Notes: generated from the letters alone by a model not told the origin. Shown: positions 1 to 63,331, numbered from the whole stretch's first letter. The stretch: 63,331 bases of DNA, filler included, from 9 parts of 9 records of this genome joined end to end with filler, not necessarily neighbours in it, one strand, 5' to 3'. Numbers and translations: made by a program.

Positions 1-66
1 CGGGGACAGAATGATTTTCGCATAACCCGCGAAAAGAATTCAGTCCCCTGGTATTCAAGCTACCCT

Positions 67-903
67 TTATTTGATAGCGAGACAGAAGCTTATAGCTCCG
101 GCATCATAAAACTCACATCCGGGAAGAATGTCCTCATGGAAACTGCAACCGGTGAAGCCATGGCCCTCGATGAGTTCCTGAATCTGATCATGGGCGAATG
201 CATGGGTCCAAAACCTGTAAATGCTTGTTTCCCCGTTGTCACCGGTCACGATATGCTGACTAAGACAGACATCTTGTTCGGGATAAAAGAGTTTTTCCTG
301 CAAGCTGAGATACGGTCCTTTCTTCCAGAACCCCCCACTGCAGATTTCCCATTCCCGATTTCCGACGTTGGCGATCGGGAAGGAATCGTTGAGGAAGTCG
401 AAACAGAAAACTCCTCCCGGTTTCAGAGCTCTGTAGATATTGTTGAGTACTCTCTTACGGTCTTCCGGAACCAGTACTCCGAAATCGGTGAATATCATGA
501 AGATACAGTCAAATGCTTCCTTGTCGTCCAGATCAAGGTAATTCTGGTTACGATAGGTGATATTCAGGCCGTTCTTCTGGGACGATTCCTGTGCATAACG
601 GATGGAATTGGCGGAGATGTCCACTCCAGACACTTTATACCCCCGTTCGGCAAGGTGCTCGGTATACAAACCCGGGCCACATCCCATGTCGAGTAGTGCT
701 GAACCAGGTCGAAGACAAGTGTTCTCCAGCCATTCAATGGTGGAGAGGATCGTGGACGGTTTCCTGCTGGCAAGATCAATAGCCGGGTTGAGGTGAACCG
801 CCAGCAGTTGTTGAGAGATGTGTTCATCGTCCCACATGGTTGTTGTTCCTGGTGTGTAAACAGGTGGACGAGACGCGGATCTGATATAATCGTTGAGTTT
901 CAT
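67..903 (-). CDS. Class I SAM-dependent methyltransferase
   Basis: 278-aa ORF with SAM motif I LLDMGCGPG, GVDIS, and LKPGG. Confidence 0.9.
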   Translation of the reverse strand: MKLNDYIRSASRPPVYTPGTTTMWDDEHISQQLLAVHLNPAIDLASRKPSTILSTIEWLENTCLRPGSALLDMGCGPGLYTEHLAERGYKVSGVDISANSIRYAQESSQKNGLNITYRNQNYLDLDDKEAFDCIFMIFTDFGVLVPEDRKRVLNNIYRALKPGGVFCFDFLNDSFPIANVGNREWEICSGGFWKKGPYLSLQEKLFYPEQDVCLSQHIVTGDNGETSIYRFWTHAFAHDQIQELIEGHGFTGCSFHEDILPGCEFYDAGAISFCLAIK

Positions 904-1220
904 GAAAACCTCATTTGTAATCTGAAGGATACAGATATCCTGTTTGACTAGGATAAACGTATGAATCGATGTGCGTGAGTTTCTGAGGACGCACGATCCT
1001 TAACAAAGACTGCTGTGTGCAGTTATGGAGGGCTAGCAGGTTTTCATGATCAGTTCCTATACACCTGGTTCCCGGTGATGTCAATACAATTGAGGGAACT
1101 TTCAATATTTCAGAGCTGATCTGAAAGATACCGGCTTTGACCAGGTACCTGTCGAATAAAACCTGAACAACAAGAATTCAATCAGGCCATCTGTGTCTAT
1201 GTGATTTTGCATAAATTGAG

Positions 1221-1253
1221 ATTGTGCCTATTGTGATTGTGCCGTATTGTACC
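1221..1253. promoter_or_regulatory. Putative MocR-type operator (ATTGT direct repeats)
   Basis: ATTGTGCCT-ATTGTG-ATTGTGCCGT-ATTGTACC just upstream of the MocR gene; operator role is inferred. Confidence 0.35.
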
Positions 1254-1289
1254 TGTTCGTATAAAACAATCTCAAGTAACCTTCCTGCC

Positions 1290-2756
1290 ATGAAGCCGAC
1301 AACGAATTCACAACAGACATCACCGCTCTATCTGCGTCTTGCCGATACCCTTGTTTTAATGATAGACGAGGGGACGTATCGGACCGGGGACAGGCTGCCG
1401 TCCATCCGCAGGCTCAGCAGCCAGTTCAAGGTCAGCATCAACACGGTCAAGTCGGTGTACAGTTTGCTCGAAGACAGGTGTATCATCGAGGCCAAACCCC
1501 AATCCGGTTATTACGTGCGTCCCACGTTGTCTGCTCCGCCCACGGAGCCAGTGATCGATAATCGCACTCCTGTTTCGAGTACGGTCAGCTCGAGTGAGCT
1601 GATCATGCGCATCATGCAGGACGCCCATAACCCCGGGATGGTGCAGTTCGGCGCGGCGATTCCGGCCCCTGATCTCATGCCGAGCTCGAAAATCAACCGT
1701 ATGCTGGCTGCTGCGACCAAGCGCAATGCGCATGAAAGCGTAAATTATGCGATGCCGTCGGGCAGCAGGAAATTACGCGTGCAGGTTGCCAAACGTCTGA
1801 TAAAGGCGGGATGTGTTCTCAATCCCGATGATATTGTCATTACGACGGGTGCAACAGAGGCCGTTTTCCTGGCCCTGCGGGCGGTCTGTTCCCCGGGAGA
1901 TACGATTGCGGTAGGGGCGCCGCTCTATTTCAACTTCGTTCACATGTTCAAGGAACTCGATTTACGTGTCCTCGAGATCCCTTCATCCCCGGTCACGGGT
2001 ATCGACCTTACCACCCTGCGAGACGCCCTGAAACACAATATCGTACATGCCTGTCTGATCATTTCCAACTTCAACAACCCACTGGGAATCAGTCTGTCCG
2101 ACAGTAAGAAGCAGGAACTGGCGAACCTGCTGAACGAATACGCCATTCCATTGATCGAAGACGATATCAACGGGGACCTCTCGTTCAAAGATGAGAGACC
2201 GACGCTGATCAAAACCTGGGACAAGGGCGACAATGTCATGCTCTGTTCCTCTTTTTCCAAAACTCTTGCCCCCGGTTACCGGGTCGGCTGGGTGGCCGCC
2301 GGAAAATACACGAGGCGGATTCAGCAGCAAAAACTGGTTACCAACCTGGCGTCTGCCACTCCAACTCAACTGGCAGTCGCGGAATTCCTCGACACCGGCG
2401 GCTATGATCACCATCTCCGCAGGGTTCGCAAGGTGTATGCGGCGCGGTCGGCTCAGATGGCTGATGCTGTCGGGAGATTCTTTCCCCGGGGTACGAGGGT
2501 AAGCAAACCGGAAGGCGGATTTACCCTGTGGGTGGAACTGCCTGAAAAAGTGGATACTACAACTTTACACAATGAAGCGGTCAAAAAGGGCATCACCATC
2601 GCTCCGGGATCGGTCTTCTCAATCTCTGACAATTTCAGCCACTGCCTGCGTCTCAATGCCGCATTCTGGTCGGATGACTATCTATGGGCGGTCCGGCACC
2701 TTGGGGAATGTGCCAGGAAACTCGTGGCGGACAACTCATCGTTTCAACAATCGTGA
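1290..2756 (+). CDS. GntR/MocR family transcriptional regulator with PLP-dependent aminotransferase domain
   Basis: N-terminal GntR wHTH (LPSIRRLS..VSINTV..GYYV) and class I aminotransferase domain (IEDD, SFSKTLAPGYRVGW); ATG at 1290 preferred over the ORF-track start at 1224. Confidence 0.93.
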   Translation: MKPTTNSQQTSPLYLRLADTLVLMIDEGTYRTGDRLPSIRRLSSQFKVSINTVKSVYSLLEDRCIIEAKPQSGYYVRPTLSAPPTEPVIDNRTPVSSTVSSSELIMRIMQDAHNPGMVQFGAAIPAPDLMPSSKINRMLAAATKRNAHESVNYAMPSGSRKLRVQVAKRLIKAGCVLNPDDIVITTGATEAVFLALRAVCSPGDTIAVGAPLYFNFVHMFKELDLRVLEIPSSPVTGIDLTTLRDALKHNIVHACLIISNFNNPLGISLSDSKKQELANLLNEYAIPLIEDDINGDLSFKDERPTLIKTWDKGDNVMLCSSFSKTLAPGYRVGWVAAGKYTRRIQQQKLVTNLASATPTQLAVAEFLDTGGYDHHLRRVRKVYAARSAQMADAVGRFFPRGTRVSKPEGGFTLWVELPEKVDTTTLHNEAVKKGITIAPGSVFSISDNFSHCLRLNAAFWSDDYLWAVRHLGECARKLVADNSSFQQS

Positions 2757-2762
2757 GCAACA

Positions 2763-3692
2763 ATGAAGAACTTCCTTTTTTATGCAGCGACCGTTTTCAT
2801 CTGGGGATCGACCTGGATCGCGATAAAGATGCAGCTGGGTGTCGTCGATCCGATGGTATCCGTTACGTACCGCTTTGTGCTCGCTGCCGTCCTGCTCTTT
2901 GCCTGGTGCTTTGCCCGGGGTGTGAACATGCGTTATTCCGGGAGGCAGCACGGGTTCATGGCCCTGCAGGGCCTGCTTCTGTTCGGGTTTAACTATCTCC
3001 TGTTCTACCTGGCGGAGCTGTATATAGCGAGCGGACTGGCGGCCGTGCTGTTTTCCACCATTTTAGTCATGAACGTGGTGAACGGCGCCCTTTTTCTGAA
3101 AACGCCCATTGAGCGAAAGGTAGTTGTGGCTGGAATCCTGGGGTTAACCGGCATCGTGCTGGTTTTCCGCCCGGAAATATCGGCCTTCGATCTCGACAAT
3201 CATGGTGTCCGGGGGGTACTGCTGTGTATCGGTGCCACGCTGCTTGCGTCGCTCGGTAACATCACATCGGCATACAATCAGAAACATAACAACCTGCCTA
3301 TCGTTCAGACCAACGCATTCGGAATGGGGTATGGAGCCCTCGCGCTGTTTGCGATCGTCATCGCGACCGGCAGGCCGTTCAGCTTTGATCCGTCACTGAC
3401 CTACGTCGGGTCGCTTGCATATCTGGCTGTATTCGGGTCGATAATCGCATTCGGCTGCTACCTGACGCTGGTCGGCAATATCGGGGCAGACAGGGCGGCC
3501 TATGCCACACTGCTCTTTCCCATCGTTGCTCTGACTATATCGACAATATGGGAAGATTACCTGTGGACAGCGGACGCCGGGGTGGGGATTGTTTTGATCC
3601 TGCTGGGCAATGCAATCATGGTGCAGCGCACATGGCATCTGCCGAAGATCTTCAAACCAAAGCGACTGGTCACGGTCCCGGTCAAGAAGTAG
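2763..3692 (+). CDS. EamA/DMT family transporter
   Basis: About 10 hydrophobic helices; IWGSTW and YLAVFGSIIAF motifs; directly follows the MocR gene. Confidence 0.9.
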   Translation: MKNFLFYAATVFIWGSTWIAIKMQLGVVDPMVSVTYRFVLAAVLLFAWCFARGVNMRYSGRQHGFMALQGLLLFGFNYLLFYLAELYIASGLAAVLFSTILVMNVVNGALFLKTPIERKVVVAGILGLTGIVLVFRPEISAFDLDNHGVRGVLLCIGATLLASLGNITSAYNQKHNNLPIVQTNAFGMGYGALALFAIVIATGRPFSFDPSLTYVGSLAYLAVFGSIIAFGCYLTLVGNIGADRAAYATLLFPIVALTISTIWEDYLWTADAGVGIVLILLGNAIMVQRTWHLPKIFKPKRLVTVPVKK

Positions 3693-3777
3693 AGGCCCGC
3701 GCTCTGTTGCACATTCACCTTATGTGGGGATGAACCAGGTGGGTTTACGCAGCAAGAGGGTATGGGCCGTCACCCCC

Positions 3778-3996
3778 TCACAGCAACTCGTCAACGGTGC
3801 CTGCCCAGCTGCATGCTCCGCAATAGAGGCGTTCCCGGTCAACCGTATCATCGTCACCCGATGGGCCGTCGATATACACGATGCTCGGTGGTATCCCTGC
3901 CTCTATGTGAAACACCGAGCGCGGGCTTCGTCTCGATGATACGAGATACAGCGACCCGCAGCGGGGGCACTTCAGAAAATTATCCTCGTCTGACAC
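3778..3996 (-). CDS. Small zinc-ribbon-like hypothetical protein
   Basis: 72 aa with CPRC and CGAC pairs; GTG start with GGAG upstream; co-oriented with two upstream small genes. Confidence 0.65.
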   Translation of the reverse strand: MSDEDNFLKCPRCGSLYLVSSRRSPRSVFHIEAGIPPSIVYIDGPSGDDDTVDRERLYCGACSWAGTVDELL

Positions 3997-4023
3997 GGCT
4001 CTGCTCCCGACTGAAAAGATGCG

Positions 4024-4350
4024 TCACTCTTCATTCTCCTCAAGAAACTCGATGGAGATGGTTCCGTCGTCGTTCTCGGAGAGACGGTACGCGCCTCCGT
4101 ACTCAAGGTCAATGCCGACCCCGCGCGCAGCTTCGGAAAGTTCCTGAAACTGGAGTCCGCTGTCGGCGTCCTCGATTTCATCGTTTTTGAGGAAGATCAG
4201 CCGTGAGCCGATCTCTCCGAACTGCAGCAGAAAATGGTTGTGCGTGACGAATACCAGGTCCTCATACACATATGAGACGTCCGCACCAAGTCCATCAAGA
4301 ACGGTTTTTACAATACCCAGGGGTCTGTATTCAATCTCATTGCTCTGCAT
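4024..4350 (-). CDS. Hypothetical protein
   Basis: 108-aa acidic, protein-like ORF; GGAGAG before the ATG; tight operon spacing. Confidence 0.75.
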   Translation of the reverse strand: MQSNEIEYRPLGIVKTVLDGLGADVSYVYEDLVFVTHNHFLLQFGEIGSRLIFLKNDEIEDADSGLQFQELSEAARGVGIDLEYGGAYRLSENDDGTISIEFLEENEE

Positions 4351-4394
4351 GGCTCTCCATCATATCACGTTGCCTGCATTGATCTTCCAGGCGA

Positions 4395-4640
4395 TCACTC
4401 CTTCTCTCCGGTCGTCTTTATGGACTGAATCGCATTCCAGTCGAAATAACAATTACTCACTTTACCATCCAGCTCTTCCGTTATACGTACAAATGTATCC
4501 CCGAGAAACAGGACTGCACCAGTAAAAACCTCACTGCCGTTCACCTGCAGGGATACACCCTTGCGAAGTTTTCTGGACAGCGTTCCATGTACTGGCATCG
4601 ACGCATATTCAAAGATTTTTTCCCATGTTTCCTTCATCAT
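4395..4640 (-). CDS. Hypothetical protein
   Basis: ATG at 4640 follows an AGGAGA RBS; 81 aa starting MMKETWEKIFEYASMP. Confidence 0.75.
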   Translation of the reverse strand: MMKETWEKIFEYASMPVHGTLSRKLRKGVSLQVNGSEVFTGAVLFLGDTFVRITEELDGKVSNCYFDWNAIQSIKTTGEKE

Positions 4641-4699
4641 TATAATTCTCCTGAATTTTATTCGTTCAACCATGAGTCTCAACGGCTTGAATCCATTAT

Positions 4700-4716
4700 A
4701 GCAAGCGGCGTGCCGG
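4700..4716 (-). promoter_or_regulatory. Sigma54 (-24/-12) promoter
   Basis: Minus strand reads CCGGCACGCCGCTTGCT, matching YTGGCACG-N4-TTGCW with exact GG-N10-GC spacing, about 60 bp before the 4640 start. Confidence 0.7.
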
Positions 4717-4895
4717 ATCGGTAAAGATGGATAATGTATAGGATGTCAGTATGTTACGTGGTGGACGTTGAGGGGCAAGCCACGGGGCTGAACTGAACTA
4801 AATGGTAGCCGAGCGACACTATTGTCGGGAGCGTGACAATCAGGTTGCACCACCCGATCGGCTGCATGTGGGGTCTGCGTCGCAGATGATAGGCG

Positions 4896-6086
4896 CTATC
4901 GCGTGGGTGTGACGAAGCGGATACCAACCGCCAACCAGAGGGAGACCCCGAGCAGACCGATAGCCAGCTGCATGATACCCAGGTTTGTGATCAACGTGTC
5001 CGGGCGAATGGAAACGAGGAACATGCCGAGGCTGCCCATGAGCATCCCGAGAAACTGGATCAGCGCTGATGCCGAGCCGGTGTCCCGCTCCTGCTGGTCG
5101 AGCATGAAGTTTGCCCCTGGCACGCGCATGATCATCATCGATGTGGTTGCCGCAGCGATACAGATGGCGAAGATCCACGGTGAGAGAGAGCCGATTCCCA
5201 GGGTGCCGGCACCGGCCATGATCATCGTTGCAAACCCAAGGGTTACCAGCGTTTTCGACGAAACCCGGGCCGACAGCTTTACATAGAGCAGTGGTCCTAT
5301 CATGCCGGCCAGAGCGTTAAACGCGAGAAAATAGCTGTACACCTTCTCGCTCAACCCGAACCCTCTGATGTAGATAAACGACGAGGCGGCAAGAAATGCC
5401 ATCAGTGTCATCGGAAGAATGGAGAAGATAATAAGCAGATATGTGAAGCCGGGGTTTTTCAGGACGACCAGGATGCGCCCCCAGGAACCCAGGATGGACC
5501 CCTCGTAGCGCTGTTCCAGCGTCTCCTCAAGCAGAAAGGTAACGGCCAAGGCAATGATGCCGACGAGCGCCAACACGAGAAAACAGGCTCTCCAGGAGAA
5601 GAAATCAAGCAGAATCGCCCCCAGGATCGGGGCGACAGCCGGAGCTATCGTAACCATCGACATCATGATGGCCATGATCCGTTCACGGTGCCTGCCGGAA
5701 TACATATCCTTGATGATCGCCATACCGGCAACCGTCGCGGAACTGCCGCCGAATGCCTGGAAAATACGGCTGGCGTTCAGCTGCAGTATCGTGGTGGATG
5801 CGGCGCAGAGAATGGAGGCAACGACATAGATACAGATCCCGATAAGGATAATCTTCTTGCGGCCATATTTTTCACTGAGTGGCCCCCAGAACAGCAGGCC
5901 GCTCGCATACACCACGAAAAACAGGCTCAGGGTGAGGTTCGCATAGGTTTGCGTTGTCTGCAGCTGATCTGCCATCTGCGGCAGTGCGGGCAGGTACATG
6001 TCTGTCGACAAAGGGGGGAATGCTCCGATCAGGATCAGGTAGAAAATGAGCCCGACGTTTCCCAGGATTTTTTGCTTCCCGTTCAT
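4896..6086 (-). CDS. Bcr/CflA subfamily MFS multidrug efflux transporter
   Basis: STDMYLPALP and GPLSEKYGRK motifs; about 12 TM helices. Confidence 0.92.
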   Translation of the reverse strand: MNGKQKILGNVGLIFYLILIGAFPPLSTDMYLPALPQMADQLQTTQTYANLTLSLFFVVYASGLLFWGPLSEKYGRKKIILIGICIYVVASILCAASTTILQLNASRIFQAFGGSSATVAGMAIIKDMYSGRHRERIMAIMMSMVTIAPAVAPILGAILLDFFSWRACFLVLALVGIIALAVTFLLEETLEQRYEGSILGSWGRILVVLKNPGFTYLLIIFSILPMTLMAFLAASSFIYIRGFGLSEKVYSYFLAFNALAGMIGPLLYVKLSARVSSKTLVTLGFATMIMAGAGTLGIGSLSPWIFAICIAAATTSMMIMRVPGANFMLDQQERDTGSASALIQFLGMLMGSLGMFLVSIRPDTLITNLGIMQLAIGLLGVSLWLAVGIRFVTPTR

Positions 6087-6260
6087 TTCTTCTCTGCGTT
6101 CATGGTGTTCTCCTTATGATGTTGTCTTGGGCGGAAAGGTATACTCGAGAGGACGACAGATCAAAAGCAGAAAAATTTTGATAATCGAGGACTCGTTGAT
6201 ATCGTGTAGTGGATACCAGCTGCGTAGAACATGCATAGGGCAAGAAAGGAGAGAGTGAAA

Positions 6261-7172
6261 ATGGCGACAGGGAATGTCACGATACTGGACGGTGGTATGG
6301 GGCGGGAACTCGAGAAACGGGGTGCGCCGTTCAGACAACCGGAGTGGTCCGCTCTGGCGCTGATGGCAGATTCCGGGGTCGTGAAGGACGTTCACAAGAC
6401 TTTCATTGCTGCCGGGGCCTCGGTGATAACCACCAACAGCTACGCCCTGGTCCCGTTCCATCTCGGTGAAAAACGATTTGACGACCTGGGGAGGGCCCTG
6501 GCCATGACCGCTGGCACAGCGGCCCGTGACGCTGTCCGTGAATCCGGAGCCTCCGTGCGTGTTGCCGGCTCCATCCCCCCGCTGTTCGGGTCGTATCGGC
6601 CCGACCTGTACCGTTCTGACCGGGTCGATGCAATTGCAGCACCGCTCATTGAGGGCCTGCGCACCCACGTGGACTTATGGCTCTGCGAGACCCAGAGCCT
6701 TATAGAGGAGCCCATCCGTATCAAGTCGCTGGTCGATCGGTTGGATACGCAACGCAAACCGTTCTGGGTCGCGTTTACCCTGGAAGATGACACGGTGAGC
6801 AGGGAGTCGCGCCTGCGTTCAGGAGAACCCGTGGCTGATGCGGTCGGTGCGATGGTCGATGTCGGTGTGGACGCGATTCTGTTCAACTGCTGTCAACCGG
6901 AGGTCATCGGGCAGGCCCTGAGGGACACCCGACAGCAGCTGGCATCCCTGGGGGCCGAACACCTCGGGATTGGCGCCTATGCGAACGCGTTTGCGCCGCA
7001 GCCGGAGGATATTCCGGCAAACGAGGGCCTGAGTGAGATGCGAGCGGATTTGACGCCGACGTTATACGCAACGTGGGCCCGGCGCTGGGTTGAAGAAGGA
7101 GCGACGTTGATTGGCGGATGCTGCGGGATCGGTCCCGAGCATATCACAGCGTTGTCTGAGCAACTGGGTTGA
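6261..7172 (+). CDS. Homocysteine S-methyltransferase family protein
   Basis: ILDGGMGREL, FNCC, and GGCCG zinc ligands; ATG at 6261 after AGGAGAG. Confidence 0.92.
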   Translation: MATGNVTILDGGMGRELEKRGAPFRQPEWSALALMADSGVVKDVHKTFIAAGASVITTNSYALVPFHLGEKRFDDLGRALAMTAGTAARDAVRESGASVRVAGSIPPLFGSYRPDLYRSDRVDAIAAPLIEGLRTHVDLWLCETQSLIEEPIRIKSLVDRLDTQRKPFWVAFTLEDDTVSRESRLRSGEPVADAVGAMVDVGVDAILFNCCQPEVIGQALRDTRQQLASLGAEHLGIGAYANAFAPQPEDIPANEGLSEMRADLTPTLYATWARRWVEEGATLIGGCCGIGPEHITALSEQLG

Positions 7173-7203
7173 AAACCCGAACAGTCAGGGAATCGCTCGA
7201 CTC

Positions 7204-7530
7204 TCAGGGTTCGGGCATCGCGCTCATGATGAGGTCAACGAGCCGTTTCATCTTAGTTCGGCCGACCAGTCCGGTATAGGGCTTCAGCTCCTCTCGCATG
7301 TCCTCCGGCAGACAACGCATGGCCGGGGTGCCGGTAAACACACGGTTGACGATAACCAGTTGCTGGTGCGGGATGATGACGATGAACTGCCCCATGAATC
7401 CGTGTATACGTAGGCCAGTCCAATGAGTGCGAGTCGTGCGGAAGATGAAAGTGTCAAGCCGAAGGCCATCGCGTACCCCCATCCGAAGCTGTTTTCTGCC
7501 GGATTGTCCCGAGATTGAGTGTACCACTCA
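7204..7530 (-). pseudogene. C-terminal remnant of a serine hydrolase (class C beta-lactamase-like)
   Basis: Two frames give EWYTQS..SFGWGY and GFMGQFIVIIPHQQLVIV, typical of the C-terminus; the SxxK N-terminal part is absent. Confidence 0.5.
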
Positions 7531-8448
7531 AATTGATTGTTGGGAAGGGGGTTGCTGTGATCCTCTCTCTGTACTGATGGTATAGTCACCGGCGCTGACC
7601 CTGATTGAGATATCCCCGTTCATATCAGTTCGGTAGCTGTCGGTGCCGTTTCGTGCGAGCCTGTCCAGAACTTCCCTGGCAGGGGAGCCGATGCGGTTGT
7701 GCGCTGCGGTGCTGATCACCGCCTGTTTCGGGGAAACCTTCTCCAGTAGCTGATCCGATGTGGAGTCGGCGGCGCCGTGATGCCCGATCTTGAGAATATC
7801 TGCATGGGGAACCGCCCCGTTCAGTAAAAACTCCCGTTCCCCGCGTCCGGAGAGATCGCCCATGTGCAGCAGGCTGACGTCGTTATATGAGATAAGCAGG
7901 GCGGTCGACTCGTCGTTGCGATTTGCGCCTGCGGCTGGTTCTGCGGGCGGGTGGAGTACATCGATCGCGATATCGCCGCAGCTGAGTTGCATTCCCCGGC
8001 TCAGGGCCTGGTACGGTTGTTTTTTGCGAAGCACCGTGTAATCGTCGAAATATTCCCAGGAATCGTTGGATCGGGCATTGTCGTAGAACTGCCTGGTCGG
8101 TATGCGCGGTAGGATATCGAACAGCCCGGCGAAGTGATCGAGGTGCGGGTGGGTGACGATCACCATATCGAGGGTGGAGATGCCGAGATCTTCCAGTTTA
8201 CCGGTTATACGGTGACCGCTGATGGGCGGCCCCGCATCGATCAGGACCGCGCATGTCCCCGGCTGGTGCAGGATCATCGCGTCGCCCTGGCCGACATCGA
8301 GAACGTAGATGTGCAGATCGTCTGAGGTCATGGCGGCAGTCGGTATGAAAAGGATTGAAATGATAAGGAGCGCGAACAGCGCGAACCGAATGCTCGACCG
8401 CGCCTTGCGAGAACGTGCTGTCCTGAGGGAGTCGTCGTGACGGTTCAT
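7528..8448 (-). CDS. ComEC/Rec2-like MBL-fold metallo-hydrolase with N-terminal anchor
   Basis: LDVGQGDA, THPHLDH, MGD, KIGHHG, and RTDMNG motifs. Confidence 0.9.
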   Translation of the reverse strand: MNRHDDSLRTARSRKARSSIRFALFALLIISILFIPTAAMTSDDLHIYVLDVGQGDAMILHQPGTCAVLIDAGPPISGHRITGKLEDLGISTLDMVIVTHPHLDHFAGLFDILPRIPTRQFYDNARSNDSWEYFDDYTVLRKKQPYQALSRGMQLSCGDIAIDVLHPPAEPAAGANRNDESTALLISYNDVSLLHMGDLSGRGEREFLLNGAVPHADILKIGHHGAADSTSDQLLEKVSPKQAVISTAAHNRIGSPAREVLDRLARNGTDSYRTDMNGDISIRVSAGDYTISTERGSQQPPSQQSI

Positions 8449-8452
8449 ACGC

Positions 8453-8758
8453 TTATTTCAACTCACTGCGCAGCGACGGTACCGCGCATCCGATCGCGGA
8501 CGCCTGACGCAGAAAATAGTCGTCGGTCATCCCGGCGATGAAGTCCCTCACCCGGGCCGGCAGGGATTGTTTCTCGGTGTAGGAACTCTCCAGGTCGTCG
8601 AGCAGGTCGACGTCGAGTTCATCGCTGGTGCCGCGTTGCAGGTGCTCGAGGTAGTGAAGGAACAGCGATCGGTAGCACTCCTCGATGATCGGCATGTTCT
8701 CCTGAGTCTCATCAGCAAGGTAAATGTTATTATAGTTGAATTCTTTCAGCTCCCGCAG
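8453..8758 (-). CDS. dGTP triphosphohydrolase-like HD protein, C-terminal part (5' truncated)
   Basis: Frame is open to the contig edge: LRELKEFNYNNIY..RVRDFIAGMTDDYF. Confidence 0.75.
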   Translation of the reverse strand: MRELKEFNYNNIYLADETQENMPIIEECYRSLFLHYLEHLQRGTSDELDVDLLDDLESSYTEKQSLPARVRDFIAGMTDDYFLRQASAIGCAVPSLRSELK

Positions 8759-8760
8759 GG

Positions 8761-8860
8761 NNNNNNNNNNNNNNNNNNNNNNNNNNNNNNNNNNNNNNNN
8801 NNNNTTAATTAATTAANNNNNNNNNNNNNNNNNNNNNNNNNNNNNNNNNNNNNNNNNNNN
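8761..8860. other. Artificial contig linker
   Basis: N44-TTAATTAATTAA-N44, with stops in all six frames. Confidence 0.99.
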
Positions 8861-9219
8861 CAGCGCCTTTTGCCCCGGTCTGCAGGCGGCAGGGTGGCGG
8901 CCCTGGAGATCATGGGCATGAACCTTCGGATCAATGACATCATCCTCAACGGAGAGTCCGAGGGCAAAACCATCCATGAGGTGATTGCCAATTCCACGGC
9001 ATTCGGGATGCAGACCTTTGACCAGCATATCCTTGAATTGTACAAGGCAGACATTATCACAGAAGAGACCGCCTTTTCCTATTGTTCCCACAAAAGCGTC
9101 CTTTCCCAGGGCATGGATGTGCTCAAGCGGGAAAAGGGGAGAAAACCTCTGCCATTGAGGGCTTGACCATTGACTGGAAGGAAGAGAAAGAAACAGAAAA
9201 CCGGGAGGAAACGCCATGA
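8861..9219 (+). CDS. PilT/PilU type IV pilus ATPase, C-terminal part (5' truncated, apparent frameshift near 9136)
   Basis: GGRVAALEIM and GMQTFDQ motifs; the shifted frame continues EKTSAIEGLTIDW..ETP to a TGA overlapping the next ATG. Confidence 0.82.
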
Positions 9220-9923
9220 TATCCCAATGCCCCCATTGCAGCCAGGCCTTGAAATTTTCCCAGCCCCAGATGGAAAAATTCAGACAGGCCCTGGCCAGAC
9301 TGGCCGGGGGAAAGGCCCTGAAATTCGGCTGCCCCAAATGTAAAACCCCTATTGAAGTGGACAGGGAGGGGAACCTGGCAGAGAAAGGGCCGGCCCCGGA
9401 CAGGGCTCAGGGTCCGGTTGTGGATCCCCCGGCTGCCCCGGATATTGCCTGGCTCTCTTCTGGCACGGAGGAGGGCGGCCAGATCCTGGAGGATGTGCCC
9501 ACGGCCATGGTTTTGATCAAGGCCGGCGAGGTGCTGGAACAGGTCATTGCCGTTTTAAAGGCGGAAAATCTTCAGATCCACATCCCGGAAACCGTGGATG
9601 AGGCCGTCTCAGGCATGCGATTCAAGGAATATGACGTGGTGGTCTATAATACGGACTTTGAGGACGGGCCCCTGGACGTCCATGATTTTCATAAATTCAT
9701 TTCCAATATGAGTATGAACAGGCGCAGGAAAATCCTTTATATCCTGGTGGGGGAAGAGGTGAAAACCCTTTACGATCTGGAGGCCCTGACCCTGAGCGCC
9801 AATATTACGGTCAATACCCGGGAACTGCCCTATTTTGACAAGATCTTTTCAAAGGGGAAAAAAGGGTATGACACCCTGTTCGGCCCCTATATTTCCATGC
9901 TCAGACAGCACGGCAAAAGTTAA
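9216..9923 (+). CDS. Zinc-ribbon domain protein with receiver-like C-terminal region
   Basis: CPHC and CPKC pairs, Pro-rich linker, alpha/beta C-terminal domain; GGAGG RBS. Confidence 0.75.
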   Translation: MISQCPHCSQALKFSQPQMEKFRQALARLAGGKALKFGCPKCKTPIEVDREGNLAEKGPAPDRAQGPVVDPPAAPDIAWLSSGTEEGGQILEDVPTAMVLIKAGEVLEQVIAVLKAENLQIHIPETVDEAVSGMRFKEYDVVVYNTDFEDGPLDVHDFHKFISNMSMNRRRKILYILVGEEVKTLYDLEALTLSANITVNTRELPYFDKIFSKGKKGYDTLFGPYISMLRQHGKS

Positions 9924-10543
9924 AAAGCGTGTAAAAGGGATTAGACCAGGCTGCCTGGTTTTTTCATCTTCCATTCCGGGAAAATACAGGCCGTCCTGTT
10001 GTTCGGCTATTTATAAATGCACCCGCGGGTGAACGAAACGCCCACAGACCGGACGGCATCTCCTTTGTCGGCCTTATCAGGTATTCCCCTTCATTCCTGG
10101 GATCCAGAGCCGAGCCCGAAAAGATGTTTTGCATTGGGAGTTTCAATGCTGCGCTGCTCACCGGCCGGCACCCGGTTTTTTTAAGGTATGGTAAAAAAAG
10201 CTGATCCAATGGTCTGTACATGGCCTTTGCAGGGTTTTGGACTGCGGCTTTTTGTGTGCTGCAACCATGTTGAAAGGCCTAACTTTTCTTTATATGTCAA
10301 AGTTTGCCCTGCCCGCAAGTCAAAAAATGCGGAAAAATGGCAGGCCGTATGAAGTTTGCTGCGCCGGCGGGACAATCGGACCCTGTTCCGGACGATAGTG
10401 CAAAAAATACGGAAGATATTACCGGCCAGCCAATGATCCCTCCTGTATAAGTCCCCAATGGTTATGTATTCCAGTTTATGTTCCAGCGGAATGAATTGAA
10501 AATTTAAGGACAAATGGCATCAGCCTGTTGCGGAGAAAATTAA

Positions 10544-12583
10544 ATGAACCAATTGTGGAAAAGGTCCTGGGCGTACGGATTATTCATCATTTCATTCATA
10601 CTGGCGGGATCCTGCACGGCCTTTGGGGACCCCTGCCAGCTTGAATCCATCACCGTGACCGCGGACAAGCGGGCGGAAAATATCCAGAAAGTCCCCATGG
10701 CCATTTCGGCCTTTACCGGAGCCGAACTGGAAGACGCCGGCATCGAGACCGTTCCCGATGTGGTCCGTATGATTCCCGGCCTGAATATGAATGTGGAAGC
10801 GCCCATGTGGCACGGGGTCAGCTACAGGGGGATCGGGGTGAGTACCTTTACCGCCAAAAACCCCGTGGTGATCTTTATGGACGGGATCCCCCTGGACAGC
10901 CGGACGGATTGGGATTCGGATCTGTTCAATGTGGAACGGGTGGAGTTTCTTCGGGGGCCCCAGGGCACATTATACGGAAAAAGTGCCATCGCAGGCGTTA
11001 TCAATATCATTTCCAAGAAACCGGACAACCGGGTCTCCTCCCAGCTCACCGGGAAATGGGGGGAGAATGACACTTACGGGATCAAGGGGTTTGTGAACTG
11101 CCCCCTGATAAAGGACAAACTTTTTCTCGGTCTCTCCGCCACATATGATGAGACCGGGGGATATATGACCAATGACCACCCCGGAGAGGACTATTTTGAC
11201 CATGAACAGCGGAAAACGGCCAAGGCCCTGGTCAGATGGTTCCCCTCGGATCAATTGGAACTCACCTTCCGGGGCGGGGTGGACCAGACAGAGAACGGCA
11301 CCGGGCCGAGCATCGGTGGCAAAGAGGTCCGCTACCATGAAACCCGGAATCCTGATGACAAAAGCGATTCCCATGGGTTTGATTCCGCCTTGAATGTCAG
11401 CTATCGGGGCCAACTTGCCCAGTTTAACTCCGTGACCACCTTTAGGGAAACAGACATTGATTTCAGGCAGGATAACACCTTTGTGCATCCCAGAAACCTG
11501 GGGCGGTTTTCAGATACCCAGGGCCAAACCTTTACCCAGGAGTTTCGGCTCCAGTCCCTTGACAGTGCAGACGGGATCAAATGGATCGCCGGCCTTTTTT
11601 ATTCCGATGAAAACAGCCGGGCCGACGAATTCGGCGTTGCCAGTAAAAGGAAGTATAGTATGAAATTTGACTGGCCCTATGATCTGGATGAAAAGACCAT
11701 GGCCGCTTTCGGCCAGGCCACCATCCCCCTGACCTCCGCCCTGGATTTTACCGCCGGGCTGAGGTACGAAAAAACCGAAAAGGCCCTGGATTATAAAGGA
11801 ACCGTCACCCGGATGGATACGGGCCAGGTGACCTCAAATGTCCAATGGGAACGAGAAGAAGACTGGGACGCCCTGCTGCCCAAAGGGGTGTTGTCATGGA
11901 CCGTCAATCCCGACGCCATGGTCTATTTCAGCGTTGCCCAGGGATATCTGGCCGGCGGGCTCAATAAAACCTTTGATGACCGGGACCGGGTCAAATTTGA
12001 TGAAGAGACCGCATTGAACTATGAAATCGGGGCCAAAACCGCATGGATGGACAACCGGCTCATTGTCAACGCCACCCTCTTTTATGTGGACATCGAGGAT
12101 ATGCATGTTTACAGCCAGCCCCAGCCCGGTATTTTTGTGGCATCCAATGCAGCCAAGGCCCACAGCCAGGGCATAGAAATCGAAGCAAAGGCCCGGCCCT
12201 TTCAGGGGCTGGATATTACCGGGGCCTTTTCATGGATCGATGCTGAATTTGACGAATATAAGCATTTTGAAGGCAATACACCCACCTTTACCCCGGAATA
12301 CACCCTCTTTCTCAGTGCCCAATATCGCCATGAGACCGGATTTTTTATCCGGGGAGAGATGGAAGGATATGGCGAAACCTTTTATGACGCAGGCAATAAG
12401 GTCCGGCGGGATCCCATGGAATTGTTCAACGCCAAAATCGGGTATGAAACCGGGAGCTGGGACATCTATGCCTATGCAGACAATCTATTTGACAAGGAAT
12501 ATTTTACCAGGATGTCCAGCCGTGCGGGAAATATGGTGGGTGCCCCCCGGACACTGGGTGTGATGGCATCTATCCGCTTTTAA
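10544..12583 (+). CDS. TonB-dependent receptor
   Basis: TonB-box-like ESITVTADKR, plug motif ERVEFLRGPQGTLYG, DNLFDKEY, C-terminal Phe. Confidence 0.95.
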   Translation: MNQLWKRSWAYGLFIISFILAGSCTAFGDPCQLESITVTADKRAENIQKVPMAISAFTGAELEDAGIETVPDVVRMIPGLNMNVEAPMWHGVSYRGIGVSTFTAKNPVVIFMDGIPLDSRTDWDSDLFNVERVEFLRGPQGTLYGKSAIAGVINIISKKPDNRVSSQLTGKWGENDTYGIKGFVNCPLIKDKLFLGLSATYDETGGYMTNDHPGEDYFDHEQRKTAKALVRWFPSDQLELTFRGGVDQTENGTGPSIGGKEVRYHETRNPDDKSDSHGFDSALNVSYRGQLAQFNSVTTFRETDIDFRQDNTFVHPRNLGRFSDTQGQTFTQEFRLQSLDSADGIKWIAGLFYSDENSRADEFGVASKRKYSMKFDWPYDLDEKTMAAFGQATIPLTSALDFTAGLRYEKTEKALDYKGTVTRMDTGQVTSNVQWEREEDWDALLPKGVLSWTVNPDAMVYFSVAQGYLAGGLNKTFDDRDRVKFDEETALNYEIGAKTAWMDNRLIVNATLFYVDIEDMHVYSQPQPGIFVASNAAKAHSQGIEIEAKARPFQGLDITGAFSWIDAEFDEYKHFEGNTPTFTPEYTLFLSAQYRHETGFFIRGEMEGYGETFYDAGNKVRRDPMELFNAKIGYETGSWDIYAYADNLFDKEYFTRMSSRAGNMVGAPRTLGVMASIRF

Positions 12584-12604
12584 TGATTCCAAGGAGACCC
12601 AAGT

Positions 12605-13615
12605 ATGGCAGATAAGCCCCAAAGATTTCCTGAACCGCCCGGGGGCGCCCGGGATCTCATCGACTGCATCATAGAACCCATGATGAAGGCCAAGCTGTTG
12701 CTGACCGCCCTGGAGATGGATCTGTTTACCGGTCTTAAAGCGCCTAAAACCGCCAAAGAGGTTGCGGCCCCATTGGGCACCCATCACGGGAATACCGGTT
12801 TTTTTCTGGACGGGCTTTCGGCCTGCGGTTTTCTGGTCAAGGAGGGGGAGCGGTATACCAATGCCAAAGGTTTTGCTCCCTTTTTGGATAAGGATTCTCA
12901 GTTTTATGTGGGAGCCGGCCTTTTATCCAATTACCGATGGATCGCCCCGGGCATGGAAAAAATGAAAGTGCTGTTGGAGAAGGGTCCGGATGGGAAAAAT
13001 CGGATATCCGCCCCCCAGACCTGGGTGGACGCCACGGCAGGGCTTGCACAACTCCAGAAATCCGGAGGACTGCACCAGGTCCGGCATATGGTCACGGCCC
13101 TGGACGGGTTTGCCGGATTTGAAAAAATGCTGGATCTTGGGTGCGGCGCAGGCCTTATCGGCATGTCCGTTATTGACGCCCACCCGGCCATGTCCGGGGT
13201 GTTTTTCGATATCCCCCAGGTGATTGAGCTCACTGCAGCCTATGTCAAAGAATATGATATGGAAGACAGGATCCGCCTTATGGGCGGGGATATGCTCAGG
13301 GACGATATCGGGACGGGGTATGATCTCATCCTGGCAAGCCAGTCCCTTTCCTTTGCCAAGGCGGACCTTGACGGCATGATGGGCAAAATGTACAGGGCCC
13401 TGAATCCCGGCGGGGTGCTGGTATCCCTGAACGGGGTATATGACAGGGAGGCGCCTGCCCCTCATATTCTGAATACACTGGGGACCATCATGGCCGAATC
13501 CAATTTTATGCTCGCCAAGGGGGCTGTGGCCCGGGCTGCGGAACGGGCGGGCTTTGCCAGGGTGACCCGCCTTGATTCCCCGCCGGGGATGGACGTGGAC
13601 CTGGCTGTAAAATGA
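12605..13615 (+). CDS. SAM-dependent O-methyltransferase (dimerisation + Methyltransf_2 type)
   Basis: N-terminal winged-helix dimerisation region; LDLGCGAG, FFDIP, and ALNPGG motifs. Confidence 0.88.
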   Translation: MADKPQRFPEPPGGARDLIDCIIEPMMKAKLLLTALEMDLFTGLKAPKTAKEVAAPLGTHHGNTGFFLDGLSACGFLVKEGERYTNAKGFAPFLDKDSQFYVGAGLLSNYRWIAPGMEKMKVLLEKGPDGKNRISAPQTWVDATAGLAQLQKSGGLHQVRHMVTALDGFAGFEKMLDLGCGAGLIGMSVIDAHPAMSGVFFDIPQVIELTAAYVKEYDMEDRIRLMGGDMLRDDIGTGYDLILASQSLSFAKADLDGMMGKMYRALNPGGVLVSLNGVYDREAPAPHILNTLGTIMAESNFMLAKGAVARAAERAGFARVTRLDSPPGMDVDLAVK

Positions 13616-14752
13616 AGATATTCGGATCTGACCAAAGGAATTTTGGCATGGGAAAATTAATGATTTGGGTTGTTTTGGCTCTGCTGGCATTTGACCCGGC
13701 ATGGGCCGGCCAGGCCACAGGGCGCTCTGATCTGCCCGGGGCGGCAAAGGCCGCCTTTAAGCCTGTGACATTCACTGATGCCTTTGGCAGAGAGATCACC
13801 GTCAGAAAGCCTTTGGAGAAAATCTCCATCGGCCATCATTTTTTTGCCGAGTTTCTGGCCGGTATCGGCGCCCGGGACCTTATTGTCACCGTGATTCCCT
13901 CAATCACCGAGGAAAAAATATTTTATCCGGAACTGAGCCAAAAAAAAGCTGTGAGCCCCATGTATGAATCCCCGGATTTTGAGTCCATTATTGCTTCGGG
14001 GGCCCAGGCCTATATTGTAAACGGGATCCATGCCTGTGAAAAAAATTATCATCAGGCCGTTGACAAGCTGGAGCCCGGGGTTCAGGTCATCGGTCTTTTA
14101 ACCACGACCATGGATGATTTTTACGGTGCCGTCACCATGCTGGGCCGGATTACGGCCCGGGAAGCCCAGGCTGCGGCATATAACCGGTTTCAGCTGGATG
14201 TTCTGGAGATGATCCGGGCCCGGGTTGCCGACATCGGCGACACAGAGCGGGTTCAGGTCTATTTTGAACCCCTGCATAAAGGCTGGACCGTGAATGACAA
14301 TTGCATGGGATTCGGATATCAGATTCCCACGGCAGGCGGGATCAATATCGCAGGCCGGCATTTGAACCATGATCTTGAGTGGTTTGAAGCGGATAAGGAA
14401 TGGCTGGCCACCCAGAATCCGGACATCATCCTTTTGCGCACCCCTAACCTATGGGCAGGGGTATGATGAAGACGGGTTCGGCACCATGAAAAAGCATATC
14501 CTGGAATCCATGTCCCGCCCCGAACTTTGTCAAAGCAATGCCGTGAAAAATAAACGGGTCTATTCCATGGCCTGGGACCTGATCGGCACACCGCGGATGT
14601 TTATCGGCATGGCCTACATGGCCAAGCTCTTTTACCCGGAACGGTTTAAGGATATGGACCCCCGGGCCATCCATCAAAGATATCTGGATACCTTTATGAA
14701 GATTGATTTTAATCTGAGCCAGCACGGCAGTTTTATCTATCCTGCCGAATAA
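13612..14752 (+). CDS. Iron-chelate/cobalamin ABC transporter substrate-binding protein (frameshift near 14441-14444)
   Basis: FTDAFGREIT and NPDII in the first frame, NAVKNKRVY and AKLFYPE in the second; shift lies in a C run. Confidence 0.85.
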
Positions 14753-14775
14753 CCCGGCACAAGGGCAATAGACCA

Positions 14776-15113
14776 ATGCGCAGCACCTGTCATCCCGCAG
14801 TCAACAGCGGAATCATCCCGGAGCATATCAGAGGCAAACGCCGGAAGTGGGGATTTTTAATCCTGTTGATTCCTCTCCTTTTGACGGTCTCCCTCATTTC
14901 CCTGACCACCGGCAGTGCCGGGCTTTCCCTGGGGGATGTAATATCCGCGGTTATGGGGGAGGGCGGGAAAACATCTGCCCATATCGTGGTCTGGCAGCTC
15001 CGTCTGCCCCGGATTCTCATGGCGGTTTTAGCGGGCATCGGGCTTGGCATTTCAGGCGGTGTCATGCAGGGGATACTCCGCAATCCCCTGGCCGATCCCT
15101 ATATGCTGGGGAT
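14776..15113 (+). CDS. FecCD family ABC permease (3' truncated)
   Basis: LRLPRILMA and QGILRNPLADPYMLG motifs. Confidence 0.92.
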
Positions 15114-15213
15114 NNNNNNNNNNNNNNNNNNNNNNNNNNNNNNNNNNNNNNNNNNNNTTAATTAATTAANNNNNNNNNNNNNNNNNNNNNNNNNNNNNNN
15201 NNNNNNNNNNNNN
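15114..15213. other. Artificial contig linker
   Basis: N-TTAATTAATTAA-N. Confidence 0.99.
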
Positions 15214-15484
15214 GGTTTAACTTTAAGGACCTTTCAATGTTGGATTTTGCAAGTTTATAATTACCTACAATATAATATACCTGTGATTTAAGCTGAAAAA
15301 TGTAGAAGTTTTCAGGAGACAATACCAGGGCTTCGTTGTAGAATTTTAATGCTTCATTATAATTTCCTTCTTTTGTTTGAATACTTCCTTCCAACACCAG
15401 ATCTTTAATTTTATCGATCTGTGCGTTTGATGAAAAAATCAAACAAGTCAAAGCAGTTAACAGGATATATTTTATTCTATTCAT
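15214..15484 (-). CDS. Secreted TPR-repeat protein (3' truncated)
   Basis: Signal peptide MNRIKYILL..SNAQ; TPR pattern GNYNEALKFYNEALVLSP. Confidence 0.75.
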
Positions 15485-15612
15485 AAAAATCAAATTTTGG
15501 CAAAGATCGGAACAATATGATTGTGATAGTTTTAAAAAAGCATAAAAGGAAGGGGAGATCGCAAGGTTCATTTCTGTAAATTATGTACTTTCCCCTTTCA
15601 TTTTAATAGCGT

Positions 15613-17577
15613 ATGCAAGAAATTAGAAATATAGGTATTATTGCTCACGTTGATGCAGGAAAAACTACGATAACGGAAGGCTTTCTGCATATGACCGGAG
15701 CTCTACGTGAAAAGGGAAGTGTAGATAAAGGAACCGCTCAAACGGATAGTTTGGAAATTGAACGTCAGCGCGGAATCTCTGTGAAGGCTGCACTTACTTC
15801 GATACAATGGAAAGATTGTAAGATCAACATTATAGACTCTCCCGGGCACGCTGATTTTGTTTCAGAAGTAGAAAGATCATTGATGGCTATGGATGCGGCA
15901 GTATTAGTAATTAATGCTGTGGATGGAGTACAAGGTCAAACTAGTATATTGTGGAATGCTTTGAGACAGAGAAATATGCCGGTAATTTTATTTGTGAATA
16001 AGATTGACAGAGCCGGGGCTGATGTTGAAAGAGTATTATCTGATATTCGTAAAGAATTAAGCAAAGACATATTGCCAATACAAGAAGTTAATGGAGAGGG
16101 GACTGATTCTGCTGAGATTTCACCAAAGAGTACGATGCGTTCAATGCAAGTTAATTACGATGAGGAAAAGATTGAGTTTCTTGCAAGTTACAGTGAGCCA
16201 TTATTTGAGAGGTATTTAAATGATGATATTCCAAGCAATGAAGAATTGCATGATTTAACAGCTTGGTTGTGTTCAAAAGTTGAGATTTTTCCTGTTATGT
16301 ATGGATCCGCGAAGCATGAGTTGGGATTACAGGAATTGTTGGATGGAATAAGGGAATACTTACCATCCCCTGCAGTTAAAGATAGTGATGAGCTTAGTGG
16401 GATCGTTTATCATGTTAGTCATGATAAGAAGCTGGGCAAGATGGCTGGAGTTAAGATCTTAAGTGGAGGTCTTAAAATACGAGATAGTGTTTTGGTCTCA
16501 GCGACAGAAGAAGAAACAAAGATTAATCAGATTAGAGTATCCAAAGAAGGAAAGATTGAAAATGTAAATGAGATACATGCAGGTGAAGTTGGTTTGATTA
16601 GTGGATTGGGCAGCGCAAAAGTAGGGGATTATATCGGGCAGAATCCTGGTATTACAGATCAGGGACAAATCGGTCAGCCTTTACTATCGACAAAGGTTCT
16701 TCCTGAAGAGGAATCAATGATTGCGGAATTAGCAAAAGCATTAACAGAGCTGTCACTTGAAGACCCTGCACTTGATTTTAACTGGTTTAAAGAAGAAAAT
16801 GAACTCCAGTTAAAGATCATGGGGTGGATGCAGTTGGATGCATTGAAGTTTATGTTGGAAGATCGTTATTATATGAAAGTTCAGTTTGAAGAACCTTCCG
16901 TTATTTATAAAGAAACACCAAAGACTGAAGGTTTCGGGTATGAGCGATATACAATGCCAAAACCATGTTGGGCTGTTGTGAAATTTGAGATTTCACCAGG
17001 AGAGCGAGGAAGCGGTTGGGTGTATGAATCAAAGATAAGTGTAGATAAAGTACATCAGAAATATCAAAATGAGGTTGAAAGGACTATTCCACATGCTTTA
17101 AAACAGGGTATAAAAGGTTGGGAAGTTACAGACCTGAAAATATCATTGATAGATGGAGAAGATCATGAGATTCATTCCCGTCCGGGCGATTTCATTTTAG
17201 CAACGAAGGTTGGATTAATGGAAGGGTTGAACAAGATAAATACTACCTTACTGGAACCGATATTATCCTTTACCATTTTTGCTCCTGAAGAAATGCTAGG
17301 GAAGGTAGTAAGTGATATTACACAGATGAGAGGTAGTTTTGAGACACCCGATATAATTGGAGATCGATTTGAGATGAAGGGCTTGATTCCATTGGCAAGT
17401 TCGATGGATTATTCTGTTAAGTTAACATCCAGATCTGGTGGGAAAGCCAGAATCTTCACACAGTTTCATTCCTATCAACCCTGTACAGATGAGGAAGGTG
17501 TTGTAAGAGAGTATAAAGGACTTAGTCCATTGAACAGAGGGAAATATATTTTACAACATAGAGGTGCAATTCAATAA
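15613..17577 (+). CDS. EF-G-like translational GTPase of the TetM/TetO ribosomal-protection-like family
   Basis: AHVDAGKTT, RGIS, DSPGH, NKID; 654 aa with RPP-type layout but lacking the YSPVST loop. Confidence 0.85.
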   Translation: MQEIRNIGIIAHVDAGKTTITEGFLHMTGALREKGSVDKGTAQTDSLEIERQRGISVKAALTSIQWKDCKINIIDSPGHADFVSEVERSLMAMDAAVLVINAVDGVQGQTSILWNALRQRNMPVILFVNKIDRAGADVERVLSDIRKELSKDILPIQEVNGEGTDSAEISPKSTMRSMQVNYDEEKIEFLASYSEPLFERYLNDDIPSNEELHDLTAWLCSKVEIFPVMYGSAKHELGLQELLDGIREYLPSPAVKDSDELSGIVYHVSHDKKLGKMAGVKILSGGLKIRDSVLVSATEEETKINQIRVSKEGKIENVNEIHAGEVGLISGLGSAKVGDYIGQNPGITDQGQIGQPLLSTKVLPEEESMIAELAKALTELSLEDPALDFNWFKEENELQLKIMGWMQLDALKFMLEDRYYMKVQFEEPSVIYKETPKTEGFGYERYTMPKPCWAVVKFEISPGERGSGWVYESKISVDKVHQKYQNEVERTIPHALKQGIKGWEVTDLKISLIDGEDHEIHSRPGDFILATKVGLMEGLNKINTTLLEPILSFTIFAPEEMLGKVVSDITQMRGSFETPDIIGDRFEMKGLIPLASSMDYSVKLTSRSGGKARIFTQFHSYQPCTDEEGVVREYKGLSPLNRGKYILQHRGAIQ

Positions 17578-17684
17578 ATAATTCTTCAGATATGAAGATT
17601 ATTTTCTAACTTGCTTTCACCTTATAAGAAGGTAAAATTAGTAGTGTTTAAATGAATGAATAATTGTGCTAAAACATTAGACTC

Positions 17685-18452
17685 ATGGAATATAAAATAT
17701 TACAGAAAGAGTTGACAGACGGGGTTGCAACGATTACAATCAGTCGTCCAAAAGCTTTGAATGCGTTGAATTCACAGTTCTTTGATGAACTTGACAGCAT
17801 GATTGAAGAGCTAAATAAAGATGAAGATGTGAGAGTTGTAATTCTTACAGGAGAAGGAAAAGCATTTGTGGCAGGTGCTGACATTGCTGAAATGGTTGAT
17901 ATGAACTCGGAAGAAGGAAAAGCCTTCGGACAGCGAGGTCAAAGAAGTTTCAGAAATATTGAATTAGCAAAGATGCCATTTATAGCGATGGTTAACGGTT
18001 TTGCTTTAGGTGGTGGTCTTGAATTAGCTATGGCTTGTGATATCAGAATTGCAGGTGAAAAAGCTAAGTTTGGCATGCCAGAGGTTAATCTTGGATTAAT
18101 TCCGGGATATGCTGGTACACAAAGGCTACCAAGGCTTGTTGGTCCTGGGAATGCTAAATATTTAATTTATTCGGCTGAGGTTATTGATGCTGCAACAGCA
18201 TTAAATATGGGGCTTGTACAAAAGGTGGTAGCTCAGGATGAGTTAGCTGAAGTGTGTAATAAATTTGCAGAGCAGATTGCTTCGAAAGGTCCGGATGCAG
18301 TTAGGAATGCAAAGAAAGTAATAGATGCTGGAATTCAGCAGGGACTTGAGAAGGGTTCAGAGGTTGAAAGTGAAGCTTTTGGCTCTTTATTCGGAAATCA
18401 GGGAACTGAAGGAATGCAGGCATTTTTAGAGAAAAGAAATCCAAATTGGTAA
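17685..18452 (+). CDS. Enoyl-CoA hydratase (crotonase)
   Basis: AFVAGADI, GFALGGGLELAMACD, and PEVNLG motifs. Confidence 0.93.
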   Translation: MEYKILQKELTDGVATITISRPKALNALNSQFFDELDSMIEELNKDEDVRVVILTGEGKAFVAGADIAEMVDMNSEEGKAFGQRGQRSFRNIELAKMPFIAMVNGFALGGGLELAMACDIRIAGEKAKFGMPEVNLGLIPGYAGTQRLPRLVGPGNAKYLIYSAEVIDAATALNMGLVQKVVAQDELAEVCNKFAEQIASKGPDAVRNAKKVIDAGIQQGLEKGSEVESEAFGSLFGNQGTEGMQAFLEKRNPNW

Positions 18453-18471
18453 ATCAAATAACTTGTAGAAT

Positions 18472-19800
18472 ATGAATTACGCAGACAAACTTTCAAATGT
18501 AACCGTTCTGGGTGCTGCCGGTAAAATGGGTAGTGGAATTTTATTATTAACGGCTCTTGAGTTGACAAGATTAAAGCTATTACCTGAGAATAAAGGGAAA
18601 AGCTTTGTTGTAAATGCTATGGATCTTTCAGAGGAAGGATTGCAAGGACTTGTAGCTTATCTAAAGAAGCAAGCTTCGAAATCAGCTCAAAAGAAACCAG
18701 AAAAAATTGCAGCGCTTTATGCTGAAGAAATTCCTGCAGAAGAATTAGAAGCTCGTTATGTTGAGGATGTAATGAGTGTTGTAAATACAACTACAACTTT
18801 GAAACCGGCTTATGATTCTGAAATAATCTTTGAAGCGGTTAGTGAAAACCCTGATCTTAAAGTAAAGATTTTCTCAGAGATCAATGATAATTCTACTACA
18901 GAGCCTTGGTTCTTTACTAATACTTCGTCTATTCCAATTCAATTGATCGACGATCGTACCAAATTAGATGGTAGAACATTAGGATTTCACTTTTACAACC
19001 CTCCTGCTATTCAAAAATTAGCTGAGATTATTAGAGGAGAAAAGACTAAGGATGAATTATTTGATTTTGCTTTAGAGTTAGCTAAGAACTTGAGAAAAGT
19101 TGTTGTGAACTCAAATGACTTTGCTGGATTTATTGGTAATGGTCACTTCATGCGAGATGCTCTATATGGAATTCAAAGAGTTGAAGAACTTATGAAAGAG
19201 ATGAGCTTTGCTCAGGCTATTCAGGTTGTGAATACTGTTACTCAACGTTACCTTGTTCGACCAATGGGTATCTTCCAGTTGGTTGATTATGTTGGTATTG
19301 ATGTGGTTCAATATATTATGAACGTTATGAATCCATATCTTGAGAATGAAGATCTTCACAGTGATTTATTAGATAAGTTCATTGAAAAAGGCGTTAAGGG
19401 TGGACAAAACTCTGATGGCTCTCAAAAAGATGGTATTCTAAAGTATGAAGGACCAAAAATTGTTGGGATTTATGATCTTGATAAGGGAGAATATGTTGCG
19501 GTAGAAGACGTAAAAGAAGCGGCTAAAGAATTTATTGGCGCCGGACCTGAAAGTATGATAAGCTGGAAAGATGCTATGAAAGCTGAAAATAGAGATGAGG
19601 TATTAGCGAAGATGTTCAATGACCTTAAAGCTATGGATACTAAAGGAGCTAGATTGGCTGTTGCATATGGTCAGAATTCTAAGAAGATTGGTGAATTACT
19701 TATCAATATGAATGTTGCTGCAAATAGTAAAGATGTGAATACAGTACTTATGACTGGGTTCTTCCATTCATATGGTCCTGTAAATGAATATTTCGACTAA
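18472..19800 (+). CDS. 3-hydroxyacyl-CoA dehydrogenase family protein
   Basis: GAAGKMG, EAVSE, NTSS, HFYNP, and GFIGN motifs; follows the crotonase. Confidence 0.9.
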   Translation: MNYADKLSNVTVLGAAGKMGSGILLLTALELTRLKLLPENKGKSFVVNAMDLSEEGLQGLVAYLKKQASKSAQKKPEKIAALYAEEIPAEELEARYVEDVMSVVNTTTTLKPAYDSEIIFEAVSENPDLKVKIFSEINDNSTTEPWFFTNTSSIPIQLIDDRTKLDGRTLGFHFYNPPAIQKLAEIIRGEKTKDELFDFALELAKNLRKVVVNSNDFAGFIGNGHFMRDALYGIQRVEELMKEMSFAQAIQVVNTVTQRYLVRPMGIFQLVDYVGIDVVQYIMNVMNPYLENEDLHSDLLDKFIEKGVKGGQNSDGSQKDGILKYEGPKIVGIYDLDKGEYVAVEDVKEAAKEFIGAGPESMISWKDAMKAENRDEVLAKMFNDLKAMDTKGARLAVAYGQNSKKIGELLINMNVAANSKDVNTVLMTGFFHSYGPVNEYFD

Positions 19801-19837
19801 TCAGAAAGAAATAGTCGAATACAGATTATACACGTTG

Positions 19838-19869
19838 GAGGTGGGCAATTTGCCTGCCTCTTTGCGTTT
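19838..19869 (+). terminator. Intrinsic terminator
   Basis: GAGGTGGGCA-loop-TGCCTGCCTC followed by TTT, between convergent genes. Confidence 0.6.
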
Positions 19870-19895
19870 ATGTTAGTATAGAAGAATGGGTGTTA

Positions 19896-20948
19896 TTAAT
19901 ATTCATCCTGAAAAAAGAGTTTATAGAAATGCATCCTCTTTTGATCATCCCATCCTTTCTCCAGGAATTCACGATTACCATGCACATAGATATGGAAGTT
20001 CTTATCCAATTTCAGAACACTTTTTCCTTTAATATACTTTTTAATCTGAGAGATTGCTTTTGGCGCAATGGAAAACTCATCCTTTAATATTGCTGGATTT
20101 TCTTCAGAAAACTGTTTTCTATATTCAGCAAAGGCCTGTTTCTCGTTCTCTTTTTCAAAGATTGCTTCCTCAAAAACTTTAGGCGTGAAATCTTTTTGTT
20201 CGTTAAAGAAACTAACTGATTTTTTAAGAAGATCAATTTGATCTGTTTTTTCAATAGCATTTTGTGTATTGTACACCTCCTCAACGAATCCGGCTACAAC
20301 TTCCAATTCGTTTTTTGTATAATAGAAATTATCTTTTCTGGCTTTAATGCCCAGGAATTGATCCTTCCAGAAATGAGCATTATCAAGTTTGTTTGTATTA
20401 TCAACCATCATAACCTTATATCCCAAGTCTTTCTCAGTATTCAGGATTAAACAGCCTTTATCCAACTTGTTAATGTTTATTCCATTTTCATGATTAACTT
20501 CAAAATTTTTATTGTGTAGATATACCTTGAGATATGGGTCTTTGTTCTCTGACTTAAATAAGCCAATTGCATCGACCACTTCTTCATCAATTATTAGATC
20601 TCTAAAATGACAGATATATAACTCACCAGCTTTAATCATCGGGTGGAGACTAGCTTCATACAGATGTTTAGCAATATGAATGGATTGTTCAAGGAAAAGA
20701 TCAGAATTGTTAAAAATATTATCACAATAATGATAAATCTCATTAAGGTTCAGACTGCTTTCATGTGTGAAACTAAAGTATTTTTCCTCTTTAAAAGGGC
20801 CTAGGAAATATTTGATAAGAAGTTCTTCAGTGATTTTGTCTTCAAGATTTATAGCTTGTTCAGAGAATTGAATTCCATCATTGTTGTTTTTGTTTCCAAC
20901 CTTATGAATTATTAATTTTTCAAGACTGTAATTCGATGTATCTACCAT
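19896..20948 (-). CDS. Nucleoid-associated protein (NdpA/YejK-like, Bacteroidota type)
   Basis: IIHKVGNK, HPMIKAGEL, GLFKSE, LDKGCLI, and KLDKNFHIY motifs; start codon uncertain (20948-20966). Confidence 0.82.
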   Translation of the reverse strand: MVDTSNYSLEKLIIHKVGNKNNNDGIQFSEQAINLEDKITEELLIKYFLGPFKEEKYFSFTHESSLNLNEIYHYCDNIFNNSDLFLEQSIHIAKHLYEASLHPMIKAGELYICHFRDLIIDEEVVDAIGLFKSENKDPYLKVYLHNKNFEVNHENGININKLDKGCLILNTEKDLGYKVMMVDNTNKLDNAHFWKDQFLGIKARKDNFYYTKNELEVVAGFVEEVYNTQNAIEKTDQIDLLKKSVSFFNEQKDFTPKVFEEAIFEKENEKQAFAEYRKQFSEENPAILKDEFSIAPKAISQIKKYIKGKSVLKLDKNFHIYVHGNREFLEKGWDDQKRMHFYKLFFQDEY

Positions 20949-21145
20949 AGTCATTGCTTTTAACAAATATAGCTTTAAATCCGTAACGAGTTCTTATGAA
21001 AGTGAAATGAAGTAGAGGTCGCTGGCGCTCCCAATCTGGAGTTGCGTATCAATCTATTTGTAGAATTCGGATATTACACTTCAACCTTGTTCTTAATTCC
21101 TGATGTGGGATTAAAATTGGTAATTGGAGAGAATAGAAGGAGTGT

Positions 21146-21401
21146 AGAGGATTGAAGATTGCATGTGGGGGATGTAGATTGGATGAGAAGGAATATAGAT
21201 TGCTAATGAAAAGGTATTCATTGGATGGGAAGGAATAAAGAATGCTTCTGAGAGAGTATAGATTGTATCTAGAGGATTTAAGAATGTTTAATGGAGAGTA
21301 TAGATTGGATATGGAGGATTGAAGATTACTTATAGGGGGTGTTGAATGGATCGGGAGGAATGAAGAATGTTTATGAGAGAGTTTTGATTGATAGGGAAGA
21401 G
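21146..21401. repeat. Degenerate ~41-42-bp purine-rich tandem repeat, about 6 copies
   Basis: Recurring GAGGA(T/A)T..AAGA(T/A)TG....GAGAGTATAGATTGGAT units; very C-poor on the + strand; runs to the contig end. Confidence 0.7.
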
Positions 21402-21501
21402 NNNNNNNNNNNNNNNNNNNNNNNNNNNNNNNNNNNNNNNNNNNNTTAATTAATTAANNNNNNNNNNNNNNNNNNNNNNNNNNNNNNNNNNNNNNNNNNN
21501 N
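21402..21501. other. Artificial contig linker
   Basis: N-TTAATTAATTAA-N. Confidence 0.99.
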
Positions 21502-21531
21502 AAAAAGCCACTTGTACAAGTGGCTTTTTTT
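21502..21531. terminator. Bidirectional-type intrinsic terminator
   Basis: Perfect palindrome AAAAAGCCACTTGT/ACAAGTGGCTTTTT just downstream of the minus-strand spt-like gene. Confidence 0.8.
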
Positions 21532-21548
21532 GTCTAACTATCCACGTT

Positions 21549-22742
21549 TTAAATGATATGTAGTTTTTTACCAGCTTTTTCAAAAATATCCAGCACTTTT
21601 AAAAGTTCATCCCGTGTGTGTGTTGCCATGTAACTCGTTCTAATGAGCGATAAGCCAGGAGGGACAGCCGGACTGACTACCGGATTAGCAAAAACACCAT
21701 TTTCAAATAGCAGACGCCAAAAGGCAAATGTTTTTTCGTCATCGCCAATAATAATAGGAATGATAGGCGTTTCGCAGTTACCCGTATTGAAGCCGAGCTG
21801 GTTAAAACTTTCTTTCATCATGCGATAATTGGCCCAGAGTTTTTCTCGTCTTTCAGGCTCCTTTTGCAGTATATCTAATGCCGTTAGCACTGTTGCTACT
21901 GCAGCGGGTGGTGGGCTGGCAGAGAAAATGAGGGCTCTTGATGCGTGTTTTATAAAATGAACGACCTCTTCATCACCGGCAATAAAACCACCAATGGACG
22001 CAAAGGATTTGCTGAATGTCCCGGCTATCAAGTCCACTTTATCTTCAAGACCGAAATGTTCAGCTGTTCCCCGGCCATGATCACCAAGAACTCCAACAGA
22101 ATGGGCATCGTCAATCATGAGGCGAGCCCCATGTTTTTCAGCTACTTTGACCATAGATGGCAGATCAACAATATCTCCTCCCATGCTAAAAACACCATCG
22201 CTGACGATCAAGATACCGTTATTGTCTTTTTTATTAATTGAGATAACCTTATCCAGGTCATCCATATCATTGTGGCGATATTTTAAGGCTTTACCGAAAG
22301 CGAGTCTGGCACCATCAACAATACTGGCATGATTTTCATTGTCCCCAATAATGAGATCATTACGACCCACGATTGCAGAAATAGCACCTTGGTTTGTCTG
22401 AAAGCCAGTTGAGAAGATAAGCACCGTTTCAGTTTTCATGAAATCGGCTAATCGCTCTTCAAGTTCTTCATGTAAGCTCAAGGTACCATTTAAAAATCGG
22501 GAACCCGTACAACCAGAACCAAATTTGTCGATAGCGTCTTTTGCTGCCTTTTTGACTCTTTCGTCTTGAGTTAAGCCCAGGTAGTTATTTGAGCCGATCA
22601 TGATCATTTTTTTTCCATCAACAAAAACCTCTGTATCCGCGCCAGATTGAATTGCTTTAAAGTATGGATACCATCCATTTTCGACGGCATCGCGCGCTCT
22701 TGCTGAAATACCGGCTGTACATTTTTCAAACAGGTCCGCCAA
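21549..22742 (-). CDS. spt: Alpha-oxoamine synthase, most like serine palmitoyltransferase
   Basis: GWYPYF, GSNNYLGL, GCTGSRFLNGT, NHASI, DDAH, and PLP-Lys motif GTFSKS; TTG start after GGAGGA. Confidence 0.75.
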   Translation of the reverse strand: MADLFEKCTAGISARARDAVENGWYPYFKAIQSGADTEVFVDGKKMIMIGSNNYLGLTQDERVKKAAKDAIDKFGSGCTGSRFLNGTLSLHEELEERLADFMKTETVLIFSTGFQTNQGAISAIVGRNDLIIGDNENHASIVDGARLAFGKALKYRHNDMDDLDKVISINKKDNNGILIVSDGVFSMGGDIVDLPSMVKVAEKHGARLMIDDAHSVGVLGDHGRGTAEHFGLEDKVDLIAGTFSKSFASIGGFIAGDEEVVHFIKHASRALIFSASPPPAAVATVLTALDILQKEPERREKLWANYRMMKESFNQLGFNTGNCETPIIPIIIGDDEKTFAFWRLLFENGVFANPVVSPAVPPGLSLIRTSYMATHTRDELLKVLDIFEKAGKKLHII

Positions 22743-23049
22743 TTGATTCCTCCAAATTTTTATCTGAAATTTTTGAGGTGTGGTATTATGTGATGATATT
22801 CTAAAACCAGGCAGTCTCTAATCGTGTAAGAATACTACCTGCGGAATGACCGTATTTAGTTTTAAGTACTTAAATATAATTATTCAAACGAACATTGTCA
22901 AGCTCAAACTACAGGTTGATTTGCCCGATTTTGGGAGACATGATAAGTGAAAAAAATATTTCTATTTTATGGAAAAATGATAGATTATAATTATAACATT
23001 CAATAACAGGCAGAGCAAATGTATTGGCAAGCATGAAGGAGAGAATGAA

Positions 23050-24036
23050 TTGACTGTTTTGGTAACGGGGAGTAATGGATTTATCGGTAGTTTTTTAGTA
23101 GAACGATTATTGGCCCTGGGTTTTAATGTGAGGTGTTTGGTTAGAAAAACAAGTAATTTACAGTGGTTAAAGGAATTTAATGTTGAATATGTTTATGGGG
23201 AGTTATCAGATCCTTCTACGATTGCTCCTGTCATTAAGGATGTTCACATTGTTTACCACCTTGCAGGCGTCACCAAAGCAATAAATGAAGAAGGCTATAT
23301 ACGAGGTAACTATCTTACAACTCTTAATCTTATAAACGCGATAAAACAGAATGGTTCTCCGGAACAGAAACTGGTTTTTGTTTCCAGTCAGGCAGCAGGA
23401 GGACCTGGGGTCTTACATAATCCTCGTACAGAGGATATGGTCGCCAGCCCCGTATCAAGTTATGGAAAAGCCAAGCTCATGGCAGAGAAGGCGGTTTTAG
23501 ATTTTAGTCGCTCTCATCAGGCTGTCATCATTCGACCACCATCCGTATATGGACCCAGAGATCGGGATGTTTTTCTTATGTACAAGTATATTCAAAAAGG
23601 TATCTTTCCTGTTGTGGACGGGGGAAAACAAAAAGTATCGATGGTTCATGTATTCGATCTGGTGGATGGGCTTGTTTTAGCCGCACAGGAATCCAGGGCA
23701 AATGGAAAAATCTATTATATATCCGATGATGGTGAGTTTGATTGGAAAGAAATCGGTTCGCTTATGGGAAAAGCATTAAATAAAAACTATTTAAATCTGT
23801 CAATACCTTGTTGGTGTTTGGATATTCTGGCCATATCAAGTCGGATTTTTTCCAGGTTTGTGAAAAGATCTTCAATTATAAATCAGGATAAAATTGCTGA
23901 AATGAAACAATTAAACTGGCTCTGTAGTAATCAACGTGCCAAAGATGAGCTGGGTTTTAAACCCAAAATTGGGCTTGAGCAAGGTATTATTTCTACTGCA
24001 AAGTGGTATAAAAAAATGGGTTGGTTAAAAGAGTGA
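23050..24036 (+). CDS. NAD-dependent epimerase/dehydratase (extended SDR)
   Basis: TGSNGFIG, HLAG, VSS, YGKAK, and RPPSVYGP motifs; divergent from spt. Confidence 0.9.
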   Translation: MTVLVTGSNGFIGSFLVERLLALGFNVRCLVRKTSNLQWLKEFNVEYVYGELSDPSTIAPVIKDVHIVYHLAGVTKAINEEGYIRGNYLTTLNLINAIKQNGSPEQKLVFVSSQAAGGPGVLHNPRTEDMVASPVSSYGKAKLMAEKAVLDFSRSHQAVIIRPPSVYGPRDRDVFLMYKYIQKGIFPVVDGGKQKVSMVHVFDLVDGLVLAAQESRANGKIYYISDDGEFDWKEIGSLMGKALNKNYLNLSIPCWCLDILAISSRIFSRFVKRSSIINQDKIAEMKQLNWLCSNQRAKDELGFKPKIGLEQGIISTAKWYKKMGWLKE

Positions 24037-24620
24037 GAAATGACGAAATCCGATTTATCTTTATCAAGATAATTTTAGCGGGATAATGATTTTATTTGGA
24101 AATTTAGGATAAAATTATTAGGTTAATTCAGTGGAAATATTATCTTATATATACAATGATGTAACCAGTGATTGACCAAGAAAGCAGGAACAGCATCTGA
24201 TCTGGTTAAGTATGTATTGGGAATTGTGCTGCACACGTGCCGTTCTATTTAATTGTTAATCTGGTTACGAAGGGGATACTTTGTAACATACCTCTCAATA
24301 ACCAAAATTTATTATTCGTTTATCAAATTAAAAACTCCTGGTTCAAGATGTTTTAGAATGAGATAGTGTTTCACATATTTACATAATTTATGGCTATTCG
24401 ACCTATATTGTTGTTAATTAAGTAATTAAGGTTTATTTTGTTTGGGGTACCTTCTTTGATCAAATTTGCAGTCAAGGTGTACAACTATATATAATATAAA
24501 ATGTTAAGGTTCGCTGTGTATGTATTAGGACTGTTTGTATTTTTCCAGTTTTCATCTGGTGATGTTGGATAACGATTTTGTTATACTATGAAAAACAGTG
24601 GTTTAAGCCTGTAAATGTGG

Positions 24621-24637
24621 CTGGTACAATATTTGCT
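24621..24637 (+). promoter_or_regulatory. Sigma54 (-24/-12) promoter candidate
   Basis: CTGGTACAATATTTGCT with GG-N10-GC spacing, about 115-150 bp upstream of the giant gene. Confidence 0.6.
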
Positions 24638-24751
24638 CGAACATCAAAAAAAATGTGTTTTTTCTTTATTAACAAAGATTTTCCCTATGTATTTGTTTTT
24701 AATGAAATGAGTCACGTTAATCGTTCATTTTGAACACGAATTCAAATGTAA

Positions 24752-27700
24752 ATGCTAAACAGAAACGATTTTGCGGAGGGTATGAAAGTGCAAAGATTAT
24801 CTAATTTTAATCCGAGGTTTGGTTTGGGCGTCGTGATGTTTACCCTTTTAGTGCTTGTCACCAATTCGGTTTTCGCTCAATCTTATGATGTAACGGATGA
24901 TTTTAACAGGGCTGATGGAGCTCCCGGTGCAAATTGGTCAGCGGATGCAGAATATCAAGTTGCTGGTAATCAACTTTCAAATACAGCAACAGAGGGAGGT
25001 TGGGGATTTATTGCTGCCTATTCAGCGCAACAAAATCCATCTCTAGTCTCTTTTGATTGGGCAGGTAATGCAGATGCGGACGGTATCAATAACGGTGGCT
25101 TTGCATTGATGTTGGATGCAGCCGGGCCAGATGCGAACGGTTATCTTGTCTGGCGACATACCAGTAATAGTAATATTGATATTTACACTATCGAGAACGG
25201 TGTTCCAGGATCAAAGGTGCAATCAACAGCCGGCGCCTTATCTGCTCCTCAGGCCGGCGATGAATTTAAAATTGTCATGAGCACTGATGGTGATGGTCAT
25301 CACTTTGATGTTTATATTAATGACCAGTTTGATGGTCGAGTCTCTGACAGTGCCAAACAACAGGGAAATGCAGGTACACTTTATGCTGGCGTTATGTTAA
25401 GAGCCGGATATAATAACGATATTGACAATTTTCGAGTCTTTAAATCAGATGATACAACGGCCCCCGCAGCAGTAAGTGATTTAGCTGCAAGCGGTGAGAC
25501 AGTCTCCTCTGTTGATCTGTCCTGGACCGCGCCGGGTGATGATGGCTCTACCGGAACAGCATCGGAATACGATCTAAGATATTCAACCTCTACTATCAAT
25601 GAGGGTAATTTTTTCAGCGCAACACCTGTTACGGGATTACCAAATCCTGCAACAGCCGGCACGACGGAGAATTTTACCGTTTCAGGATTGGCGTCAGGGC
25701 AAACTTTTTATTTTGCATTGAAAACAAAAGATGATGTGTTTAATGCATCAGCAATATCTAATGTGGCATCGGCTACAACCATTTCCCTGCCTGCCGGTTC
25801 TAGTGTGGATGATTTTAATCGAAGTGATCTTGGTTCCAATTGGGCTGCTGATGCTGAGTTTCAAATTGTGGGAAATGAGCTCGCGAATTCTGCTACTGAA
25901 ACGGGTTGGGATTATGTAGCCGTATATAAACCAAAAGTGAATGCCTCTGAAGTTTCCTTTACTTGGGGTGCTGGCGCAGATGCTGATGGTATTAATAATG
26001 GTGGTCTTGCTTTAATGCTGGATTCAGCTTCTCCCAGTGCGAATGGATATCTCGTTTGGCGACATACCAGCAATAGTAATATCGATGTTTATACAATTGT
26101 AAATGGTGCGCCTGACTCGTTTGTTGGTTCAACTACAGGGCAGTTGGCGGCTCCTACAGCAGGTGATGAGTTTAAGATTGAAATTAGTACAGATGAGAGT
26201 GGTCATCATTTTAGTGCCTATATAAATGATGTTTTTGATGGTACAGTGACCGATGCAGCTAAATCCCAGGGGAATAGTTCTGCTCTTTATTCTGGTGTTA
26301 TGCTGAGAGGAAATTATAATAACAATGTGGATGATTTTACTGTGGCTGGCGAACTCGCAGTTGAGGTTGATAATACAGCGCCAAGTGCTATCACCGATTT
26401 AGCTGCTGGCGCTGCAACAGGATCAACGATAAGCCTGTCATGGACTGCCACTGGCGATGATGCTGGTGAAGGAACCGCAACGACTTATGACATTCGTTAT
26501 TCAACAAGTCCGATCGATGGCAGTAACTTTAATAGTGCAACACAGGCAGGTGGAACACCTTCTCCCTCTGTTGCTGGCAGCTCGGAAAGTTTTACTGTCT
26601 CTGGCTTACAGGCCACATCAACCTATTATTTTGCTATAAAAGCGGTGGATGAGGCTGGTAATGCGTCCGGTATTTCGAATGTGACTTCTGCTTCTACAAT
26701 ATCACCAACAGAAGAGACAAACGTAGATAATTTTAATCGAAGCGATCTTGGCGAAAACTGGTCAGCTGATCCGGAATTTCAAATTGTAAATGATGAGCTT
26801 TCAAATACAGCATCAACCACCAGTTGGGGATTTATGGCTGTTTATAATGCACAGATAAATCCATCCAGAGTTTCTGTAAAATGGGGCAGTACAGCTGATG
26901 CAACTGGCATAAATTCGGCTGGTCTTGCGCTAATGCTTGATGGTGCGTCAGCAAGCGCAAATGGTTATCTTATCTGGAGACATACCAGTAATAATAATAT
27001 TGATCTGTGGACAATTGCCAATGGTTCTCCTGGCCAGAGTGTCGCATCGACACAAGGTTCTCTGTCAGTGCCTTCTTCTGGAGATGTTTTTGAAGTCCGA
27101 ATGAGTACTGATGGTAGCGGGCATCATTTTGATTGTTATATAAATGGTGAATTTGACGGAAGAGTTACAGACAGTCAAATGTTGCAGGGAAATGTAACAA
27201 ACAAGTTTTCCGGCGTTATGCTCAGGGGTGGTTTGAATAATAATGTCGATGATTTTACAGTGACTGGTGAAGGCAGCCCCGATGCTGTTCCTCCTGGTGC
27301 TGTAACGGACCTGGCAGCAGGTTCAACCGCTGAATCATCTATTCAATTAAACTGGACAGCTCCTGGTGATGATGGAAATGATGGTACAGCCACTCGTTAT
27401 GATCTTCGTTATTCCACGAGTCCAATTAATGATACAAATTTTGGCAGTGCAACACAGGCCAGCGGGATTATCTCTCCCTCTGCCGCAGGTACACTTGAAA
27501 GTTTTACTGTTACTGGATTGACTTTAGGAACAACTTATTATTTTGCTTTAAAAGCTTTTGATGAAGCGAATAATGCCTCTGATTTATCGAATGTAATCAC
27601 AGCCACAACCACTACAGACGAGATTCCACCAGCAGCTGTGACTGATTTGGCGGCAGGATCGATAACAGCCCTTTCGATTCAATTGAATTGGACTGCTCCG

Positions 27701-30326
27701 GGAGGTAATGGTACTGACGGACTTGCGGCTAACTATGATCTTAGATATTCCACAAGCATTATTAATAACCTGAATTTTGATAGTGCTACACCTTTAACTG
27801 GCCTTCCTACTCCTTCCGCACCGGGTACGCAGGAAAATTTTAGCGTGACCGGTTTAGAACCGAATATGACTTATTATTTTGCTCTGAAAACCAGTGATGC
27901 TACAGGAAATATTTCAAACCTGTCTAATGTGATCTCTGTTAATACGTTAGCCGGTGTTAAAACCGTGGATACTTTTAACCGGGCTACATTGGGAAGTGAT
28001 TGGACAGCTACAGCTGGTTATGGTATTGTTGGTAATGAATTAGCCAATACATCAGGTTCCAATTCGTGGGATCAAATTGCTATCTATAACGCAAAAAAGA
28101 ATCCTTTTGCCGTATCTCTGAAATGGGGCGCTGGTGCAGATGCGACTGGAATTGATGGTGCTGGTTTTGCTTTAATGTTAAATTCAGCATCTGTTAATAC
28201 CTCTGGATATTTGTTATGGAGACGTACTGGTTCTAAACTTTTATTCCTTTACACAGTTGATAACGGAGCGCCAGCCAGTGAAGTGGCCCAGGCCTCAGCT
28301 TTATTAGATGCTCCTCAGGCTGGTGATGAATTTAGTGTTATCATGCGATCCGATGCTTCTGGTCACCATTTTGATTGTTATATTAATGGGCAATTTGATG
28401 GTACTATTTCAGATGGTGCTAAATTGCAAGGTAATAGCGCTGTGCTTTATGCCGGTCTGATGTCAAGAGGTAGCAGAAATAATAATGTTAATGAATTTTC
28501 TGTTACAAATCCAACTGGTAGTGCTTCGGTGCTTTCAATTACCGCAGGAAACAATCAAACCGGATCAGGTGGTCAACCATTGACTGAGCCACTTGAAGTA
28601 ACCGTTTATGATGAATTTAATAATCCACAACAGGGAATTTCTGTTACATTTAAAGTGACTCAGGGCGGTGGTACGTTGGATGGCAGCATCGATACTGAAA
28701 AGATAGTAACTTCGGATGAAAATGGTAAAGCACAGGTTACTTTTACCCTTGGACGAGAGGGAGAGACTCAGCATGTTGAAGCAAGTGCTACTGGTTTAAC
28801 CCCTGTTTTATTTACAGCTACAGCCGGTTCTGGCGTAGCGAAAAAATTAGTATATGTTTCCGGAACAGGGCAAAGTGGACTTGTGGGAACAGGATTGGCT
28901 CAACCTTTTGTAGTCAAAGTTACGGATCAGGTCAACATCCCAATGGCTGGGATAACAGTTAATTTTGCCATAACACAGGGTAGTGGATCCCCTGCTCCAT
29001 CTGTTACCCAAACTTCTGTGCAAACAGATGCCAGTGGTCAGGCTTCAACAATGCTAACGCTTGGTACAGTTTCTGGACCTCATATAGTAGAAGCGTCGGT
29101 AATCGGCCTTGAAGGCTCTCCCGTTAGTTTTAATGCCACGGCTACACCTGATAATGCTACCAATCTGGTTGAGGAATCCGGGAATAATCAGTCAGGTGGT
29201 GGAGGCACTCAACTGGAAAATCCTTTTGTAGTAAAAGCCATAGATCAATATGGCAATCCTAAGGATGGTGTCGAGGTAACCTTTGCAATAACTCAAGGAA
29301 ATGGCAGCCTTTCAGAAACAACTGTAACAACAGATGTTTCAGGTCTTGCAGCCACTTTTCTAACGATGGACACACAGTCAGATACAAATAAAGTAGAAGC
29401 AAGTTCGCCTGGATTACAAGGTTCACCCATTGAATTTCAAGCCTATGCAAGCGGTGGAGTTGTTGATAGAATTGTTTATTTAGCAGGAAACAATCAAACT
29501 GCTACTGCGAATTCGACACTTCCACAACCATTGCAGGTAAAAGTGGTTGATATCGCTAATAAGGGTGTTCAGAATCACACTGTAACATTCCGAGTTCTGC
29601 CAGGTGGCGGAACCCTGGATGGCGATACAGAAACTCAGAAAGATGTTCTAACTAATTCTCAGGGTATTGCTCAGGTAAGCCTGACTTTTGGCTCCAGCCT
29701 GGGAGCGCAGGTTGTTGAAGCTAGCTCAAGTCGCAATGGCGCAATCATCCCGGATTCACCGATAAGGTTTACAGTAACATCTGTTGTACCTAATTTAGTT
29801 GAAGTATCCGGAAATGGGCAAAATGGCATTGCAGGAAGTCAATTGACTCAACCATTTATCGTGAAAGTGACTGATGAACAAGGAAATCCATTGTCTGGAC
29901 AATCTGTCACATTTACTGTAACTCAGGGCGGAGGATCCCTTGATGGTGAGGCAACAAAAGAGATCGTAACAGATGAAGGTGGAACAGCCTCGGTTGTATT
30001 GACCCTTGGACCAATTGAAGGGCAGGCAAATGAGGTTCGTGCGTCCGCGCTTTATGCTGAATTAGATCTTGATGGCTCTCCTGTTGTGTTTCAGGCAACG
30101 GCCGGTGAAATTACAGACCTTGTTAAAGTCTCAGGTGATAATCAACTGGGAACAGCAGGACAACCTTTGAGTAATCCGTTTAAAGTCAAAGTGCTCAATG
30201 ATTTTAATGTACCTGTGGCTAATCATCCTGTCAAGTTTAAAGTTACAGACGGTGGAGGTTTGTTTGGTACATCTTCTGATACAACGGTTCAGACCAATAG
30301 CGATGGTATTGCAGAACTTGTCTTTT
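24752..30326 (+). CDS. Giant secreted/surface protein with 4 DxFNR-start beta-rich repeats, 4 FN3 domains and at least 6 Big-1-like Ig repeats (3' truncated)
   Basis: Signal peptide ending VFAQ; FN3 signature W(T)APG..YDLRYS..YYFALK; Ig signature G.(N/G)Q.G..G..L..P(F/L).V.V; true start may be 24782 or 24788. Confidence 0.88.
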
Positions 30327-30426
30327 NNNNNNNNNNNNNNNNNNNNNNNNNNNNNNNNNNNNNNNNNNNNTTAATTAATTAANNNNNNNNNNNNNNNNNN
30401 NNNNNNNNNNNNNNNNNNNNNNNNNN
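30327..30426. other. Artificial contig linker
   Basis: N-TTAATTAATTAA-N. Confidence 0.99.
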
Positions 30427-32239
30427 CCACGTTTTTCTTTGGCCAGCAAAGCAGCTCCCACTGCTCCCATAACACCATTATGCGGTGGAACAATAATGGG
30501 CTTTTTAAAATAGTTGAAAAGGCCGCGGAAACGGATTTATTATAGGCCGTGCCACCTTGAAAATATATTGAATCTCCTATTTTCCGGCCTCTCACCACTC
30601 TGTTTAAATAATTTTGCGCGACAGCATAGGCCAGACCGGCAGCAACGTCCTGAAGCTCTATACCTTGCTGCATGTAAGCGGTGACATCTTTTTCCATGAA
30701 AACAGTACAGCGCTCTCCCATCTTGATCGGATTTTCAGAATTTAGAGCCAGATTCGCAAAATCGTCTTTGATCGAAATACCAAGTTTTGTTGCTTGTTCT
30801 TCCAGAAAAGATCCGGTTCCGGCAGCACAGGCTTCATTCATTGTAAAATCAACAACGATACCATCCTCGATCGATATAAACTTGGAATCCTGCCCTCCTA
30901 TTTCAAAGATTGTATCTACATTCTCGTCGTATAACGTGCAGGCAATAAATCCGGCACCGGTCTTGTGCGCCGTTATTTCATCATTGACCGAATCAGCACC
31001 CACCAACTCACCAACGAGCTCCCGTCCGGATCCGGTAGTACCGACACCGATAACATTGACTTTGTCTGCCCACTTTTTATCCCACACCAAAAGCTCTCTT
31101 TGGACAACCTGAACAGGCCGGCCATCAGTACGGGTGTAAACCTCATCGAGCACGTGTCCTTCTTTATCCACAAGTACAAGATTGGTACTGACTGATCCAA
31201 TATCGATACCCAAATACACATCCAAAGGATAATCTCTACCATCAGAATTTGGAGCGGACAGACTTTTTGTCGCAAACCTGACACGCGACAAGTCTAATTT
31301 TAACGATCTGGACGTATTATACACTTTTCTTTTGTCCTTATCGTCCAGCCGTTTAATGGTAGCTAGATCAAAAGAAGTCTCCCCATTGGCAAGAGCGGAT
31401 CCCAAAGCAGCAACATATTTATGCATTGTCGGAATAACGAGATCTTTTTTCTCAAGATCAAGTACATGACGCATGGCCTGTACGACCCCGCTATTCGCAG
31501 CGACTCCTCCTACAAACACAATTTTAGGCTGTAATGTTTTCCCTCTCAGGACGGTTGCTTTATAATTTCTGACAACAGCCTCACACAACCCTCTGAATAT
31601 CGCACCGGGCGTATATCCTCGTTGCTGAGCATGCACCATATCTGATTTGGCAAATACGGAACAACGACCTGCAATATGTGCCGAGTTTTTTGCGTCCAAA
31701 ACCAATGGACCGATTTCTTCGGTAACAAAACAGAGACGATTCGCCTGCTGATCTATAAAAGAACCAGTGCCTGCGGCGCACTCTCCATTACGTTCGTAAT
31801 CAAGAATGGAAACATTATCCCGATCAGAGTCAAAATCAATTCTTAAAAATCTGGAACCATCTCCACCGATTTCTAAAATAGTATGAGCATCCGGAACAAT
31901 TTCCGCGACACCACGACTAATTGCTTTAAATTCGTTAATAAAAGGAATGGCCAGCAACTCAGAAACCAGCTTGGCCTGCGATCCGGTTACCTGAAGGCCA
32001 ATGGATTTTTGCCCGGGGAAAAGTCCAATAAAGGCTTTAAGCAAGGTATTTGCCGCGCTGACAGGATCTCCCTGAACTTTTAGCTCTTTAAAAAGAATAA
32101 AATGGTATTTTGGACTCTCTTCAATTCGGTCGAAAAGAGGTTCCTGATTGTCTGTATCTAATATAGGTTTGTCTGTGCCCCGTTGTAAAACAACGATCAG
32201 CTTTGCGCTGACTGAGCCGATGTCTAATCCAACATGCAT
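30427..32239 (-). CDS. Acyl-CoA dehydratase activase with tandem BadF/BadG/BcrA/BcrD ATPase domains (3' truncated, frameshift near 30505)
   Basis: Two copies each of GxDIGS, EIGG, CAAGTGSF, and RC(S/T)VF; shifted frame continues PIIVPPHNGVMGAVGAALLAKE. Confidence 0.9.
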
Positions 32240-32335
32240 ATCTTTAATCTTGTATGGCTTGTATGAAATGTTTTTATATTTAAATCAAAAAAGAATAGTA
32301 GTAAAGATAAACAACATTAAAGATTGTTACAAGGA

Positions 32336-32391
32336 GAAAAAGTGACAAGCCTCGTTTTTATGATTATTTATATTCAACTTGTCACTTTTTC
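32336..32391. repeat. Perfect 14-bp inverted repeat with 28-nt spacer
   Basis: GAAAAAGTGACAAG ... CTTGTCACTTTTTC, downstream of the subtilase stop. Confidence 0.7.
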
Positions 32392-32408
32392 CATCTAATC
32401 AATTGACA

Positions 32409-33776
32409 TTATAAACCCTGTAAAGCAGAAGTTAAATTGAGTCGCCCTCCGGATATGACAAGATCCTGAAAAGCTGGTACCTGATCTACTGACTCGACCA
32501 GTTTTGTTTTAATTTCAAGGTGAGATAAAGATGGAGCTTTTGCTAATAATAGACCGGCAGCACCTGCAACATGAGGACAAGCCATAGATGTTCCGCTCAA
32601 AGTTCGATAACCACCAGGAACGGTGCTATAAATAGCATCTCCGGGTGCCGCCAAATGCACTGTCGTCGGCCCATAATTGGAACTTGCGGAAACAGCCAAT
32701 GCGTTACTACAAATAAAACCGCAATCGTCTCCGCCACCACCACCGCCCCAAATAGGTCGTTGGTCCTCATCATTTGAAGCAGCGACAGAAATCACATTTG
32801 GAACATCATAACTGGCTGGATAAGATGGAAAAACATCATTATTTGTTCCTTCATTTCCGGCAGCCGCAACAAACAAAACGCCATTATCATGAGCATAAGT
32901 AATGGCATCCTTGACAGATTGGGAAAAGGAACCTCCACCCCAGCTGTTATTTAATACTTTTACGCCCATATCCGTCGCATATATTATTGCTCTGATAGCA
33001 TCGGATGCATTTCCTGCACCATCACTATCTAAAAACTTGAGCGGCATTAATTTAACCTGCCAATTAATTCCAACAACTCCCTTTTCATTGTTACCTGTTG
33101 CTCCAATAGTGCCGGCAACATGAGTTCCATGTAAATTATCATCATAAGCGTCATTGGTATTCGTAATAAAATTCCATCCTTTATAATCATCAATCAGGCC
33201 ATTATTATCATCATCTACCCCATTACCCGTAGATGGATCATTTGGATTCGCCCATTCATCTTCACCGGTATTCACATAGATATTATCGACCAAATCTTCA
33301 TGACTATAATCGATTCCAGTATCAATAATACCGATGATAACATTTTCACTGCCGGTGGTGATATCCCATGCGGTCACAGCTTTAATATCAGCTCCAGCCA
33401 CACCTCCTGATTGGCCAGTATTTTCCATAGCCCACAGCTGGCTGAAATCCGGATCATTTGGTTTGACAAATGTATGATACTTGAAATTGGGTTCTGCATA
33501 TTCGACTGAGCTAAGAGAATTCAACTCAGCCACAACCTGGTTCACATTCTTGTTGCTGGTTATTCTAAGCAAACGCACGTCAATGGGACGGATAAAACTG
33601 ACAACCTGTACGCCAACCGTGGAAAGGGTGCTTGATAAAGCTTGATTGTTTAAATCTTTTTTAAATTTGACCAATACTTCACCTTCTTCATATTGCGATT
33701 GATTTGGCACTTGTAAAGCGGCACTCATAATCAATGCAAAGAGACCTAGTCCTAATAAGTATATTATTTTTCTCAT
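32409..33776 (-). CDS. S8 family subtilisin-like serine peptidase
   Basis: Signal peptide, propeptide, catalytic IIDTG / HGTHVAG / SGTSMACP, and AAGN oxyanion residue. Confidence 0.95.
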   Translation of the reverse strand: MRKIIYLLGLGLFALIMSAALQVPNQSQYEEGEVLVKFKKDLNNQALSSTLSTVGVQVVSFIRPIDVRLLRITSNKNVNQVVAELNSLSSVEYAEPNFKYHTFVKPNDPDFSQLWAMENTGQSGGVAGADIKAVTAWDITTGSENVIIGIIDTGIDYSHEDLVDNIYVNTGEDEWANPNDPSTGNGVDDDNNGLIDDYKGWNFITNTNDAYDDNLHGTHVAGTIGATGNNEKGVVGINWQVKLMPLKFLDSDGAGNASDAIRAIIYATDMGVKVLNNSWGGGSFSQSVKDAITYAHDNGVLFVAAAGNEGTNNDVFPSYPASYDVPNVISVAASNDEDQRPIWGGGGGGDDCGFICSNALAVSASSNYGPTTVHLAAPGDAIYSTVPGGYRTLSGTSMACPHVAGAAGLLLAKAPSLSHLEIKTKLVESVDQVPAFQDLVISGGRLNLTSALQGL

Positions 33777-34084
33777 AAAATGCTCCTCAATTAAGACATC
33801 ATGTTAATTATTTAGGACGGGAATTTTATTTAAGAAAAGGGAGATTAATTTTAATGGGTATATATCATAGGAATAGGAATTGGCATTAGTACTAATGAGA
33901 GGCTGTTGAATTTCAGGTCTTAATAGCATAGTCTAAACACAAGTTAGTTGATATGTTTTCGCCCGATGCAGATAAAAGTGGACAAACCAGAATTTAAAAA
34001 AGAAAAATGGGTTTTAATTTCTGGTAACAAGTCGTTCGCTATTAAAACTAAAATTATGGCAAAATAATTTCCACTATTACGAAT

Positions 34085-34792
34085 TTAATAACCCCAAAAG
34101 GATTCAGAAAAGATGTGTTTTTCGTCAATCATGTTTGAATTCAACAGGGTTGTTATACCCTCAACCATCGCGGGAGGACCACACAGATAAAAGGCTGTGT
34201 CTTTTATATCAGTAACATAATCATTAATAAATTCAAAATTAATTGAACGTCGTTCGCCTTGCCATATTTTTTCCGTTTCTTTGGTTATGGTCGGCACATA
34301 AGTTAGTTTTTTATTCTCAGACAAATCAGAGAATAACTTGTGATAAGAAGTTGCTGCAAAGGATTTATTCGAATACAAAAGTGTTATGTCCTGTTTTGTA
34401 TTGTTCCACGTAGCATCCAGCACCATGCATTTAAAAGGGGTGATTCCAATGCCACCAGCAATGAATACGGCTTTAGAAGGAGCATCATGCAGATAGAATT
34501 TTCCTCGTGGACCAGAAAAATCAATTTGTGATCCCAGGGGCATACTCTTCAATGTTTCCTTAAATCCACTTCCACTCATTCGGGTGGCTATGACAATCTG
34601 TTCTTCATGTGGTGCGGATACGATTGTAAAAACACGGACCGGTCCTCTTTTATCCTCAAATAAAAGTTCTGGCAGCTTCAGGGACACATTTTGTCCCGCT
34701 TTAAACTCAAAACCTTCTGGTTTGGCAAAATAAAATTCCATGGTCTTTTGTGCTATCTCTTTTCGATCTAACAAAACGAGTTTTTGATCCAT
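34085..34792 (-). CDS. FAD/NAD(P)-binding oxidoreductase (ferredoxin-NADP reductase-like)
   Basis: FKAGQ, RVFTIVS, AGGIGITP, and YLCGPP motifs. Confidence 0.9.
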   Translation of the reverse strand: MDQKLVLLDRKEIAQKTMEFYFAKPEGFEFKAGQNVSLKLPELLFEDKRGPVRVFTIVSAPHEEQIVIATRMSGSGFKETLKSMPLGSQIDFSGPRGKFYLHDAPSKAVFIAGGIGITPFKCMVLDATWNNTKQDITLLYSNKSFAATSYHKLFSDLSENKKLTYVPTITKETEKIWQGERRSINFEFINDYVTDIKDTAFYLCGPPAMVEGITTLLNSNMIDEKHIFSESFWGY

Positions 34793-34910
34793 AGAGCAAA
34801 ATTCCTTTTTGTTAAGAATTCTATTTAAAATGCAAACATTGAATTTAACTACTCAGGCTTCCGGTTTTTTATTCAAAACTGTCAGATTAAAACATTTACA
34901 GCATCATTAT

Positions 34911-35827
34911 TTATGCTAATATAAAATCAACAAGTCTTTCGTTACGACTAATTCGGGTGACCTGTACCCTTACCTTATCACCCAATTTGTATTTTTTATC
35001 CTGGTATTGCCCGACAAGCATGTAGTTCTTTTCATCTAAAATATAATAATCGTCTGCCAGAGATGTAACATGAACAAGACCATCAATTAGTAGCTCGGAT
35101 ATTTGAACAAATATGCCAAAAGAAACAATTCGGGAGATGACGCCATCAAAAACATCGCCCACATGCCGCTCCAGGTACTCTAATTGTTTCATTTTTATAG
35201 AGGCTCGCTCAGCGTCCTGAGCACGAATTTCCTGCTCCGAATTCCTCTTGCAAATGTCCTCCAATTTTTTCACGTTCAGATTCGGAAACCCCTCTTTAGT
35301 GGCATTAAAATATTTCTTTAATAACCGGTGAACCATTAAATCAGGATAACGCCGAATAGGTGATGTGAAATGCGTATAATGTTTATAAGCCAGGCCAAAA
35401 TGGCCCGCGTTTTCTGTTGTGTATTTCGCTTTCATCATCGTTCGTAACATCGCCTCCTGTAGTACTGGTGACGCAGGATGAGTGGAAAGCTGCTCAGAAA
35501 ATCGTTGGAAATATTTTGGGGTTATTCTTTTTGGTTTTTTCATGGTTATTCCGAACGCAGCTGCCAGAAGTAATAGACCGTCTATACTGACAGCATCAGG
35601 CTTTTCATGAACACGATATACAAATGGGACCTTGTCCTCTCTCTTGAGATAATTTAACCCCTACGTGCCGTGCAACGGTTTCATTTGCCAGTAACATAAA
35701 TTCTTCGATAAGCCTGTGTGTAACAAGACGATCTCTTCTTCTGAGATTAACAGGATGCCCCTCATTATCCAACTCCACCTCGACCTCAAGGCTATCAAAA
35801 TTAATACTACCTCGTTGTTCTCTTTTT
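34911..35827 (-). CDS. rnr: Ribonuclease R, C-terminal part (5' truncated, frameshift near 35630-35660)
   Basis: LIEEFMLLANETVA, YRVHEKP, HFGLA..YTHFTSPIRRYPDL, and a C-terminal S1 domain. Confidence 0.92.
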
Positions 35828-35927
35828 NNNNNNNNNNNNNNNNNNNNNNNNNNNNNNNNNNNNNNNNNNNNTTAATTAATTAANNNNNNNNNNNNNNNNN
35901 NNNNNNNNNNNNNNNNNNNNNNNNNNN
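35828..35927. other. Artificial contig linker
   Basis: N-TTAATTAATTAA-N. Confidence 0.99.
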
Positions 35928-36009
35928 TTTTTTGTTATTTGATATTAAAATAAAAAACGCTATTACCAAGGCATAACGTCTTTACTGGAATAACGTATTA
36001 GTCTTTAAA

Positions 36010-36198
36010 TTACACACGTTCTAACTTAAGTTTTTTAAGCGCTTTTGCAGAAACTTTGACTTTTTTAACGTTGCCGTCTTCGTCTTTGATTCTGATTGTT
36101 TGTAAATTGCTCTTCCAAGTTCTACGTGTTGCGTTTAACGCATGACTACGTTTGTTTCCGAATACTGTTGATTTTCCTGTTACATAGCATTTAGCCAT
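36010..36198 (-). CDS. rpmB: 50S ribosomal protein L28
   Basis: [32 protein letters not shown] after AGGAG. Confidence 0.97.
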
Positions 36199-36507
36199 AC
36201 TCTCACTCCTAACTGCAGTATTAAATTTATCATAAATGATAAGAAAATGCAAGGCATTCATGATAATTCTTATTAATTATGTCACAAATATATGAAAATG
36301 GTGACTGCAATGTTAAAATCCGATAAATATTGCTTGAAAATCAAAGTATATGATATAATGACAATTGAGAAATACTGGATTATATTGCATTTTTATTTTT
36401 AATTATGCTATACTAGTATAGTAAATTATGTCTTAGATGAAAAACCTTAATTTAATAAAAATAACAAAGAGATGATTAAAGCATTAGAATCTTTAGGAGG
36501 ATCAAAT

Positions 36508-38166
36508 ATGGCGAATCAAACAGTCAGCGGATCTCTATTTAAAAAAATGGTAACAAATGGCGCGGTTAATTTAAAAAATAACCATAAGGAAATCGACCAT
36601 CTCAATGTCTTTCCAGTACCGGATGGTGACACTGGAACAAACATGCAAATGACAATGATGGCTGGTATTAAAGAAGTTAACAATTTAGACTCACAGTCTA
36701 TTATCGATATTTCAAAAATTTTATCACGAGGACTCTTAATGGGTGCTAGAGGAAACTCAGGTGTTATCCTCTCGCAATTTTTCCGTGGTGTTTATTCTGA
36801 AATCGCAAAAATTGATAATGGATCAGCAACCATTGAGGAATTCATTAAAGCATTAGTAGGTGGCTATCAAATGGCTTACCGTGCTGTGATGGATCCAGTC
36901 GAAGGTACCATTTTAACAGTTGTTAGAGAATCAGCAGAAAAAGTATTATTAGAACAACCTAATTTAAACAGTGTTGAAGATGTTTTAAAGATTTATTTAG
37001 AACAAGCTAGAGAAACACTAATTAAAACACCAGAACTATTACCAGTATTAAAAGAAGCAGGTGTAGTTGATAGTGGTGGGGCAGGATTTATTAAAATTAT
37101 TGAAGGTATGATAATGGCCCTTGAAGGTAATATGATTCAAGAAGCACATGCAACACCTCAACCAGAAATGAATCATGACCATTTCCATGGTGCTGAAATG
37201 CTTGGAGATGTTGATATTAAATATGGTTTTTGTACTGAATTTATTGTTCAAGTCGATGAACCGGAAAAATTTGATGAAAGTTATATGAAAGAACCATTGT
37301 CACAAATGGGTGATTCATTAGTAGTCGTTACTGATGATGACTTATTAAAAGTGCATGTGCATACAAATCAACCTGGTGTTGCATTAACACTTGCGCAAAA
37401 ATATGGTGAAATCATTAAAATTAAAATTGAAAACATGAGACAACAACATTCAACAATTATGAATCATCCAGATACTCAGGTTGCACCTAAAGTTGAAAAG
37501 AAGCAATCTAAATTTGGAATCATTGCAGTCGCATCTGGTGAAGGTATTCATGAAGCATTTAAAGAATTAGGCGTTGATCTTATTATAGATGGTGGACAAA
37601 CAATGAATCCATCAACAGAAGACTTTGTTAAAGCTGTTAAATCACTTCATTGTGAAAATGTTATTATTTTACCAAATAATAAAAACATTATTATGTCAGC
37701 TGAACAAACGATTGATTTATTAAGTGATCGCTCAATTAGAGTACTTCACACAAAAACAATTGCTCAAGGATATACATCATTAATGGCATTTGATCCAACA
37801 CAAGAACTCGATGATAATTTCGAAGAAATGACAGAAATTGTATCAAAAATGAGATCAGGTGAAATTACATTTGCAGTAAGAGATACTGAAATTAGTGGTG
37901 TTAAGATTAAAAAAGATGATTTCATTGGTATCACTGGTGGAAAAATCACAGTAGCTACACCTAAACGTGTTCAAACTGCAAAAAAACTACTTGATCAAAT
38001 CGTTGATCAAGACAGAGAAATTATTACGATATTCTTTGGCCTAGATTCTAAGCCAGAAGAAGTTGATCAAATTATAGCACATGCTAAGAAAATTAATCCT
38101 GATATTGATGTTGATCTTATCGAAGGTAAACAAGAAATTTATAGTTATATTTTCTCAGTAGAATAA
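36508..38166 (+). CDS. fakA: DAK2-domain fatty acid kinase subunit A (YloV)
   Basis: LNVFPVPDGDTGTNM, GARGNSGVILSQ, and GGQTMNPS motifs; ATG at 36508 after AGGAGG. Confidence 0.93.
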   Translation: MANQTVSGSLFKKMVTNGAVNLKNNHKEIDHLNVFPVPDGDTGTNMQMTMMAGIKEVNNLDSQSIIDISKILSRGLLMGARGNSGVILSQFFRGVYSEIAKIDNGSATIEEFIKALVGGYQMAYRAVMDPVEGTILTVVRESAEKVLLEQPNLNSVEDVLKIYLEQARETLIKTPELLPVLKEAGVVDSGGAGFIKIIEGMIMALEGNMIQEAHATPQPEMNHDHFHGAEMLGDVDIKYGFCTEFIVQVDEPEKFDESYMKEPLSQMGDSLVVVTDDDLLKVHVHTNQPGVALTLAQKYGEIIKIKIENMRQQHSTIMNHPDTQVAPKVEKKQSKFGIIAVASGEGIHEAFKELGVDLIIDGGQTMNPSTEDFVKAVKSLHCENVIILPNNKNIIMSAEQTIDLLSDRSIRVLHTKTIAQGYTSLMAFDPTQELDDNFEEMTEIVSKMRSGEITFAVRDTEISGVKIKKDDFIGITGGKITVATPKRVQTAKKLLDQIVDQDREIITIFFGLDSKPEEVDQIIAHAKKINPDIDVDLIEGKQEIYSYIFSVE

Positions 38167-38181
38167 ATTAAACAATCATTT

Positions 38182-38207
38182 AAAAAGGTGCTATGCACCT
38201 TTTTTTA
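38182..38207 (+). terminator. Intrinsic terminator
   Basis: AAAAAGGTGC-TAT-GCACCTTTTTTT after fakA. Confidence 0.85.
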
Positions 38208-38220
38208 TACATAAAATGGT

Positions 38221-38248
38221 TTGAATCATTATAAAAATATGTTATAAT
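38221..38248 (+). promoter_or_regulatory. Sigma70/SigA promoter of the tRNA
   Basis: TTGAAT-N16-TATAAT with TG extension, 12 bp before the tRNA. Confidence 0.7.
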
Positions 38249-38260
38249 CATAAGGCGTGT

Positions 38261-38346
38261 GCGGACGTGGTGGAATGGTAGACACGCAAGCTTGAGGGGC
38301 TTGTGGGCTTAGGCCCGTGTGAGTTCAAGTCTCATCGTCCGCACCA
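38261..38346 (+). tRNA. tRNA-Leu (GAG)
   Basis: Acceptor stem GCGGACG/CGTCCGC, anticodon arm CAAGC-TTGAGGG-GCTTG, long variable arm, GTTCAA T-loop, encoded CCA. Confidence 0.96.
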
Positions 38347-38535
38347 TATAACAAGCAATAGTCTGATACAATTGAGTATCAGGCTTTTTTGTCTTTGTTA
38401 AACCATTTAGTATATTAGAATTTGTACTAGACCTCACTGGAAATCAATATATGTTAACCCATTATAGTACAAAATTCAAAATGCTTACACGATTACATCT
38501 CAAATTACACGATTTAATTATCATTTACACGATTT
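38344..38535 (+). repeat. Composite repeat module, copy 1 (hairpin core + three ACACGATT boxes at 20-bp period)
   Basis: CCATAT..TGATACA..GTATCAGGCTTTTTTG, then TACACGATT at 38486, 38506 and 38526. Confidence 0.75.
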
Positions 38536-38595
38536 GAGGTTTTTTACATGATTATAACGTGTAAACTGATTATCGTTGAGAATATTTCAATATTA

Positions 38596-38649
38596 ATTGG
38601 AATATAACTTACACATAAATTGGAATAAAAACTTTACAATTATTGGAAT
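38596..38649 (+). repeat. ATTGGAAT direct repeats at 23-bp period
   Basis: Exact copies at 38596, 38619 and 38642, just upstream of the ATPase RBS. Confidence 0.75.
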
Positions 38650-38679
38650 TGGCGTATACTATAAGTGGAGGTAATAATT

Positions 38680-39939
38680 ATGATTCCTGATAATTATAAG
38701 AAGAGAATTATTGAAAAAGAAATTGAAGCTAAAATGAAATACAGTGGAGCTGTAGTTATAGAAGGTCCAAAGTGGACTGGTAAATCTACTACAGCTGAAC
38801 TTTATTCTAAAACTATTATTAAATTGCAAAATCCTATTACAAAAAAACAGTATCAAACTTTAGCAACCATTTCAAAAGAAGAAGTACTTTCTGGTGAAAA
38901 ACCAATTTTATTTGATGAATGGCATGAAGTTCCTGAAATTTGGGATTTTATAAGACTTGATATAGATGATAACAAATATAAAGGAGCTTATTTACTTACA
39001 GGTTCTACAAAAAAGCAAAACATTAACATATCTCATACAGGAACGGGAAGAATTAATTCTATATACATGCGTCCCATGAGTTTATTTGAAAGTGGAGATT
39101 CGATTGGAACGGTCTCGTTAGCTGATCTATTTGAAGGCAAAAAAATCAAAGTAGCTAAATCAAGAACAAGCATTAATGATATCGCTCATTATATTTGTCG
39201 CGGTGGATGGCCAGGTAGTCTAGAATTGCCATTAAAAGAACAACTTGCTATTCCTAAAGACTTACTTGAAAGTATTATATTAAAAGATGTAGATGAAGTT
39301 GACGGAGCCAAAAAAGACAAAGATAAAATTAGGAAACTCATACGCAGTTATGCAAGAAATATATCTACATTAGCAACCAGTAAAACGATATATAAAGATC
39401 AAGAAAACGAAGGTATTTCTATTGACTATAAAACATACGAAACTTATACAAATGCACTTCAAAGATTATACATTATTGAAAACCTTAAAGCTTGGTCTCC
39501 TGCTATTAGAAGTGCTAGCACGATTAGAACATCAGATAAAAAGCAATTTGTCGATCCAAGTATTGCTGTAGCTGCTTTGGGTTTGTCAGTAGATAAACTA
39601 AAACAAGACTTTGAAACATTTGGATTCTTTTTTGAATCGATATGTACAAGAGATATCAGAGTCTATGCTCAATCATTAGATGGTGAAGTCTATCATTACA
39701 ATGATTCATCTGGATTAGAAGTGGATTTAGTTATTGAGTTGAGGGATGGCAGATGGGCTGGTATCGAGGTGAAATTAGGTGAAAATGAAGTTGAAAAGGC
39801 TTCATCAAATCTTCTAAAAATTGCAAACATTCATAAAACTAAAAAACCTTCATTTTTGATGATACTTACAAACACTGAACTTTGTTATCAAAGAACTGAT
39901 GGTATTTATGTTATTCCTTTAGGACTACTAAAACATTAA
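38680..39939 (+). CDS. AAA+ ATPase with DUF4143 and C-terminal PD-(D/E)XK-like motif
   Basis: Walker A GPKWTGKS, FDEW, LTGS, RPMSL, GGWP, DPS, and EVDLVIE..GIEVK; ATG at 38680 after GGAGG. Confidence 0.9.
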   Translation: MIPDNYKKRIIEKEIEAKMKYSGAVVIEGPKWTGKSTTAELYSKTIIKLQNPITKKQYQTLATISKEEVLSGEKPILFDEWHEVPEIWDFIRLDIDDNKYKGAYLLTGSTKKQNINISHTGTGRINSIYMRPMSLFESGDSIGTVSLADLFEGKKIKVAKSRTSINDIAHYICRGGWPGSLELPLKEQLAIPKDLLESIILKDVDEVDGAKKDKDKIRKLIRSYARNISTLATSKTIYKDQENEGISIDYKTYETYTNALQRLYIIENLKAWSPAIRSASTIRTSDKKQFVDPSIAVAALGLSVDKLKQDFETFGFFFESICTRDIRVYAQSLDGEVYHYNDSSGLEVDLVIELRDGRWAGIEVKLGENEVEKASSNLLKIANIHKTKKPSFLMILTNTELCYQRTDGIYVIPLGLLKH

Positions 39940-40014
39940 TGTTTTTAAAATTTGATAGATGTTTAGATAATGTTTGTTTTGATTTCATATTAATGATTGG
40001 GAGGTTTAGTTAAG

Positions 40015-40446
40015 ATGAAGATTCAATACATTGATTTAAATGCAGATAATAAAATCTATTTTGATGTACTCAAGAGTGATCAATCGATTAATCGATATAT
40101 ACATGTAGATGATATAAAAATATATGTTGATTACTTACTTAAAACACCTAATGTTAAATACAAGTTTATTTTCCATAATGGTGCTTTAGTTGGAGCATTA
40201 CATATCGAAACTGCTGAAAAAGTTGGAACTTTCTCTATAGAGACTTTAAGTAAATTTCAAAAACAAGGTATTGGTTATCAAATACTAACTGATTTAAAAC
40301 AAAATAAATTTGAACTAGATATAAATGCTTATATTGTGTATATAGAATCTGACAACGTAAATTCAATTAAATTATTTGAAAAGTCTGAATTTATTCTAGA
40401 TGGTATACAAGATAACTTGCGTAAATACGTTTATATTATGAAATGA
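40015..40446 (+). CDS. GNAT family N-acetyltransferase (RimJ/RimL-like)
   Basis: FQKQGIG acetyl-CoA motif and NVNSIKLFEK; ATG at 40015 after GGGAGG. Confidence 0.8.
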   Translation: MKIQYIDLNADNKIYFDVLKSDQSINRYIHVDDIKIYVDYLLKTPNVKYKFIFHNGALVGALHIETAEKVGTFSIETLSKFQKQGIGYQILTDLKQNKFELDINAYIVYIESDNVNSIKLFEKSEFILDGIQDNLRKYVYIMK

Positions 40447-40508
40447 TTTATATCAGATATTCTCAAAAATACGCAAATAAGCAAACGACTTTATTAATTG
40501 TTTTATAA

Positions 40509-40581
40509 AGTTGCGCAAAAACAGGCTCAGGGTGCTGTAAATTTTGACAAGGGTGCGTAAAATCATATCAGGGGTGCGTAA
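40509..40581 (+). repeat. GGGTGCGTAA direct repeats at about 21-bp period
   Basis: GGGTGCTGTAA at 40530, GGGTGCGTAA at 40551 and 40572, weaker AGTTGCGCAA at 40509. Confidence 0.7.
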
Positions 40582-40605
40582 TTGTATTAAAATAGATCAC
40601 CTAAC

Positions 40606-40817
40606 CCATATTGAAAGCATAGGTTTGATACAAAAGCGAATTACCATTCGCCTCATGTATCAGGCCTTTTTTGACTCTATATAGGGTGATTTCTCTATTT
40701 ATCCAAATTTATCAAAGATAAAAAGCACATTGATTTTAGTCGATTTTTACATTTTGTATAGAGTTTCTACACGATTACACTTCAAAAAACACGATTTAAA
40801 ATGGTTTTAAACGATTT
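40606..40817 (+). repeat. Composite repeat module, copy 2
   Basis: CCATAT..TGATACA..GTATCAGGCCTTTTTTG, then ACGATT boxes at 40768, 40788 and 40808; the box block matches copy 1 at 39/50 nt without gaps. Confidence 0.75.
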
Positions 40818-40903
40818 AAAATGCAAAGATATCATTGTACTTATTTTGATTTTATTATATACTTATAGTAAGAAAGTTGGAAAGTAAGAAAAAAGGTGAT
40901 ATT

Positions 40904-41049
40904 ATGATTATAGAATTAAGAAAGAAATCGCAGATTACGATACCTAAAGAAATTGTTGATCAGTTACATCTTCAAGAAGGAGATCATCTTGAAATCTCAG
41001 TTAAGGATGGTGCAGTCCTACTAGAACCGGTGGCAATATACTCTAAATC
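40904..41049 (+). CDS. AbrB/MazE/SpoVT family DNA-binding protein (3' truncated)
   Basis: SQITIPKEIVDQLHLQEGDHLEI; ATG after AAGGTGA; AGTAAGAAA repeated twice upstream. Confidence 0.88.
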
Positions 41050-41149
41050 NNNNNNNNNNNNNNNNNNNNNNNNNNNNNNNNNNNNNNNNNNNNTTAATTA
41101 ATTAANNNNNNNNNNNNNNNNNNNNNNNNNNNNNNNNNNNNNNNNNNNN
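41050..41149. other. Artificial contig linker
   Basis: N-TTAATTAATTAA-N. Confidence 0.99.
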
Positions 41150-41379
41150 TGGGGTATGTCTCCCAACCCAAAATCCTCACAAGTTCAATATCTTGGTTTG
41201 CTTACTTGAAGGATCTCGTAATAATAAATAAAAGGCATTGTAAGAGATTCATTATGTCTTATTATTATGATATCATTGTGCTATTAATAGTAGCGTTTGT
41301 GTTGCTGATTTATTTGGTGGGGATCGTTCCTTTGATTTTCTTTCTTAACGAGGGCATGTAAATGGCTCCTGGTGTAATC

Positions 41380-42657
41380 TCAGGCATTTTCCAGTTTTGG
41401 CGGTCGCTCTACCAGAATATAAACCTTGTCATTCAATCGAATCCGGTCAGCAAAAGGAATGGTTACCACCTGTCCCCTGACAGCTTCGCTGGCGGGCGCA
41501 TCGTTTACATACAGGCTGGACACAGTGGTTTCTGCAAAACCCGTTGTCGTGCCAGTTACGATAACATGATCATTCAGCCTCATGGTTTCATTTTGAACCA
41601 TGATTTCCGCGATATGGGTTTTACGAAAATAATTTTTTATGTATCCTACAAAGACCTTTTGTTTTTTTGTTTGCGAGCCATAGATGCCGCTCCATTCTCC
41701 CAATTTATGACCCAGATAATAACCACCATGCCAAAAACCTCTGTTAAAAACACCCTCCAGATCACGGGTCCATGCCTCGATCTTTTCCATCGTATAACTG
41801 CCCTGATTATAGCTGTCAATGGCCTGGCGATAGGCTTCTGTGACACGATAAACATAATCTGCCGGTCGTCCGCGTCCTTCAATCTTGCATACACGGACTC
41901 CGGATTCAATCAGTTTGTCCATATAGCCAATTGTGCAAATATCCTTGGGAGACATCACATAAGAGTTGTCAATGTCCAGTTCATCACCGGTTGACTTGTC
42001 AGTAACAGTATAATCGCGTCGACAGTTTTGCAAACAATCCCCCCGGTTAGCGGAATGGTTTGTCAGGGCCAGGCTCATGTAGCATTTACCGGAAATGGAT
42101 ACGCACAAAGCACCATGAACAAAGAGTTCAATTTGAACAAGTTGACCTCCCGGCCCGCAAATATGTTGCTTTTTTATTTCATCACAAATAAAGGTGATTT
42201 GTTCCAGGGTTAATTCTCTTGCCAGAACGATCACATCCGCGTAGCGGGCAAAGAATTTTACCGATTGTAGATTGGAGACATTTGCCTGGGTGGAAATGTG
42301 CACCTCAAGTCCGATTTCATTTGCAAAAGATATGGCAGCCATGTCTGTGGCAATAACGGCCGATATACCTGCTTTTTTTGCTGCCAGACAAATCTCCTGC
42401 ATGTCACTCATTTCGTGATCATAAAGAATTGTATTTAGGGCCAGATAGCTGCGCACATTATCGGCTGCACATATGTCGGCGATTTTAGCCAGGTCATCAA
42501 GTTGAAACGTTTTAGCGGCGCGGGCACGCATATTCAGCTTGCCAACGCCAAAATATACAGAACCGGCTCCTGCTTTGATTGCGGCCATAAGGGCTTCATA
42601 TGAGCCCGCTGGTGCCATTAAATCTATATTAACAGGATTTTGCAAGATGAGCCTCAC
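41380..42657 (-). CDS. Peptidase U32 family Fe-S protein (TrhP/YegQ-like)
   Basis: LMAPAGS, HISTQAN, LAREL, HGALC..SGKC..NRGDCLQNCR, and KIEGR motifs. Confidence 0.9.
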   Translation of the reverse strand: MRLILQNPVNIDLMAPAGSYEALMAAIKAGAGSVYFGVGKLNMRARAAKTFQLDDLAKIADICAADNVRSYLALNTILYDHEMSDMQEICLAAKKAGISAVIATDMAAISFANEIGLEVHISTQANVSNLQSVKFFARYADVIVLARELTLEQITFICDEIKKQHICGPGGQLVQIELFVHGALCVSISGKCYMSLALTNHSANRGDCLQNCRRDYTVTDKSTGDELDIDNSYVMSPKDICTIGYMDKLIESGVRVCKIEGRGRPADYVYRVTEAYRQAIDSYNQGSYTMEKIEAWTRDLEGVFNRGFWHGGYYLGHKLGEWSGIYGSQTKKQKVFVGYIKNYFRKTHIAEIMVQNETMRLNDHVIVTGTTTGFAETTVSSLYVNDAPASEAVRGQVVTIPFADRIRLNDKVYILVERPPKLENA

Positions 42658-44179
42658 TGTTTACATTTTTTCTTATGAGAAAGAACGGAGAGTGATTCAC
42701 TTTAAAAATTGGCGGTGTCTTTCTAATGATATTAGCCACAGCCGGATGTCGTTTGAATTCTCTGCTGAAAAACCGGCGGATCTTCATCCTGTCCCACCCT
42801 TTGGGATGGAAGAAATCTGTATAGAGAGATAAATCGCCATCGTAAAAGTCCCGTGTTTGCAACTGCTTTGCATCATCACTATAGATGGGTAAGTTAAAGA
42901 TGGAAGGATTTATATAATTGATTTTATCCGCCTGTTGGACAACATATTCCATTGTTCTGCGTGCTTCTACGATGGTTTCATAGGGGGTGCCAAACAGTAA
43001 ATAAATAAAAGTTCCAATACCGGCGCTTTTGAGATTATTTAGAATGCGGGTGACACTTTCCAGTGTAATGCCTTTATGCATTTGATCCAGTACGTTTTGA
43101 TCACCGGATTCTAATCCTAATTGCAGCATAACACAACCGGACCGACGAAGGGCCAGACAAAAGTCAGGATCTTCAAGATGTTTTTCAAACCGAACATAGC
43201 CATACCACGGTACAGGAAGCGGCTGTTCACATAAACACCTCAGCAGTGCCGGGCTGATGGCATTGTCCAAAAGATGAATTAATGTGGGATCTGTTTGTCT
43301 GATCATAATGTCCAAATCCTGCCGAACCTGCTTTACTGCAATAGGTTCATAAGGATTTTTCTGCTCTTTCAGGGCAAAATGTGCAATTCTGCCAGTAACA
43401 TCCATTTGATGCGCTATAAGGGAGTACAAAACCGGGAGATAAATAATCTTTTTTTGGTAATGTGGTATAATCCGGCCTGTAATGTTCTTTTTTGATAGCC
43501 ACTTTGTCAAATAACGACAGCAGATACTGCTCTCCGGCACCACTGACGCACTCGTCCACCAGGCCAACAAAAGGATTGTTCCATTGTGGATGACTCATCC
43601 AGGATGTGATCAGACCGCCACCGAGGATGATTTTTAAATCAGGGCACTCCTTACGCAAAAATCCGACAAGCGCGAATGTGCATAAAGCTTGTCCCAAATA
43701 GACAAGGGATATGCCAATGGCTTTGGGCTTTTTTTGTTCAATTAATGGTAATATTCGTGATTTAAAATAGGGATAGAATGGATTTAGTTCCGGTTTTTCC
43801 GCTGCTTTGATAAGATCTGCGCTATTGACCGGCATCAGTTCCTGATGTTGAAAGTTAGCCAGAGTCAGTTTCGTATTATAGGTTTTACTGTTGATATCCA
43901 ATACACGGTTCAGGTCTCTGACAATCCGTTTGTAATTATCGATATTTTCATATGTTTTATTTGAACGCACAGATCTCAGGTTTTTTTGCAGATTTGTTTG
44001 TGCAATTTGACTCCAGTTGTCCTGAGAAGCTGGCGCATGGTTTAATAAATAGAGGAGTCCTTCCAGGTTTGCATCAACCAACGTACAGTCAATACCATGC
44101 GCTGACAGAGCATAAAAAAGTTTGGCAATTCCGGAAGGGGTTGTCCAGGTTTCGCAATCGGTGGATATATGAGGATCAT
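42629..44179 (-). CDS. B12-binding-like / radical SAM protein (two apparent frameshifts, near 44140 and 43358)
   Basis: MILIYPPIAKP start, then VDANLEG, LGGG, CYWQNCTFC, GLESG and YLLFGTP across three frames; shifts lie in C and A runs. Confidence 0.85.
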
Positions 44180-44288
44180 AATGTACTTTTTAAACTCCAG
44201 GTGACTGGAAAAGGTAGTGCTATTGTTCCAGGTACTCTTTTATTGTTAATGTGTGCTGGTTCATAAAATAGTTATTTTCAAACTGTTG

Positions 44289-44471
44289 TTAATCTTTATT
44301 TTTTTTATAAAATTGCATTAAAGATTCGGATTCGAATGGATTCAAATCATATATGGAGATAGCCTCCTCGATCAGTTTCCATATTTTCTGTTCCGGATTC
44401 TCCTGCAATCTGGCGGATATCCATTTTACTGCTTTTCTTGTATTTTCTCCCTGTGGTGTCACAGTTGACAT
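44289..44471 (-). CDS. Small hypothetical protein
   Basis: ATG at 44471 after GGAGA; PQGENTRKAVKWIS..LIEEA..YDLNP helical protein. Confidence 0.7.
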   Translation of the reverse strand: MSTVTPQGENTRKAVKWISARLQENPEQKIWKLIEEAISIYDLNPFESESLMQFYKKNKD

Positions 44472-44820
44472 GTTTATTTCTCCAACTATAGTACCAACGT
44501 TCATGCACATGTTCTTTCTTTGTGCTAATTTACATCACATAATATAATAAAATATTTTCTATTTTGCTGCTTAATTTTTTATGATTTATCATTGGAGCAC
44601 AAAATAAGGCTGGTTACACCGTAGGTTTTTTTACGAGAAAAGGCAGGAAAAGCCAGGATATTACTTTTTAAAAATATTCGACTGCCTGTACTTTGCTTAC
44701 AGATTGAGAAAGTGTAATATACCTGGCCATGTGGCGCATAAAGATGGATCTTTAATAGTGGCGATTTTTTTTGAAAATGGATGTAGTATCGCCACTTATT
44801 AACCACTAAAGTAACGGATT

Positions 44821-45806
44821 TTATTTTACGCTATATCCGGGCTTGAATTGGTTCTTTTTAAGCCCCAGTTTCTTCATTTTATACCTGAGATTTGTTTCAG
44901 AAATACAGAGCACTCGTGCGGCATCACTTTGGTTACCGGCAAACCTTCTGAGGGCTTTACTGATTAATTCCTCTTCCAGATGAGCAATGGCCATATTCAG
45001 ATTCTGTAACTCAATTTTACTGAAATGCGGTTTTTTGTCCACAAATGGTAATGTCTCCACATCCAATTCCACACCTGGTTCAGAGAGCGTAACCATATTT
45101 CTTACAGTATTTTCCATTTCTTTAATATTACCCGGCCAGTTATGGATCATCAGTTGATTGTAAACTTCGAAATTAACGGATGGTAAAGGCTGATTCTGTT
45201 CATCACAGATTTTTTCAAAATTTGATCGAATATAATGGGTATATCCTGCTTTCGTTCCCGCAATGAAGGTATTTTTAAAGTTAATGATGAGAGTATCAGG
45301 AATAATTCTTTATTAAATACCGTTCCCTCTTTTTCATCGAGGATTACAGGTGTGGTGGTCGCAATGATCCTAAAATCCGTTTGGACAGGTTGTGTGTTTC
45401 CCGGAATTGTTATATAACTTTTTTTCGCTATAGGCAATAATTTGTTTTGAGCGTCCTGGTCTAGTTGCTCAAGGCTATCAATTAAAAGTGTTCCTTTTAC
45501 CAGATTCGTGTCTTTAGGTATATCCAGTTTTGCGATTTTATTTAAAAGTTCTTCTTCGAACGCATTGTTCAGCCTGGTTGCTTCTGTGGTTATCAGAGGA
45601 TCGTTTGCCCGCTGACTGTTTTGGTGTAAAAGTTCTCCGACCAGTTGTCTCTCTGTGCCTGTTTCACCATATATCATAACATGGTCATCACTGGCGGATA
45701 CAGCATTGATAAATTTTCGTAATTGCGTTATTTCTGGTGAATTTCCAGGTAATACATCTTGTCCCAAACTTGAATCCGGTGTTTTCATTATTTTGTCTCC
45801 ATACAA
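44821..45806 (-). CDS. Degenerate sigma54-interaction (NtrC-like) domain protein with Fis HTH (frameshift near 45210)
   Basis: GETGTE, FRIIATT, PSLRERKQDIP, then WPGNIKE and GNQSDAARVLCISETNLRYKMKKLG; no GAFTGA. Confidence 0.8.
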
Positions 45807-46387
45807 TTCTATTCTAAAGTTATTTGAATTTTTATAGTCTGTAACTATTTAAAATCCATCCTTTTCCCATCAACCACTTCAACTATATTGTAACAAATAA
45901 TTTTAAAAAATAATCCAACTTCTTAATATTGATTATTTTAGTGGAATATACACAGATTTAAAAAAAAGTGAAATTAAAAAGTCTTTCTGTTTTAAAATTA
46001 TGCTTAAAAATGCGTCAATGGTTTTAATTTTATGAAATATAAGCGTTTATTACGTTGTAGGTGTTTTTAATAAATAGAAAGAGTGTTTAAATTAAGATTA
46101 TATATTTCGATCATAATACATCTATTTTCAATTTTTATAACGAAAATTAACCGTAGAAAAGTCCTGAAAAAGTATTTTGCCTGAAATCATAGTTAAACAT
46201 TTCTTTTTTGTTATATCATAATTTGAAAAGTTTATAACAAAAAGGAATTATTAAAGTCTTGTAATCCACAGGTGCAACAACAGGATCGTTAATAATGACG
46301 ATAAAATATAAAAATAATATTTATCTTGCAAAGAATAAAATATTTTATTAACTTTATTTGTTGATCTGATTATTCTCACTTTGAAAA

Positions 46388-46487
46388 NNNNNNNNNNNNN
46401 NNNNNNNNNNNNNNNNNNNNNNNNNNNNNNNTTAATTAATTAANNNNNNNNNNNNNNNNNNNNNNNNNNNNNNNNNNNNNNNNNNNN
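46388..46487. other. Artificial contig linker
   Basis: N-TTAATTAATTAA-N. Confidence 0.99.
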
Positions 46488-46685
46488 ACGTTCCAAACGG
46501 TAAACACGATTCAGGTTCTTCGGTTCGCCCGTTTCTGTTGTATCGCCTTGAACAGCAATATTTAATGTCTCAAATCCTTGTGGAACATCCAACGTATCTG
46601 CCTCCTGAGAATATGAATTGCCAGTGACCAGGAATAAAACAGATATTGTAACAACCATCATCATGAGTGCTGAATAGTGTTTCAT
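46488..46685 (-). CDS. Secreted protein, N-terminus only (3' truncated)
   Basis: AGGAG RBS, signal peptide ending YSQ, follows the TonB receptor. Confidence 0.75.
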
Positions 46686-46835
46686 TGCTTTTCTCCTTAG
46701 ATTAAAAATTTAAATATTACTCACTTTAATAAAAATTGACAGTTCTACCTCCTTTCATCAAGTCAACATTGTAAATGAATTAAAATTTATGCCTCCTGTC
46801 CCTGCATTGACGGATCTCGGTTTTATTTAACAAAC

Positions 46836-49739
46836 CTAAAATACGTAAGCAATTCCAAGATCCGTTGTCCAGCCATAGTACTCCTGATTTGTGAGAAAAC
46901 GTGCTACCTGCTGGTATGATTCATCCGCTTCATTTGTGATATTATTCCAGTTAAAAAAGATACCGAGATGCTGTGTTAAACGATATTTTACGGAAAAATC
47001 CCAACGTAACAAGTCAGAAGTGTATCTATCCTGCTCAGGTCTTTCGCCAATACCGCTGAGCGTTTTCCCCTGGTAAAGCATAGACAATCGAGCTGACAAT
47101 GGGCCTTTGTCATAGCCAAGAGAAATATTGGCAATATCATCAGGCTGGTCAGGCATATCGCCCACTCGAAAACTGTCAATAACGGTCGTTTTTACAAACG
47201 GAAAAACATTCAACTTTTCCTGTTCCACAAATGACCGTGGATATTGTGTCTCAGACCATATATGGGTGTAATTGGCATTCAGCACCAATCCATCAAATGG
47301 ACCGGGAAGCCAGTGAAACCTGGTCTGCCATTCGACTTCCCACCCTTTTATCTTGGTCAAATACAGATTATTTTCCGGTTGAGCAAGGGTCAAACCTTGT
47401 AAATCAGAAGTATATCCTTCCTCTTCGGCATTTAATATTTTATGCCCTGATCGTTGGAAAATCAAATCCGATATTTCTTTGTAAAACCCCCCAAAGGTTA
47501 ACAAGCCGATCTCGTTGCCGTAAAAAGACAAAAACAGATCATAATTATCAGATATTTGAGGCTTTAAATCCGGCCGACCAAATTCAACTCTTTGTGCCGA
47601 TCCATTAATCGCTTTCAAAGGCAGCATAAAATCCAGTCGTGGTCTGGAGAGTGTTTTGGTATAGGCAAGCCGCACATCAAACCAATTGGTTGGTTTAACG
47701 CGAGCATGAATCATGGGGAACCATCGGGCGTAGGTGTTTGTCGCTGTCGTGTCAGTTACAAGCGGATCATCCACACTGGGTTCTGCTTCTGAACTTGAAA
47801 TCCAGCCTTTTCGTCCGGTCATATCAGCGGTTGTATTTTCATAACGCACGCCAGGTAAAAGCATAAAAAACCGTCCGATATTTATTTCTGACATAACGTA
47901 TCCAGCAGCGACTTTTTCTTCCGTTTCGAAATCATTCAAATCCTCAAGTGTTGAAAACACGAGTACAGAATCCCTGAGATAAGCAGTCATGAGATGATTT
48001 AATTCATCAGCATCAAGACCATAGCCAAAATCATACTGACCATTCAGAAAATTTTCACCATTAAAATTTTCATCAATATAGTTTGTAACTGCGGGATAAC
48101 CTATAGTTGTCTTTTCAAACTCAAATCCAGGTGTTCCATTTTGGGTATGGTAACGTGCAAATCCCGGTTGGGTACCATGAAGAAAACGTCTGTAATGATT
48201 TTTATCCCGTTCCTTGATTTTAGTTGTGTATTTTCCTCCCATTTTTATAAAACCAGCTATTTCCCGTGACAAGGTAAAAGGGAGTTCAAAATTCATCTGA
48301 GCTGAATAATCTCTCTCAAAAGATTTATCTGTGCTAAAAGTTCCTGTTTGCGAACTCATATTGTCATATTTATTCTTGGCTGCGTCAAGTAGCACGTTTA
48401 TACTAAAATTTTCAGCAGGAATCAAACTCTGGTCAAAGGCACTGGTTTCGCGAAAACGAACAAAGCTATTGAAGGGATAACGAGCCAGGGATACGGATCT
48501 GGACAAACTCCAGTCCAAATTTCCAAGCTTGAAATTATGTTCTCCGGAAAATGAATTTGACAACACATCTATTTGACTTTTTGAGTTACGGAATTCAAGA
48601 TTACGCCAATTGCTGTCTTCACTGTAATTGTTTTGATTGCGAATTTCATCTCGGTCCAGCCTGCTCATAAAATTACTAAAATTTATTTTCCCGTTTGGCA
48701 GACGGTAATCCATCAAAACACTAAAGCCGGACCTGTCACGTATTTCATCCACATACCTGAGGTTGACGCTTGATACCGAAATTGGCGCGTAAAGCTCGTC
48801 CTCTCTTTTTTCACGAGTGACAATATAGCCGGCAGAAATCTGATCTGAACCTCTCTGGTTTTGTTCCTTACTACCTGTGATCATAATACCGAATTTATCA
48901 TTCCAGAACCGATTACTCAGCATAAGGCTTCCTTTGAATTGCCCAAATTCACTACGTTGATCATTGTAACCTTCCTGAAAACGAAAATTGCTATGGAAAC
49001 CACCATCAGGAGCATCTGCCAGTTTGAAATTAACAGTTCCACCAAACGCATCTGCATCCTGATCCGGTGTCAGGGCTTTTGTCACTTCAATACTTTCAAG
49101 CATTTCCGGTGCAATCATATTCAAGTCCACACTACGATCATTCAGATCGGTTGCCGGTACTTTTTCACCATTAATAGTGATGCTGTTATAAGTTGGAGAT
49201 AGACCACGAATCACAACCCGATTCCCTTCACCTCCACTTCGTTGTAGTGAAATACCGGGTAATCGTCCAACAGATTCAGCAGCGTTAACATCCGGTAATT
49301 CCATAATCCGTTCTGCAGAAACCACGTTTTTAATGGTATTTGACCGTAATTGCTGGTTAATTGCAGCAACCTGTCCTTCAGCCTGGGCAGTGATGGTGAC
49401 GGTTTCTCCCTCAACAACATCAAAACTTAGTTTCAAATGTACTGTTTTCGTTTCGCCAAGGCTAATCCGGATCGATTGCACCAGTTCCTTATAACCGATA
49501 AAAGTCACTTTAATGTTATAGGACCCGGGTGGGACTCGCAATATCTGATAATTGCCCTTTATATCTGACGCCGCGCCAATGGCCGTACCTTCAAGATAAA
49601 CATTGGCACCGGGTAAAGGCTCACCGGTGGCAGCATCTTTAACAGTTCCGATAATTTTCCCGGATTGGGCAAAGACCAGATTTGACATGCTTAATACAAT
49701 TAAAATAAAAACGACCAGATTAAAAGGTTTCCTAATCAT
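46836..49739 (-). CDS. TonB-dependent receptor with N-terminal carboxypeptidase-regulatory-like domain
   Basis: GEPLPGANV, PDVNAAESVGRLPG, IEVTKALTPDQDADAFGG, C-terminal Phe; ATG at 49739 after GGAGGG. Confidence 0.95.
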   Translation of the reverse strand: MIRKPFNLVVFILIVLSMSNLVFAQSGKIIGTVKDAATGEPLPGANVYLEGTAIGAASDIKGNYQILRVPPGSYNIKVTFIGYKELVQSIRISLGETKTVHLKLSFDVVEGETVTITAQAEGQVAAINQQLRSNTIKNVVSAERIMELPDVNAAESVGRLPGISLQRSGGEGNRVVIRGLSPTYNSITINGEKVPATDLNDRSVDLNMIAPEMLESIEVTKALTPDQDADAFGGTVNFKLADAPDGGFHSNFRFQEGYNDQRSEFGQFKGSLMLSNRFWNDKFGIMITGSKEQNQRGSDQISAGYIVTREKREDELYAPISVSSVNLRYVDEIRDRSGFSVLMDYRLPNGKINFSNFMSRLDRDEIRNQNNYSEDSNWRNLEFRNSKSQIDVLSNSFSGEHNFKLGNLDWSLSRSVSLARYPFNSFVRFRETSAFDQSLIPAENFSINVLLDAAKNKYDNMSSQTGTFSTDKSFERDYSAQMNFELPFTLSREIAGFIKMGGKYTTKIKERDKNHYRRFLHGTQPGFARYHTQNGTPGFEFEKTTIGYPAVTNYIDENFNGENFLNGQYDFGYGLDADELNHLMTAYLRDSVLVFSTLEDLNDFETEEKVAAGYVMSEINIGRFFMLLPGVRYENTTADMTGRKGWISSSEAEPSVDDPLVTDTTATNTYARWFPMIHARVKPTNWFDVRLAYTKTLSRPRLDFMLPLKAINGSAQRVEFGRPDLKPQISDNYDLFLSFYGNEIGLLTFGGFYKEISDLIFQRSGHKILNAEEEGYTSDLQGLTLAQPENNLYLTKIKGWEVEWQTRFHWLPGPFDGLVLNANYTHIWSETQYPRSFVEQEKLNVFPFVKTTVIDSFRVGDMPDQPDDIANISLGYDKGPLSARLSMLYQGKTLSGIGERPEQDRYTSDLLRWDFSVKYRLTQHLGIFFNWNNITNEADESYQQVARFLTNQEYYGWTTDLGIAYVF

Positions 49740-49939
49740 TATCACTCCCTCCATAAAATGGTACTTTGTTGACGGGTATGAGATACCAATTATTAATAAC
49801 GCATTGCATAATTTGATATAATAACTTGTTTAAAGTTATATGCATCTTGACAAAGGTCCGTATCGCCAATGTCATTTTTTTTATTGCCTATAAAAGTGAT
49901 ATTACTTTATTTTTCACAATACCAACCTATCTCTTTGAT

Positions 49940-51049
49940 TTACTTAGCTTTGTTATATTCACAAGGATATGAGATTTTCAGATCATCACCTGCGATATCC
50001 TCCCAGGCATAATAATGAAACGTTTTTCCGTTTGACATGGCAACAAATAATCCTGCCGGAAAGTGCGGTGATAATGAAAAGCTTGTCACATCACTCCCAT
50101 CACTCTCAACAGCAGCCACTTTAATAATTTTTAAAAGACGATGATCGTGCGGATTGTTGGGCGATCCTTCCCGTGAAAAAATCCAGAATTGATTAGCCTG
50201 TTGATCGGATACAAGAATATACCCTTTGCCATCCTCAAGATGACAGATAGAAATGCCTTCGTGATCTCCCATAAATCCGTGTGTAGCAAATAACGCCAAT
50301 TCCTTGTCCGGTTCAGCGACATCCGGATCAGCATTGTATTTACGAACGCCTACGGTTTCATCAGAATAATAAATATATCCTGACTCGGAATCTACAGCTA
50401 TGGCTTCTATTTCCTTCCTGCCGCTGAACTTTCCGAATTGCCTTACAAATTTAATGCTTACATTATTGTTTCCATCATCCTCAAGCATGTATTGGCCGAT
50501 ATATCCTTGTCGCGGGCCGGATTTCCCACTGACCATTATAAAAAAAGTATTGTCCCGTTTCCGCTTATAGATCGCAAGCCCCATTGGAGCCCTTTCTGTA
50601 TCCCCGTCAAAAACGATCAAATCACCCCTGTCAATCAGCTCCATATCAGGTAAACGGAAAACACGTATGCGTTGCCGAAGTCGTTCAGTAACAACAGCGA
50701 TATCAATGAGTTGTCCATTAAACGAAAATCCGTAAGCGATATCAACATTATTGGGCCTTTCAAGCCCGTTAATAACCTTCACTATTTTCCCGTTTAAATC
50801 AAAAGCATACAACGATCCATCCGCATTTTTATCTGTACCTATTATTAGACTTTTACTACGATCAGTCGGATGTATCCATATAGCAGGATCATCTGTATCA
50901 TATTTTGTAGTATCTGTAATGACGCAAGGCTTTACAACCTGAAAGGGGATCCCTTTAGGTAATGTTGAGGACTGCGCGGAGCTATTATACGTAAAAATCA
51001 TCCGGATTGTTATTAATAATATAAACGCAGTCAAAGTCTGTTTTTTCAT
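49940..51049 (-). CDS. Beta-propeller phytase (3-phytase)
   Basis: DTDDPAIWIHP, GTDK, PNNVD, EIEAIAVD, HEGI, VSDQ, and ESDG motifs; signal peptide. Confidence 0.9.
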   Translation of the reverse strand: MKKQTLTAFILLITIRMIFTYNSSAQSSTLPKGIPFQVVKPCVITDTTKYDTDDPAIWIHPTDRSKSLIIGTDKNADGSLYAFDLNGKIVKVINGLERPNNVDIAYGFSFNGQLIDIAVVTERLRQRIRVFRLPDMELIDRGDLIVFDGDTERAPMGLAIYKRKRDNTFFIMVSGKSGPRQGYIGQYMLEDDGNNNVSIKFVRQFGKFSGRKEIEAIAVDSESGYIYYSDETVGVRKYNADPDVAEPDKELALFATHGFMGDHEGISICHLEDGKGYILVSDQQANQFWIFSREGSPNNPHDHRLLKIIKVAAVESDGSDVTSFSLSPHFPAGLFVAMSNGKTFHYYAWEDIAGDDLKISYPCEYNKAK

Positions 51050-51070
51050 TGAATTCTTTTATTGTTGTGG

Positions 51071-52873
51071 TTAATTTAAAAAATGTGTTTTGATAACGTC
51101 ATCCATATACGGCTTGATTTCAATGCCACCATTTTTATTCATTCTAGTGAAATTGGCGGTTTCGTACAAAACAAAACCTTCCAGGCCTGAATCGTTTTTA
51201 ACAATATCAATTTCCTTGTGCAGGCGCAGTTTGCGTCCATCATCTGACAAAGTATGAAAATCACTCTGATAATAGAATGGCTTGTGAGCTGCCCGGGTCA
51301 CAGCACTGAACGTATCAAGGACTTGCTGTAAATTCCAGGGCCGCAACTTGAATGCGCCACGGAATTCAAGATCATCAGCTATCTCACGCACCCAGGTGTC
51401 CCACTGCCATTCAAAATTCGGAGGAAGTGCAGGATTCAAATAACCCCGGTTGTCCGCCATGAGCATGGTCGCGTGTAGATGAAGCGTTAGTCCTTTACCT
51501 CGTTTTTTTATGAGTTCCTTTGCCTCGCGAAGGAATTGTGTAAAGGCATTTCCATTGATGTTACTGATAGTTGGATAATCTGTTTTCCCACCTGATTTTT
51601 CAAGGACAGGTTCGTTAAACCCATAATCCCAGTATTCCGGGGAACGCGTGTGGTTAGCCATCCTGAAATTGATGCCATCAACACCCCGATCCAGGCAAAA
51701 GCGAGTGATATCTAACCAGTGTTTACGTACCTCCGGATAAATGGGATGAAGATTGCCGAGCATATACTCCGGCTTTCCGCAGGCCGCAACAATAAAACCA
51801 TCTTTGTCCAGAGTTTTCCGGTCAGTCACTTTATAATTGTCAAACTCGTAGAAATTATCGTAATGCATTTGCATCTTTTTCGGGTCATGTACTTCTTTCT
51901 GTACCTCAGGCAATTGCAAGTATCTAATCAATTGTTTGTTTATTTTTGATTGATAAAGGCTCTTATGGGTTTCGAATGCAATAGCTCGTTTACCCAGGAT
52001 ATGTGGTATGGTTTTACCATCCCGTCCCACGAGTTCGATTATTTTCCCATTTTCATTACTGAAATCGCCCTTTTCATCGCTCAGAGAACAGCGTATAAGA
52101 ATATAGTTATGGTCTTTGGGGATTTTCAGATTTTCGAGGTGAAGAATACGGCATTGTTTCCATTTGGGAAAGCACGGGCGCCATTCGACGGTTTCCCGAC
52201 AGGAAACAGGCCCAGTGTACGGCTTGAATCCATTATTGGAAGAGCTTGTCCAGATGGACACATGTTCCGCTTTAACGCGAGTAGGTTTATCATTATCTTT
52301 AATGAGCCTGACAGTTGTAATGGGTGCGTTGAATTCACAGTTTCCGGGTCTTCTTTTTAAACACATTTCCGGATGCCGGGCAGCAAAACGTCGGGCTAAA
52401 GGGTAAATTCCACGCATATCTCTAAAGGCTGGTGCACCTTTGGGAAATGGTAAAGAAGGTGGTAAAACAGATCCAAAACCGCCATCCTCAAAGGGTTTGA
52501 TTAATGCATAAAGTTCGATTCCATGTGCGTGTGCAGATTTTACAGCCTCAGCCAACAAGTCGAATCCATGCGGATAATCTTCGTACAATGTCCACATCGT
52601 ATCGACGATCCACTGATGCCGGGTCACACCTAACGAGGCAAGACACTGGTGCAAGCTATCCAGTTGTGCTCGATCCAGGTAACATTTATAACGACCAATA
52701 TTATCAGTATAATCGGTTGTTGCAAAAAGTTTCTTCGCCATGGGAGATTGTGATTTCGCATGTGCAGATTTGATAAACGGACCGGTTAAACTACCTAATG
52801 CCGCAGCACCCAATCCGCTTGCTGTTTGGTTCAAAAAAGACCGTCGACTGATGGGGCAAAATGTTCTCTTCAT
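51071..52873 (-). CDS. Tat-exported protein, possible glycoside-hydrolase-like TIM barrel (paralogue B)
   Basis: SRRSFL twin-arginine signal ending AHA; AHAHGIELYA and HPIYPEVR..GVDGINF resemble GHL10/DUF187. Confidence 0.7.
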   Translation of the reverse strand: MKRTFCPISRRSFLNQTASGLGAAALGSLTGPFIKSAHAKSQSPMAKKLFATTDYTDNIGRYKCYLDRAQLDSLHQCLASLGVTRHQWIVDTMWTLYEDYPHGFDLLAEAVKSAHAHGIELYALIKPFEDGGFGSVLPPSLPFPKGAPAFRDMRGIYPLARRFAARHPEMCLKRRPGNCEFNAPITTVRLIKDNDKPTRVKAEHVSIWTSSSNNGFKPYTGPVSCRETVEWRPCFPKWKQCRILHLENLKIPKDHNYILIRCSLSDEKGDFSNENGKIIELVGRDGKTIPHILGKRAIAFETHKSLYQSKINKQLIRYLQLPEVQKEVHDPKKMQMHYDNFYEFDNYKVTDRKTLDKDGFIVAACGKPEYMLGNLHPIYPEVRKHWLDITRFCLDRGVDGINFRMANHTRSPEYWDYGFNEPVLEKSGGKTDYPTISNINGNAFTQFLREAKELIKKRGKGLTLHLHATMLMADNRGYLNPALPPNFEWQWDTWVREIADDLEFRGAFKLRPWNLQQVLDTFSAVTRAAHKPFYYQSDFHTLSDDGRKLRLHKEIDIVKNDSGLEGFVLYETANFTRMNKNGGIEIKPYMDDVIKTHFLN

Positions 52874-52924
52874 ACGTTTCCTTTATATTCTGAACTGCCA
52901 ATGGCTTCCTTGAGCAACTTTTAA

Positions 52925-54733
52925 TTATGAAGAATAATGTGTCCGAATAACCTCATCCATATACGGCTTAATTTCAATGCTGCCATTTTCATTCAAACGC
53001 GTATAGTTCGCAGTCTCGTACAAAACAAAGCCGTCCAAACCTGGGTAGTTTTTTACCAACTCGATTTCCTGACGTTTAGCATGCTTCCGTCCCTCATCAT
53101 TTGGATAACCGTGATAATCACTTTGGAAGTAAAGTGGTTTATTTTCTGCACGGGTAACAGCGCTGAATGTATCCAGAACACGTTCTAAATTCCAGGGACG
53201 GAGCTTGTATATGCCACGAAATTCCAGATCATCAGCGATCTCGCGCACCCAGATTTCCCATTGCCACTCAAAATTTGGGGGAAGTGGACTCAAACGACCC
53301 CGGTCATCCGGCATGAGCATGCCAGTGTGTAGATGAAGTGTTATTCCTTTATCCCGGCTTTTTATAAGTTCCTTTGCTTCGCGGAGGAATTGCGTATAGG
53401 CATTTCCATTTATTCTGCAAATAGTTGGGTAATCTGTTCGACCTCCAGAGGCCTCAAGGACCGGCTCGTTAAACCCATAATCCCAGTATTCGGGAGAACG
53501 CGTATGGTTGCCCATTCTAAAATTGATACCGTCCACTCCCCGGTCCAGGCAAAAACGGGTGATGTCTAACCAATGTTTACGCACCTCCGGATAAATAGGA
53601 TGGAGATTTCCCAGCATGTATTCCGGTTTTCCACAGGCTGCTGCAATAAATCCATCTTTGTCCAAAGTTTTCCGGTTAGTTACTTTATAATACTCATCAA
53701 ACACGTAGAAATTATCATAATGTTCCTGCATCTTTTTCGGGTCGTTCAACTCTTTCTGAACTTCCGGCAATTGCAGGTATCGAATATACTGTTTCCTGGT
53801 TTCATGTTGAAAAAGATCCCTGTTGTGGGTCTCGAATGTAACCGGTCCCTTGCTCAGGATGAATGGTATATTTTCATTGTCAGATCCCACCAGTTCGATA
53901 ATCTTTCCATTTTCATGTGTAAAATCACCGTGTTCATCTGCCAGGGAACAACGCACGAGAATATAGGTATGGTCTTTTGGTATTATTAAATCTTCGAGGT
54001 GAAGAATACGACATTGCCGCCATTTGGGAAAACAGGGGCGCCATTCGACCGACTCCCGAAAAGAAACCGGACCGTTGTAGCGCTCAAATTTATTAGTAGA
54101 GCTACTTGTCCAAAGAGATAGATGTTCGGATTTAATGCGCGTCGGATTATCATCCCCTTTTACCAACCAGACCGCAGTAACCGGACCAGTGAATTTATTC
54201 GTTCCAGGCCTGCATTTTAATGACAATTCCGGGTGTCTGGCAGCAAACGGGTGCGCCCAGATTGAAAGACCGCACATGTCCCGAAAGGCCACTGCACCTT
54301 TTGGGAATGGCATTGAATGAGGCAATACGGTTCTAACTCCGCCATCTTCAAAGGTTTTTATTAAAGCATAGAGTTCGATTCCATGTGCGTGTGCTGATTT
54401 TACAGCTTCAGCCAACAGATCGAATCCGTGAAGATAATCTTCATAGAATGTCCAGTATGTACTGACAATCCATTGATGTCGTGTAACACCCAAAGTAGCA
54501 AGGGTTTTATGAAGATCATCTAACTGCTTCTTGTCCATAAAAGATTCATTGAGAAGAACATTATCTGAATAATCAGTCGTTGCAAACAGTTTTTTAGCGG
54601 TCTGAGGTTGTGATTTTGCGTGTGCGGTGTTGATGAACGGGCCTGTTGCACTGCTTATGGCTGCAGCACCCATCCCGCTTATTGTTTGGGTCAGAAAAGA
54701 TCGTCTGCTGATTTTATAGCCAGTTTTCACCAT
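52925..54733 (-). CDS. Tat-exported protein, possible glycoside-hydrolase-like TIM barrel (paralogue A)
   Basis: SRRSFL signal; collinear with the 51071-52873 product, with long identical blocks. Confidence 0.7.
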   Translation of the reverse strand: MVKTGYKISRRSFLTQTISGMGAAAISSATGPFINTAHAKSQPQTAKKLFATTDYSDNVLLNESFMDKKQLDDLHKTLATLGVTRHQWIVSTYWTFYEDYLHGFDLLAEAVKSAHAHGIELYALIKTFEDGGVRTVLPHSMPFPKGAVAFRDMCGLSIWAHPFAARHPELSLKCRPGTNKFTGPVTAVWLVKGDDNPTRIKSEHLSLWTSSSTNKFERYNGPVSFRESVEWRPCFPKWRQCRILHLEDLIIPKDHTYILVRCSLADEHGDFTHENGKIIELVGSDNENIPFILSKGPVTFETHNRDLFQHETRKQYIRYLQLPEVQKELNDPKKMQEHYDNFYVFDEYYKVTNRKTLDKDGFIAAACGKPEYMLGNLHPIYPEVRKHWLDITRFCLDRGVDGINFRMGNHTRSPEYWDYGFNEPVLEASGGRTDYPTICRINGNAYTQFLREAKELIKSRDKGITLHLHTGMLMPDDRGRLSPLPPNFEWQWEIWVREIADDLEFRGIYKLRPWNLERVLDTFSAVTRAENKPLYFQSDYHGYPNDEGRKHAKRQEIELVKNYPGLDGFVLYETANYTRLNENGSIEIKPYMDEVIRTHYSS

Positions 54734-54826
54734 ATTATATCTCCAGATTCAATGCCATCTATTTAGCGAAAATAACGTGTTCTTTAGGTCAAATGACGAT
54801 TAAATATTATTCAACACCTGAAACAT

Positions 54827-55972
54827 TTATTCCGTATAAAGCCAACTGATATCCAAAAGTGTAATTTGTTCTGTCGCCAATTTTTTACTGGTCCCCTTCC
54901 TGGTTCCGGCACTGTAGGAAAGAATAACTTTATCCTTTGTAAATTCAATGGCCGTGTAGCAAAACCATCCAAAAGGATCATTTTCAAGGATTTTCTTATT
55001 TTGCCATGTTTTCCCTTCGTCCCTGGAAATGGCCACATTTAAGGGCGTTCGAAAACCGCTCAATGAATGTGAAAAATCATAATTTTCATTCCATACCAGG
55101 AGCAAATCCCCGGTGTTTGGGATTCTTTTAATGGAAGCAGGGGACCTTGGAGATTTTATATTACCAGGTTGAACCGGAGACCAGCTTTCACCCTGATCCT
55201 CAGAAAAGGATATATATTGGACACCCGTATTGGACCGACAATATAGCATCAATAGTCCATTTTTCAATTCAACAATACCCGGTTCCTGTAATATGACATT
55301 AGTAGGATTAGGAGCTTGCTGACTTTTTTCCCAGGTTTTGCCGTTGTCATCGGAGAAATAAGACATAATATAGTCAGTAACTCTGAGACCATTTCTTTTC
55401 ATTTCGTCTGTTGTTAGACCGAGGGCGACAGGCAAAATTATGCGTCCATTTTGTAATTGAACGACTCTGTCATTTAATAATATGTAATAGCCATCTGCAT
55501 TTATGCATCTAACAGGCTCACTCCATGATTTGGCTTCATCCGTAGAAATTCTCATCATCGGCATACAATCAGAGTTTGAGTTTTTACGAATATAAAAAAG
55601 TGCTATTGCTCCATTTTGCAAACGTAATAAAGAAACCGACATGGTATTTAGTTTAGCCTCGTTGGCAAGTACAAGATGATCCTCAGAAGTCCATGTTTTT
55701 CCACTATCTGCAGAAAACCGTCCGGCCAGGTAGCCGCTATCGAAATTATGAGAACCAACCGTAAAATATGAATAGACAAACAAGAGGCGGCCATCCTCTA
55801 ACCATATAAAATCGCCTTCACTATTTCTGAAATTACCTTCATGAGGTTCTAAACGTAAGGTCCTTTCTATAGGTGAATAATTGCTGTTTTTTTGACTTGT
55901 TTTGCAGGACAACAATAATAAACTCGATATATAAATCGTCAAGACCCAACATCTATACTTTGTCATTTTCAT
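54827..55972 (-). CDS. Sialidase-like BNR/Asp-box beta-propeller lipoprotein
   Basis: Lipobox LLSC; five Asp boxes (SADSGKTW, STDEAKSW, SDDNGKTW, SEDQGESW, SRDEGKTW); QEP and RTPL motifs. Confidence 0.88.
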   Translation of the reverse strand: MKMTKYRCWVLTIYISSLLLLSCKTSQKNSNYSPIERTLRLEPHEGNFRNSEGDFIWLEDGRLLFVYSYFTVGSHNFDSGYLAGRFSADSGKTWTSEDHLVLANEAKLNTMSVSLLRLQNGAIALFYIRKNSNSDCMPMMRISTDEAKSWSEPVRCINADGYYILLNDRVVQLQNGRIILPVALGLTTDEMKRNGLRVTDYIMSYFSDDNGKTWEKSQQAPNPTNVILQEPGIVELKNGLLMLYCRSNTGVQYISFSEDQGESWSPVQPGNIKSPRSPASIKRIPNTGDLLLVWNENYDFSHSLSGFRTPLNVAISRDEGKTWQNKKILENDPFGWFCYTAIEFTKDKVILSYSAGTRKGTSKKLATEQITLLDISWLYTE

Positions 55973-56181
55973 AAAAATTCCTTTATTTATTCATCTCAAC
56001 AGGTTTACTTTTTGTAGCTCTCCAATGGAAGGATTAGTTTTTTGTATCAATATGAATGACATGAAAATATACACATCATTGTAGGTCCTCTGCTAATAGG
56101 AGCGTTCATATTTATAAGCTATGCGTACAAAACCTAAAAATAGAGTTCAAAAAAGGTGGGGTATAAATTTAGAGTAAAATA

Positions 56182-56756
56182 TTAGTTGGAGTTTTGTTTG
56201 ATATAATCAGAAGGGAGGACACCAAATTGTTGCTTGAATGCTTTGGCAAAATGAGAGGGATTTTTAAAACCAACTTCGAAAGTAATCTCTGTCACAGTGA
56301 GTCCTGATTTTTTTAATAACTGACCAGCCCTTTTAAGACGAATGCTGACAATGAAATCCCGCACAGAAGAACCTGTGAGCGATTTAATCTTACTATAAAG
56401 CGCTGTTCTGCTCATACCAATTTCCCTGGCAAAACCTTGAGGATCAAATTCCGGATCATCCATATGCTTTTCAACGATTTCAATTGCCCGATTAAGAAAT
56501 TTTTCATCAATTGACGTTATGCTTATCTCTGTTGGATTAACCAGAATATTTTTCTGATATTTTTGCCAAAGCTTCCTGCGGATTCAAGAATATTTTTCAT
56601 TCGTATTTTTAATTCTTTACTATCGAAAGGTTTTGTAAGGTATTCATCAGCGCCTGTTTCTAATCCTTCTAACTTTTGCTTTTGTAAAGTCCGGGCGGTC
56701 AGTAATATTATGGGGATGTGACTGGTTTTTTCATCATTTTTAATTCTTTGACAAAA
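56182..56756 (-). CDS. Receiver + AraC HTH C-terminus, probably of a hybrid two-component regulator (5' truncated, frameshift near 56580)
   Basis: [12 protein letters not shown] and [10 protein letters not shown], then [25 protein letters not shown]. Confidence 0.87.
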
Positions 56757-56856
56757 NNNNNNNNNNNNNNNNNNNNNNNNNNNNNNNNNNNNNNNNNNNN
56801 TTAATTAATTAANNNNNNNNNNNNNNNNNNNNNNNNNNNNNNNNNNNNNNNNNNNN
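56757..56856. other. Artificial contig linker
   Basis: N-TTAATTAATTAA-N. Confidence 0.99.
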
Positions 56857-57509
56857 AGCGTGCTGCTACTTAACATACTAACTCCACCGCCAGAATTTCC
56901 CATGCCTCCAAAATGGTTTGGGTTTGGGATTTGTATTCCTTCAAGTCTCCATAAAATTCCACGAGGTGTATTCCCCCTAACAATTATTTCGTTCGATAAA
57001 TCGTCTCCACCACCAACTCCTGCATAGTTTTGAACCATACGCGCCGGATCGAGAATGGAGGCAGCATATCGCTGTGTTTCTTCAACTGAAATAGAACGGG
57101 CACTAACGGTTGCCATTTCATTTAATGCTCCTGTTTTGTTTTTCGTTGCTTTAATTACTGCACCTTCAATCTCGGTTAGCGATTCTTCGAGTTCAATATT
57201 TAATACAATTTCTTTGCCTGATGTAAGTAAGAGGTTCGGTATTACGCGGTCGATATATCCCAGGTAACTTATTTTAATTGTTTTTCTTCCGATTGGAATT
57301 TTTTCAAGTCGGAAGTTGCCGTCTAAATCAGTTACTGTACCAATAACCGGATCGGAACCAACAATTATTACAGCAGCTCCAATTAATGATGTCTTTGTGT
57401 CCTTATCTATTACTTTTCCACGAATGGTTTGATATAAATCCTGGTTGTTAGAAAATGCATTGATAGATATTACAAGGAAAATTATTATTAGATTTTTTAG
57501 TTTATTCAT
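56857..57509 (-). CDS. TonB-dependent receptor, N-terminal part (3' truncated)
   Basis: QTIRGKVID, TDLDGNF, and plug motifs DPARM..NEIIVRGN..PNPNHF (Bacteroidota type). Confidence 0.88.
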
Positions 57510-57671
57510 GTCAATATCATTTTTTTTAAGAAAGACATTAACAGAATTTCAGAGTTGCATGTATGAAATATTTTTTGTTGTTGGGTGTTGGGTGTCAGTT
57601 AGATGACAATTGCATCTGGCAGGCTTTTTCCGGAACTTGATTTTTTTAGAGATGTTAAATAGAACATATAT

Positions 57672-58454
57672 TTAATCAAACCCAAACACCATTCCTGTTT
57701 TAACCTGTTTTAGTGGAAAACTTTGGTTAAATGCTGATAATGCAGCCAATTCCGTGCAATGAGATGGGTAAATATATTTTATGTTTCGTTCTTTAAAATA
57801 TTGAATGGTTTTCTGTGTTTGCATGTTGTTATGTTTCAAGTGAAAACCACCAATAACACCTTTCACTTTTGTAATTCCTGTTATTGATATTGCATAATCG
57901 ATGATATTGCAAATCCCGGAATGGGCACAGCCTGAAATTATTACTAATTCATCATTATCAATTATTGCCAAACCAGAATCATCAGGCACAAAATCAGGTT
58001 TGTTGTTTTCATCAACAAATGGTGTTGTTTTAGATTCAAAAGAGTTTGTTCTGGGAATTTCGCCCAAGAAAATAATGTTTTGTGTTATTTCATATGGATT
58101 TCTGCTCGCAGTTAGTTGAAATCTGCGTTTGATTTCTTCTTTTTCCAATACTAAACCAATATTTTCATTGTCGATTTTATGATATCGTTTCATGAAAACA
58201 TCAGGGTGGGAAATTAGCTTTTTGTCATTTAAAAATTGCAACCCATTGCCATGATCCCAATGTCCGTGGCTTAGTACAACTGTTTTTATTTGCGTGATAT
58301 CAATGTTTAACTTTTTGGCATTTTTTAAAAATACATCAGAATGGCCGGTGTCGAAAAGGATTTTTATGTTGTCATGCTCAATGGAATAAGATAAGCCATG
58401 CTCTGCAAGTAAAGAGTTGCCAGCCATATTTTCGGTAAGAACTGTAAGCTTCAT
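57672..58454 (-). CDS. MBL-fold metallo-hydrolase (MJ0301-like)
   Basis: AEHGLS, FDTG, SHGHWDHG, GCAHSG, GGFHL, and HCT motifs. Confidence 0.88.
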   Translation of the reverse strand: MKLTVLTENMAGNSLLAEHGLSYSIEHDNIKILFDTGHSDVFLKNAKKLNIDITQIKTVVLSHGHWDHGNGLQFLNDKKLISHPDVFMKRYHKIDNENIGLVLEKEEIKRRFQLTASRNPYEITQNIIFLGEIPRTNSFESKTTPFVDENNKPDFVPDDSGLAIIDNDELVIISGCAHSGICNIIDYAISITGITKVKGVIGGFHLKHNNMQTQKTIQYFKERNIKYIYPSHCTELAALSAFNQSFPLKQVKTGMVFGFD

Positions 58455-58566
58455 TTTAGAATTTATGGAAAAGGTTAAACAATTTCGAAATTAAAAAATT
58501 ATATCAATGTATCTTAATATCTTAGCTAAATCGGAAAAAAACTAACAAAAGCATTTCTATTTAATA

Positions 58567-59223
58567 ATGATGAAAAGAAAAACATGCATAGTTATAGGTG
58601 TTGGTCCTGGATTAGGCCTGTCTTTGGTGAAGAAGTTTGCATCTCAAGGATTTGCAGTTGCAATGATATCTCGTAATCCTGAAAAACTAAATAACTACAA
58701 AAAAGATTTCGACAAAGAAGGACTTACTACGTATGCATATCCTGCCGATATTGGAATTAAAAAAGAACTAGCAAAAACTTTAAAAACAATAATTAAAAAG
58801 TTCAATAGGATAGACACGATTATTTTTAATGCATCAGTGCTAACCGAGGGGAGCCCTTCTGAAATTAAAGTTAAGAAGATAAAAGGTGATTTAAACATAA
58901 ATCTGTTTGCAGCAATTCTTGCTGTTCAAACTATTTTGCCAACAATGAAAGAACAGGGGTTTGGAACGATTCTCTTCACAGGTAGCGGAGCTGCTGTTCA
59001 ACCTATTTCAACAATAATTTCGCTTTCAATGAGTAAATCGGCATTGCGTTTTTATGCATTGGGATTAGCAGAGGAATTAAAAAACTCTGATGTTTATGTT
59101 GGAACAGTAACTATTAAAGGGGCTATTGAGAAAAATACACATTTCGATCCCGAAAAAATAGCTAAAACTTTTTGGTGGTTGTACCAGAATCACCCTGAAA
59201 CCATAGAATTTATCTATGAGTAA
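58567..59223 (+). CDS. Short-chain dehydrogenase/reductase
   Basis: GVGPGLG, FNAS, and FTGS motifs; YxxxK position reads LSMSK. Confidence 0.88.
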   Translation: MMKRKTCIVIGVGPGLGLSLVKKFASQGFAVAMISRNPEKLNNYKKDFDKEGLTTYAYPADIGIKKELAKTLKTIIKKFNRIDTIIFNASVLTEGSPSEIKVKKIKGDLNINLFAAILAVQTILPTMKEQGFGTILFTGSGAAVQPISTIISLSMSKSALRFYALGLAEELKNSDVYVGTVTIKGAIEKNTHFDPEKIAKTFWWLYQNHPETIEFIYE

Positions 59224-59334
59224 CTGAAAACTAAATAGAGGTTGTCCATAAAGTTTAATTGCAACACCTTCAATAGAATTTATGTTTTTTATAATGTATT
59301 TTACAGACAACCTTTTTAGCATCATTTAAAATGT

Positions 59335-59787
59335 TTATTGTACAATTCCTACTTGAATTTCAGTAATATTATTCTCCTCGTTTTCAAAATCGCATACATG
59401 ATATACCTCTCTGCAATAATTGGTTGGTTTATAACCGTTTTGCATAATCTCACCAATTAACTTTTCGTAGCTGAATTTTAAATCAGACCAGGCACCTTTA
59501 TGCTCCATGTGAGCGCATGTAAACGACTCAAGCTTTTTTATATTCGTTAAGTTGTTGCTTTGTTTTTCATTAACCGGGAAAGCAATTCGCAAGGTAAATT
59601 CTTTCTCAGGATCATTTTCAACATCAATATACTCCCAAATTTGTGGTGATGTGATTTCCAGGTTAGCATCCTCGATTTGTTTTCTTAGTTTATCAGGTTC
59701 AGTGCCAACATATTTGCTAATGTTAAGCAAGTTTGTTCTTAACTCTTTGTAGGCTACCGTAACGGGCTGAATTTCTTTGATATTCAT
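59335..59787 (-). CDS. GyrI-like small-molecule-binding protein
   Basis: HKGAWSDL..Y, REVY, and TEIQ motifs; ATG at 59787. Confidence 0.85.
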   Translation of the reverse strand: MNIKEIQPVTVAYKELRTNLLNISKYVGTEPDKLRKQIEDANLEITSPQIWEYIDVENDPEKEFTLRIAFPVNEKQSNNLTNIKKLESFTCAHMEHKGAWSDLKFSYEKLIGEIMQNGYKPTNYCREVYHVCDFENEENNITEIQVGIVQ

Positions 59788-59835
59788 ACTAAAAATTTTA
59801 TATATTAAACTTGAATCAAAAGTAGAAGTGCATAG

Positions 59836-59851
59836 TGACAACCTTATGTCA
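59836..59851. promoter_or_regulatory. Palindromic operator TGACA-N6-TGTCA
   Basis: TGACA-ACCTTA-TGTCA about 50 bp upstream of the GyrI-like gene. Confidence 0.55.
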
Positions 59852-59877
59852 ATAGAAATAATAAAAACTTACAAAAG

Positions 59878-60009
59878 ATGAAATACAACCCATGTATACC
59901 TTGGACTATGTATGCCGGAATGACTGAAGAAGATTTAGGTGCAATCTATGAATATTTAAGAACGCTTGAACCAAAAGACAACCGGGTTGAAAAATTTACT
60001 CAAAGATAA
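59878..60009 (+). pseudogene. C-terminal remnant of a c-type cytochrome
   Basis: PWTMYAGMTEEDLGAIYEYLRTLEP matches a cytochrome c C-terminal helix; no CxxCH upstream. Confidence 0.6.
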
Positions 60010-60065
60010 TTGAAGATTTACTAGGAAGATTTATTCATATTTTATTTATTGGCATTTATAATTTA

Positions 60066-61112
60066 ATGTTAATGAATAACAAAATATTTTATCCGCCTGA
60101 ATGGTATCCACAAGATGCTGTGATGCTTTCTTGGCCTGAAAGACATACAGATTGGAAATCTAATCTTGAGGATGTTCGAAAAACATATGTTACTATAATC
60201 TCGATATTGGCAGAGTTTGAAAAAGTTGTTGTATTATGCGATAATAAAACGGAAGTAAAGAAATACTTAAAAAAGTCAAATATTAACAATGTAATCCTGA
60301 TTGAAGCAAAATACAACGATACATGGACTCGCGATTATGGCCCCATCACCATTTTTGAGAACAATGCGCCAAAATTTTTAGATTTTCAATTTAATGGTTG
60401 GGGCAATAAATACGATGCAGTACTTGATAATAGCATAACAAAGAAACTATATGATTCCGGAATAGTTTTTAACGATAAGGTGAAATATGCGAACATGTTA
60501 GATTATATTCTGGAAGGAGGAAGTATTGATACAGATGGAAACGGCACTTTGCTAACCACGACACAATGTTTGCTTTCGAAACAAAGAAACCCTGGATTGT
60601 CGCAAGTTCAAATTGAAGATAAACTTAAAAAGTTACTCGGCATAAAAAATGTTTTATGGCTTAATCATGGAGAAATTGGAGGAGATGACACCGATGGGCA
60701 TATAGATACATTAGCCAAATTCTGCGATGAGAATACGATTGTTTATGCATCAAGTAACAATTCGCAATCTCAGCAGTACCTTGAACTTAAAAAGATGGAA
60801 GAAGAATTGAAAGAATTTGAAGACATTAATAACAAGAAATATAATTTGGTAAACTTACCAATACCAGAGCCTAAGTACAGTTCAGCAAAAAAAACATTGC
60901 CCGCAACATATGTTAATTTTTTAATTACAAATGAAGTTGTACTTATTCCAGCCTATAACGATAGAAAAGATGAAGAAGCAAATAATATATTGACGAATAT
61001 TTTCAGAGATAAAAAAATCATATCGATAGATTGCGTATCTTTAATACAACAATATGGTTCATTACACTGTATAACAATGCAATTACCAAAAGCAACACTA
61101 ATAAATAATTGA
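60066..61112 (+). CDS. aguA: Agmatine deiminase (PAD family)
   Basis: PPEW, DTWTRDYGP, FNGWG, LEGGSI, DTDGHID, and GSLHCITMQ motifs. Confidence 0.93.
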   Translation: MLMNNKIFYPPEWYPQDAVMLSWPERHTDWKSNLEDVRKTYVTIISILAEFEKVVVLCDNKTEVKKYLKKSNINNVILIEAKYNDTWTRDYGPITIFENNAPKFLDFQFNGWGNKYDAVLDNSITKKLYDSGIVFNDKVKYANMLDYILEGGSIDTDGNGTLLTTTQCLLSKQRNPGLSQVQIEDKLKKLLGIKNVLWLNHGEIGGDDTDGHIDTLAKFCDENTIVYASSNNSQSQQYLELKKMEEELKEFEDINNKKYNLVNLPIPEPKYSSAKKTLPATYVNFLITNEVVLIPAYNDRKDEEANNILTNIFRDKKIISIDCVSLIQQYGSLHCITMQLPKATLINN

Positions 61113-61113
61113 T

Positions 61114-61998
61114 ATGTCAAATTCAATGAAAATCGGACTTGTTCAGCAACGTATTTCACAAAGTAGCGAAAGAAATTCAGAAAACTTAATCAATAATATT
61201 GCTGATTGTGCGAAGAAAGGTGCCAGATTGGTAGTACTCTCGGAGCTTCATAATTCGGTATATTTTTGCCAAACTGAAAACAGCAAAAATTTCGATTTAG
61301 CTGAAAGTATACCTGGCCCTTCAACTGATGCGTTTGGGGAATTATCAAAAGAATTGGGAATTGTTCTGGTTACATCATTATTTGAAAAGCGAGGAGCAGG
61401 TATTTATCATAATACAGCAGTTGTATTAGATAAAGGCGAGATAGTTGGAAAGTACAGAAAAATGCATATCCCTGATGATCCGGGCTATTACGAGAAATAT
61501 TATTTTACGCCTGGTGATTTAGGATTTGAGCCAATCGACACTTCTGTAGGTAAGCTTGGTGTTTTAATTTGTTGGGATCAGTGGTTTCCCGAAGCAGCGA
61601 GATTAATGGCCATGAAAGGTGCGGAAATGCTTATATATCCAACAGCTATTGGCTGGGATATTACCGATAATATGGAGGAACAACAAAAACAACTTGATTC
61701 ATGGGTTAATATTCAACGTTCCCATGCAATTGCTAATGGATTGTTTGTAATATCAACAAATAGAATTGGATATGAGATAGACCCTTCCATGCAGACTAAA
61801 GGCATTGATTTTTGGGGAAATAGTTTTATCGCTGGGCCGCAAGGCGAACTTATATATTCAGCAAGCGTTTTCGAAGAAGAAAATCCGGTATTAGAAATCG
61901 ATAAATCAATAATTGAAACAACCAGGCGAACCTGGCCATTTTTTAGAGATAGAAGAATTGATGCCTATGGCAAAATAAATTCGATATTTCATAGTTAG
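61114..61998 (+). CDS. aguB: N-carbamoylputrescine amidase (carbon-nitrogen hydrolase)
   Basis: E-K-C triad: SELH, YRKMHIPDDPGYYEK, ICWDQWFPEAAR; directly after aguA. Confidence 0.92.
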   Translation: MSNSMKIGLVQQRISQSSERNSENLINNIADCAKKGARLVVLSELHNSVYFCQTENSKNFDLAESIPGPSTDAFGELSKELGIVLVTSLFEKRGAGIYHNTAVVLDKGEIVGKYRKMHIPDDPGYYEKYYFTPGDLGFEPIDTSVGKLGVLICWDQWFPEAARLMAMKGAEMLIYPTAIGWDITDNMEEQQKQLDSWVNIQRSHAIANGLFVISTNRIGYEIDPSMQTKGIDFWGNSFIAGPQGELIYSASVFEEENPVLEIDKSIIETTRRTWPFFRDRRIDAYGKINSIFHS

Positions 61999-62110
61999 TA
62001 CCCCTTGAAATAATTGGAGTTTTTTTAATGCTTTTTAGCCTACCCATATTTAATCAGTAGTGTCTAGTAAAATAATTGAACCGGTCAGAACTGACAAAAA
62101 ATAACTTTTT

Positions 62111-62140
62111 CGAAAATGTATACATCGTATACGAAAATGT
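62111..62140 (+). promoter_or_regulatory. CGAAAATGT direct repeat at 21-bp period (AraC-type site candidate)
   Basis: Copies at 62111 and 62132, upstream of the hydrolase gene. Confidence 0.4.
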
Positions 62141-62204
62141 TTAAGTGAAAAGCACCCTGCTTGACCGAACTTTGTATCAGTTAATAATTTAAAAATTAAT
62201 TGAT

Positions 62205-63331
62205 ATGAAAACAATAGCAAAAACAATGTTCGGTATGTTGCTGATAGCAGCCTCAATTAATATATCAGGCGCAACAAATAATGTCAAATTGCCTGATGCC
62301 GATAGATTTCTGATAGAGCAACACGAAGAAAACCAAGTGGTGCGACATTTTAGAAACAAATCGGTATCAACACAAAACAGTGATAATTTAAAAGATAACA
62401 CAATGAAAAATTTAAAAGCAGGAGTAAACGCAGTTACATTCAAATCATTTGGAGTAGATTTAGTTGGAAATTTATACCTCCCTGAAGGTTTTGACCCAAA
62501 CAAAAAGTACAAAGCAATCGTTAGTGCGAGTCCGTTTCCACAGGTTAAGGAGCAAATTCCCGCAACATATGGACCAGAAATGGCTAATAGGGGATTCATT
62601 TTCTTAGGGTTCGATTATTTAGGAATGGGGGATTCACCAGCTCTTCCTGGAGAACATAAACAATCAAGGTATATGTTTCGACTTATTGAAAATACCTGGG
62701 ATGCAGTTTCTTATTTAGGAACATTGCCGTTTGTTGAAGAGATTTACGGACTTGGTGTATGTCAAGGCGGTTCAATTATTGCATCGGCAGCTGTTACGGA
62801 TCATAGAATTAAGAAAATTGCAACGGTTTCAGGAATGATGGCAGCAGATGCTTTCCAGTGGCTTGGTAAAGAAATAACCGACCCACAAATTGCAGCAGCA
62901 AATGCTTCAATGCAAAAGCAGTATGAAACCGGGAAGCCAGATTATGTAGCCCCATTTGGACTTAACGATGAGCAATCAAGAGAAGAATTTGTTGAAGCGG
63001 CAGCATATCCGGAAATGGCCGGAGAAACATATGACTACTACGGCAGAGATGGGTTTAGAGGACCTAAAGCTGTTGAGAACTTCACGAATATGCACATTGG
63101 TGACCAAGCTATGCAATCTTTATTCTCTATAGGTGAAGCTTATGCAGACAGGATTGTACAGCCTACTATTGTAATCTACGGAACAACTGCTTCTACAGCT
63201 ATTTGCTCAACCGGATTTATTGACAAACTTACAAATAACCCCAAGGTTGTAGCTTTGAGTGAATTTAGCCATGTTGATTTCTATTACAAACCTGAAGCTG
63301 TAAAAGTATCAACTGATGCAGTAGCGGAATT
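62205..63331 (+). CDS. Alpha/beta hydrolase (YcjY/dienelactone-hydrolase-like), runs off the window end
   Basis: Not in the ORF track because it has no stop; manual translation gives GNLYLP, VKEQ, GFDYLGMGDS, nucleophile GVCQGG, and SHVDFY. Confidence 0.85.
   Translation, partial: MKTIAKTMFGMLLIAASINISGATNNVKLPDADRFLIEQHEENQVVRHFRNKSVSTQNSDNLKDNTMKNLKAGVNAVTFKSFGVDLVGNLYLPEGFDPNKKYKAIVSASPFPQVKEQIPATYGPEMANRGFIFLGFDYLGMGDSPALPGEHKQSRYMFRLIENTWDAVSYLGTLPFVEEIYGLGVCQGGSIIASAAVTDHRIKKIATVSGMMAADAFQWLGKEITDPQIAAANASMQKQYETGKPDYVAPFGLNDEQSREEFVEAAAYPEMAGETYDYYGRDGFRGPKAVENFTNMHIGDQAMQSLFSIGEAYADRIVQPTIVIYGTTASTAICSTGFIDKLTNNPKVVALSEFSHVDFYYKPEAVKVSTDAVAE

Follow-up and report, generated by a model that had tools for sequence, protein, structure and literature searches.

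A probable recombinase-less cassette, bounded by a repeated attachment-like module, behind tRNA-Leu in an Acholeplasmataceae metagenome contig

Cargo elements stacked at tRNA genes are known, for instance, from the tycheposons and from the CIMEs, the latter forming by accretion next to ICEs; both depend on tyrosine recombinases and on partial repeats of the tRNA. The hallmark of a lambda-type attP is a core flanked by iteron arms at helical-repeat spacing; attachment sites of large serine recombinases (LSRs) are, to our knowledge, normally without arm sites. In the Acholeplasmataceae and their relatives genomes are small, and the routes by which they gain genes are poorly known. In the part of PMC3783163 drawn upon here, canonical LSRs pair attP with attB only, and a 25-bp attP half-site is contacted over its whole length, with the zinc-ribbon domains modelled on bp 16-24; for the staphylococcal islands, the part of PMC11470126 used here describes SCCmec recombinases as excising neighbouring cassettes in trans.

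The locus considered here contains a 2.26-kb block which, on a reading to which we would give a probability of roughly 0.6, is a recombinase-less cassette and belongs to an array that accreted at the tRNA-Leu 3' end by site-specific recombination, with LSRs acting in trans. The window (the whole stretch of DNA analysed, 63,331 nt) is made up of nine unrelated metagenome contigs with N44-TTAATTAATTAA-N44 linkers between them, and the duplicated module lies on an Acholeplasmataceae contig of 5.1 kb (35928-41049). A sequence-only reading had proposed an Acholeplasma-like organism, with which the FakA protein, up to 86% identical to those of Acholeplasmataceae MAGs, agrees; it had also pointed to the absence of an integrase from the contig, an argument that carries no weight, because the contig stops 230 bp after module copy 2. 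The features of the locus are as follows.

36472..38166, + strand: fakA/yloV (Pfam FakA-like_C, Dak2 and FakA-like_M; NCBIfam YloV, 650 bits)
38261..38346, + strand: tRNA-Leu(GAG) (ARAGORN; Rfam tRNA, 53 bits), with its CCA at 38344-38346
38345..38371, + strand: joint of copy 1, attL type; central CA at 38345-38346, then the 25-nt P' half-site TATAACAAGCAATAGTCTGATACAA
38360..38390, + strand: hairpin 1 with T-run, intrinsic terminator of the tRNA (terminator scan; fold)
38392..38485, + strand: spacer 1, conserved in length but not in sequence
38486..38564, + strand: right-arm iterons of copy 1, with three exact ACACGATT boxes at 38487, 38507 and 38527
38596..38660, + strand: promoter region of cassette 1; three ATTGGAAT boxes with 23-bp period, overlapping TTTACA-N16-TATACT
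38680..39939, + strand: AAA_14+DUF4143 ATPase, cargo of cassette 1 (Pfam; PADLOC PDC-S01, E 1.9e-59, full length)
40015..40446, + strand: GNAT acetyltransferase, cargo of cassette 1 (Pfam Acetyltransf_1, 28 bits)
40530..40581, + strand: left-arm boxes, GGGTGCTGTAA at 40530 and GGGTGCGTAA at 40551 and 40572, with 21-bp period
40582..40633, + strand: joint of copy 2, a complete 52-bp attP-like site, aligning without gaps with 28 other unique junctions
40621..40672, + strand: hairpin 2 with T-run, terminator of cassette 1 (fold), with a nested 20-nt hairpin in its loop
40674..40767, + strand: spacer 2, equal in length to spacer 1
40768..40817, + strand: right-arm iterons of copy 2, two exact ACACGATT boxes and AACGATTT
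40904..41049, + strand: AbrB/MazE-type gene, first of cassette 2 (Pfam MazE_antitoxin, 45.9 bits), cut by the contig end

The genes are those named beforehand, namely the ATPase and the GNAT between the two module copies and the N-terminus of an AbrB/MazE protein after the second. That a composite module occurs twice as a direct repeat was likewise confirmed, base for base in every coordinate: CCATAT stands at 38344 in copy 1 and 40606 in copy 2, TGATACA at 38364 and 40626, the final G of the pattern GTATCAGGC(C)TTTTTTG is at 38391 and 40673, and the box arrays begin 95 nt past it, at 38486 and 40768. The repeat search gave 78% identity (39/50) between the two 50-nt box arrays and 75% between the two 28-nt segments running from CCATAT to TGATACAA, and the two spacers, which share their length, have an ungapped identity of 33%, so that the spacing within the module is indeed conserved across diverged spacers. 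On its left side copy 2 reaches 77 nt beyond the extent first given for it; the missed 77 bp consist of a 25-nt half-site (40582-40606) and, before it, three GGGTGC(T)GTAA boxes (40530-40581) with 21-bp period. In 100 shuffles the hairpin pattern was expected 0.00 times (2 observed) and ACACGATT 2.13 times (8 observed in the window, a number reached in 0/100; five of the eight lie inside the two arrays), and chance is excluded for these two of the three motifs. The GGGTGC(T)GTAA boxes alone are not significant in the window (5 against 2.05 expected, with 7/100 shuffles reaching 5), their meaning being derived from relatives.

Both hairpins fold well beyond expectation (hairpin 1, -13.4 kcal/mol, z -5.0; hairpin 2, -21.5 kcal/mol, z -5.35; 0/200 shuffles as good in either case), and the variant with a hairpin nested in the loop is found also in L068, L040 and L024. 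The 5' arm of hairpin 1 is the outer motif of the P' half-site, and the hairpin doubles as an intrinsic terminator, insulating each unit. Beyond its exact boxes, the arm of copy 1 has a degenerate fourth box, ACATGATT (38546-38553), and an inverted partial box (38557-38564). In relatives, the mapped internal joints have 1-4 left-arm boxes in front of them, and the ATTGGAAT boxes of the promoter region recur in L024 and L086, in the cassettes orthologous to this one. When the module was compared with Rfam, no family was found, the window region giving the tRNA alone at gathering level; six related loci gave no match, and no description of such a system in Acholeplasmataceae was found in the literature.

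The joint itself is best seen in copy 2, which is a quasi-palindrome of 25 + CA + 25 (P half 40582-40606, central CA 40607-40608, P' half 40609-40633), its central CA taking the position of the tRNA CCA in copy 1. Altogether 29 unique joints align without indels to TTGTAtcAAAATAGGTCATaCAACc-CA-TAtnanAAGCATAGGTtTGATACAA. The central CAT is invariant in 29/29, and the 7-8 nt to its right, as well as the bases to its left, differ among joints of one array. Outer inverted repeats of 10 bp occupy half-site positions 16-25 and are separated by 32 bp, and the dyad centre that they set is the same CA at which homology to the flanks breaks off: homology of copy 1 with every other module copy begins at CA 38345-38346, and left flanks of all kinds (tRNA-Leu, tRNA-Gly and others) terminate in CA at the break. 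Copy 1 is an attL-type joint (tRNA half, CA, P' half of the element), the last 25 nt at the 3' end of tRNA-Leu(GAG) being the B-type half of the left attachment site, and copy 2, made up of P half, CA and P' half, has the complete attP-type form, the product expected where two elements stand in tandem. The 29 joints have the layout given for LSR attP sites in the part of PMC3783163 compared (about 50 bp, pseudo-palindromic, two 25-bp half-sites), with CA as the identical central dinucleotide at which crossover may be placed. Two other resemblances were rejected. A likeness to the integron core site, ACCTAAC in the window, is not kept by other joints; and an IS200/IS605-type arrangement of target plus subterminal hairpins, raised since the hairpin begins about 15 nt past the CA, lacks its right-end stem TTGTAT/ATACAA in the window, L024 and L089 copies.

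In relatives, iteron pairs are present in 46 of 172 family genomes, and the joints delimit cassettes of 0.8-4 kb as well as prophages of 30-52 kb behind tRNA-Leu, tRNA-Gly and other sites. Upstream of the array, fakA forms a conserved chromosomal flank, collinear with tRNA-Leu in 51/80 related loci; eight of the 51 related contigs end directly behind the tRNA-Leu. The module follows the CCA of tRNA-Leu(GAG) in about 20 related species and tRNA-Gly(TCC), the last of a Glu-Arg-Pro-Gly cluster, in 8 loci, and at least three non-tRNA left flanks, all ending in CA, also precede it. The earlier suggestion that the ATPase+GNAT block is one unit of a tandem array is borne out by the same architecture in many relatives. 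The array of MO-XQ, for example, spans 12.6 kb, with an attL, at least four full joints and a terminal P|B' end as well as some remnants, and similar arrays occur in G074, G002, G003, zrk7 and the 93-kb second replicon of MO-XQ. It had also been envisaged that the module might occur genome-wide as an ordinary terminator plus operator: there are several loci per genome, but the copies whose flanks were inspected (a subset of the hits) lie in accessory arrays, prophages or a second replicon and never before core genes. Of 22 hits from a pattern search of IMG/VR, nine were dropped as unrelated tandem or coding repeats. One record, G015, which might have been a concatemer of a circular genome with a free attP, turned out instead to hold two diverged prophages in tandem (78-88% identical) with one full joint between them.

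Cargo is varied: the 43 unique first genes behind iterons belong to 25 families, and examples include type I R-M, Fic, MazE, metal ATPases, GntR-ABC and Cass2, the last an 'integron-associated effector binding protein' domain encoded by one cassette. The AAA_14+DUF4143 ATPase of cassette 1 is a candidate anti-phage gene. A tRNA-Gly array, that of G002 (L091), holds the AbrB junction and its gene at 81% identity.

Evidence for gain or loss of single units comes from other metagenomes. An empty-site allele, which had been named as a thing to look for, is present in X5 (a metagenome from a different study), where a contig joins 38343 to 40606, that is, exactly without cassette 1, with flanks 98.4-98.8% identical to the window. 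Depth at the joint, a unitig of 104 nt of which 30 lie to one side, is 16, as against 15-31 on the flanks and 1-3 in the cassette interior. Homologous recombination is an unlikely source of this joint, because the sequence shared there, the 6-nt CCATAT, is too short. The X5 strain, in which the right-arm iterons of copy 2 are shorter by one 20-nt period, could be one that never gained the cassette, rather than an excision product; no read showing an excised cassette circle was found. In X2 a contig match begins exactly at 38344, and in X4 a 4-kb contig carries the cassette arm and the 5' end of the ATPase gene (about 99% over 344 nt) behind different DNA; stretches lacking coverage in X1, X2 and X4 are not counted as evidence. 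A further X2 record runs back from 40633 to 38318, with 38 other letters. The ATPase cassette exceeds the flank in identity, with 88% against 80.5% for fakA in zrk7, where it stands at a non-tRNA site, and 88.7% against 75% in G074.

As to the enzyme, phage-encoded serine recombinases are most likely the mover, rather than a tyrosine integrase. Proteins with Resolvase, Recombinase and Zn_ribbon_recom domains are encoded by prophage-size elements (G013, G074, G117, G015 and G003), and none is encoded by the window cassette or other small cassettes. The clearest case is G013, a phage of 61.7 kb (CheckV 100%) with terminase, portal and capsid genes and joints at its limits, which has three LSRs and no PF00589 protein. 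An LSR pair lies 1.7-13 kb upstream of the joint, in the same orientation, in 10/10 loci with enough downstream sequence, although these loci are one prophage lineage and so not independent, and the pair does not stand beside the joint; the G117 element, 52 kb long, reaches from the tRNA-Leu attL to a joint downstream of the pair, and in L029 the pair ends 210 nt from the tRNA-Leu CCA. LSRs are present in 27/46 iteron-positive as against 20/126 iteron-negative genomes, a hand tally confounded by phylogeny and genome size. The NCBIfam models CcrA, CcrB and CcrC score 74-271 bits on these LSRs, against cut-offs of 700-900. The 448-aa LSR that adjoins the G013 joint was considered as a general recombinase and rejected, having a single close homologue (56%) in 172 genomes, with no module within 1.5 kb of it, and no further homologue in IMG/VR.

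On this basis one may picture strand exchange as taking place at the central CA, to judge from the LSR-attP-like architecture, with catalysis by LSRs of co-resident elements, for which the best candidates would be the paired 438-aa and ~530-aa LSRs carried by 50-kb prophages sharing these joints. Small cassettes of the ATPase+GNAT type would then be excised and re-inserted in trans, by analogy with the ccr-less cassettes in staphylococcal SCC islands. The iterons (GGGTGC on the left and, 95 bp past the terminator, ACACGATT on the right) are, speculatively, putative accessory arm sites for a DNA-binding protein, which might set directionality or let attP-type sites pair. Since canonical LSRs pair attP with attB only, the P|P' joints of the arrays would need a relaxed pairing rule; these joints, and iterons at a fixed 95-nt offset on both-sided arms, depart from what is expected of a simple LSR site. 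It is possible, and is put forward only tentatively, that the module represents a new class of serine-recombinase site, a 52-bp LSR core set in a module of about 300 bp with phased arms and a built-in terminator. If so, the arms would relax or gate the attP x attB rule, phages, plasmids and recombinase-less defence cassettes could be captured serially behind tRNA genes, and the whole would correspond in function to integrons and SCC, in wall-less relatives of the Firmicutes.

The same departures, however, can be read the other way. The array might be the work of a tyrosine recombinase, whether a host Xer-like enzyme or an unrecognised integrase, with the GGGTGC/ACACGATT iterons as its arm-type sites: both-sided arms at helical-repeat spacing match a lambda-type attP, and tyrosine systems recombine attP with attL or attR readily, which would explain the P|P' joints. 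Moreover, the complete genomes G002 and G004 keep arrays although neither has a PF00239 protein, PF00589 proteins number 3-8 in each of the genomes searched, five genomes have a conserved Xer-like gene at a distance of 18-30 kb from the tRNA-Gly array, and two module-bearing elements, G014 and G063, hold a tyrosine recombinase (in G063 a protein of 411 aa between the LSR pair and the joint). We nevertheless think it unlikely. A PF00589 protein is found in only 1/10 viral records with the module and is absent from the G074 array and from G117:C2, and the sole module-adjacent tyrosine recombinase, in L092, is flanked by two hsdS genes and is taken to be the enzyme of a type I R-M hsdS shufflon. 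An identical 6-8-bp overlap among joints of one array is incompatible with the alignment, because only CAT is invariant and the next 7-8 nt vary; and the inverted repeats stand 32 bp apart, whereas core-type sites abut an overlap. The tyrosine-integrase frame in which the sequence-only reading had placed the module, core plus arm-type sites, is accordingly not supported, in view of the fixed 25+2+25 quasi-palindrome without identical overlap and of the bounded prophages with LSRs.

A different view again is that the cassettes are immobile, decayed remnants of tandem prophages, in which the conserved part of the module has been kept for its use as a terminator and as an array that a host factor binds, with a regulatory or insulating role. 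The hairpin is preserved as an RNA terminator by G-U pairs and compensatory changes, the iterons sit roughly 100 nt upstream of each cassette's promoter, and XRE-type regulators account for 15 of the 43 unique first genes; in G074 a prophage remnant is fused to a 5'-truncated copy of the cassette 1 ATPase, and MO-XQ has LA-only and anchor-only remnants. Decay would leave unexplained why both 25-bp half-sites and the CA are free of indels in 29 joints, why intact two-armed cassettes stand at different loci with identity above that of their flanks, and why precisely one unit is missing from a near-identical strain whose joint shares no more than 6 nt, and we judge it rather improbable. The view that the duplication arose from chance resemblance or faulty assembly deserves practically no credence: the 5.1-kb contig does end in a high-depth repeat (X1 records a depth of 370-650 at 41018-41049), and the X1 Logan contigs do not cover the stretch in one piece, but the shuffle controls exclude chance, and relatives already refute this explanation, since more than 40 assemblies besides the complete genomes CP017948 and CP076021 show the same architecture. 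The module would account for much accessory and defence gene turnover in Acholeplasmataceae and their relatives, and its simple sequence signature makes it a means of finding such islands where MAGs are fragmented. Should the iteron arms modulate a serine integrase, this would be a new control of directionality and site pairing in an enzyme family in wide use for genome engineering.

Among described systems, the closest analogue is the SCC composite islands (SCC/SCCmec, with the paired LSRs CcrA/CcrB). In both, cassettes stand in tandem at one chromosomal site with a repeated attachment sequence at the limits of each, many cassettes lack a recombinase, and the cargo is rich in defence and accessory genes, and here too two adjacent LSR genes are found on larger elements. 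The target differs, being the 3' end of rlmH (orfX) for SCC and the tRNA 3' CCA or other CA-ending sites here; the LSRs here, at 120-271 bits, fall short of the Ccr equivalog cut-offs (700-900), and the units include full 50-kb phages, unlike SCC. We know of no SCC site with iteron arms and a terminator at fixed spacing, as are present at the joint here.

Integrons likewise line up small cassettes in a fixed order, each joint having a recombination site, and one cassette here encodes a Cass2 domain, but integrons have intI next to attI, whereas here neither is present and fakA and a tRNA precede the array; attC hairpins are variable and the joints here fixed in length, and integron cassettes are promoterless, whereas these have promoter-like sites and terminators. 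Lambda-type attP sites and Islander-type tRNA islands share with the present arrays the link to tRNA genes, helically phased boxes on both arms and tandem accretion. There, however, crossover is inside the tRNA and here after it, at the CCA; here there is neither a displaced tRNA fragment nor a conserved overlap region, and most bounded elements checked are without a tyrosine recombinase (G014 and G063 being the exceptions). Tycheposons, as far as the part of their description used here goes, are cargo elements stacked at tRNA genes, some without a recombinase of their own, as here; they and the CIMEs differ from these cassettes in lineage and recombination site. Finally, the serine-integrase attP/attB sites (A118, Bxb1, phiC31, SPbeta) are alike, in the part of PMC3783163 compared, in having a pseudo-palindrome with 25-bp half-sites, a central dinucleotide and outer motifs at 16-24, and in G013 an LSR gene adjoins the site. 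Canonical sites of this kind, though, are without accessory repeats and recombine attP x attB only, whereas the joints described here have two kinds of iteron and occur as P|P'.

The gene block behind tRNA-Leu is best read, with a probability of roughly 0.85, as a cassette in a tRNA-linked array. It lies on one of the nine contigs (G+C 30.7% to 54.3%) that make up the window (63 kb) with N44-TTAATTAATTAA-N44 linkers between them, and adjacent segments are unlikely to come from one organism. The contig concerned (5,122 bp, 30.7% G+C) ends 230 bp past copy 2 of the module, so that the absence of an integrase from it, remarked on in the sequence-only reading, says nothing either way.

Linkers of the window and features of the contig carrying the module
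8761-8860, 15114-15213, 21402-21501, 30327-30426: linkers 1 to 4
35828-35927, 41050-41149, 46388-46487, 56757-56856: linkers 5 to 8
35928-41049: the contig; in order rpmB (ribosomal protein L28), fakA/yloV, tRNA-Leu(GAG), AAA_14+DUF4143 ATPase, GNAT, AbrB/MazE protein (first 48 codons)
38344: start of copy 1, at the tRNA-Leu CCA
38596-38649: three ATTGGAAT boxes, 23-bp period
38633-38660: ATPase promoter, TTTACA-N16-TATACT
40530-40581: left boxes, three GGGTGC(T)GTAA at 21-bp period
40582-40606: TTGTATTAAAATAGATCACCTAACC
40606: start of copy 2

In the source sample (run X1) contig depth rises from 10-270 elsewhere to 370-650 at window 41018-41049, where the AbrB region is repeated or shared, and this probably broke the assembly.

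Every coordinate in the sequence-only reading proved correct when checked against the sequence, and the duplication of the module that it described is real: the 50-nt box arrays of the two copies are identical at 39/50 positions and the 28-nt stretch from CCATAT to TGATACAA at 75%, the hairpin pattern occurs twice in the window as against 0 expected from shuffles, and ACACGATT occurs eight times as against 2.1 expected (0/100 shuffles reach 8), while the two spacers are of equal length with an identity of only 33%. Both hairpins fold into strong stem-loops with a U-run behind them, and that of copy 1 was scored as an intrinsic terminator in a terminator scan. Unreported in that reading were the left boxes upstream of copy 2, after which TTGTATTAAAATAGATCACCTAACC runs directly into the CA of CCATAT.

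This last feature belongs to what will be called a joint, a sequence resembling an attachment site that may be full (P half, CA, P' half; P|P') or attL-type (flank half, CA, P' half). The 29 unique internal joints align with zero insertions or deletions to the consensus TTGTAtcAAAATAGGTCATaCAACc - CA - TAtnanAAGCATAGGTtTGATACAA, and the outer 10 bp form inverted repeats with their dyad centre on the CA, which defines a site of 25 + 2 + 25 bp. An independent line of evidence is that homology between tRNA-adjacent and internal copies starts at exactly the central CA; left flanks (tRNA-Leu, tRNA-Gly, three other types, or a left half-site) all end in CA, and in terminal copies homology is lost within a few bases of it. 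A tyrosine recombinase needs an identical overlap of 6-8 bp, and the core site for such an integrase that had been proposed here is not supported by the comparison, since only CAT is invariant (29/29 joints) and the following 7-8 nt vary even inside one array. The attP of A118-type phages is described, in the parts of PMC3783163 that treat it, as pseudo-palindromic, with 25-bp half-sites about a central dinucleotide and zinc-ribbon domains modelled on bp 16-24 of a half-site. By sequence the joint has this structure, which defines the attP of a large serine recombinase (LSR), except that it is flanked by arms and also occurs as P|P' joints. On this reading the outer motif of the P' half-site would be supplied by the hairpin's TGATACA arm, and the complementary arm with its T-run would act as a terminator; G-U pairs are frequent in the stems, and arms change in a compensatory way (TGATAC/GTATCA to CAATAC/GTATTG), both of which point to selection on the stem at the RNA level.

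The gap between the T-run and the first ACACGATT box was measured in 50 module copies; it is 95 nt in 28 of them and 94-98 nt in 39. By sequence, at least five clusters can be told apart among the 26 unique 95-nt spacers, whose median pairwise identity is 0.44 (half of the pairs below 0.45; shuffles 0.28), so that length is kept while sequence drifts, just as the two copies in the window had suggested. A nested 20-nt hairpin in copy 2 lengthens the stretch between the CA and the first box by exactly one iteron period, to 162 nt as against 142 nt. The strain in run X5 (from another study) lacks exactly 20 nt, again one period, at window 40791 in copy 2, so box number differs between strains. 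As an operator of the cassette the iterons were rejected because the ATPase promoter is overlapped by ATTGGAAT boxes of its own, which are kept in the orthologous cassettes of MO-XQ (CP017948; L024) and zrk7 (CP076021; L086) and are probably a separate operator. Tentatively, both iteron families may be accessory arm sites for directionality or site pairing.

As to mobility, Logan contigs from four runs were aligned to the contig; being contigs rather than reads, they reveal alleles, not events. With that proviso an empty-site allele does exist: a 104-nt contig from X5 (depth 16) joins 38343 to 40606, skipping exactly 2,262 bp and sharing CCATAT only. In the same run the fakA/tRNA flank has a depth of 15-31 and 98.4% identity, the AbrB side is 98.8% identical without one 20-nt iteron period, and the cassette interior has a depth of 1-3. 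A contig from run X2 matches rightwards from exactly 38344 with a different left side, and a 4-kb contig from X4 has the cassette arm and the 5' end of the ATPase, differing at 3 of 344 nt, behind another hairpin and other upstream DNA. Comparative identities point the same way. In zrk7 the ATPase cassette, at a non-tRNA site, is 88% identical to that in the window as against 80.5% for fakA, and the tRNA-Leu of that genome matches the window's at 100% and lacks a module; genome G074 has the 3' part of the ATPase together with GNAT, left boxes and joint at 88.7% identity, as against 75% for fakA; and genome G002 has the AbrB cassette and its joint in the tRNA-Gly array, at 81% identity.

In MO-XQ a whole chain of units follows tRNA-Leu.

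Array of MO-XQ, in order from the tRNA
Unit 1: attL-type copy
Unit 2: ATPase plus 232-aa cassette, collinear with the window cassette, 80% identical
Unit 3: full joint, XRE cassette with remnants
Unit 4: full joint, metal-ATPase cassette
Unit 5: full joint, Fic cassette
Unit 6: joint without iterons, 0.85-kb unit
End: terminal copy with boxes and left half-site, diverging after

The same plan is seen in G074, G002, G003, zrk7 and others, with cargo that includes type I R-M systems, MazE, GntR-ABC, PNP_UDP_1 and Cass2. One type I R-M cassette (L092:4379-9444), with a small XRE gene ahead, has a tyrosine recombinase between two hsdS genes and is a phase-variable specificity shufflon. Whole prophages also occur as units. 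In the viral record G013 (61.7 kb, CheckV 100%) genes for terminase, portal, capsid and replication lie between an attL-type end and, at a distance of 50.7 kb, a full joint; the same phage is present in G010 at tRNA-Gly, and its left end in L045 at tRNA-Leu. In G117 a 52-kb unit begins at tRNA-Leu, and G015 (L169-L173) holds two tandem prophages, 78-88% identical and offset by about 55-59 kb, with one full joint between. The IMG/VR record of G015 is rated 100% complete, yet comprises these two diverged prophages.

Two more conservative explanations had been envisaged, namely that relatives have the same fixed genes here, or that the module is an ordinary terminator plus operator found genome-wide. 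A FakA search (one genome per species) gave 80 loci, all Acholeplasmataceae-like, with identity up to 86%, and the tRNA-Leu 3' end lies downstream of fakA in 51 of them; in 8 of these 51 the contig stops no more than 95 nt past the tRNA, and breaks there are a mark of a repeat or strain-variable region. The CCA-TAT..AGCATAGG-TGATAC hairpin directly follows tRNA-Leu in about 20 species; in at least eight of these, some 141 nt further downstream, come three to five ACACGATT boxes with a period of 20 or 21 bp. Other species have unrelated plain terminators there, or other inserted elements. Counted over every collected module copy, 43 unique genes stand first after the iterons, and they belong to 25 families. 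Sequence after tRNA-Leu being so varied among relatives, there are no fixed genes at this locus. The second explanation is right as to copy number, the iteron pair occurring 14, 5, 9, 1 and 9 times in five complete genomes (reversed-pattern control 0) and in 46/172 family genomes (control zero), where a few matches look like coding coincidences. It fails as to position: none of the copies inspected precedes a core gene, and those with inspected flanks sit in a small number of accessory regions, namely behind tRNA-Leu or the tRNA-Gly(TCC) ending a Glu-Arg-Pro-Gly cluster, behind a few flanks other than tRNA genes, on MO-XQ's second replicon (93 kb) and in records of IMG/VR.

One of the non-tRNA flanks, ...TCCATAATGACAAGA|CAT, is shared by MO-XQ, zrk7 and the source sample (L083:7551; L086 4337, minus strand; L016:14624; X1 loose end at window 40615); neither an Rfam family nor a tRNA was found at it. 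In L003, L006, L023, L027 and L041 the tRNA-Leu CCA is immediately followed by a different conserved insert, about 95 nt with GACTCC...GGAGTC pairing and then an ORF beginning MRLTFEDRLKM, which looks like an IS3-type transposase leader. A third element class, with GGGGGTAATGTGGTTCCGAAC-type repeats (L026, L029, L038 and L047 after tRNA-Leu; L113; L026:18462), has ...TATGGCA|CCAT at its end and can stand directly next to a module of the ACACGATT type, so the same CA is common to several element families.

Regarding the enzyme, we lean slightly towards an LSR acting at the joints. No PF00589 (tyrosine recombinase family) protein was found in 9/10 module-bearing viral records, the G074 array or G117:C2, while G013 encodes three LSRs, one of 448 aa whose stop codon abuts the left boxes and a pair encoded side by side (438 and 528 aa). 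The pair recurs in related prophages with the next joint 1.7-13 kb downstream in the same orientation at 10/10 loci with enough downstream sequence; these are of one phage lineage and thus represent one architecture, not ten tests. At L029 the tRNA-Leu CCA lies 210 nt from the end of a different LSR pair, which is followed by a weak tyrosine-recombinase match. The LSRs are only distantly like CcrB, CcrC and XisF (NCBIfam). Against an LSR, the 448-aa protein is nearly unique, and arrays exist in two complete genomes (G002 and G004) that have no serine recombinase at all. Canonical LSRs, according to PMC3783163, do not pair attP with attL or attP, contrary to the abundance of P|P' joints.

A recurrent trio has two serine recombinases (545-573 aa) beside a tyrosine recombinase (about 315 aa).

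Loci of the recombinase trio
G001:C1:923476-928451
G001:C1:1485104-1490364
G001:C2:16265-20750
G003:C1:894406-898892

A literature search found no description of this tRNA-linked joint/cassette system. The integron, lambda-type and IS200/605 readings each conflict with a feature that defines the system concerned. In function the nearest analogue is the SCC composite island, from which the present arrays differ in recombinase family and target site.
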